Assembly (NCBI GenBank): GCA_964638485.1
Contig: CAZWYX010000001.1
Span: forward strand, 20,752-65,238
Length of the DNA stretch: 44,487 nt
Reading direction: 5' to 3'
Origin: an uncultured Planctomycetales bacterium
GTDB lineage: Bacteria > Omnitrophota > Gorgyraeia > Aquiviventales > CAZWYX01
In this document: positions 1 to 44,487 of the stretch, piece by piece
Numbering within the stretch: position 1 is the stretch's first letter
How the letters are laid out: the number at the start of each line of letters is the position of its first letter
Program-made: the position numbers and the translations under genes
The notes under the pieces: generated by a model
Seen by the model: the letters and a program-made list of their open reading frames with translations, nothing else
What the model was told of the DNA's origin: nothing
Database searches by the model: none

Positions 1-940
1 TGAGGCGGACCAGCTCCTCAGCCGTGTAGTACCGTCCCGTCGAGACGCCAGCGTTGTCCTCGACGTGGGCGACGGTGCGCATCCCTGGAATCACCGTCGA
101 GATAGTGGGATGGCTGAGGCAAAATGTGAGGGCCCCGTGGGCGACGGTTGTGACCTCGCCGCGGAGCAGGAGCGGGCGGAGGCGTTCCACCCGCTCGACG
201 GTGAAGCGCAAGCGCTCTCGGGTAAAATAGTCGCGGCGCCAGTCGTCTCGAGGGAAGGTGGTCTCGGGCGTCAACGTGCCGGTCAAGCCTCCCTCGTCAA
301 ACGGCACGCGCGCAATCACGCCGACGTCGTGGGCTTGACACAAGGGCAGCAGCGCCTCGGCTGGCTGCTGATCGAACACGTTGTAGATGACTTGGACGGC
401 CTCGATCTGACCTGAGCGGACGAGTGCGACCGCGCTCTCGGGCTCGTGGTCATTGATCGAGACGCCAAAGGCGCGGATTTTTCCCTCACGCTTGAGACGC
501 TGCACCGCCGCGATCCACTCCGCCTCATGTGCCCACGCATCGGTCCACACGTGGAACTGCTGGAGATCAATGCACTCGACGCCGAGGTTGCGCAAGCTCC
601 GCTCGGTGCAGGCGCGAATCCAGTCCGCGGGAAAGGCCTCCCTCAGCGGCGTGGTGGGCACCGCAGGCCAATCCATGTTCTTCGGTGGAATTTTGGTGGC
701 GATGTAGACGTCGTGATGACGCGGTGTCGCGCGCAACGCCTGCCCAATCAGGCGCTCGCTGAGGCCATCGCCGTAGACGTAGGCGGTGTCCACGAAGTTG
801 ATGCCGAGCTCCATCGCTCGACGAAACACCGCTTGCGTGGCACGATCATCGCGGGGCCCCCACATCCCGCCCCACCCCCACGTGCCGAGGCCGACTTCAG
901 AGACGCGCCAGTTGGTCTGGCCGAATCGTCGGTACTGCAT
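1..940 (-). CDS. aldo/keto reductase, 3' end runs off the window
   Basis: ATG at 940. My translation: MQYRRFGQTNWRVSEVGLGTW..INFVDTAYVYG..IRAFGVSIND..VIARVPF, typical AKR motifs. Absent from the ORF track because there is no stop in the window. Confidence 0.85.
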   Translation of the reverse strand, partial: MQYRRFGQTNWRVSEVGLGTWGWGGMWGPRDDRATQAVFRRAMELGINFVDTAYVYGDGLSERLIGQALRATPRHHDVYIATKIPPKNMDWPAVPTTPLREAFPADWIRACTERSLRNLGVECIDLQQFHVWTDAWAHEAEWIAAVQRLKREGKIRAFGVSINDHEPESAVALVRSGQIEAVQVIYNVFDQQPAEALLPLCQAHDVGVIARVPFDEGGLTGTLTPETTFPRDDWRRDYFTRERLRFTVERVERLRPLLLRGEVTTVAHGALTFCLSHPTISTVIPGMRTVAHVEDNAGVSTGRYYTAEELVRL

Positions 941-1796
941 GGTCCGCCGCCTTGCTGTGTTGTAAGAATTCGGTGACGTGTTGGAGGGAGCGCTTCAGTC
1001 GCTGCCACTGCTCCTCCGTCAAGGGTTTCGTCGCGGCGTGGCGGTAGAGCGTCACCGCCTGCTGCAAGACGCCCAGGGCCTCTGGCCGTTTCCGCTGACG
1101 CCACAAGCGCTCGCCCTGACGCACAATCGCCTCACCCAACGCGAGGGCCTCGTCGTAGGCGTCGGGCGCGTAGTGGAGGACGTTCAACAGCGAGCGCATC
1201 GCCTCGACGTCATGGCCTTGGTTGAGCTGCTCCGCGGCTCGGCGGGTCCAGTACCGTCGGGCCGCGCTCACGTCCACGAAGCGCAAGGAGTAGTCGGGAA
1301 TGAAGGCGATGTCCCACGCGGCGCGGACCGTCGGACTGATGAGCGAAATCGTCGTGAGGAAGCGCGTGCCGCCACGCAGGACGGTGACGGTGGTGTCGGT
1401 GCGGTGACCCGCAAAGGCTCTCGAGGTGTCCGCGAATTGATCGAGGGTGTCTATCGCCCGCTCGTCAATCGCGATGATGTGGTCGCCGGCGCGAATGCCA
1501 GCCGCCAGCGCAAAGGCCTCTTCCTTGACAAAAATGACGCGCACCCCCGGCTCCCCTTCCCCCACCGTCACGCCCCGAAACAGCGATGGCAGCTCATCGG
1601 CCACTGCGACGGCACCGCACACAACGCAGGCCGCGATGAGGGCCAGCAGGCCACCACACATGGTTGCCCCGAGGGGCGCCCATCTCGTCGTGCGTGGTTC
1701 GTCGTTCGTACTTCGGACATCGTCCATCGTGGTTCGGCTCACGGTTCGCGAGTGACGGTTCACGAATGTCTGCGCTCTGGTGACTGGTTGCTTCAA
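897..1796 (-). CDS. membrane-anchored PDZ-domain protein with helical C-terminal half
   Basis: 299-aa ORF with a hydrophobic segment (LLALIAACVVCGAVAV) followed by a PDZ-like stretch (GVRVIFVKEEAFALAAGIRAGDHIIAIDERAI). Start uncertain (1796, 1727 or 1661). Overlaps the AKR start by 44 nt. Confidence 0.55.
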   Translation of the reverse strand: MKQPVTRAQTFVNRHSRTVSRTTMDDVRSTNDEPRTTRWAPLGATMCGGLLALIAACVVCGAVAVADELPSLFRGVTVGEGEPGVRVIFVKEEAFALAAGIRAGDHIIAIDERAIDTLDQFADTSRAFAGHRTDTTVTVLRGGTRFLTTISLISPTVRAAWDIAFIPDYSLRFVDVSAARRYWTRRAAEQLNQGHDVEAMRSLLNVLHYAPDAYDEALALGEAIVRQGERLWRQRKRPEALGVLQQAVTLYRHAATKPLTEEQWQRLKRSLQHVTEFLQHSKAADHAVPTIRPDQLARL

Positions 1797-1861
1797 CCTA
1801 CGTAGGTACCCACGTAGGTCCTACTCGCCCTGTCCCATGCGTGACCCCACGCACCCTGCAC

Positions 1862-4471
1862 TCACACCATCGTCTCCCCGCGCAGCGCCACATCCACGAG
1901 GAACAGGCAGAAAAACACCGGCAGCAGCCACACGTCCCACCGCGTCACGACCTGCTGCGTCGGGTGTTCACCGACGATGGTGTCGGCCTCTGCGCCCACC
2001 GCGCCTCCGGACGCCTCAGCGAGCGCCGTCAACAGCGCAACATCCGGTGGGGCCAGCGCCGTCTCCGGTGCGCCACTCGCGGAGGGACGCTCCACCGTGA
2101 GCCACCGTCGCGCCTCCCCCACTAACGCGCCCTGCGCCGTCTGCAGGAAGATCGCTTGGTACACGCCGGGGGCGAGTCCTTCCAGCGAGGCGCGCCATTG
2201 TGTCGCAGCCACGCGGTGGAGGGGACGCTCCACCACCGTGGTGGGATCGTCCTGCGGCACGAACCGCACGACGAACTGCTCGATGGTCTCAGGCGTCGGC
2301 GGCAGATGCACCTGGAGGAAGGCGGAGGTCCCGTGTGGCTCCACGCGCGTGGTCAGTTCTGTCAGCGTCGAGCGCCGCATGGTCCACGAGATGATCTGCG
2401 ACCAGAAGCGCTGGTACTGATCCCAATGCACCCACGGCGCTGACCAGCGCGCTTCCGCATCCGAGGCGAACATCGTCACGCGCCCTAACCCCACCGGCCA
2501 GTGGATGAGGAGCGGATCAGCGCGTTCCTCCTCGCTGGTCACGACCAACGACACGCCGGCCTGCGGCTTGGCCTCCATCACGAAGTAGCCTTTGAGCGGC
2601 GGGAGGAACTCTTCGCGCAACCCCTGGAGGATCTCATGCGGCTGCGTGATGTGGGGTCGGTACCAGCCCTCGACAAAGGGCGCACGCGTCAACATCCGCT
2701 GCGTATCAGCGACGATGAGCTGCGGAATCTGCTGCTCGTCCTTGACGTGGTAAAACGTGCCGCCGGTGGCTTGGGCCAGGTGCTGCATCAGCCCTGCGCG
2801 CACAAAGAGGTCACCCACCAAGAGCGTGCTCACGGTGACGTCCTGGTCGCGACACTCCTCAACCAACCGCTCGTAGAACGGCGAATTCGGATCCATGGTG
2901 TTGCCATCAGAGAGCAGGATCAAGTGTTTGACGACGGCATCCGTGGCCACCAACTGCTCTTTGGCCTCGACCAACGCCGGCAGAAAATGCGTCCCGCCGC
3001 CGGACTTGAGTTTGATGAGGCGATCAATGATGGTGGCCCTGGCGGTGCCCACGGGTTGCAGGGGCACGATGACAAACGGGCGCACGTCAAACGCCATCAC
3101 CCCGATGAGATCGTTGGGATCGAGCTGCTTGACGAGCTCAACCGCACCATGTTTCGTCAAGGCAATCCGTTGGCCCGTCATGCTGGAGGAGCGATCAATC
3201 AACAAGAGGAGGCTCAGGCGTCGTTGGGTTTTGCGTTCTTGCGGCGCGTCCAACGTCCACCACGCCGGCAGGATCCGATCGAGCGGCGTCTTCGCCTGCG
3301 CTTCCTGCGCGACATCGCCGCCACTGCCAATCACCAGGAGCCCCCCACCAAACGCTTCAACGTACTGGTTGAGGAGCTCCATCTGCGACGGTGACAACGC
3401 GAGACGCGGGAAATTGACCAAGATGACCGCATCGTAGGCCGTGAGTTGCGCCATCGTCGCCGGAATGCCTGAGAGGTCTTGAACCTCCACCGCCATCTGG
3501 CGGGCGGTTAAGACCTGGGCGACGTACGGCACCTGGAGTTTGTTATCGCTCAGGAGCAGCACCCGCGGCGGTCCAATCACCTCAAACGCTGCACGGCGCG
3601 TGTTGTTCGTAGGGATCTGATCGCCAGACGCTTCGAGGGTGGCGGTGAGGCGATAGCCGCCTAACGTCTCGGAAGACACCGGCACATCCACCAAGTGTTT
3701 TCCGGCAGGGAGGGTCACGCGCTGATCGAAGATGACCGCATCGTTTCCGCGCACGACCAGCCGGGCCGTGACCGCTTGGCTCGCTGCATTTTCAACGCCC
3801 ACCCGGACGGAGGTCGGTTCGTGCCACCGCACCGCGTCAGGCACCAGGAGTTTCGTGATGGCGACATCAGCATGAGTCGTCATCGGTGGCAGATACGGAA
3901 AGAGCGGAATGTGTTCGAGCCGAGCCACCTTGGCCGCTTGGAGCGCCTGGCCGTCGGTCTCCAGGCCATCGCTGAGGAGGACGACGCGTTTGGGCCGTTC
4001 ATCCGTCGTCAACGCAAAACTCGTCAACAACGCCGCCTGCAGATTGGTCGTGTCGGGTTGCAACGCGGCAGGCACCGCCTGAAGCACAACACCCTCCGCC
4101 ATTCCACGACGGAGCGGCCAGTGCTGCACCGTCTGAGTTGTACCGGCAAACGTCATCAGGACCCGCTCGGTGCGCTCAGCCAGCGCGCGATCCAACGCGA
4201 GGAGACGCTCACGTTGCCAGCGCTGCTCGACAGGATCCATGCTGGTGGAGCGATCCACGAGGTAGACCACCACAGGATCTCGGGGCACGAACCGCGCCCA
4301 GCCGATCCCCGCCACACTGAGGAGTAACACGACACACAACAGGTGGCGCGTGCAGATGACCCCGAGGTAGCGCCAGCGCGGTAACATGGGAGACAACCCG
4401 CGAAGACTCCACCAGATGATCGGGAGCCCCACGAGCAACCACAGGAGGTGAGGAAAGGTCACGTGCCACAT
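1862..4471 (-). CDS. large BatA/BatB-type membrane protein: N-terminal double-TM domain, two VWA domains, GATase1-like middle region, C-terminal TM
   Basis: 869 aa. N-terminus FPHLLWLLVGLPIIWW. Two MIDAS-like motifs (VYLVDRSTSMD, LLLIDRSSSMTG). C-terminal TM WLLPVFFCLFLV. Directly follows the upstream gene's stop. Confidence 0.8.
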   Translation of the reverse strand: MWHVTFPHLLWLLVGLPIIWWSLRGLSPMLPRWRYLGVICTRHLLCVVLLLSVAGIGWARFVPRDPVVVYLVDRSTSMDPVEQRWQRERLLALDRALAERTERVLMTFAGTTQTVQHWPLRRGMAEGVVLQAVPAALQPDTTNLQAALLTSFALTTDERPKRVVLLSDGLETDGQALQAAKVARLEHIPLFPYLPPMTTHADVAITKLLVPDAVRWHEPTSVRVGVENAASQAVTARLVVRGNDAVIFDQRVTLPAGKHLVDVPVSSETLGGYRLTATLEASGDQIPTNNTRRAAFEVIGPPRVLLLSDNKLQVPYVAQVLTARQMAVEVQDLSGIPATMAQLTAYDAVILVNFPRLALSPSQMELLNQYVEAFGGGLLVIGSGGDVAQEAQAKTPLDRILPAWWTLDAPQERKTQRRLSLLLLIDRSSSMTGQRIALTKHGAVELVKQLDPNDLIGVMAFDVRPFVIVPLQPVGTARATIIDRLIKLKSGGGTHFLPALVEAKEQLVATDAVVKHLILLSDGNTMDPNSPFYERLVEECRDQDVTVSTLLVGDLFVRAGLMQHLAQATGGTFYHVKDEQQIPQLIVADTQRMLTRAPFVEGWYRPHITQPHEILQGLREEFLPPLKGYFVMEAKPQAGVSLVVTSEEERADPLLIHWPVGLGRVTMFASDAEARWSAPWVHWDQYQRFWSQIISWTMRRSTLTELTTRVEPHGTSAFLQVHLPPTPETIEQFVVRFVPQDDPTTVVERPLHRVAATQWRASLEGLAPGVYQAIFLQTAQGALVGEARRWLTVERPSASGAPETALAPPDVALLTALAEASGGAVGAEADTIVGEHPTQQVVTRWDVWLLPVFFCLFLVDVALRGETMV

Positions 4472-6304
4472 CTAGACGGCGCTCCGGACACTGATCCGTC
4501 GCTGATACACGAACCACTCGAGGACGAACAGGCACGCCCCCATCCAGAGCAGCCAGCGATCCAGCGGACGCGGCTGTGTGGGTGTGGTGGCGGCCACGGG
4601 CGGCGGGCGGTCTACGAGGCTCTCAGGGAGAGACGCAGCCATCTGCAGGAGGTTGGCCTCGGTCTCATCGGTCAGATGCGCATGAAAGGAGAGGCGCAGC
4701 GCTCCAGCGCTGACCGTGTACGTCCCTGCCCACCACGTCTCGGTGAACTCCCAGGGACCACCTGCGTGATGGAGCGTCTGTGTCGCTCCCGTCGGCAGTC
4801 GGACCGTCACCTCACCTGCTGGTACCACCGGGAGCGAAAACGGCGTACCGGTGGAGACGTACCAATACCGATTGGTCGGGGCTAACCAGTGGCAAACATT
4901 CAGGAGCAACACGAGCAGCTCGACCGTCCGCGGCTCCTCCACATTGATCTCATCCCAAGCCAGGGCGGTGACGACCGCTCGAAAACCATGCTGTTCGCCT
5001 ACACCGACGAGCGGGCGACTCTGCTTGCCATCCGACCCCCACACGACCGGCCGCGCCCAGTCAGGCCACGTGACAGGGACGATAGCGCTCACCGGCAGTT
5101 GATCAACGCTGGTGAGGAACCGCGTCGTCGGGTGCGTCGTATCCCAATCCACGATCCGCAGGGGCTGCGTCCGCGTCCTCGTACTCTTCGCGATGAGATA
5201 GAGCGTGGGAGCGGTGGGTGGTTCGCTCGACAGTTGCGCCACCACATCGAGGCGAGGCGCATCCTCGGCGAGGGTTGCGGTCGCCTCTGTCAGCGTCGGT
5301 GTGCTCTGCACCAGGCGCGTCAAGAAGCGCTGCACCGCCGGCGCCAGATCTACCAGTCGCACGGCCACGGTCTGCGCCTCCTGGGAGGCGAGGATGACGG
5401 TGTTGTCTGCCTCCAGCGCATCCCGCGGCGCGCGAATGGTGACGGTCAGCGGATGCGTAGGATCTACAGAGGCCGGCTCGATGACGACCGTTTTCCGCTC
5501 CTGCGGTTGAAGCGCCAGAGATTGCTGGATCGTCTTGGACGCGCCGCCAGCCAGCAACAACTCTACCGTTTGCGGCACCTCGGCAAAGTTGTTGACGGTT
5601 GCTGTGATCAGCGGTGTGCCGGCGCTACCGCGTGACGACACGGCGACGTCGTGGAGGGTGACGTTCGGCTCAGGACGCCCCACCTGATGCCACTCCAGCC
5701 AGGAGGGCAGTGCGTGGTCTGGCGGTGGGAGATCTGTCGCAACGACCAACCGATCCAGGCCGCTCTCCCCTGCCAGCGATTGCGCAAGCTGAACGGCGCC
5801 TGCGAGATCGCCGGCCGCGTCCGTCGGCTGCACACGGTAGATGGCGGCTCGGGCGTCAGCGGCGGTCGTCACCCAGTGCGACGTCACTAACGTCGCGGGC
5901 GTCGTGGACACGACGAGGATGCGATCGTGCGGTTGCCAGTGATTCAGTGCCTGGAGGGCGCGGCCACGCGCCTGGAGGAAGGCGGAAGCCCCACCGGTCT
6001 GACGCTGGAGGCTGGCGGAGTTGTCCAGGATGATCGCGATGGTGTGCCGTGGTCGCACCGCAAACAGCCCATGCAGTCGTGGGCGCGCCAACACCCCGAT
6101 GAGGGCCAGGAGCAAGAGCACCTGCACCAGCAGCAACCAGTTGATCCGCACGAGCTGGGCTTTGGGGAGTTGTTCGCGGAGATGTCGAAACGGGGCTAAA
6201 CTCGGAATGAGGATCGGGCGGCGTGTCTGCTGGAACCGCCACAGCCACAGCAGTGGCCCCAGCAGGAGGAGAAACCATAAGGCGCTTGGAGCCAAGAGTG
6301 ACAC
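4472..6304 (-). CDS. BatA-like protein (N-terminal double-TM aerotolerance-regulator domain plus VWA-like domain)
   Basis: 610 aa. N-terminus LLAPSALWFLLLLGPLLWLW, then IAIILDNSASLQ (DxSxS). C-terminal TM. Sits in the MoxR/DUF58 operon. Confidence 0.75.
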   Translation of the reverse strand: MSLLAPSALWFLLLLGPLLWLWRFQQTRRPILIPSLAPFRHLREQLPKAQLVRINWLLLVQVLLLLALIGVLARPRLHGLFAVRPRHTIAIILDNSASLQRQTGGASAFLQARGRALQALNHWQPHDRILVVSTTPATLVTSHWVTTAADARAAIYRVQPTDAAGDLAGAVQLAQSLAGESGLDRLVVATDLPPPDHALPSWLEWHQVGRPEPNVTLHDVAVSSRGSAGTPLITATVNNFAEVPQTVELLLAGGASKTIQQSLALQPQERKTVVIEPASVDPTHPLTVTIRAPRDALEADNTVILASQEAQTVAVRLVDLAPAVQRFLTRLVQSTPTLTEATATLAEDAPRLDVVAQLSSEPPTAPTLYLIAKSTRTRTQPLRIVDWDTTHPTTRFLTSVDQLPVSAIVPVTWPDWARPVVWGSDGKQSRPLVGVGEQHGFRAVVTALAWDEINVEEPRTVELLVLLLNVCHWLAPTNRYWYVSTGTPFSLPVVPAGEVTVRLPTGATQTLHHAGGPWEFTETWWAGTYTVSAGALRLSFHAHLTDETEANLLQMAASLPESLVDRPPPVAATTPTQPRPLDRWLLWMGACLFVLEWFVYQRRISVRSAV

Positions 6305-6310
6305 GCGCGG

Positions 6311-7207
6311 TTACACAATCAGCCCTACGCGGGGTAACTCGCGGAGGATGAACGCCTCCACGGGCATGGCCGTGGACACCTGGGCGAAAAAGCAGCCGGT
6401 GCGTTGACAGAAGGCAGCCAGGTTGGCGTTGTGCGACTCCAACGCGCGCAGGAGCAGTCGCATGTCCCACAGCGACCGACGCGAGCCGGTCTCGACATCT
6501 ACCACGTAGCCCCGCGACCAGTCGGCGCCTGGCTTCAATTCCGACGGCGTGAGCACTTGGATGACTTTCACATCGAGATTGTGGTACTGGCAGAGTTGCA
6601 GCCCGCGGACCCACTCGCTCGGCTCCATCATCCAATCTGACAGCAGGATGATCGCGCCCCCGCGCGCATGCGTGGCGTAGAGGTAACGCTCGAGCCACGC
6701 GGCAAACGGCACGTCGCCTTCCGGCGTCCAGCGATCCAGAAAGGCGCGAATCTGAAAAATCCCGTGGCGTCGCTGGAAACCCGGCGTCACTTCGAGCCGT
6801 TGGGGCGTGCCGCCGTAGGCACTCACCCGCACCACGTTGTGGTTCGCCAGGCCCACGTATGCGAGGGCCGTCGCCACATCTTTGGCATACGCGAACTTGC
6901 GGCCGCCCGCGGGCAACCCCATCGAGCCGGTGGCATCCACGAGCAGGTGCACGGTGAGCTCGATGTCTTCCTTAAACGTCTTGACGAACAGGCGCTCGAA
7001 CCGGCTGTAGAGGTTCCAGTCAATCGTGCGGACATCGTCGCCCCAGCGATACTCGGCGTAGTCGGCAAACTCAACGGAGCTGCCACGTCGGTTGATGGTG
7101 TACGGTCCCCCCGCGCGCAGTCCCCAGCGGGGCTTACGGCACTGGAGACGCAGTGACTCCAAGCGCTCGAGAAACTGTTGATCAAAGAGTTCACCTAACC
7201 GTGGCAT
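6311..7207 (-). CDS. DUF58 family protein (MoxR partner)
   Basis: 298 aa with GSSVEFADYAEYRWGDDVRTIDWNLYSR and LLVDATGSM. Overlaps the MoxR gene end by 17 nt. Confidence 0.85.
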   Translation of the reverse strand: MPRLGELFDQQFLERLESLRLQCRKPRWGLRAGGPYTINRRGSSVEFADYAEYRWGDDVRTIDWNLYSRFERLFVKTFKEDIELTVHLLVDATGSMGLPAGGRKFAYAKDVATALAYVGLANHNVVRVSAYGGTPQRLEVTPGFQRRHGIFQIRAFLDRWTPEGDVPFAAWLERYLYATHARGGAIILLSDWMMEPSEWVRGLQLCQYHNLDVKVIQVLTPSELKPGADWSRGYVVDVETGSRRSLWDMRLLLRALESHNANLAAFCQRTGCFFAQVSTAMPVEAFILRELPRVGLIV

Positions 7208-8219
7208 GCTCGGGTCGCTTGACGAGTTGCCTCAAGGTGGCTAACACCTGCGAGGAGGTCATCCGCTCTGCTTCCGCCTCAAAGTTCAACACCAACCGAT
7301 GGTTCAGCGCAGGGACCACCATGCGATCCACATCCTCGAAGGCGATGTTGACGCGCCCATCCACGAGGGCCAACACCTTCGCGCCCAAGAGGATGGCTTG
7401 CGCACCGCGGGGACTGGCCCCGTAGCGCACGTAGCGATCCGCCGCGGTGTGACCATCAGGCCCATTCGGATGCGTGGCCAACACCAGGTGCGCGACATAC
7501 TGCTCGATGGGGCTGGCGACCATCACCTCACGGACCAGTCGTCGCAGTCGCGGGAGCAGTGTCTTGGCCTCGCTGGATGACCAGATGGGATGGATCTGGG
7601 CCACCTCCGCCGTCGTGGTGCGCTGGACGATGTGCACTAGATCCTCAAGCGCTGGTCGCTCGACAAGGAGTTTTACACAAAACCGATCCAGTTGCGCCTC
7701 CGGCAGTGGGTACGTCCCTTCCATCTCGATGGGATTCTGCGTGGCCAAGACGACGAAGGGGTAGCTTAAGGGATACGTCGTGCCAGCGATGGTGACCTGT
7801 CGCTCCTCCATCGCCTCGAGGAGGGCAGCCTGCGTTTTGGGTGTGGCGCGGTTGATCTCGTCGGCCAGCAACAGTTGGGTGAACACCGGCCCACGCATGA
7901 ACTCGAAGCGTTTGCTCCCATCGCTTTCCACGACGAGCTGCGTGCCCAAAATGTCGGCCGGCATCAGATCCGGCGTACACTGGATCCGCTTGAACTCAAA
8001 ATTGAGCGCCTGGGCGAGCGATTTGACCAGGAGCGTCTTGCCCAAGCCCGGCACGCCTTCGAGCAGGACATGTCCGTCGGCAAACAAGGCGACGAGGACA
8101 CCTTCAATGACGTGCTGATGTCCCACGATGACGCTCGACAGCTCTGTCGTCAGCTGCCGCCAGATTTTTTGAAACGTCGCGACTTCCGATTTGACTTGCT
8201 GCGCCACGGTTGTCGTCAT
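7191..8219 (-). CDS. MoxR-family AAA+ ATPase
   Basis: 342 aa. Walker A GVPGLGKT, Walker B LLADEINRA, and a MoxR-like C-terminal region (YVRYGASPRGAQ). Confidence 0.92.
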   Translation of the reverse strand: MTTTVAQQVKSEVATFQKIWRQLTTELSSVIVGHQHVIEGVLVALFADGHVLLEGVPGLGKTLLVKSLAQALNFEFKRIQCTPDLMPADILGTQLVVESDGSKRFEFMRGPVFTQLLLADEINRATPKTQAALLEAMEERQVTIAGTTYPLSYPFVVLATQNPIEMEGTYPLPEAQLDRFCVKLLVERPALEDLVHIVQRTTTAEVAQIHPIWSSSEAKTLLPRLRRLVREVMVASPIEQYVAHLVLATHPNGPDGHTAADRYVRYGASPRGAQAILLGAKVLALVDGRVNIAFEDVDRMVVPALNHRLVLNFEAEAERMTSSQVLATLRQLVKRPEHATVR

Positions 8220-8230
8220 GCTGTCCTCTA

Positions 8231-8279
8231 CCTTCTGCCTTCTGATCGCTGATGACTGGTGTCTGTACTCTGGTCTCTG
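8231..8279. repeat. seven in-phase heptamers NNNNCTG (minus strand CAGNNNN) filling the spacer upstream of the MoxR gene
   Basis: CCTTCTG CCTTCTG ATCGCTG ATGACTG GTGTCTG TACTCTG GTCTCTG, read directly from the sequence. Confidence 0.9.
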
Positions 8280-8280
8280 G

Positions 8281-10494
8281 TTACTCCTCCGCGCGCTCGT
8301 AAAACCGTCGAATGGCGTCTTGATACTCCGGTGGTAGCGCCCACTCGGTCATCGGTGCAGCCGTCTGTTGTTGCGGATTGAGCGTCACGCGCTCTAAGGG
8401 CACCGTGGGTTGATTGACGATGGTCGTCGGTGCGGCGGTGTCATCGGCGAGTGGTCGCACCTCGGCCAACCGCTCGCCACTGGCGGCTGCTCGATCCCCT
8501 TTGAGCAGAAACCGAAACGGCAATGGAGCGGGGGTAGGCGCAACCGCGGTCGCGGCGCCGTAGAGATTGGGATCGCTCCCAGTCCCTGCCTGATCGGTTT
8601 CACGCGACTCAGACGGCAACTGCCCTGCCTGCGCTTGCTGGAGTTCTTGCAGCGCGCGTTCCATCTCAGCCAGCTGAGCGTCCGTGACCCCGACATCGCC
8701 GCTCCCCCCGCTGGCTTGCTGAAGACCCTGCTCACTGGGACTGGCTTGGCTCGTCGTGGCAGCAGACGGAGCGGCCATCTGCTGGCCGCCTTGTCCACCG
8801 GAGCTGTCGCCCTTGAAGAGCCGTTGCAAGAGACCCGAGAGACCCTGTCCTTGCTGCGGCGAAGACGCTCCAGCGTTCTGGGGAGCCTGCCTCGTCGCGT
8901 CAGTCGCAGCGCCGTCTGGTGATGCGCTTCCCGCGCGTGATCCCGCACGTTGCGCCGCGCCGCCTTGCTCAGCCGGCGTAGGCTGCTGCGGTGTGGCAGA
9001 GGAGGTGGCCGCGTGTTCCCTGTCATCGCCGTCGCGTGGCGTTGGTGTGGCCTGACGAGTTGAGGAGGGGGTGTCGGTCGTTCCTGGCGTGGGTGTTCCT
9101 GTCATCGTGCCTGCCTGCGATTGGCTCGGTGTCGGAACCGATGCCGCAGACGGCGCCTCAGCTGCGCCTCCTGGCCGCGTGGTGTGTTCCGTGTCAGCGG
9201 AAGTTGCTTGTGGTGTCATCGGCTGGGTGTCTCGTCGCTCTCCGCCCTCCCCGTGGGGGCGTGTGGCACCAGCCGATGCCTGATCGCGTGTGGCTGCGTC
9301 GCTCTGCTGTGATGCTGTCGCCTGCGAGCCGGTAAGCCCCTGTTGGAGTGAAGTCAGTTGCTGGGAGACCTGCGCCAGCAGTTGTGAGACTTCCTGTTGG
9401 GCTGCGGTGGCTTGCGGAGTGCCACCACCCTCACGCGACGGTGGCTGCAATCCCATGAGCTGCGCTAGTCGTTGTCCGAAACTCGAAGACGGTGGCTGTG
9501 ACGATGCCGAGGACGAGTCGGTCGTCTGCCCTGTGCCCTGTGGCTCACTCGGTGTCGCAGCACTCGCGGCCGGCTCGCCTGCCTGCCCTGAACCACTGCC
9601 CTGCGCTGCGCCACGTTGCTGTGGGGTAGCACCGCGCTGAGCAGTCCCCATCGCGCCACTCGTGCCACCCGCACCCGTTGTTGGCTGATCAGCGCCTCGA
9701 TCCTGTGGACGCGCCTGACTCGGTGAGCCGCCAGGTGAACCGCTGCTACTGCCTTGTGCGTTTTGTGCGTGCTGCGATGCGCCTTGCTGACCACGCTGCG
9801 AACTGGCCTGTGCCGTGCTTTGCCCCTGCTGTGGCTGACCTGACCCACCAGCACCAGCGGAGGACTGCGGAGACATCCCGATCCCGCCTGAGGGTGGCTG
9901 GGCGCGTTGCGACGATGGTGAGGGCGGTTGTGACGGTGGTGGCGGTGTCTGTGGCTGTGGCGGCGGGGCAGCGGCCGGCTCAGGCTCTGGCGCGCGGGCG
10001 ACGTGCGTGGGGGATGGCAGCGGTGGGAACAACAACAGCAGCGAGCACAGCGCGGCGAGGGTCACGCCTTTCGTGAGCGGCGACCATCGTCGGGTCCGCG
10101 GAAACCACTGCGCCATCGCTGCTGGCGTTAAGCGTTCTTGGAGGTCGCTCACCAACGCTTCGTACATCCGCGGCACAGGCCCGGTCGCCTGGAACCACTC
10201 GCGCGCGGTGAGCAACCGTTCTTGCAAGTGGAGTTGCCGCTCCATCGTCTCGATGGCTGCTGGCGATGAGACCCACTGCTGCACGCGACGATGCCACAGC
10301 GTCCATCCCACCGCCGTCGCCAAGAGGACCCCGCCGACCGCGAGCCACCACGAGCTCGCCCACCGATGGGCGAGGATCGAGCTCAGCACGACGACGGCAG
10401 TGAAGCCGATCAGCCCTTCGCGCGTGAGGGCGCGTGTGAGTTCGCGGTTGTAGTCGCGCCGCAGCGCTTCGATGCGTTCAGCGAGTGGATTCAT
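8281..10494 (-). CDS. two-TM anchored protein with a ~550-aa P/Q/S/T/G/A-rich low-complexity region and a short ordered C-terminal tail (possibly DUF4175-like)
   Basis: 737-aa ORF. N-terminal TMs (GFTAVVVLSSILA, WLAVGGVLLATAVGW). C-terminus PPEYQDAIRRFYERAEE. Lies directly upstream of moxR. Family assignment is from memory only. Confidence 0.55.
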   Translation of the reverse strand: MNPLAERIEALRRDYNRELTRALTREGLIGFTAVVVLSSILAHRWASSWWLAVGGVLLATAVGWTLWHRRVQQWVSSPAAIETMERQLHLQERLLTAREWFQATGPVPRMYEALVSDLQERLTPAAMAQWFPRTRRWSPLTKGVTLAALCSLLLLFPPLPSPTHVARAPEPEPAAAPPPQPQTPPPPSQPPSPSSQRAQPPSGGIGMSPQSSAGAGGSGQPQQGQSTAQASSQRGQQGASQHAQNAQGSSSGSPGGSPSQARPQDRGADQPTTGAGGTSGAMGTAQRGATPQQRGAAQGSGSGQAGEPAASAATPSEPQGTGQTTDSSSASSQPPSSSFGQRLAQLMGLQPPSREGGGTPQATAAQQEVSQLLAQVSQQLTSLQQGLTGSQATASQQSDAATRDQASAGATRPHGEGGERRDTQPMTPQATSADTEHTTRPGGAAEAPSAASVPTPSQSQAGTMTGTPTPGTTDTPSSTRQATPTPRDGDDREHAATSSATPQQPTPAEQGGAAQRAGSRAGSASPDGAATDATRQAPQNAGASSPQQGQGLSGLLQRLFKGDSSGGQGGQQMAAPSAATTSQASPSEQGLQQASGGSGDVGVTDAQLAEMERALQELQQAQAGQLPSESRETDQAGTGSDPNLYGAATAVAPTPAPLPFRFLLKGDRAAASGERLAEVRPLADDTAAPTTIVNQPTVPLERVTLNPQQQTAAPMTEWALPPEYQDAIRRFYERAEE

Positions 10495-10641
10495 GTTCGT
10501 TCAGCGTCCAGCGTCTGACGGCCACGCCGCTGCGTATCGTCTGACGTCCGACGTCTGACGCTTGACGAAACGCCTATTCGTTGCCGCTGGACGTGGAACG
10601 CTTGACGCGCATGGTTCATGGTGAGGTCTACGGTTCGCAAT
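10495..10641. repeat. heptamer-phased intergenic element (copy A) with a conserved core shared with 43551-43629
   Basis: 21 heptamers in one register, e.g. TCGTCTG ACGTCCG ACGTCTG ACGCTTG ACGAAAC and GCTGGAC GTGGAAC GCTTGAC. The core at 10565-10602 matches 43586-43622 at 33 of 38 positions. Confidence 0.85.
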
Positions 10642-10642
10642 G

Positions 10643-11044
10643 TTATGGTGTCGGCGTGAGCCGCTCTGCAAAATGGCCGGGGATGAGGCGACCGTCAATG
10701 AGTTGCTCGTCAATCCAGATGCGCTCGGTGTGCTGGGCGCTCGCCATCGTCGCTGCTGCAGGAGCCGTCGGAGCGGTGGGCCCGGTCTCTAAGCGCTGCT
10801 GGAGACTCTGGCGTTCTTTCTTTTCGCGCGCGGCTTCAATCGGTTGGGCCAGCAACGCGCCCGCGGCCGTGCCAGCGAGCGCCCCGATCGCAGCGCCTGG
10901 GGCTGAGCCTAACGCAGCGCCCGCGATGGTGCCAATGATGTAGCCCACTTCTTGAGGGTTGATCGTGGCACAGCCGCCCAGCAGCAGCGCGCTGAGGATG
11001 CCAGCGACCAGTCGCGCACGAATCGTGTTACGGCTGCGGTCCAT
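10643..11044 (-). CDS. glycine-zipper lipoprotein
   Basis: Start chosen at MDRSRN (11044). Lipobox LLLGGC. Gly-zipper GTIAGAALGSAPGAAIGALAGTAAGA. The promoter predicted at 11067-11095 argues against the longer track ORF. Confidence 0.6.
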   Translation of the reverse strand: MDRSRNTIRARLVAGILSALLLGGCATINPQEVGYIIGTIAGAALGSAPGAAIGALAGTAAGALLAQPIEAAREKKERQSLQQRLETGPTAPTAPAAATMASAQHTERIWIDEQLIDGRLIPGHFAERLTPTP

Positions 11045-11066
11045 CAGTGTCCCCCCACCACACTTG

Positions 11067-11095
11067 AGTATATCACGCTCCCACCACTCTAACAA
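11067..11095 (-). promoter_or_regulatory. candidate sigma-70-type promoter TTGTTA-17-TGaTATACT
   Basis: Minus-strand -35 TTGTTA (11095-11090), 17-nt spacer, extended -10 TGATATACT (11075-11067), upstream of the lipoprotein ATG. Confidence 0.4.
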
Positions 11096-11158
11096 CTGCG
11101 CTGTGAATATGATACGTGAACGGTCGCGCGATGTAAATGGAAGGTTGATGTCGAGGCG

Positions 11159-11437
11159 CTAGCGATGGGCTTCGAGGCAGACGACCCCACGAGGCCCAAC
11201 GAGGGCTGCGTGGGGGCTGTGCGGAGGCAAATCAAGGCGGTCCCCTGGCTTCATGGGCACGGTCCGCCCGTCGCGTGGAAGCTCAAACTCGATACTCCCA
11301 GCGATGACGTACAACACCTTCGCATACGGATGTTCATGGACCGCGTAGGTGGCCCACGGCCCATTGGACCATTGTTCGGGGGACAGTCCTTCTTGGTGGA
11401 GCTGCTGTTTGACGGTTCGCTCGATGGTCTTCGCCAT
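11159..11437 (-). CDS. cupin-domain protein
   Basis: 92 aa with YAVHEHPYAKVLYVIAGSIEFEL...GDRLDLPPHSPH, matching the cupin two-motif pattern. Confidence 0.75.
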   Translation of the reverse strand: MAKTIERTVKQQLHQEGLSPEQWSNGPWATYAVHEHPYAKVLYVIAGSIEFELPRDGRTVPMKPGDRLDLPPHSPHAALVGPRGVVCLEAHR

Positions 11438-11443
11438 ACGTTC

Positions 11444-11686
11444 TTAGATTCTCCCCAGAGCTCCCACGAGCAACGTCGCCAGCAGAAGGAGCACGCCCCC
11501 GAGCAGGCGGGTGTTGCGGAGTTCCTGGGCGGCGTTGATCGGGCGGACGTCCCAATTGCACAGCCGCATGATCGCTTGGTAGAGACGGATGGAACGTGCC
11601 GGCGCCCAGAGGGAGAGCAACCCAATCGCTGCGGAGGCGAGCGCGATCACTCCCTCCGCCAGCTTCACATAGAGGAGCCACGACAT
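11444..11686 (-). CDS. small two-TM membrane protein
   Basis: 80 aa with two hydrophobic helices. TACACT lies 6 nt upstream of the ATG, so the mRNA may be leaderless. Confidence 0.45.
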   Translation of the reverse strand: MSWLLYVKLAEGVIALASAAIGLLSLWAPARSIRLYQAIMRLCNWDVRPINAAQELRNTRLLGGVLLLLATLLVGALGRI

Positions 11687-11866
11687 GGCACGAGTGTAGC
11701 ACGCCGAGGGGAAGAATGCTACCGACAGGCGCCTGGAGAGACGTCCACGGGCAGCGCCAGGACGTCAGCAGCCGAGCGTGTGAGCGACGATGTTTCAGCG
11801 AGGCAGGCCGACGCGGAGGCGCAGGCGCGCGCGAGCCGGCGCCGTGGCCGCCTCTTCCACCTCCAC

Positions 11867-12214
11867 TCAACTCGAGAGTTCCTCGAGCCACGCGAGGTCG
11901 TCGAGGAGGGCGTCGTCGTCGGGCAGGAGCGGCTCCTCCGGCGCAAGGACGCTCAAGAGGGCGGCTTCGTGCGCTAACGCCACCTCGCTGAGGGAGGTGG
12001 GTGGGAATGTGGGGCGCGTCACGATCGCGGTGAGAAGGAGCGCTGCTGCGCCGAGCGGCACCACCACCGGCCACCACTGCAGGCGCGGTCGTGCTGGCGT
12101 CGGAGCGGCGGTCAACCGACGACGCACCTCAGCGGTGTAGCCAACCAGCTCGTCGTCGCTGACTGGTCGAATCCGCACCCGTCTCAACAACGCTTCAAGC
12201 GATGGCGATGTCAT
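11867..12214 (-). CDS. putative single-pass anti-sigma factor
   Basis: 115 aa. ATGA overlap with the ECF sigma stop. Central TM WWPVVVPLGAAALLLTAIV and an acidic C-terminus. Called from position and topology only. Confidence 0.5.
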   Translation of the reverse strand: MTSPSLEALLRRVRIRPVSDDELVGYTAEVRRRLTAAPTPARPRLQWWPVVVPLGAAALLLTAIVTRPTFPPTSLSEVALAHEAALLSVLAPEEPLLPDDDALLDDLAWLEELSS

Positions 12215-12804
12215 GGGCTCCCTCCTTCCAACACGCCGTTGAGGTGCGCGCGCAAATGGCGCAGCGCCCTCGCGAGTTGCGCCTTCACCGTCCCTGGCGC
12301 GCAGCCGATGACAGCGGCGACCTCCTCCACGCGCATCTCCTGCAAATAATGTAACGTCACGACGGTCCGCTGCCGATGTGATAATCGCGCAATCGCGCCC
12401 TCAAGTTGCCTCGCCACCTCCGCTCCGGAGGCCACATCCCGCGACGAAGGCTCTGCGCTCGGGACGAATTCCAGCACAGGGACTGTCTCCCCTGCCGCAT
12501 CCTCTGTGTCTCGCGTCGGAAAGAACAGCCAGCGTCGTACGCGCGAACGGGCGCGCAGTACGGTCTGACATTCGTTGACGACGATGCGGTAGAGCCACGT
12601 CGTAAACTGAGCCTGCGCGCGAAACTGCGGCAGCGCGCGGTACGCCTTGACGAAGGCTTCTTGCGAGGCATCCTTCGCTTCCTCGACATTGCCGAGGAGT
12701 CCGACGGCGATGCTCATCGCTTTCGCCTGGTAGCGCTCGACCAGCTCACAGAACGCCTCCTGCGAGCCGGCCTGCGCTTGGGTGACCAGTTGGGCTTCGT
12801 CCAT
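12211..12804 (-). CDS. ECF-family RNA polymerase sigma factor
   Basis: 197 aa. Region 2 (FTTWLYRIVVNEC) and region 4 (LSHRQRTVVTLHYLQEMRVEEVAAVIGCAPGTVKAQLARA). Confidence 0.9.
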   Translation of the reverse strand: MDEAQLVTQAQAGSQEAFCELVERYQAKAMSIAVGLLGNVEEAKDASQEAFVKAYRALPQFRAQAQFTTWLYRIVVNECQTVLRARSRVRRWLFFPTRDTEDAAGETVPVLEFVPSAEPSSRDVASGAEVARQLEGAIARLSHRQRTVVTLHYLQEMRVEEVAAVIGCAPGTVKAQLARALRHLRAHLNGVLEGGSP

Positions 12805-12825
12805 GCTACTGAGTATAACACAGCC

Positions 12826-13446
12826 TCAGCGTTTCGGCCCGCCGCGCACATCACCCTGGGAGCGGTCGCTGCGATGATTCCAGCCCTGGCCATGCTCGTC
12901 GCGTCCTCGACCACGTCCCCAGTCCCGCACTCCATCGCGCTGAGGCCGCCACTCAAGGCCCTGTGGTTTTGGAAACGCCTTGGGATGCTCCTGTACACGC
13001 TGTTGGAGCGCGCGGAATTTCTCCGGATTGTGTTCCTTGAGGTACTCAAGCCGGTCGTGCAGGTGCGCGCGCTTGCGTTCCATCAGTTCCTGAAACCGCT
13101 CGGGATCGCGCTCGCGCAGCTCGCGCAGATGCGCCTGCCTGCGATCACGAATGCGGTTCTTGACGGCTTCGTACCGCTCAGGGTTGTGTTCCTTCAGATA
13201 CTCCAGCCGCTCGCGCAGATGGGTCCGTCGCTGCCGCATGAGCTCCTGAAACTGGACCGGATCTTCCTCTTGTAACTCGCGCCATTTCTGAACCTCACGC
13301 CGCTCGTAGCGACGTTCGTACTCAATGGGGATGGCGTCTTCATCGGTGACGGCCGGACGGTCCTCCCCCGCCCACCCCGGCTGAGCGATTGGCAGCACCA
13401 TCGCTGTACCTAACATCAGTATTCTCCATGTGTTGTGTGTATGCAT
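12826..13446 (-). CDS. secreted highly charged protein with two ~45-aa internal repeats and an R/G-rich tail
   Basis: Start at 13446 (AGGAGG RBS 8 nt upstream). Signal peptide WRILMLGTAMVLPIAQPGWA. Repeats: HLRERLEYLKEHNPERYEAV and HLHDRLEYLKEHNPEKFRAL. Confidence 0.6.
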   Translation of the reverse strand: MHTHNTWRILMLGTAMVLPIAQPGWAGEDRPAVTDEDAIPIEYERRYERREVQKWRELQEEDPVQFQELMRQRRTHLRERLEYLKEHNPERYEAVKNRIRDRRQAHLRELRERDPERFQELMERKRAHLHDRLEYLKEHNPEKFRALQQRVQEHPKAFPKPQGLEWRPQRDGVRDWGRGRGRDEHGQGWNHRSDRSQGDVRGGPKR

Positions 13447-13502
13447 GGTTGTCGCCTCCTGTTCACGTTCCACCTCTTAGACGCCCAAGAGGCCGGCGTG
13501 GG

Positions 13503-14612
13503 TTACGCCGCTGACTCAAGAAATCGTGTCAAGCTAAATGGCTCGAGGGAGATCGAGGCCCTTCCCGTCGTCATCAAGTCGGTCATCAATTGCGCCGTCA
13601 TCGGCGCTAAGAGAATCCCATTCCGAAAATGGCCCGTGGCCAGGTAAAAATTTTTGATCGGTGTCGCGCCAAGGAGCGGTAGACGATCAGGCGTCGCGGG
13701 ACGGAAGTTGACCAGCGCGTCGCGGTAGGAGTGCTGTTGAAGCTGCGGACACACAGCAGCGGCCGCGTGATGCAACCGCGTGCTGGCTTCCGCTGTGATC
13801 TGCCGATCGAAGCCGACGAATTCAACCGTCGTCCCCACGATGAGCCGCCCGTCGCCGCGCGGGATACAGTAGGCCTGGCTCGATTTCACCGCCCGCTTGA
13901 GGAGCGGATGCGTCAGCTGGTAGACGAGGAGTTGCCCTTTCGCCGGCTCGACCGGAATCGCAAACGGAAGCTCCGGATCAAACGCAGCCCAACTCCCTGC
14001 GGCATCTACAACGATGGAGGCCTCCCATGTCCGGCCATCGTCGCTGATGACGCCGTGGACACGTCCCCGCTGATGGCGCAACTGCTTGACCTCCACCCCT
14101 TCGATGATGGTCACCCCTCGACGACGGGCCGCCTCGGCATAGGCGCGGGTGAGTTGCGCGCTGTCCACCTGATGATCCTCGGGGAAAAACAGGCCCCACC
14201 GCACCAACGGATTGAGCGCTGGTTCCCGGCGGAGCAGCTCCTCGCGCGTCAGCCGCTGAATCTGGAGGCCTCGCTGCACTTGCCACGTCAGGCGCGTGTC
14301 GGCTTCGCGCGCATCCTCCTCGGTAAAAACGAGGAAATACAAGCCCGTGGGTTGAAAGTCAATCGGCAGCGCGGTGTCGCGTGTCAGGCGCGCCACCACG
14401 TCGGGAAAGAGCGCGCGGCTCGCGAGGCACAGATCCAGAAACGGTCCAGGGCCGTGGGCTTCGAGTTGTGGGGCGAGCAAACCAGCGGCGACGCTGGAGG
14501 CCTCTGTGCCGACCGTCCCCCGTTCCAGGAGGGTGACCCGACAGTTGGCGCGCGCGAGCGACTCCGCCACCGCACAGCCAATGATCCCGCCGCCGATGAC
14601 GAGGACGGTCAT
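13503..14612 (-). CDS. thiO: glycine oxidase ThiO (FAD-dependent, DAO family)
   Basis: 369 aa. N-terminal VLVIGGGIIGCAVA dinucleotide fold. C-terminal ATGHFRNGILLAP, which I recall as ThiO-typical. Confidence 0.8.
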   Translation of the reverse strand: MTVLVIGGGIIGCAVAESLARANCRVTLLERGTVGTEASSVAAGLLAPQLEAHGPGPFLDLCLASRALFPDVVARLTRDTALPIDFQPTGLYFLVFTEEDAREADTRLTWQVQRGLQIQRLTREELLRREPALNPLVRWGLFFPEDHQVDSAQLTRAYAEAARRRGVTIIEGVEVKQLRHQRGRVHGVISDDGRTWEASIVVDAAGSWAAFDPELPFAIPVEPAKGQLLVYQLTHPLLKRAVKSSQAYCIPRGDGRLIVGTTVEFVGFDRQITAEASTRLHHAAAAVCPQLQQHSYRDALVNFRPATPDRLPLLGATPIKNFYLATGHFRNGILLAPMTAQLMTDLMTTGRASISLEPFSLTRFLESAA

Positions 14613-14812
14613 CTCGTATCGTTACTCACCGTGGACCGAAACGCGGCGTAGGTCAGGAAACCGAAGAGCAGCACCGCCACCCAACTCAGCAGCGGGGACA
14701 CGAGTCGGCCGTTCACCAGGACCTCCCATCCGCTGACGAGCCGTAGCCCGTGCAGCAGCGTGATCAGCGCGAAGAGGACCCCGGCGGTCGTCCGAAAGGT
14801 GCGTTGCGTCAT
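14609..14812 (-). CDS. small two-TM membrane protein
   Basis: Start MTQRTF at 14812 with an AAGGAGG RBS. ATGA overlap with the thiO start. The longer track ORF has no support. Confidence 0.5.
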   Translation of the reverse strand: MTQRTFRTTAGVLFALITLLHGLRLVSGWEVLVNGRLVSPLLSWVAVLLFGFLTYAAFRSTVSNDTR

Positions 14813-14910
14813 ACGTCCTCCTTTGAGGCGCAGTGAGGCGTCTCGTTGGTGTGGTGTCGGCATCTCTGCTCTAGTATACCAAACACCCTGAGGGTGGTGG
14901 GGTTCGCTCC

Positions 14911-14940
14911 TTGCTGAGCTGCGGTCATTCTTGGTATACT
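14911..14940 (+). promoter_or_regulatory. candidate leuCD promoter TTGCTG-18-TATACT, only 8 nt from the ATG
   Basis: -35 at 14911-14916 and -10 at 14935-14940, preceded by TGG. A divergent TATACT sits on the minus strand at 14878-14873. Confidence 0.35.
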
Positions 14941-14948
14941 GAGGGGTT

Positions 14949-16352
14949 ATGGCCAAGACCCTGTTCGAGAAAATCTGGGATCGGCATGTGGTGGCGACCC
15001 TCCCTGATGGGATGGCGCTCCTCTACATTGACCGGCATCTGGTGCACGAGGTGACGAGTCCCCAGGCGTTTGAGGGGCTGCGGCTGTCCGGCCGAACAGT
15101 GCGGCGGCCAGCGCTCACGTTCGCGACGATGGATCACAACGTACCGACGGATGATCGCACCATCATTCGCGATCCAATCTCCAAGGCACAGATGGAGGCG
15201 CTCCAGAAGAACTGCGCGGAGTTTGGTATCACCTTGTATGGACTGGACAGCGACCGCCAAGGGATCGTCCACATCATCGGCCCGGAGTTGGGTCTGACGC
15301 TGCCAGGGACGACCGTCGTCTGCGGTGACTCGCATACATCTACGCATGGCGCGTTTGGGGTCCTCGCGTTTGGGATTGGGACATCGGAAGTGGAACACGT
15401 GTTAGCGACGCAGTGCCTGCTGCAGAAACGACCGCAGACATGCAAAGTCGAATTCACCGGTCGCCCTGTACCGCCGGTCAGCGCGAAAGACTTGATCTTG
15501 AAACTCATCGGCACCATCGGCACGGCGGGTGGGACGGGTTACGTCTTTGAATACTGCGGCGAGGCGATCCGCGCGCTCTCGATGGAAGCGCGCATGACGA
15601 TCTGCAACATGAGCATCGAGGCGGGTGCGCGCGCCGGCTTGATCGCGCCGGATGAGACGACGTTTCAATATCTCGCCGACGGCAAGCGGCCGTTTGCGCC
15701 ACAGGGACGGGCCTTCGAGAAGGCGGTGGCGTTCTGGAAGACGCTGCCCTCTGATGCGGACGCGACGTTTGACCGCACGATCAGGATCAACGCAACCGAT
15801 GTCGCGCCGCAAGTCACCTGGGGCACGAATCCCGGCATGGTCGTGGATGTCACCGGTCGCGTCCCTGCGCCAGATGAGGTGGCGGGTTACAGCCGGCAGG
15901 ATGTGGAGCACGCGCTCCAGTACATGGGCTTACAACCCGGCACGCGGATGACGGACATCACGATTGATGTGGTGTTCATCGGTAGTTGCACCAACGCGCG
16001 CATTGAAGACTTGCGGATCGTCGCCAACACGCTCAAAGGCCGCAAGGTGCATCCCAAGGTGCGCGTGCTCATCGTGCCTGGCTCACAATCCGTGCGTCAG
16101 CAAGCGGAGGCGGAAGGATTGGATCGCACTTTTCGCGAGGCCGGCTGCGAGTGGCGCCACGCCGGCTGCAGCATGTGCTTAGGCATGAATCCGGATCAAT
16201 TGCAGTCCGGCGAGCGGTGTGCCTCAACGTCGAATCGCAACTTCGAAGGGCGTCAAGGAAAGGGCGGGCGCACGCATTTAGTGAGTCCCGAGATGGCCGC
16301 GGCCACAGCGATCGCGGGACACTTCGTGGATATTCGGAGTTGGAAACCATGA
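14949..16352 (+). CDS. leuC: 3-isopropylmalate dehydratase large subunit
   Basis: 467 aa. Aconitase-family motifs ([39 protein letters not shown]). Confidence 0.95.
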
Positions 16353-16996
16353 CGCCGTTTACAACGCACCGCGGCCTCATCGCCACGCTCGACCGCGCCA
16401 ACGTGGATACCGACCAGATCATTCCGAAACAGTTCCTCAAACTCATCGGGCGCACCGGGTTTGGCGAACATCTGTTTCAGGACTGGCGATATCTTCCCGA
16501 TGGCAAGCCGAATCCAGACTTCGCTCTGAACGCTGAGCGGTTCAAGGGAGCGTCCATTGTGGTCACGCGGAATAATTTTGGTTGCGGATCGAGCCGCGAG
16601 CACGCGGTGTGGGCGTTGCAGCAGTACGGATTTCACGTCGTCATAGCTCCGTGGGTCATGCGTGGTGCGACGCGCGTGCCGGCGTTTGCGGACATTTTCA
16701 AAACCAACGCGAGCAAAAACGCGCTGTTGACGGTGGAATTAGCTGCAGCGGAAGTCGAGGAAATCTTTCAGATGGTCGGACGGACACCACGGTTAGCGGC
16801 GACGGTGGATTTGGATAAGCAGCGCGTGGTGCTGCATCTCGATGAAGAGCTGGCTTTTCACTTTGAGATGGATCCTGCCGTCAAGGAGCGATTGACCCGC
16901 GGCCTGGATGACATTGGCATTACCCTCAAGCACGAACAAGCGATCAGCGCGTTTGAAGCCCGCCACGATCCCCAGTTGTTCGCTACTCCTTCCTAA
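16349..16996 (+). CDS. leuD: 3-isopropylmalate dehydratase small subunit
   Basis: ATG at 16349 in an ATGA overlap with the leuC stop. [34 protein letters not shown]. Confidence 0.93.
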
Positions 16997-17375
16997 ATTG
17001 TAACGCGGCCGAGTTGATGCAGTGCCGTTTGCCCGTCGGTGGTGGCCCGTCATCGAAGACGTGGCCGAGGTGGGCATCGCAGCGCGCGCAGAGAATTTCG
17101 GTGCGTTCCATGAACCCACGGTGATCGCGCGCGTACCGTACGTGCGCCTCAGCGATCGGCGCCCAGAAACTCGGCCAGCCGGTACCCGAATCGAACTTCG
17201 CCTCGGAGCTGTAGAGGATGACCCCGCAACACACGCACTGGTAGACACCGGGCGCATGGTGATCGTGGTACTGGCCAGTAAACGCGCGCTCGGTCCCCTG
17301 CTGTCGCGTGACCGCGTACTGTTCGGCTGTGAGTTGCTTGCGCCACTCCGCCTCGCTCTTCCGCAATTTCTCCAC
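16983..17375 (-). CDS. msrB: peptide-methionine (R)-S-oxide reductase
   Basis: GTG at 17375 after a GGGAGG RBS, giving 130 aa. Motifs CVCCG...CARCDAHLGHVFDDGP. The 3' end overlaps the leuD 3' end by 14 nt (convergent). Confidence 0.88.
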   Translation of the reverse strand: MEKLRKSEAEWRKQLTAEQYAVTRQQGTERAFTGQYHDHHAPGVYQCVCCGVILYSSEAKFDSGTGWPSFWAPIAEAHVRYARDHRGFMERTEILCARCDAHLGHVFDDGPPPTGKRHCINSAALQFRKE

Positions 17376-17385
17376 TACGCCTCCC

Positions 17386-17802
17386 TTACTCAACTTCAGC
17401 GACAGGTTTGCGCAGAGTTTTGATCGTCGCACGGTGGCGTTTGTCAGCGAGGAGCTTGGCTTTCGCACGCCGACTGCGCTTGCGTTTTTGCCGTCGGATT
17501 TTGGCGATCTCGCGCTGCCGATCGCTCTCGCGACCAAGAATTCGCTCCTCCATTTTCTCGGCGAGACGCCGGCGCGCCAGGAAACGATTCAAACCTTGCG
17601 AACGCTCTTCTTGACAACGTACCGACAGACCGGATGGACGGTGTGTCAGCACTACACACGTCGCCACTTTGTTCACGTTTTGACCGCCGGGCCCGCCTGA
17701 GCGCACAAACCGCTCCTCGAGATCCTCCTCGCGAACCCCGACGTTCAGTAAACGTGCGCGTAACGCATCTGCTGTCTCAGGACTAACAGGAAACTGCGGC
17801 AC
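17386..17802 (-). CDS. arfB: ArfB-type peptidyl-tRNA hydrolase / class-I release-factor-domain protein
   Basis: 138 aa with GGQ motif (SGGPGGQNVNKV) and a lysine/arginine-rich C-terminal tail. Confidence 0.75.
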   Translation of the reverse strand: MPQFPVSPETADALRARLLNVGVREEDLEERFVRSGGPGGQNVNKVATCVVLTHRPSGLSVRCQEERSQGLNRFLARRRLAEKMEERILGRESDRQREIAKIRRQKRKRSRRAKAKLLADKRHRATIKTLRKPVAEVE

Positions 17803-17820
17803 AGTGCACCGGCGTGACGT

Positions 17821-18000
17821 TCATTCGAGTGGTTGGGCTTGGTCTTGCTGGATGGTCTTGAGCTGCGTTTTGACGCGTTGGTAGGTCTCGACCTGCGTCT
17901 TGCCCGTGCTGTAGTCCAACACCTCGCCCGCCTCTTCTTGTTGTTGGCGAGAGCAGCCCACGATGACGAGGAGCATCACCAGCATGAGGAAACGCCTCAT
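17821..18000 (-). CDS. small lipoprotein
   Basis: Start MRRFLML at 18000 in an ATGA overlap with the msrA stop. Lipobox VIVGC. Confidence 0.5.
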   Translation of the reverse strand: MRRFLMLVMLLVIVGCSRQQQEEAGEVLDYSTGKTQVETYQRVKTQLKTIQQDQAQPLE

Positions 18001-18656
18001 CGAGATTCGTCGCCCCACGTGTCGTGGAGAAACGCTTCCCGACCCGAGCCGTGTTTGTAACGCTGATACTGGATGAGATGTTTTTTGTAGTAGTCCTGAT
18101 GGTACTCCTCGGCGGGATAGAAGTCCGCGGTGGGGAGAATGTCGGTTACGATCGGTTTGCCAAACTTGCCAGATTGAGCCAGGGTGTGCTTGGAGGTTTC
18201 GGCGGCGCGCCGCTGCTCGTCGGTGTGATAGAAAATGGCGGTGCGGTATTGACTGCCGCGATCAGCGAACTGTCCGTCGCGTTGGGTGGGATTGATGTTG
18301 CGCCAGAACACGTCGAGCAGCCGCTGATAGGTGACTTTCGCGGGATCGTAGAGGACCTTCACCGCTTCATAGTGGCCGGTCGTGCCCGAGGAGACGGCTT
18401 CGTACGTTGGATTTGTGGTAGTGCCGCCGGTGTAGCCCGAGGTCACCGATGTGACACCCTCTGTCACCTCGAAGGCCGCCTCCATGCACCAGAAGCACCC
18501 ACCCCCAAACGTCGCTTGCTCAGTCGTCATGCTGGGATATTGTAACACTCCTTTCTCCTCGAAGGAAGGATCGCCGTGGCTATGCGCGATGAGGTACATG
18601 CCCACCATCAGTAGCATGATGATCGCCATGAGGAGTTTCACCGCCACCGATCCCAC
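17997..18656 (-). CDS. msrA: peptide-methionine (S)-S-oxide reductase with N-terminal membrane anchor
   Basis: 219 aa. GGGCFWCMEAAFE active-site motif. N-terminal TM. Start is GTG at 18656 or ATG at 18629. Confidence 0.9.
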   Translation of the reverse strand: MGSVAVKLLMAIIMLLMVGMYLIAHSHGDPSFEEKGVLQYPSMTTEQATFGGGCFWCMEAAFEVTEGVTSVTSGYTGGTTTNPTYEAVSSGTTGHYEAVKVLYDPAKVTYQRLLDVFWRNINPTQRDGQFADRGSQYRTAIFYHTDEQRRAAETSKHTLAQSGKFGKPIVTDILPTADFYPAEEYHQDYYKKHLIQYQRYKHGSGREAFLHDTWGDESR

Positions 18657-18786
18657 GTGACCGAGAAAATCGTTGCCAGTCTCACCTGCTCGTCCATACC
18701 CCTAAACTCTGGCCCCTATTGTACCACCTCCCACGCCCAAGGGGAAACGAGGAGCGTGGCCGGCAGGAGTCGTTGGCTGAAACGTC

Positions 18787-18812
18787 AACGAGCAGCGTGG
18801 GCGCTGCTCGTT
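18787..18812 (-). terminator. 11-bp perfect hairpin just downstream of the FKBP gene
   Basis: AACGAGCAGCG-TGGG-CGCTGCTCGTT. Only a weak U tract follows on the minus strand (GACGUUUC). Confidence 0.4.
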
Positions 18813-18842
18813 CGATGGAGTTCCTGGGTGTGCGGAGGACTC

Positions 18843-19388
18843 TTACGACTGCGGCGAAATGTCCACGACCGTGACGTGGAAGCTGAGGGTTTTGCCAGCG
18901 AGGGGGTGATTGAGGTCGAGGGTAACGACGTCATCGGCCACGCCCACAATCCGCGACTGAAACGGCCGCCCCTGCTGATCCTGGCCGCGCAGGAGCTGGC
19001 CTACTTCCGGCACGCTCCCCTTGGGGAGCTGCTCCCGCGACACCTCTATGACGGCCTGGGGGTTCACTTCCCCGTACCCATCAGCGGGCGCCACCGTCAC
19101 ATCTTTGACGTCGCCGACCTGCAAACCGATCAGCTCGCGCTCGAGGCCGGGGATGATCTGGCCCTGGCCATGCACATAGCTCAGCGGCCCACGCCCCTCG
19201 CTCGTATCCACGACTGCTCCGTCCACCGTCAACGTGTAGTCAATTTTCACGGTCATCTGCTCTTGAATCGTTAATGGCGCTTGTCCCCCGTCTTGCTTGG
19301 CAATGCAACCGCCCGCCATCAATACACCGCCGATGAGCGCGCTGACGAGTACGTCGTTCCCCTGTCTCCAGTGCACACGGGCCTCCAT
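18843..19388 (-). CDS. FKBP-type peptidyl-prolyl isomerase (SlyD-like), probable lipoprotein
   Basis: 181 aa. YVHGQGQIIPGLERELIGLQVGD...NHPLAGKTLSFHVTVVDI. N-terminus ends in MAGGC. The ATG lies 1 nt after the moeZ-type stop copy. Confidence 0.85.
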   Translation of the reverse strand: MEARVHWRQGNDVLVSALIGGVLMAGGCIAKQDGGQAPLTIQEQMTVKIDYTLTVDGAVVDTSEGRGPLSYVHGQGQIIPGLERELIGLQVGDVKDVTVAPADGYGEVNPQAVIEVSREQLPKGSVPEVGQLLRGQDQQGRPFQSRIVGVADDVVTLDLNHPLAGKTLSFHVTVVDISPQS

Positions 19389-19455
19389 GTTAGTAGGTAG
19401 GCATCTGTGGATCCACGTCCTCCGCCCAGGCGGTGATGCCGCCCTTTAAATTCTT
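19371..19455. repeat. 85-bp perfect direct repeat, copy 1
   Basis: Identical base for base to 21070-21154. Diverged homology extends to about 19324-19470 versus 21023-21169. Confidence 0.95.
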
Positions 19456-19470
19456 GAGTTTGGTAACACC
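19390..19470 (-). pseudogene. orphan 3' fragment (26 codons plus stop) of a moeZ-type gene
   Basis: Encodes GVTKLKNLKGGITAWAEDVDPQMPTY*, versus GFTKLKNLKGGITAWAEDVDPQMPTY* in the intact gene. Differences outside the 85-bp core: 1 aa change (F to V) plus synonymous changes. Confidence 0.85.
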
Positions 19471-19519
19471 AGCAAATTCACTGACTCGGTAACTGACTGA
19501 CGTAGACCAGGGAGCCCAT

Positions 19520-19546
19520 TACAGCGCGCCCAGGCGGGCGCGGAGG
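19520..19546. repeat. 27-bp perfect direct repeat copy 1, contains a 7-bp-stem hairpin
   Basis: TACAGCGCGCCCAGGCGGGCGCGGAGG, identical to 20149-20175. Hairpin CGCGCCC-AGGC-GGGCGCG. Confidence 0.9.
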
Positions 19547-19571
19547 GTGTGTGCTTCCTTAGCCAGGGGGG

Positions 19572-19799
19572 CTACTGGCTCCGCTTGACATATTCTTCGA
19601 GCCGCCGTCCCACTCCGATGATCGTCAAGCCGGTGACCTCTCGTGCCTGCTCGTCGTAGCGCACGATGACGCCTTGACCCACGTCTACGCCAGTCGCAGG
19701 TCTGGGGCTGCCAAAGCTGAGGTACAAAGTATCGGCCTCACCGTCATACTCCCAGGTCAGGGGCGCCTCCTGTTGCTCGAAGAGTTTTACCGTGTCCAT
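19572..19799 (-). CDS. DUF2283-family protein (putative antitoxin)
   Basis: 75 aa. WEYDGEADTLYLSFG...VIVRYDEQAREVTGLTI is the DUF2283 pattern as I recall it. Overlaps the upstream gene by 13 nt. Confidence 0.7.
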   Translation of the reverse strand: MDTVKLFEQQEAPLTWEYDGEADTLYLSFGSPRPATGVDVGQGVIVRYDEQAREVTGLTIIGVGRRLEEYVKRSQ

Positions 19800-20098
19800 C
19801 TGATCTGCCTCCAGTCAGCAGGTTGCCGCGTGAGATAGGCGGTGACCACAAACCTATCTTCCGGGCTCACCTCGCGATACACCACCGCACAGTATTTTTC
19901 TGTCAAGGGTGTGCTGGCATAGTGCCGCACCGCTATCCATGTTCCGGCATCACCTACCTGCACGTAGTCTGGTTCTGCCACCGTTTCAAGGATCCGGTTC
20001 TCTTGTCCGTCCATATCGGGATGACGACGAGCAATGTGCGCGAGACGTTCATCGGTCAACCGAATCGGGACGCCGGCCACGGATGGCACGATCTGCAT
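19787..20098 (-). CDS. putative toxin partner (DUF4258/PBECR-like nuclease fold)
   Basis: ATG at 20098, 6 nt after a TATACT box. IRLTDERLAHIARRHPDM...KYCAVVYRE...FVVTAYLTRQ. Family assignment is tentative. Confidence 0.5.
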   Translation of the reverse strand: MQIVPSVAGVPIRLTDERLAHIARRHPDMDGQENRILETVAEPDYVQVGDAGTWIAVRHYASTPLTEKYCAVVYREVSPEDRFVVTAYLTRQPADWRQIRWTR

Positions 20099-20148
20099 AG
20101 GCGTAGTATAGCATACCACTGGCAGGAACTCGAATAGCGGTCCGAGAC

Positions 20149-20175
20149 TACAGCGCGCCCAGGCGGGCGCGGAGG
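20149..20175. repeat. 27-bp perfect direct repeat copy 2
   Basis: Identical to 19520-19546. Confidence 0.9.
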
Positions 20176-20263
20176 CGCCTGTCGCGCTCGGTGAGGTCGT
20201 CTGCCGGTAAGTCCACCCGAGCTGGGATTGACCGGGTTCGGATCGAATACTTCCCCGACGCCG

Positions 20264-21019
20264 TCAAAACAGGACCAGTTCTGTGGTGTCCAGAATCTCC
20301 CCCGATGTCGCGTCGAGGGTGTAGCGGACATCACCGACCACAATCCTGTGGGCCAGACGGTACTCGTCGTTCCACCGGGCGATACCGAGCTCACGACCTT
20401 GAAGAACCTCGAACGGAATTCCCGCCTTGATCGGCTTCCCGTCTAACCCCCTGTAGACGTGGTGAGAGTACTCTCTCTTTGCAAGTGCGCTCGCCTCTTC
20501 CGGGGTAAGCCTCGGCTCCAGGACCAGATCAGCGAGGATTTCTTCGGGAACGTAGCGGTTGTAGACGAGGTGAACCTCGTTTCTTTCCGTGAGATGAACG
20601 TCCACGCCACCCTTGAACACCGGCAGGCCCCGGAACGATTGGTCGAAGTACACGTGGGTGCCGCCAGGGCTCTCTTGGATCCGCAACGTCTTCAAGTCCC
20701 GCAGATCATGTGTCATCCCGAACAGGGAGGAGTAGCGGGCGAGGAACCGCCGCGCTGCTTCTTCCGGCGTGCCTGGAATCGGTTCGGTGCGACCGCCGTC
20801 CAAGACGCGGGGCGTCCCCAGCAGGTGATCCCAGCCCACTGACCACTTGAGGCCGTTCGCTTTCCGAAAGGCCTCCCACTCCTCGGATCTCGATTTACTC
20901 CCCGCCGGGTCGGTCGCAGCGAGGATTGGTATCGTCAGCACCGAGACGGCAGTGAGGATCAACCACCTCCCCGCCTTTCCGTTCCACGTCATCCACGGTT
21001 TGGTAGACATGGTCATCAC
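20264..21019 (-). CDS. secreted stand-alone FTP (fungalysin/thermolysin propeptide) plus PepSY protein, no protease domain
   Basis: 251 aa. Hydrophobic N-terminus. FTP-like EEAARRFLARYSSLFGM..THVYFDQSFRGLPVFKGGVDVHL. PepSY-like C-terminus (TPEEASALAK...YTLDATSGEILD). The ATG at 21016 overlaps the remnant ORF stop (TGATG). Confidence 0.6.
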   Translation of the reverse strand: MMTMSTKPWMTWNGKAGRWLILTAVSVLTIPILAATDPAGSKSRSEEWEAFRKANGLKWSVGWDHLLGTPRVLDGGRTEPIPGTPEEAARRFLARYSSLFGMTHDLRDLKTLRIQESPGGTHVYFDQSFRGLPVFKGGVDVHLTERNEVHLVYNRYVPEEILADLVLEPRLTPEEASALAKREYSHHVYRGLDGKPIKAGIPFEVLQGRELGIARWNDEYRLAHRIVVGDVRYTLDATSGEILDTTELVLF

Positions 21020-21087
21020 AAGACACTCCCACTGAGCACGCTGATGAGGACACTGTTCCCCTGCTTCCCGTGCACACGGGCCTCCAT
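21016..21087 (-). pseudogene. diverged duplicate of the first 23 codons of the FKBP gene
   Basis: MEARVHGKQGNSVLISVLSGSVL* versus the FKBP N-terminus MEARVHWRQGNDVLVSALIGGVL. Confidence 0.7.
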
Positions 21088-21154
21088 GTTAGTAGGTAGG
21101 CATCTGTGGATCCACGTCCTCCGCCCAGGCGGTGATGCCGCCCTTTAAATTCTT
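21070..21154. repeat. 85-bp perfect direct repeat, copy 2
   Basis: Identical to 19371-19455. Confidence 0.95.
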
Positions 21155-22522
21155 CAGCTTCGTAAACCCGGCCTCGCGGAGGATCTGGAGCGCTTTCCAA
21201 CTGCGGCCGCCGGATTTGCAGTGCAGGACGATCGGCTCAGCGGAGTTGAGTTCATGCATGCGCTCGGTAAATTCGCTTAACGGAATAAGCTGCGCGCCCT
21301 CGATGTGGCAGATGTCCCATTCATGCGGTTCGCGCACATCAATGACCCTCACATCTTGCCCGTTTTTGAGGAGCGTCTCGAGCTCTTGGGGTGCGATCTC
21401 CCACCCTTGCCGCTCATCGGTGGGCTCCGGCTGCTGCGCGTGAGCGCCGGGAAGCCCACAGAACTGCTCGTAGTCAATGAGCTTCATGATCGTGCGCTTC
21501 GGGCCACAGATCGGGCACGCTCCATCTTTCTTCAATTGCAGTTCACGGAACCGCATCTTGAGCGCATTGATGAGGAGCAATCTTCCCACTAACGTGTCGG
21601 GCTTGCCGAGGATAATTTTGATCGCCTCGGTGGCCTGAATGACGCCGATGAGGCCGGGCAAGATTCCAAGGACGCCACCTTCCGCGCAACTGGGCACGAG
21701 TCCCGGCGGCGGGGGTTCGGGATACAAGCAGCGGTAGCATGGACCTTTCCTCGCATCGAAGACCGAGGCTTGTCCCTCAAAGCGGAAGATGCTGCCGTAG
21801 ACGTTGGGCTTGCCGAGCAGCACACACGCATCGTTGACGAGGTAGCGCGTGGGAAAGTTGTCCGTCCCATCAATGATGATGTCGTACGGTTTGAAGATTT
21901 CGAGCGCATTGTCCGACGAGAGGCGTGTTTCATGCAGCTCAATCTCGATGTGCGGATTGATGGCTTGCAAGTGCTCTTTGGCTGCTTGCAGTTTAGGTTT
22001 GCCGACGTCTGGAGTCGTGTAGAGAATTTGGCGCTGGAGATTGGTGAAGTCTACCTTGTCCATGTCCACGAGACCCAGTTTGCCCACGCCAGCCGCAGCC
22101 AAGTAGAGGCCCAGCGGTGAGCCCAGACCGCCCATGCCGACCAAGAGAACCTTCGCCTCTTTGAGCTTGCGCTGACCTGCCATGCCCACTTCCGGCATGA
22201 TGAGGTGGCGGCTGTAGCGTTTGATTTCCTCATTCGAAAGATCGGCCCCACCGGCCACCGAGGGCACAATCGCGAGTTCATCACCGTCGTTAATCGGCGT
22301 GGCTAAGCCGCGCTGCGCGCGAATGTCCTCCTCGTTGACAAAGATGTTCACGAAGCTGCGTAGTTTGCCCGTGTCATCAAAGAGGTGTTGTTTCAGGGCG
22401 GCGTGCTGCGCAACCAAGCGCGTCAAGGCATCGCCAACTGTCGTCGCGCTGTTGACGGTAAAGGTCTCGCGCTTGTTGGCGTAGGCCTGTAACGCCGTGG
22501 GCAATAGAATCGTCGCCGTCAT
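21089..22522 (-). CDS. moeZ: fusion protein: MoaD/ThiS/CysO-like ubiquitin-fold domain (internal GG), MoeB/ThiF-type adenylyltransferase, rhodanese domain
   Basis: ATG at 22522 in an ATGA overlap with the cysM stop. Residues 1-92 end ...DELAIVPSVAGG. Then YSRHLIMPEVG..VGMGGLGSP..CYRC..CPICG. C-terminal rhodanese has LHCKSGGRS. Confidence 0.8.
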   Translation of the reverse strand: MTATILLPTALQAYANKRETFTVNSATTVGDALTRLVAQHAALKQHLFDDTGKLRSFVNIFVNEEDIRAQRGLATPINDGDELAIVPSVAGGADLSNEEIKRYSRHLIMPEVGMAGQRKLKEAKVLLVGMGGLGSPLGLYLAAAGVGKLGLVDMDKVDFTNLQRQILYTTPDVGKPKLQAAKEHLQAINPHIEIELHETRLSSDNALEIFKPYDIIIDGTDNFPTRYLVNDACVLLGKPNVYGSIFRFEGQASVFDARKGPCYRCLYPEPPPPGLVPSCAEGGVLGILPGLIGVIQATEAIKIILGKPDTLVGRLLLINALKMRFRELQLKKDGACPICGPKRTIMKLIDYEQFCGLPGAHAQQPEPTDERQGWEIAPQELETLLKNGQDVRVIDVREPHEWDICHIEGAQLIPLSEFTERMHELNSAEPIVLHCKSGGRSWKALQILREAGFTKLKNLKGGITAWAEDVDPQMPTY

Positions 22523-23484
22523 GACGCTTCCTCCCAAAATCGGTCACTCAAATACCGGCTCCCACCATCGGGAAAAATCATGACAAGGACGCCCTGTTCA
22601 ATCTGTGTGGCGATGTGGAGTGCTGCGGCCAGCGCCGCTCCCGACGAGGGGCCCACGAGGAGGCCTTCCTGTCGCGCGAGTTGTTTGACGCGACGGTACG
22701 CCTCTTCTGTTGAAATGTAGAGCGTTTGGTCCGGCAGAGCCCGATCGTAAATGCCAGGGACGATGGCGGCCTTCATGTGCTTGAGGCCCTCCAGGCCATG
22801 AAACGCGGCGTCCGGCTCCACAGCGATCAGCTGAATCTGCGGATTGTACCTTTTCAATCGCCGTCCTGTACCGACGAGTGTGCCAGCCGTTCCAAGACCT
22901 GCCACGAAGTGGGTGACTTCACCATGCGTTTGTTCCCAAATTTCTGGGCCGGTCGTTTCAAAGTGCGCCTTCCAATTCTCGTCGTTGTTGTACTGATCCG
23001 GAAAGAAGTAGCGCTCCGGATGCTCGGCGTAGAGCCGTTTGACTTCGCGAATCGCACCGTCGGTACTTTCCAGCGGCGTCGTAAAAATGAGCTCCGCACC
23101 GTAGGCCTTCAAGATCCGCTTCCGTTCTTCGCTCACGTTCGCAGGGATCGCCAGTTGTACGCGATACCCTTTGACCGCGGCAATCATGGCATAGGCAATA
23201 CCGGTGTTGCCCGACGTTGCGTCCAAAATAATTTTGTCTTTCGTGAGCTGGCCTGAGCGCTCCCCCGCTTGCAGCATGCGCAGCGCCGGACGATCTTTGA
23301 CTGAGCCACCGGGATTTTCCCACTCCGCCTTTGCCAGCAACGTCACGTGCGGCGCCTCCGCCTGTGCGATCTTGCGCAGTCGCAGCAAAGACGTCTTCCC
23401 CACTTTGGAGAGTAATTCCTCTCCCAGCGCGAGGTGTTGTTTGACTGCGGCTTCAGTGCCTGTCTGCATGATTTGTTTTAGCAC
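22519..23484 (-). CDS. cysM: PLP-dependent cysteine synthase (CysM/CysK family)
   Basis: 321 aa. GSVKDRPA and TSGNTGIAYA motifs. The cysM symbol is inferred from the adjacent CysO-like sulfur-carrier domain. Confidence 0.8.
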   Translation of the reverse strand: MLKQIMQTGTEAAVKQHLALGEELLSKVGKTSLLRLRKIAQAEAPHVTLLAKAEWENPGGSVKDRPALRMLQAGERSGQLTKDKIILDATSGNTGIAYAMIAAVKGYRVQLAIPANVSEERKRILKAYGAELIFTTPLESTDGAIREVKRLYAEHPERYFFPDQYNNDENWKAHFETTGPEIWEQTHGEVTHFVAGLGTAGTLVGTGRRLKRYNPQIQLIAVEPDAAFHGLEGLKHMKAAIVPGIYDRALPDQTLYISTEEAYRRVKQLARQEGLLVGPSSGAALAAALHIATQIEQGVLVMIFPDGGSRYLSDRFWEEAS

Positions 23485-23554
23485 ATAGCACTTGGTACTG
23501 AGTACATCGTGTGTGGTGCCGGCCCACTATGTACGATGCACGATGTACGGACCT
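23485..23554. repeat. heptamer-phased spacer with a 10-bp perfect inverted repeat
   Basis: TTGGTAC TGAGTAC ... CTATGTA CGATGCA CGATGTA. Inverted repeat GTACATCGTG (23502-23511) and CACGATGTAC (23539-23548). Confidence 0.8.
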
Positions 23555-23558
23555 TTAA

Positions 23559-23915
23559 TCAATCCCAAATCCCTAACGTGGCCTTCACATCATCGGATGC
23601 CATCGTCCGCGGATCCCATGGCGGTGTCCAGGCAATTTCGATGACGGCTTCCTTCACTCCCGGCACCGCGTACACCGCTGAGCGCGCCATCTGCACCAAC
23701 ATCGGCCCGTAAGGACAGCCAGGGGAGGTCAAGGTCATTTTGACATGCACTTTGCCGTCTTGGATCTCAACACCGTAGACCAGTCCCAGACTCACGATGT
23801 CGAGATGAATTTCTGGATCCTCGACGCGCGTGAGCTGCTGGCGCACCTGCTCTTCCGTAATCGTCGCTGTTGAGGCCGATCGTGGAGACTCTGCTGGGGG
23901 TGTTTCATCACTCAT
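23559..23915 (-). CDS. sufT: DUF59/SufT-type Fe-S assembly protein
   Basis: 118 aa. VEDPEIHLDIVSLGLVY...TLTSPGCP motif. Last gene of the suf operon. Confidence 0.8.
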   Translation of the reverse strand: MSDETPPAESPRSASTATITEEQVRQQLTRVEDPEIHLDIVSLGLVYGVEIQDGKVHVKMTLTSPGCPYGPMLVQMARSAVYAVPGVKEAVIEIAWTPPWDPRTMASDDVKATLGIWD

Positions 23916-24370
23916 GCTGTACCTCCTTGCGCATTGGCCTGTAGTAATCTTTCAAGAACATTCCACGCGAGGGTAGCGCATTTGACGCGCACCGGAAATT
24001 TGCGCACCCCCTGCAAGGACTCGAGATCGCCCAGCTGTGGCGTTGGCTCGGCGTCCTGGAGCATCATGGCTTTAAACTGGTCAATGAGCTCGCGCACTTC
24101 GGCGAGAGGCTTCCCTTTCACGCACTCGGTCATCATGGACGTCGAGGCCTGACTAATGGAACATCCGCGTCCGCTGAAACCGATATCCGCCAGTGTGCCG
24201 TCGGCGAGCTCAATTTGTACTGCGACCTGATCGCCACAGAGCGGGTTTTCTCCTTCACTCGCGCACGTCGGATGCGCAAGCGGTGCGTGGTTGCGCGGCT
24301 GGCGGTAGTGATCCAGGATCAGATCGCGATACAGTTCGTCAAGTTCATATTCCCTGGGTTGCGTACTCAT
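23912..24370 (-). CDS. sufU: SUF-type Fe-S scaffold SufU (IscU/NifU-like)
   Basis: 152 aa. NPLCGD, GCSISQAS and VKCATLAW motifs. Confidence 0.88.
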   Translation of the reverse strand: MSTQPREYELDELYRDLILDHYRQPRNHAPLAHPTCASEGENPLCGDQVAVQIELADGTLADIGFSGRGCSISQASTSMMTECVKGKPLAEVRELIDQFKAMMLQDAEPTPQLGDLESLQGVRKFPVRVKCATLAWNVLERLLQANAQGGTA

Positions 24371-25641
24371 CGAACCGACGCCTTGGCGCGACCGCCCCTA
24401 CGGGCCGTCTGGCTGAAAAACTGTACCGCCTCCTCAATCGCCTCGGCTAAGGCGTCAATCTCCGCCTCGGTATTGTAGAGATAAAAGGACGCGCGCGCCG
24501 TCGCTGGCACACCGAGCCGTCGCATCAGGGGCTGGGCGCAATGATGTCCGGCACGAACGGCCACGCCAGAACGATCGAGCGCGGTACCCAAGTCATGCGG
24601 ATGAAGGTCGCCCACATTAAAGGAAATGACACCGGTCCGCTGCGTTGCTGTAGGCGGGCCATAGAGTGTGATGCCAGAAAGGCGCGAGAGCGTCTCAAGG
24701 CCATACGTCACCAGTCGCTCTTCGTGCGCGCGCACAGCGTCTAAGCCGATGTCCTCGAGATACGTGAGCGCGGCATCAAAGGCCACCACATCACCAATGT
24801 TCGGTGTGCCCGCTTCATATTTCCACGGCAGCTCATTCCACGTGGCGCCTTCGAGGGTGACTTTGCTGATCATCTCGCCGCCGCCGAGGAACGGATCCAT
24901 CGTCTCGAGAATCGCTTTGCGCGCATAGAGGACGCCCACACCCGTCGGCCCGAGCATCTTGTGCGCGGAAAAGGCGAGAAAATCGCAATCAAGCACCTGA
25001 ACGTCTACCGGAAAATGCGGCACACTCTGCGCCCCATCCACAAGGACGAGGGCCCCTTGTGCATGCGCCTCGCGGACGATCTCTGGCATCGGATTGATCG
25101 TCCCGAGCACATTGGAGGCCTGCGTCACCGAGACGAGTTTGGTTTTCTTCGTCACCAGTCGTCGCAACTGATCCATCCGTAACTGGCCCTGTGTGTCAAT
25201 ATCTACAAATTTGAGGACGACGCCGGTGGCTTTCGCGAGGAGAAACCAGGGAACTAAGTTAGAATGGTGCTCCATCACGGTCAAGAGGATTTCATCGCCT
25301 CTCGTCAGGAATTTCCTCGCCCACGCATGCGCGACTAGATTGATGGCCTCCGTTGCATTGCGCGTAAAAATGATCTGCGCAGGATCATGCTGGGGTACGT
25401 TGAGAAAACGCGCGACGTGCTCACGGGTGCATTCATACTTGGCTGTGGACTCTTCCGCGAGCAGGTGGAGTCCGCGATGGATGTTGGCATTGGTGGTCTC
25501 GTAGAACTCGCGCAACGCTGCAATCACCACCCGCGGCTTTTGGGTCGTGGCCGCATTGTCGAGATAGACGAGCGGCCGCCCATGCACCTGGCGGCTCAAA
25601 ATGGGAAACTCGCGGCGAATCGCTGCGACGTCAAGCATCAT
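24367..25641 (-). CDS. sufS: cysteine desulfurase SufS
   Basis: 424 aa. SAHKMLGPTG (PLP lysine) and RAGHHCAQP active-site loop. Confidence 0.92.
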   Translation of the reverse strand: MMLDVAAIRREFPILSRQVHGRPLVYLDNAATTQKPRVVIAALREFYETTNANIHRGLHLLAEESTAKYECTREHVARFLNVPQHDPAQIIFTRNATEAINLVAHAWARKFLTRGDEILLTVMEHHSNLVPWFLLAKATGVVLKFVDIDTQGQLRMDQLRRLVTKKTKLVSVTQASNVLGTINPMPEIVREAHAQGALVLVDGAQSVPHFPVDVQVLDCDFLAFSAHKMLGPTGVGVLYARKAILETMDPFLGGGEMISKVTLEGATWNELPWKYEAGTPNIGDVVAFDAALTYLEDIGLDAVRAHEERLVTYGLETLSRLSGITLYGPPTATQRTGVISFNVGDLHPHDLGTALDRSGVAVRAGHHCAQPLMRRLGVPATARASFYLYNTEAEIDALAEAIEEAVQFFSQTARRGGRAKASVR

Positions 25642-25947
25642 CTAGACCTCGATGAGCAGAGACTGCCCGTGCACCGTAACGGTGTACGTCGGCACAGGCC
25701 TGATGGCCGGGAAGCAGACGACGTGGCCTGTCCGTACATCAAAGCGCGCTCCATGTCGTGGGCATTCCACTTCATAACCCTCGAGTCGTCCCTCGCCCAA
25801 CGGCCCGTTGTCGTGCGTGCACACATCGCCGATCGCGTAGAACTGTCCTGCCACATGACACACGAGGATCCGTTGATCATTGACCGTTACCGTCTTCGTG
25901 TGGCCGGCTGGCAGTGCTGCAAGGGGTACCTGCGCCTGTGGCATCAC
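25642..25947 (-). CDS. Rieske [2Fe-2S] ferredoxin-like protein
   Basis: 101 aa. CTHDNGPL...CPRHGARF (CxH...CxxH). Confidence 0.85.
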   Translation of the reverse strand: MMPQAQVPLAALPAGHTKTVTVNDQRILVCHVAGQFYAIGDVCTHDNGPLGEGRLEGYEVECPRHGARFDVRTGHVVCFPAIRPVPTYTVTVHGQSLLIEV

Positions 25948-27185
25948 ACCTCCACACGCTCAAGCAGATCCAGCGTGCCGACGCTTGCAATCAAGCGCCG
26001 ACTGAACTGCTCGCGGACCACTGGATGTCTCACGCGATCGAGGACACCGTCGAGAAAACCGTACACCAACATCGTCTGCGCGATCTCCGGTGGAATCCCG
26101 CGCGAGCGCATGTAGAAGAGCTGCTGCTGATCCACCGGCCCGACGCTAGCCCCATGTGTACAGCGCACATCATCCGCCTCAATCTCTAATACGGGCGTGG
26201 TCTCCGCTTTCGCGTGCTCACCCAATAAGAGATTGCGGTCTGCCTGATACGCGGCACACTTCTGCGCCTTGGGATGAATGCGAATCAGACCGTAGTAGGT
26301 ACCATAGGCGCTGTCGTGCAAGGCGGATTTCAACAGCAAATCGCTCGTCGTGTGCGCCGCAGGATGGTCCTGAAGGCTGACTACATGACACTGTTGTATG
26401 CCCCGCCCGACACGCACACCCAAGAGCTCGATGTGCGCCCCAGATCCTTCAGCGATGGATTCGAGTTGGAACCGCGAGCACTGACCTCCTGTCGAGAGCA
26501 AGACCAATTGGACGTGGGCGTCACGGGCCGCCAGCAACCGTTGGACACTCACGTGGTTGACCTGCGAGCCCAACTGGTGATGCGTCGCATAGGTCACGTG
26601 TGCGCCACTCTCAGCGATCACTTCAACCGCAGCCACGCTGACGGCGGCTCCCTCGCTGACTGAGGTGTACTCATCCAGGATGGCGACGTGGCTCCCCTCC
26701 TCTGCGATCACCAGCACGTGCGGACAGTAGGCGCGCTCTGCGTCGGCGTAGTGCCAGTGAATCGCGATGGGTTGTTCCACGATGACACCACGCGGCACGC
26801 GCACGATGACACCGCCGTTCATGTGCGCGGCGTGCAAGGCCTGGAGCTTGCCGTCTGCCGGACGGATCACGCGCTGCATCAGGGAGCTTTGCACCAGCGC
26901 TGGCTGCTGGGTCAACGCCTCCTCGAGCGAGAGGGCGAGTACCTGCGGGGACGTCTGCGGCACTACGATCGCTGGACGGAGGCGCGACGCTGCACTAAAC
27001 CGTCCCAGCTGGAATGTCTCTGGCCTAGCCATCCGCCACGTCTCGTCATGTGCCGGCGGCCAGTCCAACTGACGAAAGGTCTCCCACGCCTGTGTGCGAA
27101 ACGCCTTCCACCACGCTGGCTCGTTGTGGCTCGTCGGTGGCAGCTGGAGAATGGACATCGTGTCCTCGAGAGCTGTGGTCGTCAC
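25944..27185 (-). CDS. sufD: Fe-S cluster assembly protein SufD
   Basis: 413 aa. SufB/D beta-helix C-terminal region (CTHGASVGPVDQQQLFYMRSRGI). Confidence 0.88.
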   Translation of the reverse strand: MTTTALEDTMSILQLPPTSHNEPAWWKAFRTQAWETFRQLDWPPAHDETWRMARPETFQLGRFSAASRLRPAIVVPQTSPQVLALSLEEALTQQPALVQSSLMQRVIRPADGKLQALHAAHMNGGVIVRVPRGVIVEQPIAIHWHYADAERAYCPHVLVIAEEGSHVAILDEYTSVSEGAAVSVAAVEVIAESGAHVTYATHHQLGSQVNHVSVQRLLAARDAHVQLVLLSTGGQCSRFQLESIAEGSGAHIELLGVRVGRGIQQCHVVSLQDHPAAHTTSDLLLKSALHDSAYGTYYGLIRIHPKAQKCAAYQADRNLLLGEHAKAETTPVLEIEADDVRCTHGASVGPVDQQQLFYMRSRGIPPEIAQTMLVYGFLDGVLDRVRHPVVREQFSRRLIASVGTLDLLERVEV

Positions 27186-27217
27186 GCGGCGCCTCGTGGT
27201 GGACGGGCGATGCGGAA

Positions 27218-28621
27218 TTAGCCGAGCGAGCCGTCGAGCTGGAGTTCAATCAAGCGATTCATCTCGACCGCATACTCCATGGGCAGTTGGCGGGCCAGTG
27301 GCTCGATGAAGCCGTTGACGATCATCTTCATCGCCTCCGGCTCACTGATGCCTCGGCTCATGAGATAGAAGATCTGCTCGTCGCTGACTTTGCTCACCGT
27401 GGCTTCGTGGCCGATCTCGACGCGCTCCTCATCAATCTGCATGACGGGATACGTATCCGAGCGCGACTCGGGATCGAGCAATAGGGCATCGCAGCGCACG
27501 GTGGATTTGACCCCCTCGCAGTCCGGATAGACTTTGACGAGTCCTCGGTAACTGGTGCGCCCCCCATGTTGGCTGACGGACTTCGAGAGAATCGTCGAGG
27601 TCGTGTGCGGTGCGCCGTGCACCACTTTGCCACCCGCATCTTGGTGCTGTCCACGACCGGCAAACGCCACCGAGGTGATCTCCCCCTTCGCGCCCGGCTC
27701 GACCATGTAGACCGAGGGATATTTCATCGTCAGCTTCGAGCCCAAGTTGGCATCAAGCCAGAACATCGTCGCGTCGCGATACGCGACCGCCCGCTTCGTG
27801 ACCAAGTTGAATACGTTCGTGGACCAGTTCTGGATCGTGGTGTACTGCACCTTCGCCCCTTCCTTGACGATGATCTCGACGACCGCACTGTGGAGTGAGT
27901 CGGTGCTGTAGATGGGCGCGGTGCAGCCCTCGACGTAGTGCACAGAGCTCCCTTTGTCTGCGATGATGAGGGTGCGCTCGAACTGGCCCATGCTCTCGGA
28001 GTTGATGCGAAAGTACGCCTGCAAGGGCAACTCGACGTGGACGTTCGGCGGCACGTAGATGAAACTCCCACCACTCCACACCGCTGAGTTGAGGGCAGCA
28101 AACTTGTTGTCCATCGGCGGGATGATTTTTCCAAAGTACTCTCTGAAGAGCGCCTCATGCTCGCGCAACCCGGAGTCGGCATCCATAAAGATCACGCCTT
28201 GCTTCGCGAGATCTTCGCGCACGTTGTGGTACGCGACTTCTGAATCGTACTGGGCGCCAGTGCCAGCCAGGTACTTCTGCTCGGCTGCAGGGATGCCCAA
28301 TTTGTCAAATGTGCGCTTGATGTAGTCGGGGACATCTTCCCAATTGCGCTCAGGTCGCTCAGACGCCCGAACGAAGTAGTGAATGTTTTGAAAGTCGAGG
28401 GTGTCCAGCAAACCACCCCCACCCCACTTGGGCATCGGCTTGTTCTCGAAGATCGCCAGCGCCTTCAGCCGAAAGTCGCGCATCCACTGCGGCTCCTGCT
28501 TCAGCTCTGAGATCTGCTCAATGACCCGGTGACTGAGCCCCTTGGGCAGCTTGAAGAGCGCTGCCTCATCGTCGTGAAAGCCGTACTGGTAGTCCCCTTT
28601 GCTGATCGTGGGTTGTCGCAT
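27218..28621 (-). CDS. sufB: Fe-S cluster assembly protein SufB
   Basis: 467 aa. [30 protein letters not shown], and [21 protein letters not shown]. Confidence 0.95.
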
Positions 28622-29391
28622 CAGATGACCTCCGCTGCCTGCTTAAGTTCTGGTGTGAACTTCTCGTACCCTCCGGCCTCGAGCTGTTGAGCCAACTCCC
28701 GGCCACCGCTACGCACGATGCGTCCTCCGATCAACACATGCACCTGGTCGGGGATGATGTAGTTGAGCATGCGCTGGTAGTGGGTGATGAGCAGGATCCC
28801 GAGGTCGGGGCCGCGGAGCCGATTAATCCCGTCGGCGACGACTTTCAAGGCATCAATGTCGAGCCCAGAATCCGTCTCGTCTAAAATCGCGATCTTGGGT
28901 TTGAGCATCCCGAGCTGTAAAATTTCGATCCGCTTCTTCTCCCCACCAGAAAAGCCATCGTTGATGTAGCGCTTGATAAACGACTCTTCGATTTTGAGTC
29001 GCTGCATCTGCGCTTTGAGCTCCTGGCGAAATTCCCGCACCGGCACATCGCCGCCGCGCAACGCTTTCAGCGACGCGCGGAGAAAGTTCGCCAGATTCAC
29101 TCCAGGAATGGCCGTCGGATACTGAAAACCGAGGAACAATCCTAACTGCGCCCGTTTGTCCGGGGAGAGTGCCAGCACATTCTGGTCATCGAGCCACGCC
29201 TGGCCGTGCGTCACGGTGTAGTTCGGATGGCCCATCAGTGCATACGCCAACGTGCTTTTCCCTGAGCCGTTCGGCCCCATGAGGGCATGCACCTCGCCGG
29301 CGCGCACGGTGAGCGTAATCCCATCGAGGATCGTCTTGCCTTCGACACGCACATGGAGATCGTCAATCCGCAGCACCGCCATGTCAGGCAC
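28621..29391 (-). CDS. sufC: Fe-S cluster assembly ATPase SufC
   Basis: 256 aa. Walker [10 protein letters not shown], signature FSGGEKKR, Walker [11 protein letters not shown]. Confidence 0.95.
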
Positions 29392-29857
29392 TCCTCGTGG
29401 CCGTCACGACTTCCCACCGCGCAACCATTTGTTGCGCGACGACTCCCTCGTCATGCAAGAGGTCTTTCAGGCTCGTGCGCGCCATGATGCGATCGAGCTC
29501 CCGCGTCAAAAACGACCACACCGGACGAATGCCGCAGTTGCCCGTGTGGACGCAGGCCTCGCGCAGACCGGTAAAGCGACCACAAAACTGCTCCGAGTAG
29601 AGCGGCCCGCCAAAGACGGCGAAGACCTCGCGCAGGCTGATGTGCTCCGCTGGCTTCGCCAAGAGAAATCCGCCGTGCACACCCCGCATGCTGTGGATCA
29701 ACCCACGCTCCCGCACCTGCGACAGGATTTTCTCCACATACGGCGTGGAGAGCCCTTCGGCTTCAGCGATTTCGCGGGCGGTCAGCGGCTCGCCGCCTGG
29801 CTGGCGCGCCAGTTGCAACAGGCACCGCACCCCATATTCTTGCAGGGCACTTAACAT
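29384..29857 (-). CDS. Rrf2-family transcriptional regulator (IscR/SufR-like role inferred)
   Basis: 157 aa. N-terminal wHTH (YGVRCLLQLARQP...TAREIAEAEGLS.PYVEKIL). First gene of the suf operon. Confidence 0.85.
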   Translation of the reverse strand: MLSALQEYGVRCLLQLARQPGGEPLTAREIAEAEGLSTPYVEKILSQVRERGLIHSMRGVHGGFLLAKPAEHISLREVFAVFGGPLYSEQFCGRFTGLREACVHTGNCGIRPVWSFLTRELDRIMARTSLKDLLHDEGVVAQQMVARWEVVTATRSA

Positions 29858-29890
29858 GGCTTACTCCCTCGGTTACTTACCCCTATTACA

Positions 29891-29919
29891 AGCTTAGCAA
29901 AATATGACTTTTTTGTCAA
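29891..29919 (-). promoter_or_regulatory. candidate suf operon promoter TTGACA-17-TAAGCT in an AT-rich spacer
   Basis: Perfect -35 TTGACA (29919-29914), 17-nt spacer, -10 TAAGCT (29896-29891). GAGGGAG RBS before the Rrf2 ATG. Confidence 0.5.
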
Positions 29920-29965
29920 GTTTTAATTAAAAATAATATAACATACTGTATTCATTGTAGTTCTG

Positions 29966-30715
29966 TTAATTAAATAAGCCCTTGAAGGCATCAATCACTT
30001 CTTGGAAGACGCCACCGACCGACTCAGTCCCTTCCTGTAACATCAGGCCGAGATCTTGTTGGAGGCCTTGCAAATGCACATCCGCCAACCGTCCCACGGC
30101 GGTTCTCCCGACGGTATCGAAGATCAACATCGTCACGACAAACTCTGGGCGGGTGACATTGCGGAATTGGCGTGTGCGGTTAATCGGAAATTCCTGCACC
30201 TTCGGCGGGTTGCCCTGCGTGTAGTCCTTGTAGACCACCTTGCCGATCGCGTATTCGAGGAGATCAACCTGAAACGGCGGGGCTTTGCCTGTGGCTGGCT
30301 TCGGCGCTGTTTTGTGTTGACCGCTTTCCTTGACGGGCTTCAACGCATTGATGTTCACCTCGCCCTTGGCATTCTTGATCACGATCACCTCATTGACGTG
30401 CATTTTCACCACTTCCAAGTGGACTTTCCCTCTGAGCAGGTCACGCGCCTTCACATCAATCGCGATCTGCGGTGCATCCAGCATGATCTCTTCATGAAAG
30501 CCCCAGGGGTTGCGGAGCTTGAGCCCCTGAATGCTCACCGCCGCCGTCGTCAGCCCGATGTGCATCCGCTGGATGGAAAGTCCCACTCCCGTCGTGGCCT
30601 TGATCCCCCGCTCCAGCACAACCTTGATGATGGTGTTGCGCAGTATCACGATGCTGCCCAGGCCCACGACGCCCACCGCGCAGAGGATGAGGACGATCGT
30701 TCCCAGTTTCTTCAT
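29966..30715 (-). CDS. N-terminally anchored hypothetical protein (weak AsmA-like N-terminal resemblance)
   Basis: 249 aa. TM GTIVLILCAVGVVGLGSIVIL, then a beta-rich region. GC content is noticeably lower than in neighbouring genes. Confidence 0.35.
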   Translation of the reverse strand: MKKLGTIVLILCAVGVVGLGSIVILRNTIIKVVLERGIKATTGVGLSIQRMHIGLTTAAVSIQGLKLRNPWGFHEEIMLDAPQIAIDVKARDLLRGKVHLEVVKMHVNEVIVIKNAKGEVNINALKPVKESGQHKTAPKPATGKAPPFQVDLLEYAIGKVVYKDYTQGNPPKVQEFPINRTRQFRNVTRPEFVVTMLIFDTVGRTAVGRLADVHLQGLQQDLGLMLQEGTESVGGVFQEVIDAFKGLFN

Positions 30716-30730
30716 CAGCGACTCCTTCGG

Positions 30731-31582
30731 TTACTGGCGTGGCACATGCTCCCAGGCATGGTAGGAACTGCGCACCAACGGCCCGGCCTCGACGTGGCGA
30801 AAGCCATAGCGCAGGGCGACCGCTCGCAACGTGGCAAACTCATCAGGCGGCACATACCGTTCCACCGGCAGTTGCTGAAGCGAGGGCCGCAGGTACTGCC
30901 CCATGGTGAGCACTTCGCAGTCCACGGCCTGTAAATCCGTAAACACCGCGGTTAGCTCCGCGGTCGTTTCTCCCAATCCTACCATAAGGCCGGTCTTGGT
31001 GACAAGGTCTGACCGCCAACACTTGCCGAGCTCCAACACGCGCAGCGACCGCTCGTACACTGCGCCAGGACGCACGCGCGTGTAGAGCCGCGGCACCGTC
31101 TCCAGGTTATGGTCGAGCACGTCAATCGGCGCATCCACGACGAGACGCAGGGCATCTTTGTCCCCGCGGAAATCGGGGATCAACACCTCCACACGGCAGG
31201 CCGGCGTCAGGCGCTTAATCGCTTCTGCCGTCGCGGCGAAATGCGCTGCTCCACCGTCGGGGAGATCATCGCGCGCGACCGCAGTGACCACCACGTGCTG
31301 CAGTTGGAGCGCCTGTACCGCCTCAGCGAGGCGTCGTGGCTCATCCGAATCAAGCGGTTGCGGTCGGCCGTGGGCCACGGCACAAAACCGGCAACCGCGC
31401 GTGCAGGTGTCGCCGCCGAGCATAAAGGTGGCCGTCCCATGCGCCCAGCACTCGCGCACATTCGGGCATCGCGCCTCTTCGCAGACGGTGTGGAGGTTGA
31501 ACTCCTGTACGACCCGGCGCGTTTGAAAGAACTCGCCCGTTTCCGCCACCTGCACGCGAATCCAGTCTGGATGTCGTGTCAT
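30731..31582 (-). CDS. lipA: lipoyl synthase
   Basis: Start MTRHPDW at 31582 in an ATGA overlap with the upstream stop. CEEARCPNVRECW and CTRGCRFCAV radical-SAM/auxiliary cluster motifs. Confidence 0.93.
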   Translation of the reverse strand: MTRHPDWIRVQVAETGEFFQTRRVVQEFNLHTVCEEARCPNVRECWAHGTATFMLGGDTCTRGCRFCAVAHGRPQPLDSDEPRRLAEAVQALQLQHVVVTAVARDDLPDGGAAHFAATAEAIKRLTPACRVEVLIPDFRGDKDALRLVVDAPIDVLDHNLETVPRLYTRVRPGAVYERSLRVLELGKCWRSDLVTKTGLMVGLGETTAELTAVFTDLQAVDCEVLTMGQYLRPSLQQLPVERYVPPDEFATLRAVALRYGFRHVEAGPLVRSSYHAWEHVPRQ

Positions 31583-31968
31583 GGAGACAAGCAGGTTTCC
31601 GTGCGCAAATAGTCCAGCAGATCTTTCACAATGAGACGACCTTGACAATCGAGAAATCTCAGGGTGGGACGATTCTGTGGGCCAATGAACACGCGCAACC
31701 GTAGATACGGTGGCACACGAGAACTGGCCGTAGGCGCGAACGCATTCACGCGAAAATCAACCGCTAATGCTCCAGAGCGATCTACCGTCACAGTGGCCTG
31801 GGGATACTTCTTCAGAAACAGTCGTGCTTCTGTCGTCTCTTGGGCGATTTTGCGGTAGGCCTCGTCACTCAACATGGGCTCTGTCGTGAGCGACATCACT
31901 AAGAGCATACCGAGCACAACACTCGCGCCACCGATCGCGACGATCCACGGGAGGCGATGACGCGTCAT
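31579..31968 (-). CDS. membrane-anchored hypothetical protein
   Basis: Start MTRHRLPW at 31968. One TM (WIVAIGGASVVLGMLLVMSL). No recognisable domain. Confidence 0.45.
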   Translation of the reverse strand: MTRHRLPWIVAIGGASVVLGMLLVMSLTTEPMLSDEAYRKIAQETTEARLFLKKYPQATVTVDRSGALAVDFRVNAFAPTASSRVPPYLRLRVFIGPQNRPTLRFLDCQGRLIVKDLLDYLRTETCLSP

Positions 31969-31990
31969 GGTCTCTGCCTGGGGGCGATGC

Positions 31991-32275
31991 TCATGACGAA
32001 CGGAGCCAGCGGCGTTCAACGGCCGCGTAGACATCCTTGCGATGGCGCACGGCCCACACCGTCACGTGATTGCCCGTGATGTCATAGACGACGCGATAAT
32101 CGCCGACCCGCAGCTTCCAGAGCTCGGAAAGGGCCTGCCGTAATTTGACGCCGTAGTGGGTGGGCGCGGTGGTCAGGCGTTGTGCGATCGCTCGCAGGAT
32201 GCGCTCGCGAATGTTCCGCGGCAGCGCTTCGAGATCTTCCCACACGACCTCTCGAAACTCGACGTTGTAGGCCAC
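31991..32275 (-). CDS. RelE/ParE-family type II toxin
   Basis: 94 aa. LWKLRVGDYRVVYDITGNHVTVWAVRHRKDVY. Confidence 0.85.
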   Translation of the reverse strand: MAYNVEFREVVWEDLEALPRNIRERILRAIAQRLTTAPTHYGVKLRQALSELWKLRVGDYRVVYDITGNHVTVWAVRHRKDVYAAVERRWLRSS

Positions 32276-32281
32276 GGCCCG

Positions 32282-32518
32282 TTAGGCGCGTTGAAAATGC
32301 CGCTTCGTCTCAGCCAGCGAATAGGCTTTCTTGGAGCGCTTGCGCCGCTCTTCCACCAGCGCTTCCAGCGCGGCATCCTCCATCAGATCGAGCGCGCCGA
32401 GCAAGAGGTCGCGCACTTTCTGCGACAAGCTGACGTGATCGCGCTGCGCTAAGGTCTCCACCGCGGCATAGAGTGGCGGCTCCACGACGGCAGTCAGGCG
32501 AGGTTGGGTAGCTGGCAT
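32282..32518 (-). CDS. ribbon-helix-helix type II antitoxin
   Basis: 78 aa from MPATQPRLTAVVEPPLYAAVETLAQRDHVSLSQKVRDLL. The stop lies 6 nt before the toxin ATG. Only the last 79 codons of track ORF 32282-32929 are used. Confidence 0.75.
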   Translation of the reverse strand: MPATQPRLTAVVEPPLYAAVETLAQRDHVSLSQKVRDLLLGALDLMEDAALEALVEERRKRSKKAYSLAETKRHFQRA

Positions 32519-32574
32519 TGGAGTTCCTCCATGAGCTGAGTTGCACTTCCTATCATAAGTGTAGCACAAGTGCG

Positions 32575-33291
32575 TCAAATTGCAAGGGTGGTTTTGCCCT
32601 GTAAGAGGCTCCAGTACTGCGCAATGAGTCGTGCTACGTGGGAGAGCGTAGCCAGAACTCCCACCTGCGCAAGAGAGGTCATGCGGGTTGCTGGGTGGCG
32701 GCAGATGGTGATGCGATCGAAGGGCGCAAGGTCGCAGGAGACGTTCAGCGCGAAGCCGTGCCACACGACGCCGCGCGAGACCTGGATGCCGATGGAGGCG
32801 ACTTTGCGCTCCTCGACGTAGACGCCGCGCGTGGGGCCCTCGCAGTGCGCGTCCACGCCAAAGGTTCGTACCGTCGCCACGAGGACGTACTCGAGGCAAT
32901 CGAGATAGTCCGACACGCGCCAGCCCCACTCGCGCAGTCTCAGAATCGGGTACCCGACGAGTTGGCCTGGGCCATGGTACGTCGCCCCTCCGCCACGCCC
33001 GACACGGTAGATGGGCACGTCGCGTACGCCGCGCAGATCCTCAAGCGACGTACCGACGCCGAGCGTGTAGGTCGGCGGATGCTCACAGAGGATGAGGGTG
33101 TCTACCCCTTCCCCACGTTGCCGCTCGAGCACAATTTGTTGCTGCAAAGCAAGGACTTCCTCGTACGACCGCAAGCCTAGAGCAAGAGTATGCGCGGTTC
33201 GGGGTTCGGGGTTCGGGGTTCGGGTATCGCCAAGGTGTATCGGGTCTTGATACCCGATACCCGATACCCGATACCCGACGTCTTCCTTCAT
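32575..33291 (-). CDS. lipB: lipoyl(octanoyl) transferase
   Basis: 238 aa. LILCEHPPTYTLG, RGGGATYHGPGQLVGYP, and KVASIGIQVSRGVVWHGFALNV. The only in-frame ATG/GTG upstream of the conserved core is the ATG at 33291 (ATGA overlap with the lpdA stop), so the heptamer array is read as codons. Confidence 0.85.
   Translation of the reverse strand: MKEDVGYRVSGIGYQDPIHLGDTRTPNPEPRTAHTLALGLRSYEEVLALQQQIVLERQRGEGVDTLILCEHPPTYTLGVGTSLEDLRGVRDVPIYRVGRGGGATYHGPGQLVGYPILRLREWGWRVSDYLDCLEYVLVATVRTFGVDAHCEGPTRGVYVEERKVASIGIQVSRGVVWHGFALNVSCDLAPFDRITICRHPATRMTSLAQVGVLATLSHVARLIAQYWSLLQGKTTLAI
33194..33277. repeat. 12 in-phase heptamers forming an inverted arrangement, inside the predicted lipB N-terminus
   Basis: GCGGTTC GGGGTTC x3 GGGTATC GCCAAGG TGTATCG GGTCTTG ATACCCG x4. 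CGGGTATCG is complementary to CGATACCCG. Confidence 0.92.
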
Positions 33292-34673
33292 CGGTGGATG
33301 GCGCGTTTCTCGGTGTCGAGCGCGGCTTCGCGCAGCGCCTCGGCAATCGCTGGATGCGGGGCAATCGTTGCTTCCCAGTCGCGGATGGCGCCCTGAAAAT
33401 GGTGCATCAGCCCCACCTGCGAGATGAGCTCGTTGATGTGCGGCCCGATGAGATGCGCACCGATGAGACGGCCGGTGGCTTCCTCGGTGAGCAGCTTGAC
33501 AAACCCTTCAGGCGTCCCATCGCACCACGCCTTGCCGCTGCCCTGCAAAAAGAAGCGGCCGGCGCGCACGTTGAGTCCTTGCGCCCGCGCCTGTGGTTCA
33601 GTCAAGCCGACGCTGGCGATCTCGGGTTGGCTAAACGTGCAGCGTGGAATCCACTGCCGATCGTACGGCTCAGGCGTACGCTGGCCCGCGAGCATCTCGA
33701 CGACGCGCGCCGCCTCAAAGGACGCTCGATGCGCCATCATCGGTCCCTTCACGCAGTCACCGATGGCGAAAATATGGGATTGCGTGGTGCGATTCATCGC
33801 ATCAATCTGGATCCAGCCCTCATCCAGCGCGATGCCTGCTGCCTCAAGGCCGATGTCATCCACATTGGCAACCCGACCGATGGCGACCAACACCCACTCG
33901 GCCTCGATGCGCGTGCGCTCTTCTCCGACGGTCAGCGCGATGTGAGCACCGCGTGGGGACACCGCAAGACTCTGGAGGCGAACGCCTGTCACATTCCGAA
34001 TGCCGCGTGCGTCAAATTGGCGCAGCAGCTCGCGGCTGACCTCAGGGTCTTCCTGGGGCACGAGGAACGTCTCGCGTTCAAGCAGCGTGACCGTGCTTCC
34101 AAACGCGGCGTACACCGTCGCCATCTCCACTCCCACCGCACCTGCTCCGATGATGAGGAGTGACGCCGGCACACGAGTCTTTTGCAGGAGGTGATCGCTA
34201 CTGAGGATGACGCGACCATCAAAAGGGGTACCTGGCAGCGGGCGCGGCCGAGAGCCGGTGGCCAGGATGAGCTGCGCAGCCGTGAGCTGCTGGCCACCGA
34301 CGACGACGGTGTGCGCATCAGCGAGGCGGCCGATGCCACTGAAGACCTCCACCGCGTGTTTGCGCAGGAGTCCTTGCAGCCCCTCGTAGAGCTGCGCGAC
34401 GACGTCGCCGGCGCGTCGCATCGCCTGCGCAAAATCGAGCTGCACCTCCCGTGGCGTGACACCAAAACGGCTGGCGTTCCGCACCAGCTCGGCGATTTCA
34501 GCGCTGCGCAGCAGGGCTTTCGTGGGGATGCAACCGATGTGGAGGCAGACTCCGCCGACGCGCTCCCGCTCGACGAGGGCCACACGCAAGCCGAGTTGCC
34601 GTGCGCGAATCGCGGCGGTGTAGCCGCCTGTGCCACCTCCTAGAATGATCAGATCGTAGGTGGCCACGGACAA
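33288..34673 (-). CDS. lpdA: dihydrolipoyl dehydrogenase
   Basis: 461 aa. ILGGGTGGY, redox disulfide GGVCLHIGCIPTK, C-terminal HPAIAEAL. Confidence 0.92.
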   Translation of the reverse strand: MSVATYDLIILGGGTGGYTAAIRARQLGLRVALVERERVGGVCLHIGCIPTKALLRSAEIAELVRNASRFGVTPREVQLDFAQAMRRAGDVVAQLYEGLQGLLRKHAVEVFSGIGRLADAHTVVVGGQQLTAAQLILATGSRPRPLPGTPFDGRVILSSDHLLQKTRVPASLLIIGAGAVGVEMATVYAAFGSTVTLLERETFLVPQEDPEVSRELLRQFDARGIRNVTGVRLQSLAVSPRGAHIALTVGEERTRIEAEWVLVAIGRVANVDDIGLEAAGIALDEGWIQIDAMNRTTQSHIFAIGDCVKGPMMAHRASFEAARVVEMLAGQRTPEPYDRQWIPRCTFSQPEIASVGLTEPQARAQGLNVRAGRFFLQGSGKAWCDGTPEGFVKLLTEEATGRLIGAHLIGPHINELISQVGLMHHFQGAIRDWEATIAPHPAIAEALREAALDTEKRAIHR

Positions 34674-34674
34674 G

Positions 34675-34887
34675 TTATTTAACTTTGATGTTGACGTTTA
34701 CATCCACATCCGGCTCGCTGGTTTTCGCCTTGGCCCCTTTCTTGGGATGCATCTTGCCTGAGGCTGGGTTGTAGCCGGTCTGCTGCTGAATGTGGCCAGG
34801 GGTGGTGTGCTTGCGGATTTGTCCAGGTGGTACGGAACAACCAGCCAGTGCAAATAATCCAACGAATCCTAGAATCAACATGCGCAT
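34675..34887 (-). CDS. small lipoprotein
   Basis: Start MRMLILGF at 34887 with a GGAGG RBS. Lipobox LAGC. Confidence 0.55.
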   Translation of the reverse strand: MRMLILGFVGLFALAGCSVPPGQIRKHTTPGHIQQQTGYNPASGKMHPKKGAKAKTSEPDVDVNVNIKVK

Positions 34888-34948
34888 TGATGCCTCCAGT
34901 TGTTTAGGGTCATTATAGCAGCGTCGCGGATGTGTTACAATACCGCTT

Positions 34949-35824
34949 GTGCCTACCGCGGTCACCGTCAACCAAGACCAGTTGCGACATCATCTCGAGG
35001 CCCTCGTCGGTGAACGCAGTCCCGCCACCCCTCAGGCACTGGCGCGCGCCGAGGCCTACATCGTGGACCACCTCACGGCGTACGGCTGGTCGGTGGAGCA
35101 GCAACCGTTCCCTTGGATGGGCGAGCGCTACCACAACGTGATTGCCCGACGGCCGGGTGCGCGTTCTCCACGACTGATCCTTGCAGCGCACTTCGACACC
35201 GTCGAGGGCACGCCTGGCGCCGACGATAACGCCAGCGGGGTGGCGGTGCTACTGGAAGCGGCACGCCTGCTCGGCGAGACTACGTTGCCGTGTACCGTCG
35301 AGTGCATCGCCTTCAATCTGGAAGAGATGAATATGGTGGGCAGCAGTCACTACGTGCAGACGCTCAAACATGCGCGCGTGCCAGTCGTGGGGATGTACTC
35401 GTTGGAGATGGTGGGTTTTACCAACCCCGCACCTCGCTCGCAGCACCTGCCTGTCGGTCTCCAGGATCGGTATCCGACGACAGGGACGTTCCTCGCCGTC
35501 GTGGGCAACCGTCGCTCGGAACGGTTCTTACGCGATACCATGCAGGGCCTCCGTCAGCTGCCTGGCTTGCAGGCGGAGCAACTCATCGTACCGATGAACG
35601 GGTGGCTCCTTCCCCTCACGCGCCTCAGTGACCATGCGCCGTTTTGGGATGCCGGCTACCCGGCTCTCCTCATCACCGACACCGCGTTCCTCCGCAATCC
35701 GCACTACCATCAGCCCACGGATACGCTCGAGACTCTTGACCTCGCCTTCATGACGCAGGTCTGTGCTGGACTCGTCGCAGCCGTCCGTGCCATCACTGAA
35801 TCTGCTCTCCCACCAATCCCCTAG
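34949..35824 (+). CDS. M28-family zinc aminopeptidase
   Basis: 291 aa (GTG start). AAHFDTV...GADDNASGVAVLLEAAR...FNLEE...SDHAPFW metal-ligand pattern. Confidence 0.85.
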   Translation: MPTAVTVNQDQLRHHLEALVGERSPATPQALARAEAYIVDHLTAYGWSVEQQPFPWMGERYHNVIARRPGARSPRLILAAHFDTVEGTPGADDNASGVAVLLEAARLLGETTLPCTVECIAFNLEEMNMVGSSHYVQTLKHARVPVVGMYSLEMVGFTNPAPRSQHLPVGLQDRYPTTGTFLAVVGNRRSERFLRDTMQGLRQLPGLQAEQLIVPMNGWLLPLTRLSDHAPFWDAGYPALLITDTAFLRNPHYHQPTDTLETLDLAFMTQVCAGLVAAVRAITESALPPIP

Positions 35825-37026
35825 TGCGTGCTGGGCCGCACGAAGTGCTTGAACAAATCCGCAAGGGCTCGGCGACGCGGCGCACGCGCGCAGAGGACGA
35901 GGAAGGCCACGATGTAGAACCCGCTGCAGAACCAGCGGACGCTGGGCCACGGCAGACTCAGTTGGAAGAGAAACGGCAGCGCCAACCACCAGGCATCTTT
36001 CGAGGAGAAGCGAAAGTCCGCCAAGAGGCAGACGGCAAACAGCGATTGCGTCGAGGTCAAGACCATCTCCTCGACTTGCCGCGCATCCAGCGGCATCGCG
36101 CGGAAGCCGTGGCTCCCGAGGCTAAACGCGATGGGCAGCATCCCGACGAGGAGCGTCCACTGATTGACCTTCGCTGAAATCAACGTGCCCAAGCCTTCGC
36201 CGGCGCGCCGCCGGAAGACGAAGAGGAGCGCGACGAGGAACTCGGGAAACTCCGAGGCCAACGGAGCCAGCCACTGCACCAGAATGAATTCTTCGATGTG
36301 AAACTGCCGTCCGGTCTCCAGCAACCCTTCAGCAAACGGCTCAGCCGCGAGCAGAATCGCCGCGCCCGCGACGATGAAGAGGAGAACTGTGACGCCACGT
36401 CGCAGGCCGCGCGGGAGCTGTGCCAGGGAGCGGGCTGGGCCGGTCAGCTCAGGCGTGACGTGCTTGGCGCGCGCCGCCTGCAGCAGGTAGGCACCGAAGA
36501 TCATCAGGAGGACTCCCGTGTCGAGCCAAGAAAAGGTGCGTTTGCACGGGATGATAAACGAGTAGCACGTCGCCACCAACAGCGTGGCCAGCTCTGGCGT
36601 CTGCTCCCGGCCGACCTCCAGCGTGGCGGTGCGTGTCGTCCACCAGAAGGCCGCAAACAACACCGGCCAGCCCAGACCGATGAGGAGCCGGTTGGCGCCC
36701 GTCATGTTGGCCGCGGCGTACGCGGTGTAGACCGGATCCTGCCCGGCCTTCCAGGCAAAATAGAGGTCCACCGCGTACTCTGGCAGGACCGTCATCAGCG
36801 CGACGCCGGCGAGCGCCAGGGCCTGCGAGAGTTCCAGCTCCGCTAGCTCAGCCGCCCAGCACAACAGGAACGCCGCGCCACAGATGGCGATGCCGGGCAG
36901 CACCGCTGTCCACGGCAGCGCGACTGGCACCTCGATGAGTCGGATCCCGATCCAGCCGAGGCTAATCCCCAGCGCACCCACGAACCACAGGGCAGCAGTC
37001 CACGAAACGGCACGTGTGTTAGTCAT
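35821..37026 (-). CDS. polytopic membrane protein, Ca2+/cation antiporter (CaCA)-like
   Basis: 401 aa, about 10 TMs. Two alpha-repeat-like motifs (TVLPEYAVDL, ASEFPEFLVAL). Family assignment is tentative. Confidence 0.45.
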   Translation of the reverse strand: MTNTRAVSWTAALWFVGALGISLGWIGIRLIEVPVALPWTAVLPGIAICGAAFLLCWAAELAELELSQALALAGVALMTVLPEYAVDLYFAWKAGQDPVYTAYAAANMTGANRLLIGLGWPVLFAAFWWTTRTATLEVGREQTPELATLLVATCYSFIIPCKRTFSWLDTGVLLMIFGAYLLQAARAKHVTPELTGPARSLAQLPRGLRRGVTVLLFIVAGAAILLAAEPFAEGLLETGRQFHIEEFILVQWLAPLASEFPEFLVALLFVFRRRAGEGLGTLISAKVNQWTLLVGMLPIAFSLGSHGFRAMPLDARQVEEMVLTSTQSLFAVCLLADFRFSSKDAWWLALPFLFQLSLPWPSVRWFCSGFYIVAFLVLCARAPRRRALADLFKHFVRPSTH

Positions 37027-37103
37027 CGGGAGTGAATTGCTTGAGTGATACCAGGTTCCGTCAGGCCCGTCAAGGGAAAATGAACAGCAGCGGAGGGACG
37101 CGC

Positions 37104-37496
37104 TTAGGCCGGGGCAGGTTTTTGGCTGAGGATCAGGCGGATGCGCGCCAGGAGTTGATCCGATTCGAAGGGCTTTTCGACGTACTCGAGGGCGCCCAGT
37201 TGGGCGGCGAGGTGTTTGTCAGCCAGGTCGGTCACCGCCGTCACCATGATGATCGGGATCTGCGCCGTCTCGGTGCGGCCACGCAGCTCGACCGCGACCA
37301 GTTCCCCATCTAGCTTGGGCAGTTTGATGTCGAGGAGTATGAGATCCGGACGTTCGGCCACCGCCGCATCCACCCCACTGACCCCATCCGCTGCCAGGAG
37401 TACGCGGTACCCCTGGCCTTCCAAGAGGCGCTTCATCATCTTGGCCAAATCCAGATCGTCTTCGACGACGAGAATCGTCTTCCCGGCAGGGGTCAT
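37104..37496 (-). CDS. single-domain response regulator (CheY-like receiver)
   Basis: 130 aa. ILVVEDD...DLILLDIKLPKLDG...PIIMVTA...K. Confidence 0.9.
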   Translation of the reverse strand: MTPAGKTILVVEDDLDLAKMMKRLLEGQGYRVLLAADGVSGVDAAVAERPDLILLDIKLPKLDGELVAVELRGRTETAQIPIIMVTAVTDLADKHLAAQLGALEYVEKPFESDQLLARIRLILSQKPAPA

Positions 37497-38416
37497 GCGG
37501 CGCGCATCCGACGTGGCAGGGGTTCTTCTGCCAAACTCTCTTTGACGAAGTAGAGCGGATGCTGCGCCAAGTCCACCGACCGCTCCTCAGGCAACCGTCC
37601 GCCAGCGCGATCGTAGTGGATCGCGACCTGCGGACGCAGCGGCAGCCCCTTGTGAATCGCGGTCACGCGTCCCATCTCGCCGGTGTTCAAGCGCACCCAC
37701 GTGTTCAAGGGGTAGATCCCGACTTGATCGAACAAGGCTTTGACGAGGCGCGGTTCAAACAGGTGCTGGGTTTTTAAGATCGTGCGCACCGCAGGGAACG
37801 CTAGCACCGTCGGACGATCCGCCCGCGGATGGGTGAGCGCCTCGTAGAGATCCGCCAGGCGCACCACTTTGCTGAGTTCGCGCTCGGCCACGGTGAGCTC
37901 ACGTGGCGGTGACGTGGTCGTCGCCGTCTCCGACGCGCGCGGCTCGAGTGAATCGAGGTACACGATGAGCTGTGTAAACTCTGGGATGTCGCCCAAGAGG
38001 GCCAGGCACTCGTAGGCATGACCACGCATGTCGTGGTATTTGACCGTCCGCGGCTCGGCCCCATTCACCGCCTTGGTCAGTCCCAGATCATGCAGGAGCG
38101 CCGCAGCCCCGACGTCACGGACAACCGTCTCCGCATACTGGAGGGCCTTAGCGATCACCATCGCCAAGATGCTCGTGTTGACCGAATGGCCGAAGAGGAA
38201 CTGCGGGAAGCTTGAGCGGACGGTCAAGCCGACTAACTTGGGTTGGTGGGTCTGCGTCGCCTCGAGCAGGCGATCCGCGATGTGCAGCACCTCGGCCGCT
38301 GGAATCGGCTGTCCCGCGGTGACCGCCTGGTGCAGCCGCTCCATGAACGCCAGTGCCTCGTCGTAGATGACTTCGACCGTCGGAGGCGCTGTGACCGTTG
38401 CCAACGAGTCAGCCAT
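37493..38416 (-). CDS. HD-domain metal-dependent phosphohydrolase-like protein (no GYP motif seen)
   Basis: 307 aa. GHSVNTSILAM...AALLHDLGL. ATGA overlap with the receiver gene. Confidence 0.65.
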   Translation of the reverse strand: MADSLATVTAPPTVEVIYDEALAFMERLHQAVTAGQPIPAAEVLHIADRLLEATQTHQPKLVGLTVRSSFPQFLFGHSVNTSILAMVIAKALQYAETVVRDVGAAALLHDLGLTKAVNGAEPRTVKYHDMRGHAYECLALLGDIPEFTQLIVYLDSLEPRASETATTTSPPRELTVAERELSKVVRLADLYEALTHPRADRPTVLAFPAVRTILKTQHLFEPRLVKALFDQVGIYPLNTWVRLNTGEMGRVTAIHKGLPLRPQVAIHYDRAGGRLPEERSVDLAQHPLYFVKESLAEEPLPRRMRAA

Positions 38417-39740
38417 GGACGACGGCTCCCTCCACCGCTGGTGCCAGCGGCACCTCGCACGCGAAGACCGTCCCGCCCGTGGGCTTGGAATCGGCGTGGA
38501 TGCTCCCCTGCTGGAGCTCGAGGAGCTCGCGACAGATCGCCAGGCCTAAGCCAGTCCCTGGCCGGCTCGGATCCGCGTCGAGCCGCTCAAACCGCTGGAA
38601 CAAGCGCTCCTTCTTCTCGGGCGCAATCCCGATGCCGGTATCCTCGATGCGAATCGTCATGCGGTCATCGCTCACCTGCGCACCCACGGTAATCGTTCCC
38701 CCTTCGGGGGTGAACTTGACTGCGTTACTCACCAAGTTGCCGATGACCTGGATCATCCGGTCACGATCCGCCAACATCGGCGGGAGATCTGGCGGCATCT
38801 CGACATGGATCGTGCGTCGTCCGATGAGCGGTTGATGCACCCGCAGTGTTTCGTCCACAATCTCTTCCACCCGACACGGGCCGATGCGCAAAGCGAGTTT
38901 GCCCGCTTGAATCTTCGACAAGTCGAGAAGGTTGGTGATGAGTTCGGTCAAGCGGTTGAGGTTGCGGGCCATCACCGTCATGAACTCGCGCTGCTCTAAG
39001 GTGAGCGGTCCCAAGGTGCCGTTGAGGAACAGTCCAATGGCTTGCTTCATCGCGGTCAAGGGTGTGCGCAGCTCGTGGTTGACCATGGCGACGAAATCGT
39101 CTTTGACGCGCGAGATGTGCTGCAACTCTTCGTTGGCATCGGCCAACTGCTCGGCGGCATCCTTGAGGTGCGCTTGCGACTCTTGCAACTGCTGGCGGGT
39201 GTCGCGTTCACGGAGGATTTCCCGGTGGAGCTGCCGGGCAAAGAGGGCGGTAAAGGCTGCGGCCAGCGTCATCGCCAACACGCGGGTGCTCACTTGGACG
39301 GCTAAGGGCGACAACTGCGTGGGCGCCTGCAGTGCATCCAGGAACGCCAGGACGCCCCATCCCACGATGGCTAAGCCAAACACCACCCACGCGCGCAACA
39401 GATCCAGGACCAAAAAGGACGCCAAAATCGGGAGTAAGTACAAGGGACCAAACGGACTCTCGACCCCACCCGTCAAATGGAGGAAGGCCGTGACGAAGGC
39501 GATCGCGGCGACCGCGCCATAGAACGTCTTGCGGAAGCCGATCCACGATTTGGGCAAGAGGTGATGCCAGACGACCGCGGAGAAGCCCAAGATGACGGCC
39601 AAGGCATAGATGTGGACGAGGTTCGTGGCAACGCCGGGCAGGTGCGCTAAAGCAAAACAGCCGGCCGCCGCGACCCAGTAGAGCAGCTCGAACCAGAGTT
39701 CGAACTGCTGAATGCGGATGCGATCAATCGGTGAGGTCAT
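38409..39740 (-). CDS. membrane sensor histidine kinase
   Basis: 443 aa. About 6 N-terminal TMs. H-box FVAMVNHELRTPL. N, G1 and G2 boxes (NLVSNAVKFT, DTGIGI, GTGLGLAI). Confidence 0.92.
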   Translation of the reverse strand: MTSPIDRIRIQQFELWFELLYWVAAAGCFALAHLPGVATNLVHIYALAVILGFSAVVWHHLLPKSWIGFRKTFYGAVAAIAFVTAFLHLTGGVESPFGPLYLLPILASFLVLDLLRAWVVFGLAIVGWGVLAFLDALQAPTQLSPLAVQVSTRVLAMTLAAAFTALFARQLHREILRERDTRQQLQESQAHLKDAAEQLADANEELQHISRVKDDFVAMVNHELRTPLTAMKQAIGLFLNGTLGPLTLEQREFMTVMARNLNRLTELITNLLDLSKIQAGKLALRIGPCRVEEIVDETLRVHQPLIGRRTIHVEMPPDLPPMLADRDRMIQVIGNLVSNAVKFTPEGGTITVGAQVSDDRMTIRIEDTGIGIAPEKKERLFQRFERLDADPSRPGTGLGLAICRELLELQQGSIHADSKPTGGTVFACEVPLAPAVEGAVVHG

Positions 39741-39945
39741 CAGGCGTGCTCTCCAGCACCGGAGCCGCTGTCACGCGCCGACACATCTGTTCGTTCATCC
39801 ACTGTTCGAGCGCGCCTCGGTCAAATCGCCACTGGTTGCCGACTTTAAAGGCCGGCAGTTTCTGTCGCCGCGCCAGACGGTACACCGTAATTTCATCCAC
39901 ATCCAAGAGATGGGCCACCTCGCGCGCGGACATCACAGGTTTCAT
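39724..39945 (-). CDS. excisionase/MerR-type helix-turn-helix DNA-binding protein
   Basis: 73 aa. MSAREVAHLLDVDEITVYRLARRQKLPAFKVGNQWRF. GAGGAGG RBS. Overlaps the kinase start by 17 nt. Confidence 0.8.
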   Translation of the reverse strand: MKPVMSAREVAHLLDVDEITVYRLARRQKLPAFKVGNQWRFDRGALEQWMNEQMCRRVTAAPVLESTPDDLTD

Positions 39946-39980
39946 CGCTCCTCCTCACCTGTTGCCAGCTCAGGGCACAC

Positions 39981-40006
39981 AAAAAGCGGCCGCGCAATCG
40001 GCCGCT
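39981..40006 (-). terminator. intrinsic terminator in the operon leader
   Basis: Minus-strand AGCGGCCG-AUUGCG-CGGCCGCU followed by UUUUGUGUG. Confidence 0.7.
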
Positions 40007-40245
40007 GCATGGGACACGGACTCGATGGCACTGGCAACCCGGCCATCCGCCGACGATCTCTGGCGGATCCGTGGCTTTGCCCTCCTCCGCGCTGCTTCGC
40101 GAAAGCTCGCAGCGCTTCAGCGGGTCCTGCATCGCTTCTCTAATCGCTTGAGCGACGGAGAGCGATGCAGGACGTCCCCCGATTACTCGGGGTTTGCCCT
40201 GAGCAGTACCTCTTAACGTGCTTCGTACGCAGTACTGTACTCTCT
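39981..40245 (-). promoter_or_regulatory. structured 5' leader: candidate c-di-GMP-I (GEMM-I)-like riboswitch carrying a ~93-nt insertion
   Basis: CAGGGCAAACC-CCGA-GUAA-UCGG-GGGACG (40201-40173). CAAAGCCACGG-hairpin-GGCCGGGUUGCC (40079-40033). Closing helix GGUACUG/CAGUGCC. The terminator follows. See the finding at 39968-40280. Confidence 0.45.
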
Positions 40246-40251
40246 AGTACA

Positions 40252-40280
40252 AGTATAGAAGATACCGCGCTCAAATACAA
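40252..40280 (-). promoter_or_regulatory. candidate promoter TTGTAT-17-TATACT for the leader RNA
   Basis: -35 at 40280-40275 and -10 at 40257-40252. GTAC-containing palindromes (GTACTAGAGAGTAC, AGTACAGTACT) lie around the predicted start. Confidence 0.45.
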
Positions 40281-40310
40281 GGGCTAGACAACACAGTTCA
40301 ACACACGACA

Positions 40311-40349
40311 AAAATTACATAACTGATTATTTTATTGAGAGTTATGTAA
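40311..40349 (-). terminator. AU-rich hairpin terminator after the small membrane-protein gene
   Basis: Perfect 10-bp inverted repeat TTACATAACT (40315-40324) and AGTTATGTAA (40340-40349), 15-nt loop, then UUUUUG on the minus strand. Confidence 0.5.
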
Positions 40350-40356
40350 CACGTAC

Positions 40357-40608
40357 TCACTTCGACGGCTGAGCCGGTGGTGTTTCCTTAGAGAGATACC
40401 CCTGGCTGAACGGGCACCACGACTTGCCGCCCGGTTGGCCTGCGGTCACCGCGTAGAAGCGGCAGACCACCCCACCGAAACTGAGCACCAGGATCAATCC
40501 CGCCACCACCCGCCCGATGGTCTTGAGCCGTCCCCGCTCGTGCTCTGCCCGCTCCAAGACCCAATAGCCCGCCGCTGCACTGAGTAACAACCCTGCGATC
40601 CCGCCCAT
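40357..40608 (-). CDS. small two-TM membrane protein
   Basis: Start MGGIAGLLL at 40608 after a GAGGAGG RBS. 83 aa. The N-terminal half of the 171-aa track ORF has no support. Confidence 0.55.
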   Translation of the reverse strand: MGGIAGLLLSAAAGYWVLERAEHERGRLKTIGRVVAGLILVLSFGGVVCRFYAVTAGQPGGKSWCPFSQGYLSKETPPAQPSK

Positions 40609-40664
40609 CCTGACCTCCTCATCGTGTGATGCCACACCAGATACGTTACTCTGCAGTATACCAC

Positions 40665-40693
40665 TTGACGCCGCAAGGCGCCTGGGAGATAAT
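40665..40693 (+). promoter_or_regulatory. candidate promoter TTGACG-17-GATAAT for the rhodanese operon
   Basis: -35 at 40665-40670 and -10 at 40688-40693. ~50-nt leader with a CAGGAG RBS. Confidence 0.5.
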
Positions 40694-40747
40694 ACCTTCC
40701 TCGCAAGCGCAAGCCATCGCACCACACCTGCAACCAGGAGTTCCCGT

Positions 40748-41611
40748 ATGACGACGCACACAGCAACCCCCCCACCCGCCACGCGCCCGAAGGTCCTCGT
40801 GTCCACCGCATGGGTCGCCGAGCACCTCAAGGATGCCGCCGTCCGTGTGGTCGAGGTAGACGTGGACACCACCGCCTATGCGGAAGGGCATCTCGCGGGC
40901 GCGGTGGGCTGGAACTGGAGTACCCAGCTCTGTGATACGGTGCGCCGCGACATCATCCCCAAGGGACAACTCGAACAGCTCCTCGGACGCTCCGGCATCC
41001 GCAACGACACGACGATCATCCTCTATGGCGACAACAACAACTGGTTTGCGGCGTGGGCGTGTTGGCAACTCAAGATCTACGGCCATGCAGACGTGCGCTT
41101 GATGGACGGCGGGCGGAAGAAATGGATTGCCGAGGGACGGGCGTTGACGAAGGACGTCTCGCAGCCGCAGGCCACGACCTATCGAGCCAAGCCTCCTGAT
41201 GTGTCCATTCGCGCCTTCTTGCCAGAGACCCAACGCGCGGTAGAGCAGCGGAGTGCGGAGCTGGTGGATGTGCGCAGTCCGCAGGAGTTCACCGGAGAAA
41301 TCTTGGCCCCGCCAGGGCTACCAGAAACCTGTCAGCGCGGTGGGCATATTCCCGGAGCGAAAAATATTCCGTGGGGCAAGGCGTGCAACGAGGACGGGAC
41401 GTTCAAGTCCGTCGAGGAACTCCGACAGTTGTACGGTACCGCCGGCATCACCGGCACGAAACCGATCATCGCCTATTGCCGGATTGGCGAGCGGTCCAGC
41501 CACACCTGGTTTGTGTTGACGTACCTGCTCGGCTACGCGAACGTGCGCAACTACGACGGCAGTTGGACTGAGTGGGGCAACCTCGTCGCGGCCCCCGTCG
41601 AGAAACCATGA
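40748..41611 (+). CDS. tandem-rhodanese thiosulfate/3-mercaptopyruvate sulfurtransferase
   Basis: 287 aa. Active-site loop YCRIGERSSHTWF. Two rhodanese repeats. Confidence 0.9.
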   Translation: MTTHTATPPPATRPKVLVSTAWVAEHLKDAAVRVVEVDVDTTAYAEGHLAGAVGWNWSTQLCDTVRRDIIPKGQLEQLLGRSGIRNDTTIILYGDNNNWFAAWACWQLKIYGHADVRLMDGGRKKWIAEGRALTKDVSQPQATTYRAKPPDVSIRAFLPETQRAVEQRSAELVDVRSPQEFTGEILAPPGLPETCQRGGHIPGAKNIPWGKACNEDGTFKSVEELRQLYGTAGITGTKPIIAYCRIGERSSHTWFVLTYLLGYANVRNYDGSWTEWGNLVAAPVEKP

Positions 41612-41838
41612 CGGAACAGCCGACCGATTATTCTGAGCGGACGCTCGAGGTGGCAGGTTGGCCTGTAAAGATTACGTCGTACAAATTAGGGTCGGTCTAC
41701 TACGCGACGGTGGACAACGTCAGTCCCGGCGCCTGGATTGCCAAGAGCGACGGCGCCACGCAAGCCGACGCTGAAGCGAAGGCGATCGAGCAAGCCGCGC
41801 AGCGCCTCGCCCACACCAAGCGGTATTCCGTGACGTAA
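41608..41838 (+). CDS. small hypothetical protein translationally coupled to the rhodanese
   Basis: ATG at 41608 in an ATGA overlap. 76 aa. No recognisable motif. Confidence 0.5.
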   Translation: MTEQPTDYSERTLEVAGWPVKITSYKLGSVYYATVDNVSPGAWIAKSDGATQADAEAKAIEQAAQRLAHTKRYSVT

Positions 41839-41839
41839 T

Positions 41840-41992
41840 GGTTCGGGGTGGGTCCGTTCGTCGTTCGTCGTTCGTGGATCGTGATTCGCACACAGCGGGC
41901 GCCGGCCCCCTGCCTTTGGCGCCGAACGCGAAACTCTCAACGCTGAACTGCTCTACCTGCTGACCCTTCAATCTCGAGCCGTGAGCTTCGAT
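41840..41992. repeat. heptamer-phased spacer between convergent genes, arms of opposite polarity
   Basis: Left arm: GGTTCGG GGTGGGT CCGTTCG TCGTTCG TCGTTCG TGGATCG TGATTCG. Centre: GGCGCC-N14-GGCGCC. Right arm: CGAACGC GAAACTC TCAACGC TGAACTG ... Confidence 0.8.
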
Positions 41993-41994
41993 GG

Positions 41995-42993
41995 TTATCG
42001 TCTAGCGAGATAGCCGTGCTCGCGAAACCACTGCAGCGCCTGGCGCACCGCTTCCTGAAGCGGTGTCAGCGTCAGGCCCAGTTCGCGCATCGCCTTCGAC
42101 GTCTCCACGTGTTGACCGTAGGCTGAGGCACGCACGGCTTCGAGCGGGATCTTGGCCTCTGGCTGTCGCAGGAGTTTGGCGGCGACCTCGCTCGCATACC
42201 CCACCCCCAGCGCCATCCAGTAGGGAATTTTGATGTGCGGTGGCGGCACACCGGCCTCTGCAGCGACGAGGGTGGTAAAGGCCTTGAGCGTCGTGTTGTA
42301 GCCGCCCAAGATGTAGCGCTCACCGATACGACCGCGCTGCGCCGCCAGGACGTGTCCGCGACCGACGTCACCGGTGTAGATGACGTTAAACCGGTGATCC
42401 AGGTAGAGCGGCAGTTCTCGACGGGCGTACATGAGCAGGAGTTTTCCCGAAAAGGGCTTCCGATCGTACTCGCCGACGCAAAAACTGGGATTGACGATCA
42501 CGATGGGCAGTCCTTCACGCGCATAGCGACGAGCGGCTTCCTCCATCGCCAGCTTCACCGTCCCATAGAGAGGGCGTGATCGCGTGAGCGGCCACGGTTC
42601 GTAATCCTGCTCTGTCGCGAGCCGCCCCTGCACGCGACCGAGCGCGCTCGTCGAACTGGTAAACACGATGCGCTCCAACGACGCCTCACGTGCCACCTCC
42701 ATGACCGCCTGCACGCTCGCCACCCCGCGGGTGATGGCCTGTTGTTTGTCCTCGGAGAACTGCGGATAGTAGCCGGCGCAGTGGAAGAGCCACTGACAGC
42801 CGACCAAGGCTCGACGACAGACCTCACGATCCTCAACCGAGCCGAGCATGATTTCGACGTCGAGGAAGGCCAACACACCCAGTCGCTGCGGCACGCGGCA
42901 GAGTGTGCGCACCTTGACCCCGGCGTTCACCAACGCCTGGGTGACATGCGCCCCAATATGTCCTGTGGCTCCCAAGACCAATGCTTGTGTCAT
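41995..42993 (-). CDS. NAD(P)-dependent epimerase/dehydratase-family SDR
   Basis: Start MTQALVLGATGHIG at 42993. Rossmann GATGHIG. YxxxK region (YGTVKLAME). Confidence 0.8.
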   Translation of the reverse strand: MTQALVLGATGHIGAHVTQALVNAGVKVRTLCRVPQRLGVLAFLDVEIMLGSVEDREVCRRALVGCQWLFHCAGYYPQFSEDKQQAITRGVASVQAVMEVAREASLERIVFTSSTSALGRVQGRLATEQDYEPWPLTRSRPLYGTVKLAMEEAARRYAREGLPIVIVNPSFCVGEYDRKPFSGKLLLMYARRELPLYLDHRFNVIYTGDVGRGHVLAAQRGRIGERYILGGYNTTLKAFTTLVAAEAGVPPPHIKIPYWMALGVGYASEVAAKLLRQPEAKIPLEAVRASAYGQHVETSKAMRELGLTLTPLQEAVRQALQWFREHGYLARR

Positions 42994-43058
42994 GATCAGT
43001 CCTATTGTAGGATGACTTGCAACCTCTCGCAATCACCAATTACACAGGAGACACCACC

Positions 43059-43475
43059 ATGAAATCGTACCGCGAAGAACTCTGGTTCAATACGAAGACG
43101 CGCACCGCTTTCACCAACATCACCACGCAGGTAGAATCGGCGGTCAAGCACAGTGGCGTACGCGAAGGACTCTGCCTCGTCAATGCGATGCACATCACCG
43201 CCAGCGTCTATATCAACGATGACGAGTCGGGACTGCTCAAGGACTACGAGGAGTTTCTCGAGCGGCTGGTCCCCTACGACGTCAAGAAATACCGCCACAA
43301 CTTAACCGGTGAAGACAACGGCGACGCCCACATCAAACGCCAGCTCATGGGCCGCGAGGTGGTCGTGGCGATCACGAAGGGTGCGTTGGATTTTGGGCCG
43401 TGGGAACAAATTTTCTACGGGGAGTTCGATGGACGACGGAAGAAGCGTGTGCTCATCAAAATCATCGGGGAGTAA
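43059..43475 (+). CDS. YjbQ/UPF0047-family protein
   Basis: ATG at 43059 after a CAGGAGA RBS. 138 aa. [12 protein letters not shown]...[15 protein letters not shown]...[15 protein letters not shown]. Confidence 0.8.
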
Positions 43476-43713
43476 GCTGTGAGTGCGCGTTGAGAGTTCA
43501 GAGTTCAGAGGACCGCGTGCGTTTTGCGTCAAGCGTCGAGGGGCAACGGCCTGCGTAACGTCCAACGTCTCACGTCAGACGTGGGACGAAACGCCCTTCG
43601 TTGCCGCCGGACGTTGGACGCGGGACGACGGTGTGGAGTGTGCAGAGCGCAGAGTTCAGCGTTGAGAGGGCAGAGGGAACCGTGACCAGCGACTAGCGAC
43701 TAGCGACGACGTG
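43476..43713. repeat. 34 consecutive degenerate heptamers in a single register (includes element copy B)
   Basis: Examples: TTGAGAG TTCAGAG TTCAGAG; GCGTAAC GTCCAAC GTCTCAC GTCAGAC GTGGGAC; GGACGTT GGACGCG GGACGAC; AGAGCGC AGAGTTC AGCGTTG AGAGGGC AGAGGGA; CTAGCGA CTAGCGA. Confidence 0.9.
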
Positions 43714-44487
43714 GGGCCGCAGCCACGCCACCACGTCGCGGATGACGCGCGCGGCATCCACCTCGTTGAACAGCTCGTGGTAGAAACCCTCGTAGAAGAG
43801 GAACTGCTTGTCCGCAGTCCCGATGGCGGCCGCCATCTGCCGCGTCGCCTCCACTGATACGAGCCGATCATCGCCGGCTTGGAGCACGAGCGTTGGCACC
43901 GTCAGATGCGTCGCGAGTGCTGCGGCGCGCGCCATGGCGTGGTTCAGCTCGGTGTAGAACCGCGCCGTCACGCGAAAATGGACGAGCGGATCGCGCAAGA
44001 ACCATTCCCGCACGCGCGGGTCATGCGAGAGTACACTCGCATCGGCGCGCGTCCGCTGAAACGCAAACGTCGGCCACCACCGGCTCAGCCAGCGGGCCGT
44101 TCCGTCTTGCCAGCGAGACACGGGTTTGGCCAACCCACAGAGCGGCGATGAGAGTATGAGAGCCGACAGTTCCTGCGGATGTTCCACCGCGTAGTGCAAC
44201 GCGAGCAATCCTCCTAAGCTGTGGCCCAGCAGCACCGGCTGACGGCCTGACGCCTCACGCGCAGCGTGAGTTACACACGCCTCCACATCCTGGAGGAAGG
44301 CTCGCCAGAACTCCACGTGCCCTCGACGGCCGCCCGAGCGTCCCTGCCCGCGGAGATCAAACGCCCACACCGCCAGTCCCTCCGCGGCGAACGCCTCGGC
44401 GGTCTGCGCGTACCGCCCCACATGCTCGCCGCGCCCCTGGACGATGACGACACTCGCCCATCCCGCCTGCGCCGGCGCCCAGTGCTC
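43693..44487 (-). CDS. alpha/beta hydrolase (lysophospholipase/monoacylglycerol-lipase-like), 5' end off the window
   Basis: The frame stays open to the window edge (EHWAPAQAGWASVVIVQGRGEHVGRY...). Nucleophile elbow GHSLGG. The last 5 codons and the stop lie in the heptamer array. Confidence 0.8.
   Translation of the reverse strand, partial: EHWAPAQAGWASVVIVQGRGEHVGRYAQTAEAFAAEGLAVWAFDLRGQGRSGGRRGHVEFWRAFLQDVEACVTHAAREASGRQPVLLGHSLGGLLALHYAVEHPQELSALILSSPLCGLAKPVSRWQDGTARWLSRWWPTFAFQRTRADASVLSHDPRVREWFLRDPLVHFRVTARFYTELNHAMARAAALATHLTVPTLVLQAGDDRLVSVEATRQMAAAIGTADKQFLFYEGFYHELFNEVDAARVIRDVVAWLRPHVVASR

Follow-up and report, generated by a model that had tools for sequence, protein, structure and literature searches.

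Is the leader of the HTH-kinase-HD-receiver operon in this stretch a class I c-di-GMP (GEMM-I) riboswitch with a new junction architecture, or an aptamer disrupted by a palindromic insertion? The initial annotation of the window (the whole stretch of DNA analysed, 44,487 nucleotides) left these two readings side by side. For GEMM-I, one of the most intensively studied riboswitch folds, crystal structures are available and the textbook consensus is settled. On the evidence set out below, we consider it probable that the leader is a GEMM-I riboswitch of a recurrent two-hairpin subclass, with c-di-GMP as its ligand and an OFF mode of action.

To establish the anatomy, the region was re-read on the minus strand, and the sequence statements and coordinates given earlier were borne out at each position. 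The parts of the aptamer, with conserved positions in the numbering of the Vibrio cholerae Vc2 aptamer (the structural reference), are as follows:

40245-39946, minus strand: leader, containing the GEMM-I (c-di-GMP-I) aptamer
40210-40027, minus strand: aptamer with all core parts, namely P1, G20, the P2 hairpin, the linker with A47, P3 and C92
40210-40173, minus strand: 5' half of the aptamer as read, GGUACUG-CUCA-GGGCAAACC-CCGA-GUAA-UCGG-GGGACG
40204-40210, minus strand: P1 5' strand GGUACUG, partner of 40033-40027
40196-40203, minus strand: J1/2 CUCAG, then G20 (40198), G21 and C22 (40197-40196), as aligned to RF01051 and to our covariance model R1 (below)
40174-40195, minus strand: AAA (40195-40193), upper P2 CCCCGA-GUAA-UCGGGG (40192-40177) and GAC (40176-40174)
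40034-40080, minus strand: G45-C46, A47-A48, P3, then G and C92 (40034), from the RF03168 and R1 alignments
40079-40033, minus strand: 3' half of the aptamer as read, CAAAGCCACGG...GGCCGGGUUGCC
40027-40033, minus strand: P1 3' strand CAGUGCC, which doubles as the 5' part of a proposed antiterminator (40034-40019)

The core motifs follow one another in the order GGCAAACC-6 bp-GUAA-GGGAC hairpin, GCAAAGCC with A47, P3, and GGGUUGCC with C92. P1 consists of six Watson-Crick pairs and one G-U pair, with a pair probability of 0.997 when the aptamer is folded in isolation, and G21 and C22 pair with C46 and G45 (40079-40080). The upper P2 is of the GYRA-tetraloop type, with GUAA as its tetraloop, and 40174-40195 aligned to RF01051 with a posterior probability near 1, while P3 (AGCC-A-CGG-AUCCGCC...GGCGGAU-GG-CCG-GGUU) showed pair probabilities of at least 0.985. 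Mapping through the Rfam consensus placed the pocket positions G20, A47 and C92, which we take to be the ligand contacts of the published Vc2 structures, at 40198, 40078 and 40034, respectively; as these contacts are unchanged, c-di-GMP is the expected ligand. The motif GGCAAACC-N-GGGACG has a chance expectation of 0.02 per window and the leader region a folding z-score of -5.8, which, together with the Rfam E-values given below, places these features beyond chance.

In the original GEMM description, the first hairpin is made of a 2-bp and a 6-bp stem with a 3-nt internal loop between them; the internal loop carries the conserved AAA/GAC, and the hairpin is capped by a GNRA loop (PMC1950547). 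These features are all present in the window (40197-40174 plus 40080-40079), as is the second hairpin, P3 with its AGCC/GGUU base and 3' GCC, at 40076-40033 in the RF03168 and R1 alignments. The leader thus has the P1/P2/P3 three-helix core of RF01051 and Vc2 and shares with that family GGCAAACC, the 6-bp stem, GGGAC, the 2-bp lower stem, the GCAAAGCC linker, P3, GGGUUGCC and the three pocket nucleotides, together with its site in a 5' UTR, the intrinsic terminator that follows and the signalling and surface genes downstream. It differs from RF01051 and from the published description in that the continuous GAC-GC 3' strand of the first hairpin is absent in the window, where 93 nt forming two hairpins stand between GAC and GC:

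40173-40081, minus strand: inserted module of 93 nt, exactly between GAC and GC
40124-40173, minus strand: extra hairpin 1, 50 nt, a palindrome with 13-nt arms that are 100% complementary
40081-40123, minus strand: extra hairpin 2, 43 nt, with a CC...GG base, an internal loop and a 7-bp stem
40115-40089, minus strand: the 7-bp stem GCGCUGC/GCAGCGC, the inner portion of hairpin 2 and the part first recognized as a hairpin

The insert was thus present as described, but its bounds, initially placed at 40080-40172, were refined to 40173-40081, which in the numbering of Vc2 lies between C44 (40174) and G45 (40080). The base of hairpin 1, G-UCC...GGA-C (GUCCUG...CAGGAC), directly abuts GAC with a base-pair probability of 0.95, and the hairpin has a folding energy of -34.1 kcal/mol. 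Hairpin 2 (-20.4 kcal/mol) is joined by 0-nt linkers to both hairpin 1 and G45; its base is weak in the window, where a 6x6 internal loop comes after only 2 bp and the base-pair probability is 0.14, and is weaker than in most class members described below. A mobile-element origin of the insert was considered and rejected, as the window contains it only once and class members agree with it in position and shape, not in sequence.

No Rfam family reached its gathering score in the window. The best match, RF01051, scored 31.6 bits against a threshold of 35, and the best Rfam alignment of the 3' half, RF03168, scored 28.3 bits against 65.9, with E-values of 1.9e-4 and 4.5e-4, respectively, within 451 nt. 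We attribute this shortfall to the 93-nt module, since an uninterrupted ortholog (L011) reaches 53.3 bits, and the Rfam model can bypass the module only if P2 is dropped. The same behaviour was observed across the class: 15 of the 20 members tested scored below the gathering threshold of their best-matching Rfam family, and the five that passed RF01051 (37-47 bits) did so with the model skipping P2 and the module. The initial assignment to a GEMM-I-like family is supported both by the Rfam matches to the two halves and by the orthologous leaders L011 and L005, which are uninterrupted GEMM-I aptamers. The leader shares a clan and a fold with RF03167 (c-di-GMP-I-GGC), RF03168 (c-di-GMP-I-UAU) and the c-AMP-GMP family (GEMM-Ib), but these are defined by altered binding-pocket nucleotides, whereas the change in the window is architectural and the pocket G/A/C is kept. 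The A at position 20 that marks GEMM-Ib is not found (40198 is G), nor are the U/A/U or G/G/C combinations at positions 20, 47 and 92 that mark RF03168 and RF03167. With the window lacking any Rfam call, c-di-GMP riboswitches would appear to be undercounted by current annotation, and the c-di-GMP regulons of uncultured bacteria are incomplete as a consequence.

A pattern scan of metagenomes, in which GGCAAACC, GGGACG and GCAAARCC were fixed by the search pattern, yielded 75 loci, of which about 50 showed the same two-hairpin design, with hairpin 1 right after GGGAC and hairpin 2 adjoining it and ending immediately 5' of GCAAAG. The window has this layout, with the G-UCC/GGA-C hairpin and the 0-nt linkers, and its hairpins are among the longest in the class. 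Among 51 real sequences (50 scan hits retained as real plus the window), both stems had at least 5 bp in 33, compared with 0.6% of shuffled inserts, and the two-hairpin pattern was absent from 20 scan hits within coding DNA. A full-length MAFFT alignment of class members was unusable across the variable hairpins, and covariation was measured instead on an alignment, A4, in which helix bases are ungapped and loops are masked as N. In A4, for which the boundary between hairpins 1 and 2 was picked per sequence for maximal pairing, 96.3% of cells were paired, compared with 30-48% in slid controls. Hairpin 1 was 96.7% paired, with double changes in five of its six pairs, and hairpin 2 91.9% paired, with double changes in all six (11 of 12 over both stems); none of 500 shuffles reached the observed values. 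The positions fixed by the search, among them the first G of hairpin 1, are conserved by construction, and the same holds for G20 and A47, which every hit therefore has in canonical form. The GC/GC pair that bridges the module was invariant in 55 of 55 class members, and the hairpin loops were conserved in neither sequence nor length.

The covariance model R1 was built from 41 class sequences with the window left out. It matched the window over its full length (model positions 1-106) with both hairpins aligned, at 60.5 bits and E = 2.8e-12, which ranked the window 39th of 59 hits, and it gave no hits on the 20 chance loci. A weak match to L008 (19.6 bits), which is without GGCAAA and without Rfam support, was discarded as noise. 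Downstream of class members we observed genes for pilins, prepilin peptidase, PAS-GAF-HD-GYP proteins and secreted proteins, contexts typical of GEMM-I. Scans of viral contigs returned no variant and five canonical GEMM-I aptamers, numbers too small for a ratio of the two forms. No published description of a two-hairpin variant, or of extra hairpins in GEMM-I, was found in the literature searched. With about 50 diverse metagenomic RNAs carrying the module at the same phosphodiester bond, covarying stems and the R1 match, the evidence on the question left by the initial annotation is in favour of a new architecture, and the comparison of sequences favours a two-hairpin layout that is a conserved structural variant of GEMM-I rather than a broken sensor.

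Leaders of the same operon in related uncultured bacteria gave a view at closer range. Those of L011/L012 and L005 share with the window the promoter, the operator-like palindrome, a near-identical P2, an identical P1 3' strand, the CCAGUGCCAUCG antiterminator strand, the terminator and the HTH-kinase-HD-receiver genes. They differ from it in having a contiguous GGGACGCAAAAC junction and extra RNA (approximately 60 and 100 nt) inside P3; L011 scored 53.3 bits with RF03167 and L005 42.7 bits. The closing helix P1 proposed earlier is kept in these orthologs, where the 5' strand reads GGUGCUG opposite CAGUGCC, changing an A-U pair to G-U, and the upper P2 of the window differs from that of L005 (CCGCGA/UCGCGG) by a compensatory exchange of C-G and G-C. 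As the closest orthologs are without the module, it was either gained recently in the lineage of the window or lost elsewhere. In L013 and L014 the promoter and terminator are kept and the aptamer is absent, which indicates that the operon can do without the sensor. Leaders of one operon were therefore observed in three states, with a module in P2, with extra RNA in P3 and with no aptamer, a rare close-range view of riboswitch architecture turnover. A protein-based search for orthologous operons gave 152 pattern matches in metagenome contigs, none of which was confirmed, and in genome contigs only two distant relatives (26-31% identity), neither with such a leader. Kinase homologs were too promiscuous for picking orthologs, P0003 (L005) being the sole useful one; P0010 (L006), a fused HTH-kinase in a pilus locus, was rejected as an ortholog, and the sequence of P0126 (L007) ends before the leader.

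In structural terms, a module on the 3' side of the AAA/GAC internal loop would turn P2 into a four-way junction and the molecule into a five-helix aptamer, from whose P1/P2/P3 core the extra hairpins would project as a structural rod, away from the ligand. Coaxial stacking of hairpins 1 and 2 is the most probable arrangement, because a 0-nt linker joins them. With a single base pair between the insertion and A47, affinity or specificity may also be altered. If this model holds, a four-way junction is tolerated at the P2 internal loop and is kept there in many lineages, which would make the class a natural test of how the pocket is constructed. We regard as unlikely the broader reading in which these RNAs form an unrecognized, widespread subclass whose remodelled junction alters function, whether by a shift in specificity or affinity, by a second input at that junction or as a co-transcriptional folding timer.

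A more specific alternative, to which we give little credence, is that the subclass senses another ligand or needs a second input, a protein or a small molecule, at the four-way junction. Its appeal is that the module, which changes the form of the conserved AAA/GAC loop, is separated from A47 by a single base pair, that hairpin 1 shows more sequence conservation at its base than pairing needs (of 41 sequences, 37 carry U at position 2, 35 carry C at position 3 and 35 carry C at position 4), and that one member, L036, has U instead of C92. Nevertheless, the window has the canonical G20, A47 and C92, nearly all members have the canonical C92 although the search pattern left that position free, the gene contexts are those of the usual c-di-GMP regulon, and loops so variable in sequence and length are ill-suited to forming a second binding site.

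We judge it improbable that the aptamer has been disabled, that is, that a palindromic insertion beside the pocket ended c-di-GMP sensing and left the leader as a constitutive attenuator. The contiguous junction in L005 and L011, the dispensability of the aptamer in the operon family as seen in L013 and L014, the long hairpins of the window, the weak base of hairpin 2 and the Rfam score below the gathering threshold would all fit such damage. However, the insert sits at the class-typical bond with a GUCC/GGAC base and 0-nt linkers, its sequence occurs only once in the window, all conserved core nucleotides are intact, R1 gives the window 60.5 bits, and the module is kept with compensatory changes in about 50 unrelated riboswitches, suggesting selection and not damage.

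Tandem GEMM-I leaders resemble the window in having several successive hairpins and two adjoining Rfam matches, and Rfam does align two adjoining full-length models here (positions 1-87 and 1-81), but two half-decayed aptamers at 40208-40125 and 40120-40029 are very hard to credit, as there is a single set of core motifs, the extra hairpins lack aptamer features, one half of each Rfam match could be any hairpin (with non-canonical pairs flagged and a low score), class hairpins are as short as 14-19 nt without GEMM features, the GC/GC pair across the module is invariant, and one five-helix model covers the whole region.

Under the preferred reading, a GEMM-I riboswitch with a two-hairpin module, regulation would be exerted through elements 3' of the aptamer:

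39981-40006, minus strand: intrinsic terminator AGCGGCCG-AUUGCG-CGGCCGCU plus a U run, found by a terminator scan
39977-39968, minus strand: segment UGCCCUGAGC, complementary to GCUCAGGGCA (40204-40195), the pairing being present in the MFE structure

The strong terminator that the initial annotation placed after the aptamer was recovered, with eight pairs (seven of them G-C) at 40006-39985 followed by U5, and its stem covaries, with compensatory changes giving ACACAGCC/GGCUGUGU in L005, GACGGCC/GGCCGUC in L010 and GAGCGGCC/GGCCGCUC in L014. The window, L005 and L011 share the antiterminator strand CCAGUGCCAUCG without change, and its duplex with the 5' arm and loop of the terminator has energies of -14.0, -14.8 and -18.3 kcal/mol, respectively. 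Bound ligand would lock P1 (40210-40204 with 40033-40027) and the terminator (40006-39981) would form, while without ligand CCAGUGCCAUCG would pair with the terminator 5' arm and loop as an antiterminator that competes with both P1 and the terminator, and the HTH-kinase-HD-receiver operon would be transcribed. The leader is thus likely to be a transcriptional OFF switch, a direction read from these competing pairings. The 10-nt complement after the terminator is real but conserved only in part among the orthologs, L005 keeping UGCCC and L011 UGAGC. An upstream CAGUACU (40237-40231), considered as an anti-P1 strand, appears in the MFE structure, and L011 has an equivalent strand while L005 has none; it was left out of the model.

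The regulated genes, assigned from Pfam results, are as follows:

37104-39956, minus strand: operon
39956-39948, minus strand: ribosome-binding site GAGGAGGAG
39945-39724, minus strand: HTH_17 gene
39740-38409, minus strand: histidine kinase gene
38416-37493, minus strand: HD protein gene, related to HD-GYP
37496-37104, minus strand: receiver gene

The gene order is identical in L001-L003 and L005. A cyclic-dinucleotide context, suggested earlier from the gene content, gains plausibility from the homologs of the HD protein, which carry the HD-GYP domain PF13487. For the organism, the riboswitch would link c-di-GMP to a two-component system in an operon with an HD-GYP-related protein.

Transcription of the leader would start from the following region:

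40252-40280, minus strand: promoter with TTGTAT (-35, 40280-40275), a 17-nt spacer and TATACT (-10, 40257-40252)
40236-40251, no strand assigned: TGTACT-AGAG-AGTACA, a perfect palindrome that overlaps both the -10 element and the probable start site

The TTGTAT-17-TATACT promoter was confirmed by reading; a consensus scan missed it because only 8 of 12 positions match the consensus. Hexamers and spacing are identical in L005, L011 and L013, and in L014 TATACT is kept and TTGTTT replaces TTGTAT. The palindrome may be an operator, possibly one bound by the HTH_17 protein of the gene just downstream, and has counterparts in L005 (TGTACTAGAAAGTACA) and in L011 and L013 (TGTATAGGAAAGTGCA).

Direct reading of the minus strand confirmed the leader as the initial annotation had described it: a TTGTAT-17-TATACT promoter (40280-40252), an aptamer 5′ half reading GGUACUG-CUCA-GGGCAAACC-CCGA-GUAA-UCGG-GGGACG (40210-40173), a 3′ half CAAAGCCACGG...GGCCGGGUUGCC (40079-40033) continuing with CAGUGCC to 40027, a 50-nt palindrome (40173-40124) whose 13-nt arms are 100% complementary, a 7-bp stem (40115-40089) and a terminator (40006-39985) followed by U5. 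The leader is intergenic according to the gene callers of three public sources, and as a whole it folded far more stably than shuffled sequence (z = -5.8).

With the insert in place, Rfam returned no match at gathering scores across the 44-kb window, while a permissive search (451 nt) gave two adjacent sub-threshold matches, one to each half of the aptamer:

40208-40125, minus strand: RF01051 (c-di-GMP-I), 31.6 bits against a gathering score of 35, E = 1.9e-4
40120-40029, minus strand: RF03168, 28.3 bits

The score of each match came from one genuine aptamer half, with an inserted hairpin standing in for the missing one. When 40173-40081 was spliced out, direct reading recovered the highly conserved core of the RF01051 consensus, namely GGCAAA, GACGCAAA and the P3 base with its 3′ GCC. 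Some differences from the consensus remained, among them an adenine in J1/2, the second base of the tetraloop (GUAA for GAAA), the A in AGC and the motif of the tetraloop receptor; this receptor is usually absent with a GYRA tetraloop (Weinberg et al., PMC1950547).

We scanned metagenome contigs with the pattern GGCAAACC-N12-GGGACG-(not C)-33 to 93 nt-GCAAARCC, which yielded 75 loci. Twenty of these lay in coding DNA and had no structure, about the number expected by chance, and the remaining loci presented the exact layout of the window: hairpin 1 directly after GGGAC, usually as GUCC...GGAC, then hairpin 2 without a linker, ending immediately before GCAAAG. The scan pattern itself fixed the motifs on either side and the G that opens hairpin 1, so that conservation there is built in. 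A normal P3 and GGGUUGCCGAA followed the module, which ranged from 39 to 93 nt. One locus, L088 (2422-2677), held two ordinary GEMM-I aptamers in tandem and matched only because the GCAAAGCC of the second fell within range.

Among 51 sequences (the window and the 50 scan hits judged genuine), both stems were flush with their anchors in 46, and both reached at least 5 bp in 33, as compared with 0.6% of shuffled inserts. In an ungapped alignment of 41 members, with the window left out and loops masked, 96.3% of cells were paired, the boundary between the hairpins having been set in each sequence by maximising pairs and the sequences being related among themselves to a degree not fixed. Compensatory double changes occurred in 5 of the 6 pairs of hairpin 1 and in all 6 of hairpin 2. 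None of 500 shuffles reached the observed values, and sliding the partner columns reduced pairing to 30-48%. A covariance model built from these 41 members (R1) aligned to the window over its full length, including both hairpins (40208-40028, 60.5 bits, E = 2.8e-12). Across 76 sources it gave 59 hits, among which the window ranked mid-table; the 20 chance loci drew no hit. The R1-based alignment had the same pair statistics as the ungapped one. The initial annotation had offered either a new junction architecture or a disrupted aptamer; the recurrence of the module, its covarying stems and the R1 score on the window favour the former. In one short member (L034, 1196-1271), pairing is also possible between the 5′ arm of hairpin 1 and the 3′ arm of hairpin 2, and the insert takes this form, one long hairpin, in its minimum-free-energy (MFE) fold. 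Several short members carry near-identical arms in both hairpins (CCGCC/GGCGG), so the module may have an alternative fold.

In Vc2 numbering, the module lies between C44 and G45, in the 3′ strand of the internal loop AAA/GAC, the one between the 6-bp and 2-bp stems of the first GEMM hairpin (PMC1950547). Insertion at this position thus turns the loop into a four-way junction with linkers of AAA, GAC, 0 nt and 0 nt, and the bridging pairs G21-C46 and C22-G45 are invariant in the class. The simplest geometry would place upper P2 on lower P2, with hairpin 1 stacked on hairpin 2 as a side rod. In nearest-neighbour calculations the five-helix fold of the window lay 5 kcal/mol above the MFE, with pair probabilities above 0.94 for P1, hairpin 1 and P3, 0.5 for P2 and 0.14 for the base of hairpin 2.

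Five of 20 class members tested passed RF01051 (37-47 bits), and did so only through alignments in which the model passes over P2 along with the module; the other 15 scored 30-42 bits, below the gathering score of the best-matching family (35 for RF01051, 59 for RF03167). Genes downstream of class members encode pilin, prepilin peptidase, PAS-GAF-HD-GYP, GAF, DPBB lipoproteins, FG-GAP, subtilase and outer-membrane protein, which is the usual c-di-GMP set. Canonical-length and two-hairpin GEMM-I aptamers occur about 1.7 kb apart on single contigs (10897-10989 and 12662-12796 in L037; 669-761 and 2433-2567 in L060), and therefore one organism uses both architectures. Another two-hairpin member (L036, 2142-2290) has GGUUGUC in place of GGUUGCC, which puts a U at the position of C92, a ligand contact in the Vc2 structures. 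This U is shared with the c-di-GMP-I-UAU variant, although L036 retains G20, and its ligand preference may differ.

Judged by its sequence, the window element is homologous to the GEMM-I riboswitch and would work like one, although by formal criteria it lacks a score above the Rfam threshold and a continuous GAC-GC strand. With G, A and C at positions 20, 47 and 92, it is none of the c-AMP-GMP, UAU and GGC variants. Searches of available full-text literature, and the original GEMM paper (PMC1950547), gave no description of extra hairpins at the C44/G45 site, although an earlier notice may exist in subscription papers or in the Rfam seed alignment. We conclude that the window leader is a real riboswitch and belongs to a conserved architectural variant, apparently undescribed, of a known class.

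Sampling of the lineage is poor, and an identical leader occurs on four metagenome contigs of the same organism. Searches with the kinase and HTH homologs recovered related operons. Two orthologous leaders, L005 and L011/L012, share with the window the promoter and terminator, an identical P1 3′ strand and CCAGUGCCAUCG, and a nearly identical P2, in which L005 has a single compensatory switch from C-G to G-C. Unlike the split junction of the window, theirs is an ordinary contiguous GGGACGCAAAAC, and they carry extra RNA inside P3 (about 100 nt in L005, 2640-2765; about 60 nt in L011, 1965-2040, where it folds into a long helix with two small hairpins at its tip). From GAC to GGGUU the aptamer centre is unrelated between orthologs and the flanks are near-identical, a pattern that looks like cassette exchange. 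Two further leaders, L013 (240-360) and L014 (210-330), keep the promoter, palindrome and terminator, the last about 20-45 nt downstream of the palindrome, and have no aptamer at all and no visible antiterminator. The sensor part of the leader therefore changes quickly, and, of the orthologs recovered, only the window's lineage has the module in P2.

The CCAGUGCCAUCG segment comprises the P1 3′ strand plus five bases and can pair with the 5′ arm and loop of the terminator (-14.0 kcal/mol in the window, -18.3 in L011 and -14.8 in L005), both partners being conserved in sequence. Given this conserved competing pairing, we propose an OFF switch, in which bound ligand would stabilise P1 and free the terminator, and in its absence the duplex of CCAGUGCCAUCG with the terminator 5′ arm would form as antiterminator; we infer both this direction and the ligand of the window riboswitch. 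The complement to the aptamer 5′ strand reported beyond the terminator is real (39968-39977 against 40195-40204; 10 nt perfect, 13 nt with one mismatch), but is only partly conserved in the orthologs, with remnants UGCCC in L005 and UGAGC in L011. In read-through transcripts it would sequester the strand containing J1/2 and G20. In the 5′ leader, CAGUACU (40231-40237) resembles the P1 3′ strand, and in the MFE fold it is base-paired to the P1 5′ strand; its counterpart is CAGUGCU in L011, and L005 has none.

The promoter region contains one further element:

40236-40251, both strands: perfect palindrome TGTACT-AGAG-AGTACA (6+4+6), overlapping the -10 element and the likely start site

A TGTACT-N4-AGTACA palindrome, partly degenerate, also covers the start site in orthologous promoters (L005, 2558-2573; L011, 1870-1885). 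The genes downstream of the leader encode an HTH_17 protein, a histidine kinase, an HD protein and a receiver (Pfam), and the palindrome may serve as operator for the product of the first gene, the small HTH_17 protein, in which case the operon would be under both protein and RNA control. The HD protein (37493-38416) matched Pfam weakly (PF01966, 28.5 bits); the nine proteins closest to it make up a small, tight family from metagenomes only, and its more distant homologs contain the HD-GYP domain PF13487.

Follow-up and report, generated by a model that had tools for sequence, protein, structure and literature searches.

Seven of the 24 intergenic spacers scored in the window (the whole 44,487-nt stretch of DNA analyzed here) repeat themselves every 7 nt, and we consider it probable that they are heptanucleotide microsatellites born of replication slippage, of the LSSR5-11 class and arranged in part as inverted arrays like those of Xanthomonas. 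A gene model was built from gene calls on matching contigs, Pfam matches, and GC3, with ~48 kb of the source genome covered by the analysis. Self-identity at a lag of 7 nt was then scored against dinucleotide shuffles in 24 spacers of at least 40 nt and in 127 coding tiles of 150 nt each. The lag-7 z score ranged from 4.8 to 9.8 in the spacers at 1662-1861, 8220-8280, 10495-10642, 23470-23558, 33181-33287, 41839-41994, and 43476-43692, and stayed below 2 in the remaining 17, which show no period 7. Only one of the 127 coding tiles exceeded a z score of 3. In a scan of the whole window, no lag other than 7, multiples of 3 aside, reached 0.6 in any 56-nt segment; period 7 is the sole enriched nontriplet period of the window.

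The first-pass annotation, made from the letters of the DNA alone, had named five spacers with the same phasing besides 43476-43713 and had proposed such a comparison with shuffles and coding controls. Run on the window, the comparison upheld all five (z 4.8 to 7.7), with every one of the seven periodic spacers at 4.8 or above, and brought in a sixth, 1662-1861 (z 5.3), that was absent from the earlier list. Coding sequence had been described as free of the pattern, which is borne out by the tiles but not by two gene ends, the tail of a hydrolase and the first 34 codons of a lipB open reading frame (ORF), both of which run through arrays.

Placement and composition of the arrays follow a consistent pattern. 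Five of the seven spacers lie between co-directional genes and two between convergent genes; both convergent spacers of the window carry arrays, and none of its three divergent spacers does. Strict settings of TRF found eight intergenic 7-nt arrays of 3.0 to 4.3 copies with 73 to 100% match, and lenient settings gave up to 7.9 copies. The units are unrelated to one another (GGGGTTC, GGGTATC, CGTTCGT, GAGTTCA, GACTAGC, CGTCTGA, CCAGAGA, and AGCACAT), with a GTTC/GAAC motif recurring in several unit families, and TRF places perfect arrays next to decayed ones. Many unrelated units, with perfect arrays beside decayed ones, fit what slippage predicts and do not fit a single binding protein. The arrays consist of tandem units, exceed what composition predicts, and are concentrated in noncoding DNA, as LSSR5-11 repeats are, with coding exceptions only at gene ends.

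The spacer at 43476-43692 separates the convergent genes for YjbQ/UPF0047 (43017-43475, plus strand) and an alpha/beta hydrolase of the Hydrolase_4 family (from 43693 to past the window end at 44487, minus strand), both assigned by Pfam match, and is made up to ~80% of decayed heptamer arrays (lag-7 z 9.8 to 10.4). Over 43476-43713, self-identity fell from 0.57 (z 10.4) at lag 7 to 0.43 (z 5.3) at lag 14 and 0.34 (z 2.3) at lag 21, each against 500 dinucleotide shuffles, and the self-match at multiples of 7 was down to background by lag 28 to 35. Strict TRF returned 7-nt arrays at 43489-43510 and 43684-43707. Lenient TRF returned six sub-arrays over ~80% of 43476-43692, with positions 43589-43604, inside a conserved 24-nt core, remaining nonheptameric. 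On the left, ~4.4 units of GAGTTCA/TTCAGAG occupy 43481-43510 (plus strand; TRF). From the same unit family, ~6 units of GTGCAGA/AGAGNNC at 43633-43675 (plus strand; TRF and motif phases) follow in a register shifted by 3 to 4 nt. On the right, 3.4 units of GACTAGC at 43684-43707 (plus strand; TRF and sequence) cover the hydrolase stop codon (43693-43695) and the last four codons, as had been noticed at first reading; the C-terminal tails of the hydrolase are variable among relatives. One assembly has a contig that terminates exactly at this spacer.

The same DNA had been described as 34 heptamers that never leave one register between 43476 and 43713, and this description does not hold. Related units shift by 3 to 4 nt at several junctions: ACGT sits in phase 5 four times and then in phase 2, CGTC passes from phase 2 to 6, GACG from 4 to 1, AGAG occupies phase 3 on the left but phase 0 on the right, and TTCAG changes from 0 to 4. 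After the multiples of 7, the strongest lags are 32, 39, 46, 130, and 137, all congruent to 4 modulo 7, and this long-lag autocorrelation also rules out a single register. Whatever frame is chosen for the chopping, locally 7-periodic DNA appears periodic, and loosely defined families (GNNNNAC is one) had been given a new definition in each register. The accompanying statement that the spacer consists entirely of heptamers is correct for about four-fifths of it but not for its center, where the nonheptameric core lies.

Only the spacer at 8220-8280 (minus strand) truly holds a single register over its full length. Nine NCAGANN units fill the distance between the stop of a 737-amino-acid ORF and the start of the MoxR gene (lags 7 to 42 all at 0.54 to 0.67) and supply AGAAGG/GAGGA motifs directly ahead of the MoxR ATG. 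The spacer at 1662-1861, delimited by the gene calls of contig L001, holds GGTTCGN/TCGTCGT arrays at 1685-1768 that were also found by TRF; a 12-nt palindromic repeat lies at 1796-1819 of the same spacer. AGCACAT and GTACGAT/CACGATG arrays occupy 23470-23558 (lag-7 z 4.8). The second convergent spacer, 41839-41994 (lag-7 z 5.8; TRF), has a CGTTCGT array on its left and GAACGCN/CTGAACT units on its right, which are inverted families.

A more regular inverted pair is found at 33181-33287 (minus strand; lag-7 z 7.7), where (GGGGTTC)4 at 33196-33224 on the plus strand faces (GGGTATC)4 at 33249-33278 on the minus strand, both with 100% matches in TRF. Both arrays match regular expressions for G-quadruplex motifs, and quadruplex formation is predicted from the motif. 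In the right arm, a single GATACCC unit precedes three of GAACCCC, a pattern that suggests concerted evolution inside the arrays and that we count in favor of slippage. The pair lies within the longest lipB ORF (32575-33291), whose first 34 codons pass through the arrays at 33194-33277; the match to the LipB profile begins only at residue 35.

That the arrays might be an assembly artifact was considered and rejected. The window matches contigs of JGI 3300009444, JGI 3300022563, and ENA ERZ27245685 at 99.7 to 100% identity, and the same sequence stands in four independent contigs from three samples; the spacer sequence is identical in independent assemblies, and an artifact had been named in the first-pass annotation as an outcome that would refute it. 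Among these contigs, no copy-number differences of 7 or 14 nt were found. Strain-to-strain alignment over ~52 kb revealed a single indel, a tandem duplication of 15 nt in ENA contig L003; it falls at position 23490, inside the period-7 spacer 23470-23558, a location that we count in favor of slippage. With no 7-nt indel at the divergence available, the idea of hypermutable spacers finds no support.

At a greater distance, the spacers turn out not to be ancestral. Three relatives keep the gene order AMMECR1/Memo, hydrolase, and convergent YjbQ, with identities to the window organism of 63 to 67% for the hydrolase, 90% for YjbQ, and 65% for AMMECR1/Memo. In all three, the preceding gene and the hydrolase start share 4 nt (ATGA), compared to a gap of 167 nt in the window organism. 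The hydrolase-YjbQ junction measures -14 nt (an overlap) in one relative and +36 nt in another, compared to 217 nt here. Since relatives have overlapping or tight junctions, the 167- and 217-nt spacers are lineage-specific insertions or expansions. Judged from gene calls alone, a relative with a 77% identical MoxR has no spacer upstream of that gene. A YjbQ scan of GTDB genomes for orthologous spacers brought up no close relative: the protein is too conserved, and the 80 loci obtained came from many phyla, with YjbQ relatives spread over Acidobacteriota, Nitrospirota, and others. Exact look-ups of the 737-amino-acid ORF and of an epimerase found no match, probably because the called start codons differ.

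The center of the 43476-43692 spacer belongs to a dispersed element of ~115 to 125 nt, of which three copies were found. Copy A is an imperfect palindrome at 43511-43636 (minus strand; nhmmer E = 3e-34). Copy B, at 10487-10616 (minus strand), was found by homology in the spacer 10495-10642 between two minus-strand genes and ends at the ATG of the 737-amino-acid ORF. Copy C, found by profile and blastn homology, lies past the window end (contig L087, 2954-3083) in the spacer of 167 nt that directly precedes the hydrolase start and, like copy B, ends at the ATG of a gene. Pairwise identities are 76 to 83% over 70 to 113 nt (E = 1e-17 to 1e-20), with blastn giving 76% over 113 nt for A and B and 79% over 92 nt for A and C. 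The three copies are oriented alike with respect to minus-strand genes and share an invariant, nonheptameric 24-nt core, GCGGCAACGA..GGCGTTTCGTC, which in copy A reads on the minus strand at ~43585-43608. Around the core, the arms are made of heptamers of the GCGTC/ACGTC/GACGC type. The element matches itself in reverse orientation (nhmmer E = 6e-16), and in copy A an inverted repeat has 48-nt arms at 43526-43573 and 43574-43621 that are 73% complementary. Because A, B, and C share a nonheptameric core, slippage alone is insufficient for them and a copying mechanism is needed.

We propose that the arrays would arise as short tandem runs, typically of 3 to 4 perfect units and up to ~8 when decayed, that replication slippage may create and homogenize and that point mutation could then decay. 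New variant units would re-expand beside old ones and so produce a patchwork of successive 7-nt families in differing registers. Such arrays would persist where they do little harm, at co-oriented and convergent junctions rather than in promoter-bearing divergent spacers, and would enter genes only at their extreme ends. Where a unit is itself palindromic (GACGTC), or where an array comes to lie beside its inverted complement, a periodic hairpin of DNA or RNA could form in which each 7-nt unit contributes 4 to 5 bp and the variable positions become internal loops; hairpins of this kind would be a by-product of inverted or palindromic units or, possibly, a selected property. Both arms could grow together through quasi-palindrome template switching. 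One composite of ~120 nt would have been copied to at least three junctions, spreading through recombination or transposition. Of the roles listed in the first-pass annotation, slippage scars fit best, whereas RNA structure applies to only two of eight spacers and mutable spacers find no support.

Several known systems resemble the arrays in part. Heptanucleotides are the most abundant class of long simple-sequence repeats in many bacteria, and polymerase slippage has been proposed for them (Mrazek, Guo and Shah 2007, as reported in PMC4679880 and PMC4692102). Like LSSR5-11 heptanucleotides as described in those reports, the window arrays are tandem 7-nt units longer than chance, concentrated in noncoding DNA, and of many unit sequences; the hosts described there are free-living bacteria and slippage is the proposed origin. 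Unlike them, again as far as those reports describe them, the window arrays are short for the most part, show heavy decay, take up entire spacers as one family after another, and occur in an uncultured lineage outside the 2007 survey, with one composite dispersed as a block.

The closest parallel in layout comes from Xanthomonas, where ~185 GGGAATC arrays are present in each of two genomes, four units being the preferred length (Rehm et al. 2015, PMC4692102). There, 70 to 75 inverted pairs occur, array length differs between species (unit number changes between X. campestris and X. axonopodis while the type of array stays the same), and most arrays are transcribed; they lie mostly between co-oriented ORFs, with 16% between convergent and 7 to 8% between divergent ones (PMC4692102). 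The window arrays likewise lie between co-oriented or convergent ORFs and rarely between divergent ones, and the (GGGTATC)4 and (GGGGTTC)4 pair, with about four units per array and an inverted arrangement, resembles the GGGNATC and GGGGA(C/T)T quadruplex repeats of Xanthomonas and Nostoc (PMC4692102). The likeness does not extend to the window as a whole, since the G-rich type is present in one of seven spacers and no unit dominates as GGGAATC does in Xanthomonas. A GGGNATC-type quadruplex unit with at least four G-tracts occurs at 33249-33276 (minus strand), with a further quadruplex motif, of GGGGTTC units, at 33201-33224 (plus strand); such units are absent from 43476-43713 and from the other five period-7 spacers. 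The units of 43476-43713 (GAGTTCA, GCGTC/ACGTC, and GACTAGC) are not quadruplex motifs, unlike the Xanthomonas repeats. In marine Beggiatoaceae, cyanobacteria, and Bacteroidetes, TAACTGA repeats of 2 to 6 units are intergenic and often lie directly upstream of start codons (MacGregor 2015, PMC4679880). Short intergenic sets of heptamers, often just before start codons, are common to that system and the window, but the TAACTGA system uses one unit in almost exclusively direct repeats, while the units of the window are diverse and often inverted. As tandem repeats, both TAACTGA and GGGAATC are absent from the window.

The STRR heptamers of heterocystous cyanobacteria were the only comparable system named at first reading. 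The parallel is right in kind, as both are intergenic tandem heptanucleotide arrays with several families per genome, but the LSSR5-11 repeats and the Xanthomonas GGGAATC arrays show that others are known. The units of STRR reportedly read CCCCAGT, TTGGTCA, and CAACAGT, in work said to be that of Mazel and colleagues in 1990. These units form no tandem dimers on either strand of the window. STRR heptamers are present in Calothrix PCC 7601 (cited in PMC4692102). The remark that nothing in the window looks cyanobacterial agrees with a GC content of ~62% (range, 56 to 67%) and with closest named protein homologs from Omnitrophica metagenome-assembled genomes (MAGs) at 46 to 65% identity; the host differs in this from that of STRR. 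The window arrays are not STRR, by either unit sequence or host.

An alternative hypothesis is that the arrays are selected RNA or DNA hairpins, acting as terminators that lack a U-tract, as barriers to 3' exonucleases, or in REP-like intercistronic processing or insulation, with the 7-nt lattice serving to build and lengthen the stems. We regard this as possible, if unlikely. The restriction to co-directional and convergent junctions, including both convergent spacers and no divergent one, is in keeping with it. As minus-strand RNA, 33181-33290 is predicted to form a regular hairpin through pairing of (GGGUAUC)4 and (GAACCCC)4 at 5 bp per 7-nt unit (-46 kcal/mol; z -4.1 against dinucleotide shuffles), and copy B also folds better than its shuffles (z -3.2). 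The consensus hairpin of A, B, and C has 35 pairs, with the four conserved bases CGUC/GACG paired and the variable 2 to 3 in internal loops, and the orientation of the three copies to minus-strand genes is constant. Inverted array pairs recur in other phyla and in Xanthomonas, where they are mostly transcribed (PMC4692102). Together, the inverted-array hairpins across phyla, the conservation at paired positions, and the common orientation of the three copies could reflect selection for function.

Other folding results argue against hairpins as the general explanation. For the remaining six of the eight period-7 spacers (copies A and C, 41839-41994, 23470-23558, 1662-1800, and 8220-8280), the predicted folds did not surpass those of dinucleotide shuffles; 41842-41990 has a z score of +1.5, and 8220-8280 is nearly unstructured (-5.5 kcal/mol; z 0.05). 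With only two of eight spacers folding better than shuffles, the common denominator is period 7 and not structure, and RNA structure was rejected as a universal explanation of these spacers. Only 1 of the 35 consensus pairs is compensatory, and the covariation term is unfavorable. No Rfam family, tRNA, or canonical terminator was found in the spacers, and relatives function with overlapping genes that leave no spacer at all. Slippage-born microsatellites, with hairpins as a by-product where arrays are inverted, remain the reading we prefer.

The 80 loci of the YjbQ scan provided a cross-phylum control of 1.2 Mb, in which 17 periodic regions had a lag of 7, 7 had a lag of 8, and 1 to 2 each had lags of 4, 5, 10, 11, and 13. 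Period 7 is therefore the commonest nontriplet period in the control loci as well, and the density of period-7 regions in the window is ~10 times that of the control set. A nested inverted-array layout was also seen in a Pyrinomonadaceae MAG, a Planctomycetota MAG, and a hydrothermal-vent MAG. Hairpins on a 7-nt lattice (array, loop, and inverted array, often nested, with 4 to 5 paired and 2 to 3 looped positions per unit) might constitute a distinct, widespread, and unnamed class of intergenic element with a generating or copying mechanism of its own, a proposal that we think rather improbable. If it were true, copies A, B, and C would represent one member of this class, engaged in active spread in an uncultured lineage, and it would be wrong to regard the arrays as passive debris of slippage. 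A candidate mechanism would be template switching that extends both arms in 7-nt steps and seeds new junctions.

We also considered whether the ~120-nt composite, and perhaps other arrays, could be a nonautonomous mobile element of the MITE or REP type that inserts at gene junctions, with the flanking heptamers as secondary growth. The composite has traits of REP/BIME sequences and MITEs, with several dispersed homologous copies, extragenic and between co-oriented or convergent genes, and an imperfect palindrome that is predicted to fold as a hairpin. Three copies at 76 to 83% identity within 48 kb, a conserved core that is not heptameric, and locations at junctions where relatives have tight or overlapping genes are what such an element would leave behind. 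Around the copy C insert, ATGA stands on both sides, whereas relatives have a single overlapping ATGA, as if a target site had been duplicated; however, such a duplication is required of every viable insertion at an ATGA stop/start overlap and is therefore not diagnostic of transposition. Homology among the copies stops inside the insert and thus does not match its limits, and the insert ends carry no inverted repeats. Unlike REP/BIME sequences and MITEs, the composite has arms formed by a 7-nt lattice and not by a single 20- to 40-nt palindrome, and its three copies in ~48 kb showed neither defined ends nor terminal inverted repeats, with no associated transposase identified in a window that was partly screened for such genes. 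Exact searches for the core gave no match in a viral collection and two in a metagenome collection that evidently lacks the source contigs, both chance-like and inside coding-like sequence. A mobile origin is accordingly doubtful in our estimation.

It is very improbable that the arrays are binding lattices for a protein with a 7-nt step (a cold-shock, S1, or HutP-like RNA binder, or a nucleoid protein) that regulates translation or transcription of neighboring genes: some arrays abut starts (copies B and C, as well as 8220-8280 ahead of MoxR), a placement that resembles the proposal for the TAACTGA repeats of Beggiatoaceae (PMC4679880), and GTTC/GAAC recurs among unit families, but the units are too diverse for one sequence-specific protein, register is lost across families, arrays also lie between convergent stop codons where there is no start site, and relatives with the same genes lack the arrays. 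Protein-binding arrays had been among the roles first suggested, and with more than six unrelated unit sequences a single sequence-specific protein is unlikely.

On present evidence, heptamer arrays such as these belong to a known though poorly understood class, and the window adds an uncultured-lineage host and a dispersed composite hairpin, not a new kind of system. An excess of intergenic 7-nt repeats in bacteria was noted in 2007 and, going by later accounts of that survey, still lacks an explanation; the contig studied here offers a clean and dense example from a poorly sampled lineage. The arrays may break metagenome assemblies. For the organism itself, junctions that overlap in relatives have become stretches of 167 to 217 nt made of heptamers, an example of spacer growth in a compact genome, and in places the arrays have been absorbed into gene ends, in the tail of the hydrolase and possibly at the N terminus of lipB.

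Strain-level alignments over about 52 kb contain a single indel, a 15-nt tandem duplication (TTTTAGCACATAGCA) carried by a near-identical ENA contig (L003, about 9393-9407) at window position 23490, and its site is one of the period-7 spacers, intergenic regions made of decayed tandem heptamers. Strain differences are clustered at 21695-21707, 33606-33615 and 4781-4899 in contigs that are otherwise almost identical, and within these clusters they are spaced exactly 3 nt apart, as expected of changes at third codon positions. Such clusters suggest that a diverged allele has recombined into these contigs over short tracts.

Heptamer arrays also meet reading frames. The longest lipB ORF (32575-33291, minus strand) encloses two of them at 33194-33278. 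LipB family profiles begin to match only at residue 35, and the sole start codon upstream of that point is an ATG (33291) that forms an ATGA overlap with the stop of an lpdA-like gene. Both arrays may therefore be translated in frame, forming a 34-residue N-terminal extension of LipB. At the 3' end of the hydrolase gene, a GACTAGC array contains the stop codon together with the last four codons (43693-43707); the C-terminal tails of the relatives' hydrolases vary in both length and sequence past the conserved WLR motif. Upstream of the hydrolase, the 167-nt insert holding copy C, the third copy of a palindromic composite element of about 120 nt, has ATGA on each side (2919-2922 and 3090-3093 of L087, a matching contig that runs past the window end), and the same junction in relatives consists of one overlapping ATGA stop/start (L088 at about 846, L089 at about 1144).

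The window also holds other repeats. A 12-nt unit is present in two copies at 1796-1819, with the palindrome CCTACGTAGG/CCACGTAGG (ACCTACGTAGGTACCCACGTAGGT), and shares its spacer with GGTTCGN arrays. A direct repeat of 137 bp and about 90% identity lies at 19334-19470 and 21033-21168; in the alignment, the repeated sequence looks like the end of a rhodanese-domain ORF (its 3' part) followed by the opening codons of the gene after it, so that spacer 19377-19571 seems to contain a duplicated gene fragment. The product of the 737-aa ORF at 8281-10494 (minus strand) is hydrophobic near its N-terminus and includes a long stretch of low complexity, rich in Ser, Gln, Gly, Pro, Ala and Thr. A Pfam search gave no match for this ORF, the JGI gene caller retained just its last 182 codons, and a MoxR, DUF58, VWA, VWA gene cluster lies downstream. 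About 600 nt at 39741-40356 hold no convincing gene, the candidate ORFs having no Pfam match and weak GC3 contrast, and carry no period-7 signal.

The layout seen in the window also occurs in MAGs from other phyla, namely, Pyrinomonadaceae, Planctomycetota and a hydrothermal-vent bacterium (L034 2747-2931; L079 978-1061 and 12419-12537; L072 5320-5570). In these loci, outer heptamer arrays stand opposite their inverted complements, e.g., (GGGTTCA)4 ... (TGAACCC)4, and the inner array units contain a 6-bp palindrome (AGATCT). Among the relatives with the same gene order, one has a 36-nt hydrolase-YjbQ spacer (L090 1200-1270) that is a 10-bp perfect hairpin built from ACTCGCTT-type units with a period of 8 nt. 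This hairpin may represent a minimal version of the growth process behind the repeat spacers of the window.
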